A stretch of DNA of 29,712 nt from a virus (lineage: Duplodnaviria; Caudoviricetes): the IMG/VR virus record IMGVR_UViG_3300007670_000008, positions 1 through 29,712 of that record; one strand, written 5' to 3'. Positions 1 through 29,712 of the stretch are shown here, in pieces. The notes beneath the pieces were generated by a model. The model was not told where the DNA came from. It made no database searches and worked only from the letters and a program-made list of their open reading frames with translations. Position 1 is the first letter of the stretch. Every line of letters begins with the position of its first letter. The position numbers were made by a program, and so were the translations under genes.

Positions 1-52
1 AAACAAAGAAGTTTTAAAATGTCAAATATTCACAGGACGAGGTAAATTTTAA
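1..52 (+). CDS. 3' end of small hypothetical gene (allele of 28961..29056)
   Basis: Reads ..NKEVLKCQIFTGRGKF*; the copy at 29005-29056 reads ..NKEVLKCQVFTGRGKF*. Confidence 0.6.
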   Translation, partial: NKEVLKCQIFTGRGKF

Positions 53-55
53 ATT

Positions 56-262
56 ATGGACATACAAATACAGGATAAAAACGTTTTAAGCGTTATGGCG
101 CGATTTAAAGAACGTTCCGAAGCTGGAATGAAGAAATACAAAACAACGTTAGAACGAACCGATTTAAGCACGTTAGAATGGCTTACACACGCACAGGAAG
201 AAGCAATGGACTTTGTTCTATACTTGGAGCGATTAAAACACGAATATAAACAATCTAAATAA
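56..262 (+). CDS. Conserved phage protein, possibly MazG/NTP-pyrophosphatase-like helical fold
   Basis: 68 aa with GxKKYxTTLxRxDL..WL.HAQEEAMD motif (EExxD); second allele at 29542 differs almost only at synonymous sites. Confidence 0.7.
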   Translation: MDIQIQDKNVLSVMARFKERSEAGMKKYKTTLERTDLSTLEWLTHAQEEAMDFVLYLERLKHEYKQSK

Positions 263-269
263 ATAAAAA

Positions 270-527
270 ATGGAAACAAGAAACAACACAGGAGCAATTT
301 TTAAGAACGACAACAAAAAAGCCGAGAACCACCCAGACTACAAAGGCAAGGTTCTAGTCAACGGCAAAGAAATGGAAATAGCACTATGGCTTAAGACTTC
401 CGCAAAGGGAGTTAATTATTTTAGCGCAAGTTTTAGCGAGCCGTACATTAAACCAGATGAGCCACAAATAAAAAACAATGAGCCACAATACAAAGTGCTG
501 GATACAAACGATGATCTACCTTTTTGA
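270..527 (+). CDS. Single-stranded DNA-binding protein (DUF736-like)
   Basis: GAIFKN..HPDYKG..IALW core and acidic C-terminal DDLPF tail typical of SSBs. Confidence 0.75.
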   Translation: METRNNTGAIFKNDNKKAENHPDYKGKVLVNGKEMEIALWLKTSAKGVNYFSASFSEPYIKPDEPQIKNNEPQYKVLDTNDDLPF

Positions 528-528
528 T

Positions 529-720
529 ATGCACATACAGGATGAACAATTACGCAAGGAAGTACAAAAACTTTTAGTGTTTAAAAAACGAAACAACATC
601 GTTAAGGAAATACAAAGCAAGGGGGTGACCTTCCATTTTTTTCAACTTACTAATTTTTTAGAAGGCAGGGACGTATCACTTTCAACGCTTAAAAAAATAG
701 ATTATTACGTAAATAAATAA
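529..720 (+). CDS. Small putative HTH DNA-binding protein
   Basis: ATG just after the SSB stop; C-terminal LTNFLEGRDVSLSTLKKI resembles XRE/Cro-type helices. Confidence 0.5.
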   Translation: MHIQDEQLRKEVQKLLVFKKRNNIVKEIQSKGVTFHFFQLTNFLEGRDVSLSTLKKIDYYVNK

Positions 721-741
721 CAGCCTTTGAACAATAAAACG

Positions 742-874
742 CAGAAACCCAGAATTCGATTTAAACCGCTTTTAATGCGATGTAACGGCTTTTGTTTTTC
801 TATGAACAGGTAATACCTTTTTTAAGAGATCTGCGTTCTTCAATGCAGTCGTGGGATACAAAGGGGCTAAAAAA
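742..874. repeat. Dispersed ~130-bp intergenic element, copy 1
   Basis: Ungapped alignment to 13411..13543; identical 27-mer ATACCTTTTTTAAGAGATCTGCGTTCT at 813..839 and 13482..13508. Confidence 0.85.
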
Positions 875-908
875 TATGTAAAACAGATAGAAAAAACACC
901 AGAAACGT

Positions 909-938
909 AGGCGCAGACTTAATTGTTTGCGCTTTTTT
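909..938 (+). terminator. Rho-independent terminator ending the early/replication transcript
   Basis: GCGCAGAC-TTAATT-GTTTGCGC stem-loop followed by T6. Confidence 0.75.
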
Positions 939-966
939 GCATTACAAACAATTTATTGTTAATAAC

Positions 967-1004
967 TACATTTGTTAATTGTTGAAAAATTAATCATACA
1001 TTTG
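967..1004 (+). promoter_or_regulatory. Bacteroidota housekeeping-sigma promoter upstream of the phage sigma gene
   Basis: TACATTTG (-7 consensus TAnnTTTG) at 997..1004 and again at 967..974; -33 spacing is imperfect. Confidence 0.55.
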
Positions 1005-1028
1005 CTTAATATCTAAACAATAAAAAAA

Positions 1029-1568
1029 TTGGAATGGTTAAATAAAGTTGCGAAACATCACAACGAATGGGTTAAAATGGTAAACACTTTTGGCGAGTAT
1101 TTCTTTGCCGAAGACATCGTCCAAGAAACTTATATTATGCTTATGAAGTGGAGCAGCGAAGAAAAAATGTTCAAAGACGGAAACATAAGCAAGGGTTATA
1201 TGTGGCTCGCTTTAAAAAATACTTTCCTTCAACATGTGAACAAAAAGAACAAAATCAAATTTATATCATTAGACGAAGCGCATAATTTAACAGACGAAAA
1301 CAACACCGAAGAAAACGAAGCATACAATGATCTATTAAACAACATAGATAATGAGTGCGACAGTTGGCACTGGTACGATAAAAAACTATTTGAACTTTAC
1401 AAAAACACAGATAAGAGTTTAAGACAAATAAGCGCAGAAACAAACATAAGCGTTACGAGTATTTTTAACACGGTTAAAACTTGCAAAAAACGAATAAAGA
1501 ATAAAATAGGGGAAGACTACGAAGACTTCATAAACAAAGATTACGAACTAATAAAAAAGAAAAAATGA
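1029..1568 (+). CDS. Phage-encoded sigma-70/ECF-like sigma factor (TTG start)
   Basis: Region-2-like AEDIVQETYI..YMWLALKN and region-4 HTH SLRQISAETNISVTSIFNTVK. Confidence 0.8.
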   Translation: MEWLNKVAKHHNEWVKMVNTFGEYFFAEDIVQETYIMLMKWSSEEKMFKDGNISKGYMWLALKNTFLQHVNKKNKIKFISLDEAHNLTDENNTEENEAYNDLLNNIDNECDSWHWYDKKLFELYKNTDKSLRQISAETNISVTSIFNTVKTCKKRIKNKIGEDYEDFINKDYELIKKKK

Positions 1569-1951
1569 AAAACGAAAGTAAAGGATTAGGCGACACAATC
1601 GCGAAAATTACAAAAGCAACAGGAATCGATAAAGTTGTTAAATTTATTGCAGGCGAGGATTGCGGATGCGATGAACGCAAAGAAAAACTAAATAAATTAT
1701 TTCCTTACGCAAAACCTTTGTGTTTAACTGAGGATGAGTTCAATACGCTGGATGTTTATTTTAAGCAAAACACGGAAACCTTAACCAGCGATGAACAAAT
1801 AAGTTTAATAGCAATAAACAACCGAGTGCTAAGTCAAAGATTAACTTTTTCTAGTTGCTCAAGTTGCCTGCGTGATTTAGTAGGAAAGTTAAGAGTTATC
1901 TATAACGAATACACACCAGAACAAACTGAAAATGCAGGTAGCGAAGGTTAA
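1565..1951 (+). CDS. Hypothetical Cys-motif protein
   Basis: 128 aa; GLGDTI..DCGCDERK and CSSC motifs; overlaps the stop of the sigma gene. Confidence 0.7.
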   Translation: MKNESKGLGDTIAKITKATGIDKVVKFIAGEDCGCDERKEKLNKLFPYAKPLCLTEDEFNTLDVYFKQNTETLTSDEQISLIAINNRVLSQRLTFSSCSSCLRDLVGKLRVIYNEYTPEQTENAGSEG

Positions 1952-3194
1952 GATTAACAGCATAAAGACGAACCCAAAGAACCCACGTTTAATTAAAGAC
2001 GACAAGTTTAAAAAGTTAGTCAATTCAATTAAGGAGTTCCCGCAAATGTTAGAACTACGGCCAATAGTTGTAGATGAAAACAATATAATACTAGGGGGAA
2101 ACATGCGACACAAGGCATGCATTGAAGCAGGGCTGAAAGAAGTTTTTATTGTACAGGCGAAAGATTTAACCGAAGAACAAAAAGACGAATTCATAGTCAA
2201 AGATAATCTAGGCTTCGGAGAATGGGACTGGGATATATTAGCCAATGAATGGGACATAGACAAGTTGGAAGATTGGGGCTTAGACTTACCGTTGGATGTA
2301 AGCGTAGAGGAACTAGAAGCCGAAGAAGATAACTACGATATACCAGACGAAATAAACACGGACATAGTAATAGGCGACTTATTCGAAATAGGAGAACACA
2401 GACTACTATGCGGAGACAGCACACAAGTCGACACATGGCAAAAAGTAATGGATGACAAACTCTGCGACATGGTTATGACCGATCCCCCGTATAATGTAGA
2501 TTACGAAGGCGGCACAGGATTAAAGATTATAAATGACAGCATGAGTAATTCAAGTTTTTATCAATTTTTATACGACTTTTATACCGCACTAGGAAGTTAC
2601 ACAAAAAAGGGCGGGGCTTGGTATGTTTGGCACGCAGACAGCGAAGGCGCAAATTTTAGGCAAGCAATGAAAGACTCGGGAATACTTTTAAAGCAATGCT
2701 TAATATGGGTTAAAAATTCAATGGTTATGGGAAGGCAAGACTACCAATGGAAACACGAACCATGCCTGTACGGATGGAAGGAAGGAGCATCGCATTATTT
2801 CACAAACGAAAGAACCCACACAACGGTTATAGAGGATAAGGTAGATATTAAAAAACTAACCAAAGACGAAATGAAAAAAATGCTAACTGAAATGTTAAGC
2901 GATAAAAACAAAACAACAATAATTAACTGCGACAAACCACACCGAAGTGCAGAACACCCGACAATGAAACCAATTTTATTATTGGCACCATTAATTCAAA
3001 ATAGTTCAAAAGAAAATGAAATAGTTGCAGACGGCTTTCTAGGAAGCGGAAGCACAATGGTAGCAGCACACCAATTAAAAAGAAAATGCTACGGCCTAGA
3101 ACTTGATCCGAAATATTGCCAAGTGATAGTAGACCGAATGAAAAAACTAGATCCGAGTTTAAAGATTAAACGCAACGGAGAATTAATAAAGTAA
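1932..3194 (+). CDS. ParB-like N-terminal domain fused to N6/N4 DNA methyltransferase
   Basis: NPKNPR..RPIVVDE..GGNMR (ParB-N); DPPY catalytic motif precedes HPTMKP and DGFLGSGST SAM motif (beta order). Confidence 0.9.
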   Translation: MQVAKVKINSIKTNPKNPRLIKDDKFKKLVNSIKEFPQMLELRPIVVDENNIILGGNMRHKACIEAGLKEVFIVQAKDLTEEQKDEFIVKDNLGFGEWDWDILANEWDIDKLEDWGLDLPLDVSVEELEAEEDNYDIPDEINTDIVIGDLFEIGEHRLLCGDSTQVDTWQKVMDDKLCDMVMTDPPYNVDYEGGTGLKIINDSMSNSSFYQFLYDFYTALGSYTKKGGAWYVWHADSEGANFRQAMKDSGILLKQCLIWVKNSMVMGRQDYQWKHEPCLYGWKEGASHYFTNERTHTTVIEDKVDIKKLTKDEMKKMLTEMLSDKNKTTIINCDKPHRSAEHPTMKPILLLAPLIQNSSKENEIVADGFLGSGSTMVAAHQLKRKCYGLELDPKYCQVIVDRMKKLDPSLKIKRNGELIK

Positions 3195-3213
3195 ACAGCG
3201 AAATTACAGCGAT

Positions 3214-3552
3214 ATGCCGAACCCAGAAAACATAACAAAACACGAATTTAATAAAGGCGAAAGCGGAAACCCAAACGGCCGACCAAAGGGACGAAAGAAC
3301 CGCAGCACGATAGCAAGGCAATGGCTGGAAGTTAATCAAAGTTTAAAGAACCCTTTAACAGGCGAACAGGAAACAATGTCACAGGAAGACTTAATGACCT
3401 TAGCACTAATTAAAAAAGCAAGGGACGGAGACGTTACTGCTTACAAGGCATTAATGGATAGTGGATACGGAGCACCAGTTCAACAGATAGAACAAACAAA
3501 CATAGAACAGCCACTCTTCCCAGATGTTAATACGGACGACTGCAATATCTAA
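3214..3552 (+). CDS. terS: Terminase small subunit
   Basis: FNKGESGNPNGRPKG motif; directly upstream of and overlapping the large subunit. Confidence 0.75.
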   Translation: MPNPENITKHEFNKGESGNPNGRPKGRKNRSTIARQWLEVNQSLKNPLTGEQETMSQEDLMTLALIKKARDGDVTAYKALMDSGYGAPVQQIEQTNIEQPLFPDVNTDDCNI

Positions 3553-4684
3553 GATTGCAAAATTAAACAAGCGAATAAAAATAATACAGGGCGGAACTTC
3601 GGCGGGTAAAACTTTCGGAGTTATTCCTTTATTGATAGACATAGCAACCAAGCACAGCAACACCGAAATAAGTATTGTATCTGAAAGCATCCCGCATTTA
3701 AGACGGGGTGCCGTTAAAGATTTTCTAAAAATAATGCGGTGGTCTAATCGTTTATTTGAAGACAAATTTAATAAGTCTTTATTAAGATACGAATTTTCAA
3801 ACGGATCATACATAGAATTTTTTAGTGCAGATGACAGCAGCAAGTTAAGGGGAGCGAGACGCGACATTCTATACATTAACGAATGCAATAACGTAACCTT
3901 TGAAGCATACAACGAACTAGCAATAAGAACCAAAAAACGAATATACCTAGACTTCAACCCAGCAAATGAATTCTGGGTACACACCGAACTAAAAGACGAA
4001 CCAGATACGGACTTCTTAATTTTGACGTACAAAGACAACGAAGCACTCGATGAAAGGATTGTAACGGAAATAGAAAAGAACCGCTTAAAAGCCACGACAA
4101 GCAGTTATTGGGCTAATTGGTGGCGAGTTTACGGCGAAGGATTAGTGGGAATGTTAGAGGGGGTTATTTTCAGTAATTGGAAATTTATAGACAGGATACC
4201 AAAGGAAGCGCAACTACTAGGTTACGGCTTAGACTTTGGATACACAAACGATCCCACAAGTATTATAGAAGTTTACAATTTTAACGGCTCCAGAATACTA
4301 AACGAAATCTGTTACCAGACAGGGCTATTAAATAACGACATAGCAAAGAAACTACAAAAAAACGTAATAGCATACGCAGACAGCAGCGAACCAAAAAGCA
4401 TCGAGGAAATAAAAAGAACAGGCCAACAAATAAAGGGAGTGACAAAGGGAGCAGACTCCGTAAATTACGGCATACAAATAATGCAATCGCAAAATTATTT
4501 AGTAACTTCACAAAGCACAAATTTAATAAAAGAGTTGAGGGCTTATTGTTGGGACGCAGACAAAACAGGTAAGACGCTAAACAAACCGCAAGGAAAAAAC
4601 GATCACGCAATAGACGCAGTTAGATACCACGAAATGGAGACGCTAGGATTAAACAGCACACACGGAAAATATTTTATACGATGA
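3524..4684 (+). CDS. terL: Terminase large subunit (PBSX/Terminase_3-like)
   Basis: Walker A QGGTSAGKT, LRGARRD, Walker B ILYINE, DFNP, nuclease GLDFG and DHAIDAVRY. Confidence 0.95.
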   Translation: MLIRTTAISKIAKLNKRIKIIQGGTSAGKTFGVIPLLIDIATKHSNTEISIVSESIPHLRRGAVKDFLKIMRWSNRLFEDKFNKSLLRYEFSNGSYIEFFSADDSSKLRGARRDILYINECNNVTFEAYNELAIRTKKRIYLDFNPANEFWVHTELKDEPDTDFLILTYKDNEALDERIVTEIEKNRLKATTSSYWANWWRVYGEGLVGMLEGVIFSNWKFIDRIPKEAQLLGYGLDFGYTNDPTSIIEVYNFNGSRILNEICYQTGLLNNDIAKKLQKNVIAYADSSEPKSIEEIKRTGQQIKGVTKGADSVNYGIQIMQSQNYLVTSQSTNLIKELRAYCWDADKTGKTLNKPQGKNDHAIDAVRYHEMETLGLNSTHGKYFIR

Positions 4685-4845
4685 ACAATCTACAAGTAAT
4701 GATGGAAGCGGTACAGATTTACATCTACCAAAAGAAAGGAGTAAAAGTAAGAATTTATTTAAGGGACATCCGAGACATTAACTTACTAAAACAAGCATAC
4801 GATTACATACAACAAAACCAACACAACAAAAACACGAATAATTAA
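4681..4845 (+). CDS. Small hypothetical protein (54 aa)
   Basis: ATGA overlap with terL stop; MNNLQVMMEAVQIYIYQKKG.. Confidence 0.55.
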   Translation: MNNLQVMMEAVQIYIYQKKGVKVRIYLRDIRDINLLKQAYDYIQQNQHNKNTNN

Positions 4846-4851
4846 TTATAT
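4823..4851 (+). promoter_or_regulatory. Putative late promoter 1
   Basis: ACAACAAA-N13-AATTATAT, same spacing as three other copies. Confidence 0.7.
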
Positions 4852-4856
4852 ACTAT

Positions 4857-5600
4857 ATGAAGTTAGAACTAAACGTACCGACAAGTTTAAATGAAATTAC
4901 TTTAGGGCAATATCAAAAGTTTTTAATTACAAAAGACGGAAGCAACGATGAGGAATTCGTAGCACAAAAAATGATAGAGATTTTCTGCGGAATACAATTA
5001 AAAGAAATAGCAAAAATGAAGTTAACGGACATTAACGATTTAATATTACACTTCACAAAAATATTTGATGTTACCCCGAAGTTTCAACCAACCTTCAAAA
5101 TAGGCACGCAGGAGTTCGGATTTATTACAAGCCTTGAGGATATATCATTCGGCGAATACGTAGACCTAGAAAACAACTTATTAAAGTGGGAAACATACCA
5201 CAAAGCGATGGCCGTGATGTACAGGCCAATAACACTAAAATTTAAAAACCAATATAAGATCGCAGACTACGAACCGAACAAAGACATGCAGGATTTAATG
5301 AAGTTCGCACCAGTTGACATAGCGATAGGTTCGAGTGTTTTTTTTTGGAGTTTAGGAAGCGACTTATTACAAAGTTCGCTTTCTTATTTGGAGAAGGAAA
5401 TGGAGAAGAATCCGAAGATGGCGGAGAGTTTAATGAAACGGCTCAATTCGCAAAACACTGGGGATGGTACCAATCAATTTATGCACTTGCACAAGGAGAC
5501 ATTACAAGATTTGAAGCAATTACCAAACATAAACTTATTGAGTGTCTCACCTATCTCACCTTCGAAAAACAAAAGCAAGAAATCGAGCAAAGGGAACTAA
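4857..5600 (+). CDS. Putative tail assembly chaperone (0-frame product)
   Basis: First gene of tail module; T9 slippery run at 5338..5346 leads into an open -1 frame. Confidence 0.55.
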   Translation: MKLELNVPTSLNEITLGQYQKFLITKDGSNDEEFVAQKMIEIFCGIQLKEIAKMKLTDINDLILHFTKIFDVTPKFQPTFKIGTQEFGFITSLEDISFGEYVDLENNLLKWETYHKAMAVMYRPITLKFKNQYKIADYEPNKDMQDLMKFAPVDIAIGSSVFFWSLGSDLLQSSLSYLEKEMEKNPKMAESLMKRLNSQNTGDGTNQFMHLHKETLQDLKQLPNINLLSVSPISPSKNKSKKSSKGN

Positions 5601-5620
5601 AAAAAATACATAAAAGATGA
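5345..5620 (+). CDS. -1 frameshift extension of the 4857 gene (GT-like)
   Basis: -1 frame entered at the T9 run; protein-like HWGWYQSIYALAQGD; its stop overlaps the next start (ATGA 5617..5620). Confidence 0.65.
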   Translation: MEFRKRLITKFAFLFGEGNGEESEDGGEFNETAQFAKHWGWYQSIYALAQGDITRFEAITKHKLIECLTYLTFEKQKQEIEQRELKKIHKR

Positions 5621-6072
5621 CAGGATACTACAACTTATTAGACAAACTTAAAGCACACTTTGATGCAGACGCGATCGTTAACACGGTAACACAGGGCGAC
5701 ATTTTTAAAGTAGATTTAAGCAAACAAACGATATTCCCTTTATTGCATATTATGGTTAATAACTGCACAATAAACGGAACAACAACAAGTTGGAATGTTA
5801 GCCTTATAGCAATGGATGTGGTCGACATTTCAAAAAGCCAGACAACCGATATATTTTTAGGGAACGACAACGAAATCGATGTGCTGAACACACAGCACGC
5901 AGTATTAAATCGAGCCTTTGAAATAATGAAGCGAGGGAGTTTAATGTACGATTTATTCCAAATAGAAGGCACCGCAACACTTGAACCATTTACCGAACGC
6001 TTCGAAAATTACATGGCAGGCTGGACAATGACATTCGATATTTTAACACCGAACGAAATGACAATCTGCTAA
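5617..6072 (+). CDS. Putative tail terminator/completion protein
   Basis: 151 aa; FPLLHI and final GWTMTFDI strand resemble tail terminators; position. Confidence 0.5.
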   Translation: MTGYYNLLDKLKAHFDADAIVNTVTQGDIFKVDLSKQTIFPLLHIMVNNCTINGTTTSWNVSLIAMDVVDISKSQTTDIFLGNDNEIDVLNTQHAVLNRAFEIMKRGSLMYDLFQIEGTATLEPFTERFENYMAGWTMTFDILTPNEMTIC

Positions 6073-6073
6073 G

Positions 6074-6613
6074 ATGAACCAAAGCGAAGTACAAACACAA
6101 CTAGAAAAATTTAGAGACTACGTTATTAGCGAAGCACGAAGGAATTTAACCAGCGGAAACAAGAACCACACCAAAGGACTATATGAAAGTTTAAAGGGTA
6201 ATGTTAAGTCAAGCCCGAATAGTTTTTATATGGACTTCGAAATGAATATATACGGCCAATTCCAAGACAAAGGAGTAAAGGGAGTCGGCGGGGTTCGAAA
6301 CACAACTAGCAAATTTAATAGATCAAACAACAAGGGCAAAATGTGGAAGCAGAACGCAACCAACAGCCCCTTTAAATTCAAAGAAGGAGTAAAGCCCAGC
6401 GTTAAGCATTTTCTGCAATGGAGCGCAAACAAAGGACTAAATCCGTACGCAGTTAGAGAAAGCGTTTATCATCAAGGAATTAAACCTTCTTTATTTTTTA
6501 CAACACCATTCGAAAGGGCATTTTTAAGACTACCAGATGAACTTATAGAAAAATTCGGACTAGACATAGAAAATTTATTTAATCAAGCAATAAACAAAAA
6601 CCAAAAGAAATAA
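6074..6613 (+). CDS. Putative neck/tail completion protein (HK97 gp10-like)
   Basis: Basic; GLYESL, YGQFQDKG, GIKPSLFF motifs. Confidence 0.55.
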   Translation: MNQSEVQTQLEKFRDYVISEARRNLTSGNKNHTKGLYESLKGNVKSSPNSFYMDFEMNIYGQFQDKGVKGVGGVRNTTSKFNRSNNKGKMWKQNATNSPFKFKEGVKPSVKHFLQWSANKGLNPYAVRESVYHQGIKPSLFFTTPFERAFLRLPDELIEKFGLDIENLFNQAINKNQKK

Positions 6614-7659
6614 TGGCAAACATATATGCACGATCCCCGTATATTATTAGAATAGCGCAACCAACACAACTAGGCTCAAAACTAACAATTTTTTTAAGCA
6701 GCACAACTTTTACTCCTTTACCGCAATACACGCTAAGCAAGTTAATACCTTCCCCGACAAACGTTAATACACTATACGACATAAGCCCGTACATTAGAGA
6801 ATACATAAGATTTAATTTATGTGCCGCAGGGGGAAACGCGGCAGTAACAAACCCGACAAACGAACGAGTAAATGTACAACTTAAACTTTATGAATATGAC
6901 GGAACGGTTTATACACAAGTAGGAGCGACACAAACGCATATAGCATTTGACGGCTATACATACTACGAAGAACTATATAATAAAGATTTAGGAAACTACG
7001 GACTAGACGCAGGGAATTATTACTACAACCCGACAAGCGATGCAGGAAAAATACGAGTAACAGGGGGCGCAAGTTTTACGGCAAAATATACAAGTTTTGA
7101 TTTAATACCAGCGATCACAAGTTTAGCAGTTTCAAATTCAACGTTTGACATTCCACGCGTAAGAACTGCCAACGTTTTAGTAGGGAACAAAGTGGAAATT
7201 TTAAATGCCGCTTCCGTAGTGCAGGCGACTTGGAATTTTTACCCACAGGATGAATGTAAATATACACCTGTAATTATTGACTTTGTAAATAGATACGGAG
7301 CATGGCAAAGGGAGTTTTTCTTCAAAGCAAGCACTGATAATTTTAACATTGAAAGCACAGAATACAACTTACTACAGACTTCACAATTTCCGTCAACTTT
7401 TTACAGCGGGCTGGAAGGCCAAAGAAAAACATTTAACACCAACGGAAAGAAAAGCGTTAAAGTAAATACAGGATGGGTAAAAGAAACATGGAAAGAAGTT
7501 TTAAAACAAATAATGCTGAGCGAAAGAATTTTAATAGACAACAAACCAGCAAAGATAAACACCAAGAGCACAGAACTATTTAAACAGATAAACACGAAAC
7601 AAATAAATTATAGTTTAGAGTTTGAGTTTGCATACGATGTAATTAATTCCGTAATATAA
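6613..7659 (+). CDS. Tail/baseplate structural protein
   Basis: 348 aa beta-rich; ARSPY, FVNRYGAW, VNTGWV; coupled to neighbours. Confidence 0.6.
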   Translation: MANIYARSPYIIRIAQPTQLGSKLTIFLSSTTFTPLPQYTLSKLIPSPTNVNTLYDISPYIREYIRFNLCAAGGNAAVTNPTNERVNVQLKLYEYDGTVYTQVGATQTHIAFDGYTYYEELYNKDLGNYGLDAGNYYYNPTSDAGKIRVTGGASFTAKYTSFDLIPAITSLAVSNSTFDIPRVRTANVLVGNKVEILNAASVVQATWNFYPQDECKYTPVIIDFVNRYGAWQREFFFKASTDNFNIESTEYNLLQTSQFPSTFYSGLEGQRKTFNTNGKKSVKVNTGWVKETWKEVLKQIMLSERILIDNKPAKINTKSTELFKQINTKQINYSLEFEFAYDVINSVI

Positions 7660-10364
7660 TGAAAAGAGAAGTAGGAATATTTATAGGAAAACAGACTACC
7701 GCTTCATTACCAACATGCGACTATACTTTTAATTTAAGATCAAACGGTCAAACCGCAGGAGCGCAGATACAATTAATAGCGGGTGGAGTTGTAACGCACA
7801 CATTAACATACACAAATATAAGTGGGGTTAATGAAGTTTCACAAATATTATCTTTAAACTCAAACACAAGTTATCAAGTTTGGTGGTACAATCCTGGCGC
7901 ATTTCCGACAAACGTAGGACTACAAATATTTGACGGAAGCGGAACTTTAATTTATGAATTGCCATTTAACACATCATGGCTTTTTGCAACTACATTATTT
8001 GTATTAATACCGAGTTGTCCTATTTTGGGAGAATTAGATTATTTTCGTTTAGAATTATTCAACGATGAAAAAATATCTGTTAGTTCAACGATCCAAAATA
8101 TATCTGATATATCTAAAATTTTTACGGACTTTTCGCAAGGCTTTACTATTCCGTGTTCACCGACAAATAACGCTATATTTCAACACTTTTACCAAAATGA
8201 TGTTGATGCAACTTTTGATTATCAAAACAGGCACGATGCCTATATTGAAATTGATACGGTTTTATTTAGGCGGGGCAAACTTCAACTCGAAAAAGCAAAT
8301 TTAAAAAACGGGAAAGCAAATAGTTACTCGGTTACTTTTTACGGAGCGGGAGTAAGTTTAAAAGACTTTTTCAATGAGGATAAATTAAACCAGTTAGATT
8401 TTTCAACATTAAACCACGATTACACAAGCCAAGAAATACACGACAGAATAACAATAGACAGCGCAACGACTGACTACAACGTCCGATACCCTTTGATAAC
8501 TTCCAAAAGACTCTGGCAATTTGGATCAAGCGTGCCAATTCCACAAGCCGACTGCCCCGAATGGTTTACTTATCCAGTAGACGACTCAAATAATATAGGA
8601 GCGGCAGCAGGACAAATAGTTTTTACAGAATTATTCCCTGCGGTTCGAGTTGCAAATATTTTTGATTTGATTGAAACAAAATACGGGATAACATTTAACG
8701 GTTTATTTTTAATTTCAGATTTTTTTAAAAAAGCATTTTTATGGTTTAAAAATAAGGACAAAGTAACATTAAATGGCGCTTCCGTTCCTTTGGATATGGT
8801 AAGCGTTGTGTATAGTAATTTGGGGCCGCAAACTGCATTTAATTTAACAAACAATACATTTAAAATAATACCCGCGTTGTCAAATGCTTCGTACACAGCA
8901 GAACACACATTGCAAATTTTTTGTACTACATTAAGCCCAGACGACCCGTTTGATTTTTATGTTGATGTTTACAAAAATGGTGTTTTTAGCCAAGCATTTA
9001 ATTACAACACGTTAATGCCGTATACTTTTAGCACCCCCACAACCGCACCTTTTTCAATAAGCATTAACAATTCTGATACCGCAGTTTTTTCTTTTAAAGT
9101 TCGAGGAATAACTCCGAATGCAATCGACTTCGATTTAAGATATACAAAACAAATTGTTTATACACTTGGAGGGTCGTTAAGTCCGGGAACAGCAATTTGT
9201 TCAACAACACAATTTACTTCGGGTTTTATTAATTTACAGCAAATGGCTCCCGATATGAAAATTTCTGATTTTGTTTCTGGTATCTGTAAAGAGTTTAATA
9301 TGACCGTTTACTCGAATGCGAAGAACGTTTTTACTTTTGACCCATTGCCGATTTGGTACGGAAGGGGAATTATAAGGGACATAACGAAATATACTGACGT
9401 TACAAGCATTGAAATTGAAAGGATGAAACTTTATAAGTCAATTGAGTTTAAATACGCCGACAGCGAATGTTTTATGAATAAAGCATTTTTAGAAAACCCT
9501 TTGAACATAGACGCACACGGTTACGGAAATGCTAAAATAGGTTTTGAATATGACGGCGGAGACTACAAAGTTGAAAGTCCTTTTGAAAACTTACTACAAA
9601 ATAATTTTGGAAATAATTTGCAGGTTGGTTATTGTTTAAATAAAGATTTTACGGCCTATGTTCCTAAACCCGTTTTATTGTATATGAATGAAGTTGCAAC
9701 GATAGACGCGGGCGACAAATATTATTACGATTTAAATGGTTATGCACAAGGTTTAAGTGATTACGTTCCATTTGGGCAAGACTCAAATATGACATTTGCA
9801 GCAAATGGAATTGAACCTGTAACGTTAAATTTCGGCGAAGAAATATCTACTTTTTATTTAGTTAATAACCCGAACACGCTATACAAACTTTATTATTCAA
9901 ATTACCTTGAAAATTTATATAACGTTAAAAATAGATTAGTAAAAGTTAAAACGATCCTGCCTGTTTCTATCTTGACAACTTTACAATTAAACGACCGACT
10001 AGTGATAAGAGACAAACGTTATTTAATAAACGAAATGCAAAGCGACCTAACAACAGGCGACGTAGACTTCACTTTAATAAGCGACTTCGAAGAAGTTAAA
10101 CCAATTAAATTAGTAGTTTCTCCAGTAGGAGCATCAAAACTACATAGGGAAGCAATTTATTTTAGTAATGGAGTTACACAAGTTGCAGTAACTAAAAGTG
10201 CAAATGCAAGTAACGTTACTTTGTCAAGTGCTAAATTTTCAAGCGAAGGATTTTTAACAATTACAGTCCCAGCAAATGCGGCGCGAGAAATTATAATTAC
10301 ATTAACAAGCGACTACGAAAACGGAAACACGGATACAAGCAACATAATAATAAAACAACAATGA
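7659..10364 (+). CDS. Large tail tip/baseplate hub protein
   Basis: 901 aa; LELFNDE..DISKIFTDFSQGFTIP N-terminal motif; beta-rich interior. Confidence 0.65.
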   Translation: MKREVGIFIGKQTTASLPTCDYTFNLRSNGQTAGAQIQLIAGGVVTHTLTYTNISGVNEVSQILSLNSNTSYQVWWYNPGAFPTNVGLQIFDGSGTLIYELPFNTSWLFATTLFVLIPSCPILGELDYFRLELFNDEKISVSSTIQNISDISKIFTDFSQGFTIPCSPTNNAIFQHFYQNDVDATFDYQNRHDAYIEIDTVLFRRGKLQLEKANLKNGKANSYSVTFYGAGVSLKDFFNEDKLNQLDFSTLNHDYTSQEIHDRITIDSATTDYNVRYPLITSKRLWQFGSSVPIPQADCPEWFTYPVDDSNNIGAAAGQIVFTELFPAVRVANIFDLIETKYGITFNGLFLISDFFKKAFLWFKNKDKVTLNGASVPLDMVSVVYSNLGPQTAFNLTNNTFKIIPALSNASYTAEHTLQIFCTTLSPDDPFDFYVDVYKNGVFSQAFNYNTLMPYTFSTPTTAPFSISINNSDTAVFSFKVRGITPNAIDFDLRYTKQIVYTLGGSLSPGTAICSTTQFTSGFINLQQMAPDMKISDFVSGICKEFNMTVYSNAKNVFTFDPLPIWYGRGIIRDITKYTDVTSIEIERMKLYKSIEFKYADSECFMNKAFLENPLNIDAHGYGNAKIGFEYDGGDYKVESPFENLLQNNFGNNLQVGYCLNKDFTAYVPKPVLLYMNEVATIDAGDKYYYDLNGYAQGLSDYVPFGQDSNMTFAANGIEPVTLNFGEEISTFYLVNNPNTLYKLYYSNYLENLYNVKNRLVKVKTILPVSILTTLQLNDRLVIRDKRYLINEMQSDLTTGDVDFTLISDFEEVKPIKLVVSPVGASKLHREAIYFSNGVTQVAVTKSANASNVTLSSAKFSSEGFLTITVPANAAREIIITLTSDYENGNTDTSNIIIKQQ

Positions 10365-10528
10365 TAAACCAAATAATTCAAATGCTTTTAATAAGCAACT
10401 TTTATGGAGAGAGCGAAACCATCGACATCGCAAAGGGAAAATATAAATTTACCACAAGCATAAGACAACAATTTAAACAGGCGATGAGACAAAAATTAAT
10501 GGAAAATAAACTAAAAAATAATGGCTGA
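10361..10528 (+). CDS. Small hypothetical protein (55 aa)
   Basis: ATGA overlap; MINQIIQMLL..IDIAKGKYK; fills gap before the tape measure gene. Confidence 0.6.
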   Translation: MINQIIQMLLISNFYGESETIDIAKGKYKFTTSIRQQFKQAMRQKLMENKLKNNG

Positions 10529-12656
10529 AAAAAGAGTAATAGAACTTGAAGTAAAGACAAACGCAGGAACCGCCGCCGCCGAAATAAGTGCGGTAGGAGT
10601 TTCATCCACAGCAGCCGCCGCAGGCGTTACAACACTAGGAAATGCCAGCGCAGCCACAGGTGCAAAAATGGGCACGTTTGGAGCGATTAAAACAGCGATC
10701 ACAGGATTAGTACCTGGCCTTAAAGCGGCAGAAGGTGGAGTAATGGGCTTAGGCGCACAATTTACAAAATTACTCGCTAACCCGATTGTTTTGCTTATTG
10801 CAGGAATTGTAGCAACGTTAAAACTTGTATATGAAGCCTTCCAATCAAACGTACAGGGGGGAAAAGATATAGCCGCAGTCTGGGAAGGATTAAGCGCAGT
10901 GGGAACACAAGTAAAAGACGCGGTAATGGGATTAGTGCGTGCTTTCGGATACGCAGTACAGGCCGCATACAAATTTATTACTTTAGATTTTAAAGGAGCA
11001 GCACAGGCGATCAAAAACGCAAACGGAGAAGCGGCTGCTTCATATAAACAATTAGGAGACGCGGCAAGTGGTAAAACTTTTCAAATTGTTAAAGCATTAG
11101 AAAAAGAACAACAAGCAAATAATAAAGCAAAAAAAGAACAGGCAGTAGCCCAGTCAGCAGTTAATAAATTACTCGTTCAATCAAGGGAAATCTTAACAGA
11201 CGAAACCGCGTCAATGGCTGATAAAAGAAAGGCACTAGCACAGGTAACAAAAGAGGAAACAAAAGCCGCCGCAGAACGCGTAAGAATAGCACAGGTAGAC
11301 CTTAACATTTTAAAAGCAAAAGCAAAGGCTCTAGGGGGACAAGCGGAAATAAAAATGAAGCAGGAAATACGCGAAGCCACAATAGCGTTAAACGAAGCCG
11401 AAACCGAAGGCGCAATGACGGGCATTAAATTAAACAGGCAAAAGAAAATGTTAGCGCGTCAAGAAACTAGCGACAACAAGGAAGCAATAGACGCGGGCAA
11501 GGAACGAGCAAAGGCAAACACGGATAAAGAAAAAGAACGAGTAAAAGAGCGGGAAGACACACTTAAAAAAATAAAAGATCTTGAACAAAGTTACAGCGAT
11601 AGTTTACTAAGCGAGGAAGCAAAAGAAATCGTAGGGGTTCAAAGAAAATACAAGGAACTATACGATCAAGCCGCTAAGCATAAATTAGACATATCGGAAT
11701 TAAAGAAACAGGAAGCCGCAGAAAAATTAAAAATTGAGGATAAGTACGACCAACAAATAAATGATAAAATCGCTGCACTTACCGACACCGAGCAACAAAA
11801 ACTATATGACGCTTATCAAAAAGAAGTAACTGCGGCAAAGGGTAATAAACTTTTATTAGAAGCACTCGAAGTTGATTACTTTAAAAAAAGAGACGCATTA
11901 ACAAAAGCAGAAAACGATAAGAAAGCCGCCGCCGATTTAAAGTTAAAAGAAATCTTATTAAGCGAGGGAGACTTTAAACTGCATAAATTAAATCTCGATT
12001 ACCAAGCACAACAACTTTTATATGCAGGGAACGAGGAAGCATTAAAAGCCCTTAACGAAAAATATAACAAGGACAAAATAAAAATAGAAACTGAAACTGC
12101 GGATAAACAAAAAGCAATAGACAAAGATGTCGCAGATAAAAAGAAGGCAACACTAGACCAGCAACTAAATTTAGTTAAAGGAAGTTTTCAGGCATTCGCG
12201 GACGTGGCTACCTTGTTCGCAGGTAAAAATAAGAAGGCACAAAAAACAGCGTTCGGAATACAGAAGGCGGCAAATATAGCGGCAACAACAATAGACACAT
12301 ATACAGCGGCAATGGCGGCATACAAATCGGCTTCGGCAGTTCCTGTTATTGGATCAGTTCTGGCACCAATTGCAGCAGCAGGAGCAGTGGCCGTAGGTTT
12401 AATGAACATTAAGAAAATAGCCGCGTCAAAGTTTGAAGGTGGCGGAACACCAAGCGCAGATACAGGTGGCGGTGGTGGCGGTGCAACTGCACCAACAATG
12501 AGCGCACCACAATTTAATGTAGTCGGTCAAAGCGGAGTTAATCAGTTAGCAAGTTTAGGCCAACAACCAGTACAGGCTTATGTTGTTTCGGGGCAAGTTA
12601 CATCACAGCAATCACTAGACAGGAATAGACTAGCCAACGCAACGCTCGGTGGATAA
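10521..12656 (+). CDS. Tape measure-like protein
   Basis: 711 aa; Ala/Gly-rich ends with hydrophobic segments and long Lys/Glu/Ala coiled coil. Confidence 0.75.
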   Translation: MAEKRVIELEVKTNAGTAAAEISAVGVSSTAAAAGVTTLGNASAATGAKMGTFGAIKTAITGLVPGLKAAEGGVMGLGAQFTKLLANPIVLLIAGIVATLKLVYEAFQSNVQGGKDIAAVWEGLSAVGTQVKDAVMGLVRAFGYAVQAAYKFITLDFKGAAQAIKNANGEAAASYKQLGDAASGKTFQIVKALEKEQQANNKAKKEQAVAQSAVNKLLVQSREILTDETASMADKRKALAQVTKEETKAAAERVRIAQVDLNILKAKAKALGGQAEIKMKQEIREATIALNEAETEGAMTGIKLNRQKKMLARQETSDNKEAIDAGKERAKANTDKEKERVKEREDTLKKIKDLEQSYSDSLLSEEAKEIVGVQRKYKELYDQAAKHKLDISELKKQEAAEKLKIEDKYDQQINDKIAALTDTEQQKLYDAYQKEVTAAKGNKLLLEALEVDYFKKRDALTKAENDKKAAADLKLKEILLSEGDFKLHKLNLDYQAQQLLYAGNEEALKALNEKYNKDKIKIETETADKQKAIDKDVADKKKATLDQQLNLVKGSFQAFADVATLFAGKNKKAQKTAFGIQKAANIAATTIDTYTAAMAAYKSASAVPVIGSVLAPIAAAGAVAVGLMNIKKIAASKFEGGGTPSADTGGGGGGATAPTMSAPQFNVVGQSGVNQLASLGQQPVQAYVVSGQVTSQQSLDRNRLANATLGG

Positions 12657-12659
12657 AAT

Positions 12660-12688
12660 ACAACAAACAAACAAAAACTTAATTAAAT
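12660..12688 (+). promoter_or_regulatory. Putative late promoter 2
   Basis: ACAACAAA-N13-AATTAAAT. Confidence 0.7.
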
Positions 12689-12692
12689 AGAT

Positions 12693-13277
12693 ATGCGAAT
12701 AGTAGAATTAATTATAGACGAAAAAGACGAGGAAAGCGGAATATCGGCAGTATCAGTAGTTGAAAGCCCAGCGATTGAAAGCGACTTTTTAGCACTAAAA
12801 AAACAAGAAGTAGAACTAAAAGAAGTTGATCCCGAAAAAAGAATTTTGATGGGGGCCGCGTTAATTCCAAACAAACAGATCTACCGCAAGAACGAAAAAG
12901 ACGAAGAATATTATATTTATTTTAGTGAAGCCACAATAAGAAAAGCAAGTGAATTATTTTTTATGAACTCAAACCAGAACAACGCAACTCTAGAACATAA
13001 GCAAAAGTTAGATGGAATGTCAGTCGTTGAAAGTTGGATCACCGAAGGCGAACATGACAAGTCTATGAATTACGGCTTTAACTTTCCGAAGGGAACATGG
13101 ATGATTTCAATGAAAGTAAACAACGATCAAATATGGAACAAAGTAAAACTTGGAGAAGTTAAAGGTTTTTCAATCGAGGGTTATTTTGCGGACAAATACG
13201 AAATGAGTTTAAAAAATGATGAGCAAATTTTAATGGATAAAATCAAAGAAATTATTTTAAATGGCGAAGCAAATTAA
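12693..13277 (+). CDS. XkdF-like prohead serine protease
   Basis: SVVESPAIE, ILMGAALIPN, TLEH, VESW, GTWM, KGFSIEG motifs. Confidence 0.8.
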   Translation: MRIVELIIDEKDEESGISAVSVVESPAIESDFLALKKQEVELKEVDPEKRILMGAALIPNKQIYRKNEKDEEYYIYFSEATIRKASELFFMNSNQNNATLEHKQKLDGMSVVESWITEGEHDKSMNYGFNFPKGTWMISMKVNNDQIWNKVKLGEVKGFSIEGYFADKYEMSLKNDEQILMDKIKEIILNGEAN

Positions 13278-13404
13278 CACTAAAATACATCTTAAAAAAC
13301 CAAAAGTTAAACGCGCAGGAGTACACGCAAAAACCAAAAATAGCAAACTAAAATCAAGTAAAAATTACGCAAAAACTTATACTCAACAAGGCCGTAAAGT
13401 ATAA
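13261..13404 (+). CDS. Small highly basic protein (47 aa)
   Basis: MAKQINTKIHLKKPKVKRAGVHAKTKNSKLKSSKNYAKTYTQQGRKV; overlaps protease end. Confidence 0.6.
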   Translation: MAKQINTKIHLKKPKVKRAGVHAKTKNSKLKSSKNYAKTYTQQGRKV

Positions 13405-13410
13405 AAAACA

Positions 13411-13543
13411 CAAAAACCACGAATGCGATTTAAAGCGATTTTTAAGCGATGTAACGAACTTAAACTTTGTGTGAAGGCGTTATACCTTTTTTAAGAGATC
13501 TGCGTTCTAGAGCGTGGGCGTGGCTTACAGAAGCACTAAAAAA
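13411..13543. repeat. Dispersed ~130-bp intergenic element, copy 2
   Basis: 70/88 identical without gaps to 752..839 over 13421..13508; similarity extends on both sides. Confidence 0.85.
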
Positions 13544-13553
13544 ACAAAACAAA

Positions 13554-13700
13554 ATGAGCAATAAAACTAAAAAACCAGTACAACAATCGCAAACTAGCCC
13601 TAAAGGTGGGCAACGAGCATGCCTGTGTAAAGACGGAAAAAAGTACAGTATTAAGTGTTGCGATGGCAGTCTCCAAGCACAAGGAATAGGACAAATTTAA
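13554..13700 (+). CDS. Small Cys-rich protein (48 aa)
   Basis: SPKGGQRACLCKDG..KCCDGSLQAQGIG; ATG after A-rich leader. Confidence 0.65.
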   Translation: MSNKTKKPVQQSQTSPKGGQRACLCKDGKKYSIKCCDGSLQAQGIGQI

Positions 13701-13709
13701 TTTGAAAAT

Positions 13710-13738
13710 ACAACAAATAAATAAAACCTAAATTATAT
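13710..13738 (+). promoter_or_regulatory. Putative late promoter 3
   Basis: ACAACAAA-N13-AATTATAT. Confidence 0.7.
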
Positions 13739-13760
13739 TAATATAACCAAAAACAGAAAA

Positions 13761-14345
13761 ATGAAAACAAGCGTAATCAACCAGATTAAAAGTTTACTAG
13801 GTATGGAAGTGAAACTAGAAACCATTAAATTAATTGACGGAATAACAATTTTTGAAGCCGACACATTCGAAACTGATAAAGAAGTTTTTATCATAACTGA
13901 AGACGAACAAAAAATACCTGTTCCGATTGGAGAGTACGAATTGGAAGATGGCCGCATTTTAGTAGTAGAAGTTGAAGGCATTATTTTAGAAGTAAAAGAT
14001 GCACCAACGGAAGAAGAAGTTGCACCAGAAGCAGAAGTTGCACCAGAAACAGAAGTAGAAGAAGAAGTAGAAGCAAGCGCAAAAAAGACGGTTGAAAGCA
14101 TTGTAAAAGAAACATTCTTTGCAGACATAGAAAAATTAAAAGCAGAAAACATAGAGTTAAAATCGAAATTAGAAAACTTGTCAAAAGTTAACGCAGTTGC
14201 AAATGAGGCAACCGAACTATCAGAAGTTAAACCTATTTCTTTTAACCCAGAAAACACGAATGAAATTGAAAGCGTACATTATGGATCAAAAAGACCACGA
14301 TCAACAATGGACTCAATCATGGATAAAATAAGTAAGTTAAAATAA
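13761..14345 (+). CDS. Putative capsid scaffolding protein
   Basis: Acidic with coiled coil, immediately upstream of the capsid gene. Confidence 0.65.
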   Translation: MKTSVINQIKSLLGMEVKLETIKLIDGITIFEADTFETDKEVFIITEDEQKIPVPIGEYELEDGRILVVEVEGIILEVKDAPTEEEVAPEAEVAPETEVEEEVEASAKKTVESIVKETFFADIEKLKAENIELKSKLENLSKVNAVANEATELSEVKPISFNPENTNEIESVHYGSKRPRSTMDSIMDKISKLK

Positions 14346-14373
14346 GTATAAACAATTTAAAAAAAATTAAAAA

Positions 14374-15309
14374 ATGCCAAATCCAGTAACAGCAGGTACC
14401 ACATACGCAGGCGAATTCGCAGGCAAGTACATCGCAGCAGCACTTCTAAGTGCTCCAACATTAGAGCAGGGTGGAGTTACAATACTTCCGAATGTAGCAT
14501 ACAAGCAGGTAATACAAAAAGTAGCAACAGGAACCATAGTAACCGATGCTTCGTGCGCATTTACTCCTTCGGGCACAGTAACACTTACCGAGAGCGTTTT
14601 AACAACAAAAGAACTACAAGTAAATATCGAACTTTGCAAGTCAGATCTTTTTCAAACTTGGCAATCGGCAGAACTTGGCTACAGCGGGTTTAAAACTTTG
14701 CCTAAAACATTTGCTGATTTCTTAATTGCACACGTTGCAGAAAAAGTAGCAGTGGCTACAGAAACAGCAATCTGGAGCGGAACAGCAACAACAGGTTCTT
14801 ATTTAGGTTTAAAAGCAAAATTAATCGCAGCAGGTGCGCCAGCAGTAACAACACCATTAGTAGGCGCGGCTTTAAACGCAGGAACAGTAATCGGAGAACT
14901 TGGAAGAATTGTAGATGCAATTCCCGCGTCACTTTACGGAAACGAAGGATTAAGAATTTATGTATCTCAAAAAATTGCTAAATTGTATGTTCGTGCACTT
15001 GGCGGTTTTGGAGCAAGTGGATTAGGAGCAGCAGGAGTAAACGCACAGGGAACGCAATGGTTCACAAACGGTTCACTTTCATTTGATGGCATTCCAATCT
15101 TCATGGCTAACGGACTAGGAGCAGACAATGCAATTGCAACAACAGTAGATAACTTGTATTTCGGCTGCGGACTTTTAAATTCGCAAAATGAAGTGAAAGT
15201 TTTAGACATGGCGGATCTTGACGGAAGCGCAAATGTTAGAGTAATTTTAAGATACAACGCAGGAGTTGAAATCGGATTTGCATCTGACGCGGTAACTTAC
15301 GGAGCATAA
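14374..15309 (+). CDS. Major capsid protein
   Basis: 311 aa; TTYAGEFAGKYI, LQVNIELCK, ETAIWSG; follows protease and scaffold, followed by a hairpin. Confidence 0.8.
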   Translation: MPNPVTAGTTYAGEFAGKYIAAALLSAPTLEQGGVTILPNVAYKQVIQKVATGTIVTDASCAFTPSGTVTLTESVLTTKELQVNIELCKSDLFQTWQSAELGYSGFKTLPKTFADFLIAHVAEKVAVATETAIWSGTATTGSYLGLKAKLIAAGAPAVTTPLVGAALNAGTVIGELGRIVDAIPASLYGNEGLRIYVSQKIAKLYVRALGGFGASGLGAAGVNAQGTQWFTNGSLSFDGIPIFMANGLGADNAIATTVDNLYFGCGLLNSQNEVKVLDMADLDGSANVRVILRYNAGVEIGFASDAVTYGA

Positions 15310-15313
15310 CATT

Positions 15314-15353
15314 AAATAAAAAGCGGAGCGTAAAAGTTCCGCTTTATTTTATT
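15314..15353 (+). terminator. Terminator-like hairpin after capsid gene
   Basis: AAAGCGGAGC/GTTCCGCTTT stem with T-rich tail. Confidence 0.65.
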
Positions 15354-15376
15354 CATAATATAAAAACACACATACA

Positions 15377-15955
15377 ATGGCTTGTGAATTAATAACACAC
15401 GGATACGCAGATGACTGCCAGAACAACGTAGGGGGAATTAAAGCAATTTATTTTCTTAACTACGGGGTTGTTTTAACACAACCAACAGCAAACTACGGCT
15501 CGGGCGATACGATCGACCAATTAAACACTTTAACACTAACACCAGCGGCTTCAACTTTGTACAAATACGAATTGAAAGGCGCGAATTCATTTGAACAAAC
15601 AATAACAAGTTCAAGGGAAAACGGTACTACATTTGTAGAGCAAAATTTAACATTTACAACAAAGGGTTTAACTGCTTCACAGACAAAGCAAATGAAACTA
15701 TTAGCGTGGGGAAGACCAACGGTTATAGTTCAATCATTTAGCAATAAATTCTTTTTAGCAGGCTTAGAAAACGGCTTAGACGTAGTTACAACAACTATAA
15801 CAAACGGAACAGCGATGAGTGACCTAGTGGGTTATACCGTTACGATGAAGGGCGAAGAAATTATACCAGCCAATCACTTAAACATTGCTGCGCCTTATGG
15901 CGACACGCAAATAAAAGCGGTAACAGGTGCAACTTCAATTATTACAACTACTTAA
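15377..15955 (+). CDS. Putative major tail tube protein
   Basis: 192 aa; C..NVGGIKAIYF, SRENGTTFVEQ, GYTVTMKGEE; beta-rich. Confidence 0.6.
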   Translation: MACELITHGYADDCQNNVGGIKAIYFLNYGVVLTQPTANYGSGDTIDQLNTLTLTPAASTLYKYELKGANSFEQTITSSRENGTTFVEQNLTFTTKGLTASQTKQMKLLAWGRPTVIVQSFSNKFFLAGLENGLDVVTTTITNGTAMSDLVGYTVTMKGEEIIPANHLNIAAPYGDTQIKAVTGATSIITTT

Positions 15956-15975
15956 TAATTAAAAAAATTATTTTT

Positions 15976-16005
15976 AAAGCCGTTCGAAAGTTCGGCTTTT
16001 TTTTT
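15976..16005 (+). terminator. Rho-independent terminator
   Basis: AAAGCCG..CGAAAG..CGGCTTT followed by T run. Confidence 0.8.
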
Positions 16006-16016
16006 GTTTTGAAAAT

Positions 16017-16045
16017 TGAACAAAAAGACAAAAATTTAATTATAT
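16017..16045 (+). promoter_or_regulatory. Putative late promoter 4
   Basis: TGAACAAA-N13-AATTATAT immediately after a terminator. Confidence 0.7.
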
Positions 16046-16049
16046 AAAT

Positions 16050-16382
16050 ATGATAGTATTAACACCTTCAACAACACCGCAAACGTTCAATTGCATACCA
16101 CGCGACAACACGTTTAACGTTATGCAAATAACAGACGAAGAAACAAATGTTACTACTACAATAACGATCACATCCAGAACCACAGGAAACTACATTTATA
16201 CAATAACAGCAAGTTACGCATTGATAGAAGGACACACCTATACTTTAGTTTTAAAGTTTGGAAATAATATAATTTTTAAAGACCGCATATTTTGCACCGC
16301 GCAACCATTAGTGACGTTTTCAGTTAACAACAATCAATACGTTTCTAATTCCACAACAAATGAATTTATAGTTTATGAGTAA
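16050..16382 (+). CDS. Small structural protein (beta-rich)
   Basis: 110 aa Thr-rich, overlaps portal start. Confidence 0.6.
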   Translation: MIVLTPSTTPQTFNCIPRDNTFNVMQITDEETNVTTTITITSRTTGNYIYTITASYALIEGHTYTLVLKFGNNIIFKDRIFCTAQPLVTFSVNNNQYVSNSTTNEFIVYE

Positions 16383-18141
16383 TTTACACATTTTAAATTT
16401 ATCGGCATATACATCCCCCGTTATTTCGGAAACTAACCGCGAAAATTGGGTGGACTTTTTAACCGAAGACGGAGACCAATACTTCCAATTTTTAATTGAG
16501 AGATACAGCAACTCAACAACGAACAACGCGATTATTAACAACGTAGCGCGATTAATATACGGCAAAGGACTTAGTGCCCTAGACGCGAATAAAAAGCCAA
16601 ACGAGTACGCACAAATGATGTCTTTGTTCCACAAGGAAGACGTAAGAAAAATGGTGCTGGATAGAAAAATGTTCGGGCAATTTGCGGTTCAAGTACACTA
16701 CAACGACAAGCACGACAAAATACTAAAAACCTACCACATACCTGTTAATTTATTACGAGCAGAAAAATGCGACAAAGACGGAAACATAACAGGTTATTAC
16801 TATTCGGATAATTGGGACGATCCCAAAAAATTCGCACCGATTAGATTTAACGCTTTCGGATACAGCAAAGAAAAAATAGAAATTTTATTTAGTAAGCCTT
16901 ACTCAGTCGGAATGAAATATTATGCCTATCCAGACTATCAAGGAGCAGTACCCTATACGTTGCTTGAGGAAGAAATAGCCGACTATTTAATTAACGAAGT
17001 TCAAAACGGATTTAGTGGTACAAAAGTTGTAAATTTTAACAATGGAATACCGACAGACGAACAACAAAATATTATTTCAAATAAAGTTTTAAGCAAACTA
17101 ACAGGGAGCAGGGGGCAAAAAGTAATAGTGGCATTTAACAACAACGCAGAATCAAAAACAACGGTCGAAGACATACCTTTAAATGACGCGCCAAGCCATT
17201 ATGAATACCTAAGCGATGAATGCTTAAAAAAAATAATGTTAGGCCACAACATAACAAGCCCGCTTTTATTCGGGGTTGCTTCAACAAACGGGTTCAGTTC
17301 AAACGCAGACGAATTAAAAAATTCATCCGTGCTTTTTGACAATATGGTTATTCGACCATTCCAAGAAGAACTACTAGACGCATTCGATAGCATCCTAGCA
17401 TACAACGGCGTTGCTTTAAAATTATTTTTTAGAACGCTACAACCGTTAGAATTTACAGACTTGGAAAACACGCAGAACGCAGAACAAGTTGCTGAAGAAA
17501 CAGGAACAGAATTAAGCGCACACACAAACCCGTTAATTGATTTAGGCGAAGAACCACAAGACAATTGGATTTTAATAGACGAAAAAGAAGTTGACTACAA
17601 TACGGACGATGAAGAAAACGAACTATTAAGTAAAGAACCTAAACAAAGTTTATTAAGTAAAGCAATTAATTTAATTAGCACAGGACAAGCACGACCAAAC
17701 ATAACAAGCGCACAAGATAAGATTATTAAACAAATGAAGTTTATTGTTCGCTATAAATATGTAGGTGCAATAAATGAAAAAACAAGACCCTTTTGTACTC
17801 AAATGATAAGCGCAAATAAAGTTTATCGCAAAGAAGATATTTTAGCAATGGGCGATGTTGCAGTAAATGAAGGATGGGGGGCAAAAGGCGCATCAACGTA
17901 TTCAATATGGTTATATAAAGGCGGTGGAAATTGCTATCATCGTTGGAATAAACAAGTTTATGTTGTTCCTTTAGGAAAAGGAATTAATATAAATGAAGCA
18001 AAAAAAATAGGACAATTAAAAGCCGCGATAAGCGGATACATAGTAAGCAACCCAGAACTTGTAGCAAAGCGACCAGTTGACATGGATAACTACGGATTTT
18101 TACCAAGCAACCCACAGAAACCAAGAGTAATAACACGATAA
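16375..18141 (+). CDS. Portal protein with C-terminal MuF-like Cys/His domain
   Basis: Portal-like N-terminal ~365 aa (YYAYPDY, IMLGHNITSPLLFG, VIRPFQ), acidic linker, then RYKY..TRPFC..GGGNCYHRW. Confidence 0.75.
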   Translation: MSNLHILNLSAYTSPVISETNRENWVDFLTEDGDQYFQFLIERYSNSTTNNAIINNVARLIYGKGLSALDANKKPNEYAQMMSLFHKEDVRKMVLDRKMFGQFAVQVHYNDKHDKILKTYHIPVNLLRAEKCDKDGNITGYYYSDNWDDPKKFAPIRFNAFGYSKEKIEILFSKPYSVGMKYYAYPDYQGAVPYTLLEEEIADYLINEVQNGFSGTKVVNFNNGIPTDEQQNIISNKVLSKLTGSRGQKVIVAFNNNAESKTTVEDIPLNDAPSHYEYLSDECLKKIMLGHNITSPLLFGVASTNGFSSNADELKNSSVLFDNMVIRPFQEELLDAFDSILAYNGVALKLFFRTLQPLEFTDLENTQNAEQVAEETGTELSAHTNPLIDLGEEPQDNWILIDEKEVDYNTDDEENELLSKEPKQSLLSKAINLISTGQARPNITSAQDKIIKQMKFIVRYKYVGAINEKTRPFCTQMISANKVYRKEDILAMGDVAVNEGWGAKGASTYSIWLYKGGGNCYHRWNKQVYVVPLGKGININEAKKIGQLKAAISGYIVSNPELVAKRPVDMDNYGFLPSNPQKPRVITR

Positions 18142-18641
18142 TGGCAGAAGCACTATTAATAACACGGCAGGATATAGTTAAGTTCACATCACTAAACGGA
18201 AATGTGGACGTGGATAATTTTATACAATATATCAAAATCGCCCAAGATACAGACCTGCAAAATTTCACAGGAACGCAGTTACTAAACAAGATAAAAGCGG
18301 ACATAGTAGCAAATACTTTAACAGGCAATTATTTAACGCTTACAACGACTTATTTAAAGCCGATGCTTATTCATTTAGCAATGAAGTATTATTTGCCATT
18401 TGCGGCTTACACGATAAGCAACAAAGGAGTATATAAACACAATTCGGAAAACAGCACAACCGCAGACAAAAACGAAATAGACTTTTTAATTGAGAAAGAA
18501 ACGCAAATAGCGCAACACTACACGCAGCGATTTATTGACTACATAACTTTAAATACTAGTTTGTTCCCAGAATACAGCACAAACAGCAATAGCGATATGT
18601 TCCCAGACACAAACAACAATTACACAGGATGGTACATTTAA
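18141..18641 (+). CDS. Putative head-tail adaptor
   Basis: 166 aa helical; IKIAQD..LLNKI, YLKPMLIH; coupled to portal. Confidence 0.6.
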   Translation: MAEALLITRQDIVKFTSLNGNVDVDNFIQYIKIAQDTDLQNFTGTQLLNKIKADIVANTLTGNYLTLTTTYLKPMLIHLAMKYYLPFAAYTISNKGVYKHNSENSTTADKNEIDFLIEKETQIAQHYTQRFIDYITLNTSLFPEYSTNSNSDMFPDTNNNYTGWYI

Positions 18642-18715
18642 AAACTTACAAACCAAAAGAAGTCAACATAGTTAAATTAAAGACTTATTTAAAAAAAATA
18701 GAAAATGGCAAATAG
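18629..18715 (+). CDS. Possible 28-aa basic peptide
   Basis: MVHLKTYKPKEVNIVKLKTYLKKIENGK bridges two genes and overlaps both. Confidence 0.3.
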   Translation: MVHLKTYKPKEVNIVKLKTYLKKIENGK

Positions 18716-19406
18716 TAACGGGTGGGGAGACGGAGCCGCAAACAACACAATCGGATGGGGCAAAGGCGCGACCAATTTAATTAATTGGGGAAAATCACAT
18801 TTTTTATCTTGGGCGGGTTTAACTGATATTGTAGGAGTAACCGCAGGCGGAACAGCACCTGTTAATACCGTAGCACCTGTAGTTTCATTTAACAATCTTA
18901 ATGTTGGAGATGTACTTACAACTACAAACGGAACTTGGAGCGGTTCACCAACAAGTTTTACTTATCAATGGTATAATGTTTCATTAGGAGATGATATAGT
19001 AGGGGCAACAAATAACACTTATACTTTACTTATTGCAGACGCAGATATGGAGATAAATTGTAAAGTCTTTGGAACTAATGCCGTAGGCACGGGACAAGGT
19101 GATAGTAATGTTATTGTAACAAACTTTTTAGCACCACCTTTAAATTATTCTGAACCCGAGTTATCAACCGAAAATATAAATGTTGGAGGCACGATTAGTA
19201 TTCTTTGGAATCTTTGGAACGGAAACCCTATACCAACTTTAACGTATAAATGGTATCGGGACGGAGTTCACCAAACACCACATACGGCAAGTACTTATTT
19301 AACAGCAAATCACGACTCGGGAAAATATATTACCGTAGAAGTAATAGGAACAAACTCGCAAGGTTCAAGTTCAGTATTTGGTATAAATGCTTGTTACGTT
19401 AATTAA
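18705..19406 (+). CDS. Virion protein with two Ig-like repeats
   Basis: N-terminal GWG repeats; two repeats APxN..P..VG..L....W.G.P...TY.WY. Confidence 0.7.
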   Translation: MANSNGWGDGAANNTIGWGKGATNLINWGKSHFLSWAGLTDIVGVTAGGTAPVNTVAPVVSFNNLNVGDVLTTTNGTWSGSPTSFTYQWYNVSLGDDIVGATNNTYTLLIADADMEINCKVFGTNAVGTGQGDSNVIVTNFLAPPLNYSEPELSTENINVGGTISILWNLWNGNPIPTLTYKWYRDGVHQTPHTASTYLTANHDSGKYITVEVIGTNSQGSSSVFGINACYVN

Positions 19407-19413
19407 ATATAAA

Positions 19414-19578
19414 ATGAAAAGTAACTATTTAGCAGGTTTATATTTTATAGCAGGGTTTTTAACTTCGTTTTCTTTGATTTGTCAAGGCACAGAATTATAC
19501 ATTAATTTGGCAGGGATTACTTTATTTTTTTATTTAACTTTCAGTTTGACGGAAGCACTCGAAGATTTAGGATTATGA
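19414..19578 (+). CDS. Small two-TM membrane protein
   Basis: 54 aa with two hydrophobic stretches; ATGA overlap with holin. Confidence 0.55.
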   Translation: MKSNYLAGLYFIAGFLTSFSLICQGTELYINLAGITLFFYLTFSLTEALEDLGL

Positions 19579-20036
19579 GAACACAATTATTTTTATTACT
19601 TTATTCAATTAAAAATTCAGCGTTGAAACTTTTAACTATTTGTTTTTCTTTTTTCTTACCTATTAGCGGAATACTTGGGCTTTTATTAGTTTTGATTTTA
19701 GCAGACACCGCGACAGGAATATGGAAAGCAAAACACCAGAAACAACAAATTACATCCCGCAAACTTTCTGCAATAATTTCTAAATTATTACTTTACGAAC
19801 TGACCGTAATACTTTTTTATTTAATAGACTATTTTATTTTAAATCAAATAATTTTAACGTTTTTTTCTGTTCCATTAATGCTAACAAAAGTGCTATCGTT
19901 GATTTTGGCAAGCATCGAAATAATGAGCATAAACGAAAATTACAAAGCAGTTAAATCAATAGACCTATGGCAGTCGGCAAAATTATTATTTGCGCGAGCG
20001 AAAGAAGTTAAAGACAACCTAAACAAATTAAAATGA
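19575..20036 (+). CDS. Holin
   Basis: Multiple TM segments; DTATGIWKA..ITSRKL and EIMSINEN motifs; upstream of endolysin. Confidence 0.8.
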   Translation: MRTQLFLLLYSIKNSALKLLTICFSFFLPISGILGLLLVLILADTATGIWKAKHQKQQITSRKLSAIISKLLLYELTVILFYLIDYFILNQIILTFFSVPLMLTKVLSLILASIEIMSINENYKAVKSIDLWQSAKLLFARAKEVKDNLNKLK

Positions 20037-20467
20037 ATTTAAGCGCACACGTTACACTTGCAGAATTTCAAAGTTCACCGACAGCAACAACACACGGAAT
20101 AAACAACCAGATGAACGAGTCGCAAATTGCGTCCGCAAAACTTTTGTGTGAAAACGTATTCGAACCTTTGAGAATTCACTTAAACACACCGATTAAAATT
20201 AGTTCGGGTTTTCGCAGCACACAATTAAATAAAATGATCAAAGGAAGTTCAACGAGCCAGCATTGCAAAGGCGAAGCGATGGACATTAAAATAGGAGCAA
20301 AGGGTTTTAATTTTATTAAAGATAAATTAGAGTTCGATCAATTAATCTGGGAATTTGGAAACGAAGAAAACCCGCAGTGGGTACATGTTAGTTATAGCAA
20401 AAGAAACAGGAAACAAGTATTAAAAGCAACCAAAAAAAATGGCAAAACTATTTATTCTAATTACTAG
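20033..20467 (+). CDS. Endolysin, peptidase M15A family
   Basis: ISSGFRS, SQHCKGEAMD, WVHVSY zinc-peptidase motifs. Confidence 0.9.
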   Translation: MNLSAHVTLAEFQSSPTATTHGINNQMNESQIASAKLLCENVFEPLRIHLNTPIKISSGFRSTQLNKMIKGSSTSQHCKGEAMDIKIGAKGFNFIKDKLEFDQLIWEFGNEENPQWVHVSYSKRNRKQVLKATKKNGKTIYSNY

Positions 20468-20888
20468 CATTTTACTTTATTCGTGTTCGGCACAATACCA
20501 TTTGAACAAAGCAATAAAGAAGGGTTACGTTTGCGAGGATATTTCGGACACTTTAACGATCACAAAATTAGACAGCGTATTAATTACAAAGTTTGACACC
20601 ACATACTACGAAACTTTTTTAAAGACTTTCGACACCATAGTGCAATGGAAAACCGAGTACATCCCAAAAACCAGATTAGACAAAAAAATAGAATACCGCA
20701 TAAAGATTAAAACAATCTACAAAGACAGGATCGTAGAAAAAGCAAAGGCACGTGCGGAAGGCCAAAAGGCAAAATCAGAAGTTAAAAAAAACCGCCCAAA
20801 AGGAAATTTAAATCTTTTATTCGTTGGTGTTGGAATTGGATTATTACTTTCGTTTCTTTGGAAGTACGCAAAACAATCATTAATATAA
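20439..20888 (+). CDS. Candidate unimolecular spanin
   Basis: Lipoprotein signal ending LYSC plus C-terminal TM LLFVGVGIGLLLSFLW; follows endolysin. Confidence 0.6.
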   Translation: MAKLFILITSILLYSCSAQYHLNKAIKKGYVCEDISDTLTITKLDSVLITKFDTTYYETFLKTFDTIVQWKTEYIPKTRLDKKIEYRIKIKTIYKDRIVEKAKARAEGQKAKSEVKKNRPKGNLNLLFVGVGIGLLLSFLWKYAKQSLI

Positions 20889-20895
20889 ATTTTTT

Positions 20896-21933
20896 ATGAA
20901 AAACACCAGCGCAAGGTTTCGACTTAAACAGGACGAAATCCAAATGCTTATGCAATATCGCGGAATAAAAAACGCAACCGATGAAGCAGGAGTAGACGAC
21001 AAAGATGTAAAACACGGATGGCTCAAAACAAAAGACGCAAGTTTATTTTTTAAAAACCCAAACTTTAAACAGGAAGAACTAAACGCGATCCAAAAAATAA
21101 AAGACGAATGCATAAGCGAGGTTAAAAAATACGCACCGAAATACCGAAGCATAGAAACAATTAAAAGCGAGGATACGCATTTATTAGTTATAGACATTGC
21201 AGACCTTCACATAGGCAAACTAGCAACAGCATTCGAAACAGGCGAAGACTACAACAGCCAGATAGCGGTTAAACGCGCAAAAGACGGCCTACAAGGAATC
21301 CTAAACAAAGCGAAAGGATTTAATATAGACAAAGTTTTATTTGTAGCAGGGAACGACATACTACACACCGACAACACCAGACGAACCACCACAGGTGGAA
21401 CACCGCAGGATACAGACGGAATGTGGTACGATAATTTTTTAATGGCTAAAAATCTATACATTGAACTTTTAGAAAAATTAGTTAGTTTTGCAGACGTTGA
21501 AGTTGTCTACAACCCAAGCAACCACGATCTAACGCACGGCTTCTTTTTAATGCAATTAATAGAAGCACACTTTGCTAATTCAACGATCACATTTAATGTT
21601 AATTTGCTACACCGCAAAGCATTTAAGTACGGAAACAACTTGATAGGAACCACGCACGGAGACGGAGCGAAAACAGAAAACCTGCCTTTATTATTAGCAA
21701 CCGAGTTCCCAATTTTATGGAGCGAAACAAAACACAGGTATATATACAGCCACCACGTACACCATAAAACAAGCAAAGATTTTATAGGTTGCACGTTTGA
21801 AACTTTGCGCAGCCCTTCTGGGAGCGACAGTTGGCACCACAAAAACGGATACACAGGCGTACCGAAAGCCGTTGAAGGATACATCCACCATAAAGAATTT
21901 GGCCAGATTGCACGCTTAACTCATATTTTTTAA
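20896..21933 (+). CDS. Calcineurin-like metallophosphoesterase
   Basis: DLHIG, GNDILHTD, SNHD, HGD, HHVHH motifs. Confidence 0.85.
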   Translation: MKNTSARFRLKQDEIQMLMQYRGIKNATDEAGVDDKDVKHGWLKTKDASLFFKNPNFKQEELNAIQKIKDECISEVKKYAPKYRSIETIKSEDTHLLVIDIADLHIGKLATAFETGEDYNSQIAVKRAKDGLQGILNKAKGFNIDKVLFVAGNDILHTDNTRRTTTGGTPQDTDGMWYDNFLMAKNLYIELLEKLVSFADVEVVYNPSNHDLTHGFFLMQLIEAHFANSTITFNVNLLHRKAFKYGNNLIGTTHGDGAKTENLPLLLATEFPILWSETKHRYIYSHHVHHKTSKDFIGCTFETLRSPSGSDSWHHKNGYTGVPKAVEGYIHHKEFGQIARLTHIF

Positions 21934-21941
21934 TATCTTTG
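21934..21941 (+). promoter_or_regulatory. -7 promoter box preceding a short non-coding unit
   Basis: TATCTTTG matches TAnnTTTG; nearest TTG is 23 nt upstream rather than 19. Confidence 0.45.
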
Positions 21942-21943
21942 TA

Positions 21944-21994
21944 TTTCATAGTTAGTTTTAAAGGCGGGAGTTAGAAGCAACCGCCTTTTTTTTT
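21944..21994 (+). ncRNA. Candidate small RNA antisense to early-gene start regions
   Basis: TTTCATAGTTAGTTTTAAA is the reverse complement of TTTAAAACTAACTATGAAA; bounded by -7 box and terminator. Confidence 0.5.
21960..21994 (+). terminator. Rho-independent terminator ending late region
   Basis: AAAGGCGG..CCGCCTTT stem then T9. Confidence 0.85.
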
Positions 21995-22370
21995 GTCACA
22001 AATATTCACAATAAACGGGACGGATCCGATTTGCTTACTTTGTATTTACAACTAAAATCTAAACCCAGACTTTAGATTTGTCTAGTTTTTTACACCAAAA
22101 ACGTGACATTTTTAAGGCTATAACCTTAACAACAGCAAAGACTTTAAGGTTTTAACCTGTCAGAAACCCCGAATTATTATAATATTTAGCGAACACTATC
22201 CCTAATTATGTTACATTTTTAAGCAAAAATTACCCTTGTTATATGTTTTTGCTTTGCACAAGGGTGTAATTTGCCCTTGTTCTTATTTAGAATGAATATT
22301 GATAAGGTTTTTTTCTATTCAGAAAGCCCAATAAACACAAGGGTTTAAAAAAATAATCAAAAATAAGTTA
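21995..22370. other. Longest non-coding region, dense in short palindromes
   Basis: Inverted repeats at 22055-79, 22112-29, 22147-58, 22221-54, 22232-65, 22258-80. Confidence 0.7.
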
Positions 22371-22420
22371 AAAATAAATGTTAAAAAGTATTGCAGTTTT
22401 AAACAAAGTGCGTATATTTG
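22371..22420 (+). promoter_or_regulatory. Early promoter 1 (host sigma)
   Basis: TTG(22391)-N19-TATATTTG(22413); upstream 26 nt nearly identical to 23321.. Confidence 0.85.
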
Positions 22421-22443
22421 TCAAACAAAAACAAACAAACACT

Positions 22444-22605
22444 ATGAAAACACGAAACGAAATTTTAGACTTCTTGGAAGCACAGCAACAAGAGAACAAC
22501 CAGAACACAAATCAACTGCACTTGATTATTCAAACCTTGACTACATTTTTAGAAGACGATCAACTACAGGAAATAGAAAATTTATTTAACCAATTTAAAA
22601 ACTAG
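22444..22605 (+). CDS. Small early hypothetical protein
   Basis: MKTRNEILDFLE..; first ATG after promoter. Confidence 0.65.
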   Translation: MKTRNEILDFLEAQQQENNQNTNQLHLIIQTLTTFLEDDQLQEIENLFNQFKN

Positions 22606-22610
22606 AAACT

Positions 22611-22820
22611 ATGAACATGAGTTACTGCCGATTTCAAAACACATTACTAGACCTACAAGATTGCTACGACAACTTGCCAGACGGAAACCTATCACATGCA
22701 GAATCCAGAGCATTTGCAGAATTAGTGGCACTGGCCAAAGACATCGCCGAAACATACGAGGATCTCGATTATTACCAATTAAAAGATTTAGCAATAGAAA
22801 ATTATAGAGACGAACAATAA
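22611..22820 (+). CDS. Small acidic early hypothetical protein
   Basis: MNMSYCRFQNTLLDLQDC..; flanked by 18-bp direct repeats. Confidence 0.7.
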   Translation: MNMSYCRFQNTLLDLQDCYDNLPDGNLSHAESRAFAELVALAKDIAETYEDLDYYQLKDLAIENYRDEQ

Positions 22821-22840
22821 ACAACTTAAAACTAGAAACT

Positions 22841-22963
22841 ATGAAAAAAGAAACAAGGATCACCAGAACAAGAGAGCAACTACAAATGTCGATATTAAAG
22901 CACGGACATCGGCACTCAAAAACAATTCAATTATTAATTAAATTAAACAACATAAAAAAATAA
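22841..22963 (+). CDS. Small basic early protein (40 aa)
   Basis: Same leader as 22611; MKKETRITRTREQLQMSILKHG.. Confidence 0.5.
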   Translation: MKKETRITRTREQLQMSILKHGHRHSKTIQLLIKLNNIKK

Positions 22964-22967
22964 GACC

Positions 22968-23129
22968 ATGAAAGATTACAGAATTGAATACCAAGACAAA
23001 GACCAGAACGAATTGTTCATAGGCATTGTAACAGCAGTAGACCTGCAAGACGCAACAGACTACGCAAACAAATTATTTGCAGAAACCAAACTAAATGATT
23101 TATATACTTTTGTAATAACTGAACTATGA
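22968..23129 (+). CDS. Small early protein (53 aa)
   Basis: MKDYRIEYQDKDQNELF..; ATGA coupling to next gene. Confidence 0.6.
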   Translation: MKDYRIEYQDKDQNELFIGIVTAVDLQDATDYANKLFAETKLNDLYTFVITEL

Positions 23130-23263
23130 AAAATTTAATCAACTACTTTACACCAGCGACCGAAGAACACAAATCGTTTTTAAGGCACTTTTTAGGCACT
23201 CTAACGGCTTTTATTCTGTTGGGTGGTATGTTTTACTGTTTGATGTATTTAAAAACGATTTAA
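23126..23263 (+). CDS. Small membrane protein (45 aa)
   Basis: MKNLINYFTP..FLGTLTAFILLGGMFYCLMYL; one TM. Confidence 0.55.
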   Translation: MKNLINYFTPATEEHKSFLRHFLGTLTAFILLGGMFYCLMYLKTI

Positions 23264-23320
23264 GGGGCACTTTATTAACTAATAAAAAGTAATTAACTTT
23301 TAATTGTGTAAAACTTTAAA

Positions 23321-23370
23321 AAAATAAATGTTAAAAAGTCTTGCAGTTATTAAAATAAGTATTATATTTG
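23321..23370 (+). promoter_or_regulatory. Early promoter 2 (host sigma)
   Basis: TTG(23341)-N19-TATATTTG(23363). Confidence 0.85.
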
Positions 23371-23402
23371 TATAGAATTAAAAACAAACAAAAACTAACA
23401 AC

Positions 23403-23516
23403 ATGAAAACAACGACAAACAAAATTAAAATTAAGGTTCAAAGATTTGGAAACGTTATTATAACACAGACCATCCAAAACAAAGTAATAATAAAGACAGA
23501 AGTTAAACACATTTAA
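23403..23516 (+). CDS. Small early protein (37 aa)
   Basis: First ATG after promoter 2 with A-rich leader. Confidence 0.45.
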   Translation: MKTTTNKIKIKVQRFGNVIITQTIQNKVIIKTEVKHI

Positions 23517-23526
23517 AAATAACGAC

Positions 23527-23709
23527 ATGGAAACAAGAGCAATTTTAGATTTTTTTGAAGAAAACAACTGCGAAATTAGTATGTATTTAATAGGATGTTA
23601 TCTGAATTTTGATATTTATAGCAAAGTTTCAGGGACATGGATTTTAACTGATGCTAACGACTTTATGTTAAAAGAATTTTATTTAAAATGTATAACACCA
23701 AAAAACTAA
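23527..23709 (+). CDS. Small early hypothetical protein
   Basis: 60-aa ORF METRAILDFFEE.. Confidence 0.55.
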   Translation: METRAILDFFEENNCEISMYLIGCYLNFDIYSKVSGTWILTDANDFMLKEFYLKCITPKN

Positions 23710-23713
23710 CAAA

Positions 23714-24046
23714 ATGGAGAATAGAAATTTAGGAGTATGGAACAGGGGCTGGGAATTATTATACGAATTTGCAGGCTGGCAATTTTCGATCGCAGGGACT
23801 TGGGAGTTCAACGATTGGGACGAAGTGAGCGAATACGCATTTATAGAACTTGACGTAGAAGTGAGCGAAAAATGGATAATTGAAACGGACGACCACTTAC
23901 AGCCGCACGTTTTAGGGGTTCGTCTTTTGGAAGATTTGAGACTTGAAATGCAGGAAATAATAAACAGCGATCTAGCAAATTATAATTTTTGGGAATGGAA
24001 GACAAGCAACGATGACTCAAACTATAATTTTTACCACGAACTATGA
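23714..24046 (+). CDS. Acidic Trp-rich hypothetical protein
   Basis: 110-aa ORF, ATGA coupling. Confidence 0.7.
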   Translation: MENRNLGVWNRGWELLYEFAGWQFSIAGTWEFNDWDEVSEYAFIELDVEVSEKWIIETDDHLQPHVLGVRLLEDLRLEMQEIINSDLANYNFWEWKTSNDDSNYNFYHEL

Positions 24047-24327
24047 CAAGCGGAACTATATACGACCAATTAGATTGGTGGCAGCGACAATGGCGGGGTT
24101 CATTTGATTTAGGGTTATACCTTGAAATATGCAGAATTAAAAAAAACGAACAAATAAAATTTAAAACTATGAAACGATTTAAAGCAACTTTTAAAACTTG
24201 GGCATACGTTGGCGCTCCAGTTAAGTTAGAAACACGAATAGTTAAAGCATACGACTTCCAACACGTTAAAAACTTAATACAAAAAAACGACGATATTATA
24301 ATTGAAATTAAACAAATAGAACAATGA
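24043..24327 (+). CDS. Hypothetical protein with probable internal start at 24169
   Basis: 94-aa ORF; in-frame TTTAAAACTATGAAA at 24160..24174. Confidence 0.6.
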   Translation: MTSGTIYDQLDWWQRQWRGSFDLGLYLEICRIKKNEQIKFKTMKRFKATFKTWAYVGAPVKLETRIVKAYDFQHVKNLIQKNDDIIIEIKQIEQ

Positions 24328-24554
24328 AACAAACAGCAGTAGAATGGTTGGTTGATGAGTATTTTGGGGGAATAGAAAATTGTACTCCCGATTTTAGATT
24401 TCATATACAACAAGCCAAAGAAATGGAAAGAGAACAAATAATAGATTTTGGCTATGATATAGCAGAAGACTTGGCTTGTGGTAAGTATAGAGATAAGAAA
24501 CATATGGAAGAAAGATATGATGAATTTTTAACATATAACCAAGAAGAACAATGA
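24324..24554 (+). CDS. MKQTAVEWL-type hypothetical protein, paralog 1
   Basis: MKQTAVEWL..QAKEMEREQIID. Confidence 0.75.
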   Translation: MKQTAVEWLVDEYFGGIENCTPDFRFHIQQAKEMEREQIIDFGYDIAEDLACGKYRDKKHMEERYDEFLTYNQEEQ

Positions 24555-24808
24555 AACAGACAGCAGTAGAATGGTTATTTGAAAAATTATGTTCAGAGAA
24601 ATTAAGTTGGAATAAAGACAGTAATGGAAAGTTATTTATTGATTTAACAACAAGCAATATATTTAACCAAGCCAAAGCAATGGAGAAGGAACAGATAATA
24701 GATACTTATGGTGAGGGTTTTACTGAAGGGTGTAGATATACAACTGGATTTGAACAAACACTTTGGGAAGATGATGAAGATTACTATAACAAAAATTATA
24801 AAAACTAA
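24551..24808 (+). CDS. MKQTAVEWL-type hypothetical protein, paralog 2
   Basis: MKQTAVEWL..QAKAMEKEQIID. Confidence 0.75.
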   Translation: MKQTAVEWLFEKLCSEKLSWNKDSNGKLFIDLTTSNIFNQAKAMEKEQIIDTYGEGFTEGCRYTTGFEQTLWEDDEDYYNKNYKN

Positions 24809-24813
24809 TAAAA

Positions 24814-25170
24814 ATGATAGAACTAATAAAACAAATTATAGAACAGGATCAACTAGGAAACAAAAACCGCAAGCGGGAAATAATACACCGCAGAATTTAT
24901 TTATTTAGAAAACTACGCGAGGACGGATACACGCTCAAAGGAATTGGAGATTTATTTAATTTAAACCACGCGACAGTTTTACACGGACTAAATACTTACA
25001 AAAATTTAGTAGAGACAAAAGACAAAATATTCCAACACGATATCGAATACTATAAACTTCTTTTGAGTTTGGAACGCCCAGAACTTGATCTGCGGAAGGA
25101 AATAAAAGAAGCCAGAAATTTAAGCGACCTGCGGAAAGTTCAACAACGAATCAAAAACAACTTTTACTAA
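24814..25170 (+). CDS. DnaA C-terminal-like HTH protein
   Basis: RKREII..R and GYTLKGIGDLFNLNHATVLHG resemble DnaA domain IV. Confidence 0.7.
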   Translation: MIELIKQIIEQDQLGNKNRKREIIHRRIYLFRKLREDGYTLKGIGDLFNLNHATVLHGLNTYKNLVETKDKIFQHDIEYYKLLLSLERPELDLRKEIKEARNLSDLRKVQQRIKNNFY

Positions 25171-25748
25171 TGGCTGACGATAAAAAATCATTTTTGCTTT
25201 ATTGCGATGTTTTGCATACAGTAGAAAAACTAACAGACGAACAGGCGGGAAAATTGTTTAAACACATTTTAAAATACGTTAACGATTTAAACCCAGAATG
25301 CGAAGACTTATTAACTGAAATAGCATTTGAACCGATTAAACAAAGTTTAAAGCGCGACTTGATAAAATGGGACGACAAAATACAAAAGCGAAGCGAAGCA
25401 GGGAAAGCGGGAGCAACCAAAAGATGGCAAAATATGGCAAACGATAGCAAACGCATAAAACCGATGGCAAAAATGGCTGTTAGTGTTAGTGTTAGTGATA
25501 GTGTAATAAATATATATAGACGCTTCGCGCATTTATCTATTTCAAATGATGAAGTAAAAAAGTTGCTAGAGAAAAACACACAGGAACAAATCGACAACGT
25601 TTTAAACGACATAGAAAACTACAAGGGCAATACTAAATATAAAAGTTTATATTTAACGGCTTCAAAATGGCTACAGAAAAACGAACCAACAGCGGAAGGA
25701 ATATCACCAGAAGAAATAAAAGCAAGAAAACATGGATACATTAAATAA
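25170..25748 (+). CDS. Replication initiator (DUF6291-like N-terminus)
   Basis: KKSFLLY..LTDEQAGKLF, GKAGATKRW linker, internal repeats; upstream of helicase. Confidence 0.75.
   Translation: MADDKKSFLLYCDVLHTVEKLTDEQAGKLFKHILKYVNDLNPECEDLLTEIAFEPIKQSLKRDLIKWDDKIQKRSEAGKAGATKRWQNMANDSKRIKPMAKMAVSVSVSDSVINIYRRFAHLSISNDEVKKLLEKNTQEQIDNVLNDIENYKGNTKYKSLYLTASKWLQKNEPTAEGISPEEIKARKHGYIK
25421..25504. repeat. Iteron-like repeats; candidate replication origin
   Basis: 10-nt phased AAGATGGCAA/AATATGGCAA/ACGATAGCAA/../CCGATGGCAA then (TGTTAG)x3. Confidence 0.6.
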
Positions 25749-26619
25749 CGGAGCCGCGCTGGAATACTTGCTTAACTACAGGGACGGCAAAATTAAACAC
25801 GGACTGGAACTTGGAAATGGACTAGACGACTATTTAAAATTTAAACGCAAGCAAGTAAATATAATTTTAGGCCACGACAACGTAGGCAAAACTTATTTTA
25901 TTAATTGGTATTTTTTAGCACTTGCACTAAAGCACAAACTGAAGTTTATCATTTGGAGCGGGGAGAACCAGCACGGGCAAATTTTGCGAGACTTGATACA
26001 GATGTACGCAGGTATAAATTTCAAACAATTAACCCACGATGAAATAAGAAACTACAGCGCATATTTAGAGCAATACTTTACATTTGTAAAAAACGACCGC
26101 CTGTACAAACACGAAGAACTATTTAAAATATTTAAAGACAGCGAAGCGGACGTTGCGCTTATTGATCCATTTACAGGCCTTGACCGAAATATGACATACG
26201 AAGGAAACTACCAGTTTATGAACGCAGCGCGAGAATTTGTAAATAAAACAGGAATGACGATTTATATTAATACGCACCCAAATACAGAAAGCGGAAGGAA
26301 CTCCAATATTTACGCAGAAGGAGACTTTAAAGGACATTTAAAAGCACCGTTAAAAGACCACGTAGAAGGCGGCAAGGCTTTCACAAATAGATGCGATGAT
26401 ATGATCGTAGTGCACAGGCTAATTAAACACGAAGTAATGAAATTTGTAACTTGGATAAGCACTGAAAAAATAAAGGATATTGATACAGGGGGAAAGCATA
26501 CAGGATTAAACGATCCCGTTTATTTAGAATACAACTACGGACTAGGATTTAAAGTTTACGGGAAAGATGTAATATCAGAATTTAGGCCAACAAACAAAAT
26601 TAACTTAAAACCTTTTTAA
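25732..26619 (+). CDS. SF4 (DnaB/T7 gp4-like) helicase domain protein
   Basis: Walker A ILGHDNVGKT, SGEN, Walker B ALIDP, THP. Confidence 0.75.
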   Translation: MDTLNNGAALEYLLNYRDGKIKHGLELGNGLDDYLKFKRKQVNIILGHDNVGKTYFINWYFLALALKHKLKFIIWSGENQHGQILRDLIQMYAGINFKQLTHDEIRNYSAYLEQYFTFVKNDRLYKHEELFKIFKDSEADVALIDPFTGLDRNMTYEGNYQFMNAAREFVNKTGMTIYINTHPNTESGRNSNIYAEGDFKGHLKAPLKDHVEGGKAFTNRCDDMIVVHRLIKHEVMKFVTWISTEKIKDIDTGGKHTGLNDPVYLEYNYGLGFKVYGKDVISEFRPTNKINLKPF

Positions 26620-26620
26620 A

Positions 26621-26911
26621 ATGGAACTAGAACTATTAAGCAGCAGAATAAACTTAAACCACACCTGCCTAAAATTACAGGTAAGCATAGACGAAATAAA
26701 AGCAAAGAACCCGCACCGAAATGATTTGATTACTTCAATGGAGCAAACTTTACATGAGGTTAAAAAAGCAATATTTATTTATCAAACTTTAGAAAAAGAA
26801 TTTAGAGCAACCAGACAAATAAACTTCGACCTGCAACATTTAAATTTAGAGTTGAAACAGGAAGTAAAAGATTTAAAAAAAATAATAGAATTTAACAACG
26901 CGGAACTTTGA
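26621..26911 (+). CDS. Coiled-coil hypothetical protein
   Basis: 96-aa ORF between helicase and NinG-like gene. Confidence 0.7.
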   Translation: MELELLSSRINLNHTCLKLQVSIDEIKAKNPHRNDLITSMEQTLHEVKKAIFIYQTLEKEFRATRQINFDLQHLNLELKQEVKDLKKIIEFNNAEL

Positions 26912-27429
26912 AAGCCAGAACAAAAAAATGCTTTAACTGCAAAGAACAATTTACACCTTTTAGCAGCCTGCAAAAGTTTTGTTTAAAAAACGAATGCATA
27001 AAGGAAATGATCCAGATACAGAAACTAAAGGAATGGAACAAGAAAAAAAAGAAATTAGTGGAAGACTTAAAAACCGCAAACGATTATTTAAAAATAGCCC
27101 AGCAGGTATTCAATAAATTTATTAGACACCGAGACGCAGGGCTAAATTGTATTTCGTGCAGCAAGCCATGCAAAAAAGAAAACGCAGGCCATTATTACTC
27201 GCAAGGCGGACATTCAAACGTTCGCTTTAACGAAGACAACGTACACCTTCAATGCGAAGCCTGCAACACTTATCTAAGCGGCAACTTGTTGAACTACCAG
27301 ATAGGCATAGAAAAACGAATAGGAGCGCAAAGATTAATGGACTTACAGGCATTAGCACACGAAACAAAGAAGTGGAGCAAAGACGAACTAAAAGACTTAA
27401 TAGAAACATATAAAAAAAAAATAAAATAG
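26908..27429 (+). CDS. ninG: NinG/Rap-like recombination endonuclease
   Basis: CFNC, AQQVFNKFIRHRD, CISC, NAGHY, RFNEDNVHLQCEACN. Confidence 0.9.
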   Translation: MKARTKKCFNCKEQFTPFSSLQKFCLKNECIKEMIQIQKLKEWNKKKKKLVEDLKTANDYLKIAQQVFNKFIRHRDAGLNCISCSKPCKKENAGHYYSQGGHSNVRFNEDNVHLQCEACNTYLSGNLLNYQIGIEKRIGAQRLMDLQALAHETKKWSKDELKDLIETYKKKIK

Positions 27430-27459
27430 TTGTTTATTAAAAAACTTTTCTTATATTTA
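27430..27459 (+). promoter_or_regulatory. Host-sigma promoter for recombination genes
   Basis: TTG-N19-TATATTTA (one mismatch to TAnnTTTG). Confidence 0.6.
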
Positions 27460-27488
27460 CATCTAATTACTAACTTAAAAATTTAACT

Positions 27489-28013
27489 ATGAAACATTTA
27501 TTTAAAGCATTAGCAGAATTTCAACAAGAAGTACCAGTGATCCACAAAGCAACACAAGGCTACGGATACACCTACGCAGACCTTCCGAAAATTTTTGAAG
27601 TGATCAACCCGCTACTAAAAAAACACGGACTAGGATTTACACAATTAATTAATTCAAAGGAAGGAGAAAACTATTTATCGACTATTTTATTTCACGTTGA
27701 AAGCGGTGAAAATTTAGAAAGCAATACATTGATCCCACAGGTAGAATTAAAGCAAATGAATTTATACCAATCTTTTGGAAGCGGAACGACCTACTTTCGT
27801 CGTTACTGTTTGAGTTCGATTTTGGGAATTGTGACGGATAAAGATACAGACGCAGGCGGGGAACAGGTAAAGCCAGAACCAAAAAAACAATCAATAGATA
27901 ACGCACGTTTTCAAAAAGCAATAGACGCAATAAGCAAAGGCGAATATACAACCGAAGAACTAACAACAAAGTTTAGTTTAACACCTGCACAATTAAAAAT
28001 AATAACAGCATGA
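27489..28013 (+). CDS. erf: ERF-family ssDNA annealing protein
   Basis: GYTYADL, LLKKHGLGFTQ, QSFGSGTTYFRRY..DKDTD. Confidence 0.9.
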   Translation: MKHLFKALAEFQQEVPVIHKATQGYGYTYADLPKIFEVINPLLKKHGLGFTQLINSKEGENYLSTILFHVESGENLESNTLIPQVELKQMNLYQSFGSGTTYFRRYCLSSILGIVTDKDTDAGGEQVKPEPKKQSIDNARFQKAIDAISKGEYTTEELTTKFSLTPAQLKIITA

Positions 28014-28681
28014 AAATACGTTGTTCTGCATTGGGGCGGTTAATGACCGCTCCACGCACCAAGACCGAAACATTAAGCAAGACCGCAAAGAGTTACATCC
28101 AAGAACTAGTGCTGGAACACAAGTACGGAATTAAAAAAGAATTTTCAAGTAGATACACGGACAAAGGATTACAATGCGAGGACGAAGCAATAAGTCTAGT
28201 TAATAATGTTTTAGGATTAAGTTTTATTTTTAAGAACGAGGAACACTTTAACAACGAATGGATAACAGGAACACCAGACGTAAACACGAACGAAATTTTA
28301 TTAGACATTAAATGCAGTTACGAAGCCCACACCTTCCCGTTCTTTGAAGACGAAATACCAACAAAAGACTACTACTACCAATTGCAGGGTTACATGTGGC
28401 TAACAGGAAAGACCGAAGCCTTGCTTTGTTATTGTTTAGTCAACACCCCGATAGAAATAGTCGAAGACGAAATACGCAGGGAGCACTGGAAACATTTTAA
28501 AATTGACGAAGATGCAGAACTGCGAGAATACGTAGAAAAAAAGCATAACTTTGATCACTTACCAGATGCAACAAAAGTCAAAGTATTTAAAATTGAAAGA
28601 GACGAAACAGTTATCTGGGAGATACAAAAAAAAGTTGAGGAAGGGAGAATTTATTTTAACCAATTAATAGAAACAATATGA
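28010..28681 (+). CDS. YqaJ/lambda-exonuclease-like PD-(D/E)XK nuclease
   Basis: IRCS, KG..E, GTPD..DIK, YYYQLQGYM. Confidence 0.85.
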   Translation: MKIRCSALGRLMTAPRTKTETLSKTAKSYIQELVLEHKYGIKKEFSSRYTDKGLQCEDEAISLVNNVLGLSFIFKNEEHFNNEWITGTPDVNTNEILLDIKCSYEAHTFPFFEDEIPTKDYYYQLQGYMWLTGKTEALLCYCLVNTPIEIVEDEIRREHWKHFKIDEDAELREYVEKKHNFDHLPDATKVKVFKIERDETVIWEIQKKVEEGRIYFNQLIETI

Positions 28682-28770
28682 AAGAAAAAACGATCGCAGG
28701 AATAATCGCACTTTTGCTTTATGGGTTTGCAATAGTAGGAATAATTAATTTTTTCAGATGGCTGATATGA
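28678..28770 (+). CDS. Small membrane peptide (30 aa)
   Basis: MKEKTIAGIIALLLYGFAIVGIINFFRWLI; ATGA overlaps at both ends. Confidence 0.5.
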   Translation: MKEKTIAGIIALLLYGFAIVGIINFFRWLI

Positions 28771-28964
28771 GCGCAAAAGAAAAAGCACAGGAGTTAGTAG
28801 ATAAGTTTATTTCTGTACCTTTATTAGATAGTTATGAAGCCAAACAATGTGCATTAGTAGCAATTGATGAAATGCTAGATTTTAGAAATGCTTTATACAT
28901 TAACGAGGGAAGTTTAGCACACAAGTATTTATTAGACATAAAACAAGAAATAAAAAAACTATGA
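28767..28964 (+). CDS. Hypothetical phage protein
   Basis: MSAKEKAQELVDKF..AKQCALVAIDE..IKQEIKKL; start chosen at ATGA overlap. Confidence 0.7.
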   Translation: MSAKEKAQELVDKFISVPLLDSYEAKQCALVAIDEMLDFRNALYINEGSLAHKYLLDIKQEIKKL

Positions 28965-29056
28965 AAACACGAATTAAAAAACTATGGCAATACTTTTGTT
29001 TCATAAACAAAGAAGTTTTAAAATGCCAAGTATTCACAGGAAGGGGCAAATTTTAA
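28961..29056 (+). CDS. Small hypothetical protein (31 aa)
   Basis: ATGA overlap; allele at 1..52 differs mostly synonymously. Confidence 0.65.
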   Translation: MKTRIKKLWQYFCFINKEVLKCQVFTGRGKF

Positions 29057-29059
29057 TTT

Positions 29060-29545
29060 ATGGTTACTTTTAACTTTCCAAAATCGTTTTGGATAATTGC
29101 AGAACAAATAGGATTAGCCCGCACGGTAGTAAACAAAGAACTAACAATAAAAGCCCCCAGATACGATAGAGGGGAAAAAAACCAACACGTAGACACGCTG
29201 GGCATTTTAGGAGAGTTGATCGCAATGGAATATTTAACACAAAAAAACTATGAGTTTACTGCTGCTCAATTGCTAGATTACAAACCAAGTAAAAACGCAG
29301 ACTTAATTGTTAAAGGGAAACGAATAGACGTAAAGACAAGCAGGAAATCAGAATACGAAATGTTACTAGTAAATGAGGAAGCACACAACAAAGGATTAAA
29401 CAAAATAGATTTATACTTATTTGTTTATGTTTTAAATGAGAGCACCGCAGAATTTTATACTGTAAATTACGATGAAGTAAACAAATGGCCGTGCAAGTTA
29501 ATGAAATACACAAATGCTTTTTATACAAAAATAATAGACCTATGA
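29060..29545 (+). CDS. Accessory PD-(D/E)XK-like endonuclease
   Basis: GILGE..ADLIV..RIDVKT motif; absent from the allele at window start. Confidence 0.6.
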   Translation: MVTFNFPKSFWIIAEQIGLARTVVNKELTIKAPRYDRGEKNQHVDTLGILGELIAMEYLTQKNYEFTAAQLLDYKPSKNADLIVKGKRIDVKTSRKSEYEMLLVNEEAHNKGLNKIDLYLFVYVLNESTAEFYTVNYDEVNKWPCKLMKYTNAFYTKIIDL

Positions 29546-29712
29546 ACATACAAATACAAGACAAAAACGTTTTAAGCGTTATGGCGCGATTTAAAGAACG
29601 TTCGGAAGCAGGAATGAAGAAATACAAGACAACGTTAGAACGAACGGATTTAAGCACGTTAGAATGGCTTACACACGCACAGGAAGAAGCAATGGACTTT
29701 GTTCTTTACTTG
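29542..29712 (+). CDS. Second allele of 56..262, truncated by window end
   Basis: 163/171 nt identical to 56..226. Confidence 0.85.
   Translation, partial: MNIQIQDKNVLSVMARFKERSEAGMKKYKTTLERTDLSTLEWLTHAQEEAMDFVLYL

Follow-up and report, generated by a model that had tools for sequence, protein, structure and literature searches.

Can a phage restrain the translation of a whole class of its own genes with one small RNA? This question is raised by a short gene-less stretch at positions 21934 to 21994 of the window, by which we mean the whole 29,712 nucleotides of virus DNA analysed here (IMG/VR record IMGVR_UViG_3300007670_000008). The original prediction was that a promoter box, a sequence complementary to early start codons and a terminator form a transcription unit there, and that its RNA occludes many early start codons as an early-to-late switch. 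The analysis favours, with a probability of roughly 0.6, a FopS-like RNA that acts as a class-wide brake on the translation of the phage's own early genes.

Gene order and anatomy of the unit

The record is a 29.7-kb virus, 95% complete according to CheckV, with all called genes on the plus strand. PHROG matches assign to the late block the terminase genes (3214 and 3524), the tape measure, portal, holin and endolysin genes and, at its end, a 'DNA repair exonuclease' gene (PHROG 704; 20896..21933, plus strand), whose stop codon adjoins the -7 box described below. The early block starts at 22444 with small genes of unknown function followed by replication and recombination genes, and resumes at the left end of the window with an SSB gene and a sigma-like gene (PHROG). 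The latter (1029-1568; PHROG 1740, E 8e-7) likely starts with TTG and is a candidate late-transcription factor. No match to an integrase or repressor was found among the 51 proteins scanned. For the terminase and exonuclease genes, the closest cultured relatives are Flavobacterium phages (55-58% identity), so that a host of Flavobacterium type is probable for this freshwater-type phage; the search for protein homologues returned close relatives only. The window ends, 1-262 and 28990-29712, overlap with differences; a circular assembly whose ends come from strain variants is the probable explanation. A 68-codon ORF at 56 is repeated near the right end, where it is preceded by a 161-codon ORF (29060) that matches no PHROG or Pfam family.

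Directly behind the exonuclease gene, a -7 box, TTCATAGTT, a linker and an intrinsic terminator are found exactly where the original prediction had placed them. The box, TATCTTTG (21934..21941, plus strand), is of the Bacteroidota primary-sigma type, and the TAnnTTTG motif alone is no rarer in the window than by chance (55 vs 50). Its nearest TTG lies 23 nt upstream, compared to 19 nt in the early promoters, one of which has its -7 box at 22413..22420 and a second at 23363-70 (both plus strand). Among distinct promoters of the clade, a TTG at 18-21 nt is present in 15 of 16 early promoters and in 11 of 29 unit promoters. The available part of a study on F. johnsoniae gives a box-to-start distance of 4-5 nt (PMC6847099). 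With this spacing, transcription of the unit would begin near 21946-47 and yield an RNA of about 48 nt.

TTTCATAGTT is located at 21944-53 and contains the 5' seed TTCATAGTT (21945..21953, plus strand), the complement of AACTATGAA, which is invariant in the relatives and unpaired in the folds. The variable linker that follows (21954..21959, plus strand) extends the predicted pairing, in this phage, to the leaders of 22611, 22841 and 27489. The intrinsic terminator (21960..21994, plus strand) is made up of a hairpin at 21960-88 and a U tract (T run 21986-94); late transcripts reading through would stop there as well. Folding of the unit yields -13.8 kcal/mol and leaves the 5' part unpaired (z -2.6; 2 of 200 shuffles are equally good). 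An E. coli-type terminator scan, which admits loops of 3-8 nt only, misses the hairpin, and an E. coli-type promoter scan was uninformative. An ORF-poor spacer (21995-22400) separates the terminator from the early promoter. In 44 loci of the clade, the stretch from the terminator to the first early start measures 223-840 nt and looks assembled from shuffled short modules, one of which is a perfect inverted repeat in the window (22112-22129); the spacer could hold decoy binding sites or an origin.

A start-codon tag on the early genes

The start contexts described in the original prediction were borne out. AACTATGAAA spans the starts at 22841, 23126, 24169, 27489 and 28961, ACTATGA spans those at 22444, 22611 and 24043, and AAAACTAA occurs in the leaders at 23391, 23702 and 24801; the 18-nt pairing with a 3-nt bulge claimed for 22826-46 is present as well. 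In a hand-curated start list, ACTATG is found at 8 of 23 early starts, at none of the 25 late starts (Fisher p=0.0013) and at none of the six starts at the left end, and the enrichment that had been proposed is thus significant. Since 24169 is an ATG inside the 24043 ORF and in frame with it, the early count becomes 7 of 22 when it is left out. The window contains 20 copies of ACTATG compared to 8.7 expected, a number that none of 100 shuffles reaches, and all seven plus-strand ACTATGAA sites coincide with early starts, the internal ATG at 24169 being one of them.

The mean predicted duplex energy is -8.6 kcal/mol at early starts and -5.6 kcal/mol at late starts (p=1e-4), a gap matched by none of 500 shuffled RNAs. 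The best predicted target, on the plus strand like all the others, is the start at 22841 (22826..22846, -15.1 kcal/mol), followed by those at 22611 (22608..22615, -12.6 kcal/mol), 23126 (23123..23130, -12.0 kcal/mol), the in-frame ATG at 24169 (24166..24173, -11.3 kcal/mol), 28961 (28958..28965, -9.8 kcal/mol), 24043 (ACTATGAC; 24040..24047, -9.4 kcal/mol) and the first early start, 22444 (ACTATGAA; 22441..22448, -9.1 kcal/mol). The start of the Erf-like annealing protein gene at 27489 (27486..27493) is a predicted target by duplex and by clade context, the ACT context being present in all five other fully fetched clade records with the gene. The replication genes at 25170 and 25732 carry no tag, which counts against the early-brake reading. 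Among the late starts of the window, only that of the holin gene (19575) fits the seed, via a G-U pair; ATT or GTT precedes its ATG in all seven clade records mapped, a context that may just reflect overlapping Leu-stop codons.

Conservation among close relatives

The unit proved to be conserved in related phages. Eighty viral loci with the exonuclease gene (84-100% identity) were compared, and in all 78 that extend far enough TTCATAGTT lies 3 nt past the box, which is of TA type in 72 of the 80 relatives, of GA type in six and truncated in two. What varies across the clade is the distance to the stop codon, the linker, which comes in four types, and the hairpin, whose types are unrelated; in one of these, 6 of 14 aligned sequences carry an A-U/G-C double change. 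In the commonest clade hairpin, the loop contains GCUCCCCAGC. CUCCC(C) is also kept in the loops of Sphingobacterium-type chromosomal copies and is absent from the window hairpin; the conserved loop motif (L009:1534-1591; L678, L708, L716, L720, L721, L724, L725; G035:C5) is possibly a shared protein-binding or second pairing site. Two loci (L038 and L075) have a GIY-YIG/NUMOD3 gene between the exonuclease stop and the intact unit, and this gene, inserted at the exonuclease 3' end, finishes with a near copy of the last exonuclease codons.

The tag is likewise distributed unevenly in the relatives, in which ACT is found at 67 of 280 distinct start contexts downstream of the unit (the early side) and at 1 of 320 upstream (the late side). 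Compared to a Flavobacterium sample with ACT at 10 of 241 starts (18 stretches of one MAG), it is enriched at early-side starts (p=3e-11) and avoided at late-side starts (p=0.001). These contexts come from a simple gene caller of our own, which recovered 43 of the 47 annotated starts on snork6-1, and the clade loci are kin, so that the counts are not independent. The leaders share little beyond ACTATGAA and therefore do not represent one copied repeat. Within the clade, the four linker types do not covary with the leaders. Of the pairing originally proposed, only the seed of 8-9 nt is conserved; the 18-nt match and the AAAACTAA leaders belong to a single linker type.

Whether units pair best with the genomes that carry them was assessed on 38 hand-picked loci, some of them related (43 minus five with fewer than 10 genes; four ORFs overlapping their own unit were left out). 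Own-genome pairing beats foreign pairing in 27 of the 38 loci. The mean difference is -1.1 kcal/mol, which 0 of 20000 permutations reproduced; with shuffled RNAs, the two controls came out at -0.11 and +0.02. The own genome is among the top three for 13 loci, compared to three expected, and the window ranks first. The covariation of seeds with early start contexts that the original prediction had anticipated was not found in a simple test by seed class: ACT and ATT starts do not track AGT and AAT seeds across lineages (p=0.40), and G032, L656 and phage 11b combine AGT seeds with ATT starts, a combination that G-U wobble could allow. In five cultured Flavobacteriaceae phages, ACT is present at only 0-2 of 46-68 starts; the ACT tag is therefore a trait of the window clade.

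Distribution in distant phages and on chromosomes

The scan pattern TATATTTG-N2-5-TTCAT-N30-60-S-T7 finds at least 120 loci (an estimated 530 or so). A strict terminator follows in 71 of the 120 matches listed; these comprise 52 distinct hairpins and include, by our count, 17 members of the window clade. With the control motif TTACT, the whole collection yields 118 loci, of which 13 have a terminator. Of 59 distinct terminator-positive units, 50 have TTCAT 3-4 nt behind the box, whereas the spacing distribution of the control is flat. A -33 TTG is present in 25 of 63 distant units compared to six expected. Among the units listed in whole records, 6 of 24 face opposite to the upstream gene and therefore cannot be 3' tails. 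Unit length ranges from 48 to 74 nt with a median of 60 (116 distinct units), and in most distant units the seed is followed by a U-rich, G-sprinkled tail, the mirror of the A-rich Bacteroidota leader. Patterns that do not demand a terminator return mostly background, with a terminator in only 27 of 119 and 46 of 119 matches.

In GTDB, a terminator is present in 16 of 92 loci, and nine of the 11 with known titles are Bacteroidota. The Sphingobacterium-type copies examined sit among ordinary chromosomal genes. Among 401 sampled Bacteroidota genomes, 17 match the pattern, close to the 11 obtained with the reversed pattern as control; the strict pattern is therefore rare on chromosomes.

A cultured phage also carries the unit. 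In Flavobacterium phage 11b (NC_006356.2), a box-TTCATAGTT-terminator unit lies at 30326, between the last late and the first early gene, and its best predicted targets are gp1 and gp58. ATTATG is found at 10 of 27 early and 4 of 38 late starts of this phage (p=0.015), although early and late duplex energies are alike (p=0.25). The gene ahead of the unit is unrelated to the last late gene of the window. A BLAST comparison of two units with cultured phages revealed no close relative of the window unit. The cultured phages snork6-1, Fpv5 and JQ contain gene-less box-to-terminator units with other 5' sequences, none with TCAT at the 5' end (L200:1729, L200:12880, L201:19888 and L808:34707), and the unit of Fpv5 is located at the late/early boundary.

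Comparison with known regulatory RNAs

The FopS RNAs of B. thetaiotaomicron invite comparison with the window unit. According to the available parts of the FopS study and its supplements (PMC11697453), from which all FopS particulars are taken here, these RNAs are 65-70 nt long, start from a canonical promoter, keep the seed at their 5' end open and finish with a terminator. Binding by RbpB and repression of susC/PUL mRNAs belong to the FopS profile as well. Bacteroidaceae chromosomes have 12-15 copies, and a single one was noted in a Caudovirales phage. In vitro, FopS-10 blocks the translation of susC, and compensatory rescue was shown; it begins with the same UUUCAUAGU core as GibS, and predicted FopS pairings cross the AUG. 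By eye, the 9-nt core UUUCAUAGU near the 5' end is common to the window unit, FopS-10 and the consensus. The window unit further resembles FopS in its canonical sigma-ABfr-type TAnnTTTG promoter at a fixed distance (with a poorly spaced -33 TTG), in a 5' stretch that is single-stranded and precedes an intrinsic terminator, and in predicted pairing over the AUG and A-rich leader of many mRNAs.

The differences concern length, with a window RNA of about 48 nt (about 48-57); copy number, the unit being single in the virus record, with two copies seen in one Sphingobacterium genome; and the conserved seed, which measures 8-9 nt in phage units and at least 20 in FopS. In addition, the predicted targets of the phage unit are the carrier's own early genes, marked by a tag from which late genes are free. 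Compared by eye, the linker of the window is similar, with a 2-nt gap, to the consensus of the FopS R1'/41-nt motif, whereas most clade linkers are A-rich. Rfam 15 gave no match at gathering score and, on 10 loci, no FopS match at E<=1, the presence of a FopS model in that release being unconfirmed. The unit is not filed as a FopS member because length and copy number differ, the extended seed is doubtful, and homology is inseparable from convergence on the leader consensus. By analogy, the window unit likely works like FopS. Since FopS with the same 5' core blocks translation at start regions, the mechanism itself is not new; the phage's own early genes as targets would be a new use of it.

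GibS of Bacteroides, as described in the available part of PMC7366714, pairs around start codons and represses. It shares its 5' core with the window unit (primer AWO-241) but is 145 nt long and has a second seed, R2, and a non-canonical promoter, all of which the window unit lacks. The GibS model (Rfam RF04182) has no match at the unit, its best score in the window being 14 bits elsewhere, compared to a cut-off of 115.

P1 c4 and P4 CI are phage regulatory RNAs that act by base pairing. Phage small RNAs with known targets are few and include lambda OOP, PreS and VpdS of VP882, according to the available part of a recent preprint (bioRxiv 10.1101/2024.10.31.621285), which also supplies the details that follow. 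Like the putative RNA of the window, they are phage-made and pair with their targets, some of which are phage genes. OOP differs in being antisense against the cII-O mRNA. PreS was found via Hfq-based capture and has mainly host targets; in that part of the preprint, none of the three is described as aimed at a start-codon tag common to a temporal gene class. In the open-licence literature, no description of such a unit in phages was found beyond the one FopS copy.

Proposed mechanism and alternative explanations

In the proposed mechanism, the host RNA polymerase would transcribe the RNA of about 48 bases from the TAnnTTTG box, and the seed at its unpaired 5' end would bind across ACUAUGAA at the start codons of roughly one early gene in three. 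This pairing would lower the translation of the tagged early genes as a group, while the late genes, which lack the tag, would escape. The claim of an anti-start-codon RNA directed against the early class gains support from conservation, the control scan, the contrast between early and late starts and the preference for own over foreign genomes, whereas strictly late timing is not supported, the -7 box being of the host-sigma type. Since this box is like that of the early promoters, the RNA may be produced already in the first minutes and be supplemented by late read-through. It would then accumulate alongside the early mRNAs as a delayed brake, which the host-type promoter makes likelier than a strictly late switch, and late transcripts ending at the same terminator could reinforce the brake later. 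The conserved seed of 8-9 nt is AU-rich, contributes about -9 kcal/mol and is much shorter than the FopS pairings; a chaperone may therefore be needed.

The strongest competitor, itself improbable, is that the RNA aims mainly at host mRNAs, as FopS does, the early phage tag being secondary. It would then dampen genes with RYUAUGAA starts, such as those for exported or outer-membrane proteins, for takeover or receptor shut-down. FopS hits host susC starts in the available parts of its description (PMC11697453), RYTATGAA is found at 22 of 241 sampled Flavobacterium starts (part of one MAG, which may not be the host), and several of the top-ranking host duplexes fall on genes whose products resemble signal-peptide proteins; the avoidance of the tag by late genes and the chromosomal copies in Sphingobacterium would fit as well. 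Host targeting leaves unexplained, however, both the enrichment of perfect complements at early starts, with duplexes of -11 kcal/mol or better at 7 of 23 early compared to 6 of 260 host starts (p=1e-5), and the preference for own over foreign genomes. The earlier suggestion that the RNA may also hit host mRNAs thus holds in so far as host starts can pair, few of them strongly (the same 6 of 260).

A slightly less probable alternative keeps the strict early-to-late switch: the seed would act within the 3' end of the late mRNA, as a tail or processed fragment, and repression would occur only with late transcription. In the window clade, the box abuts or nears the last late stop codon, and the -33 spacing is poor, at 23 nt in the window and outside 18-21 nt in all but the 11 of 29 distinct clade promoters. 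The contigs of two freshwater metatranscriptomes, which carry no strand or size information, represent both early and late genes of relatives. One RNA-library contig, 106 nt long, begins at 21889 and ends in the U tract at 21991, as a tail would, and carries little weight as a single unstranded contig from one study; the lack of cover by RNA contigs at 22004-22337 proves nothing. Conservation of the box and its spacing speaks against a mere tail, as do the 6 of 24 listed units that face away from the upstream gene.

The least probable explanation is that no regulatory RNA exists, the unit being a terminator flank, an inverted remnant of a start region or a minigene, and ACTATG simply the preferred strong early start of the clade. 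Raw matches lacking a terminator (92 of 119) do mostly resemble reverse complements of ordinary starts, AU-rich sequence pairs readily, and the sample of 401 genomes yielded 17 genomes compared to 11 for the reversed control; on the other side stand a seed that is invariant while hairpins are swapped, the fixed box spacing, the control scan and the rarity of ACT at the starts of the five cultured Flavobacteriaceae phages. The 55-codon antisense ORF (21782..21949, minus strand) that the original prediction had offered as its alternative is rejected as a gene, since it measures anywhere between 6 and 108 codons in 78 relatives, with at most 17 in 38 of them, and the small-RNA reading stands over it. 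The ORF has no PHROG or Pfam match. An A-rich run lies ahead of the hairpin in 61 of 75 loci, and a minus-strand transcript would therefore end ahead of the ATG.

Implications

Small phages that lack their own RNA polymerase need a way to lower the activity of their early genes, and a 9-nt seed together with a start-codon tag appears to provide it at the level of translation. Initiation in Bacteroidota works without Shine-Dalgarno pairing, a feature that the class-wide brake appears to exploit. The FopS mechanism would thereby be extended from the chromosomes of gut Bacteroides to an estimated several hundred phage contigs, and the idea can be tested directly in Flavobacterium phage 11b, a cultured phage with such a unit at the same late/early boundary. 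More tentatively, and with the odds rather against so broad a claim, many Bacteroidota phages may carry a one-RNA, class-wide brake in which a FopS-like RNA has co-evolved with a start-codon barcode borne by dozens of unrelated early genes. Since seed and barcode are common to a large recombining freshwater clade, the RNA would then also silence the early genes of superinfecting relatives, and phages would be the reservoir from which FopS-type RNAs reached chromosomes.
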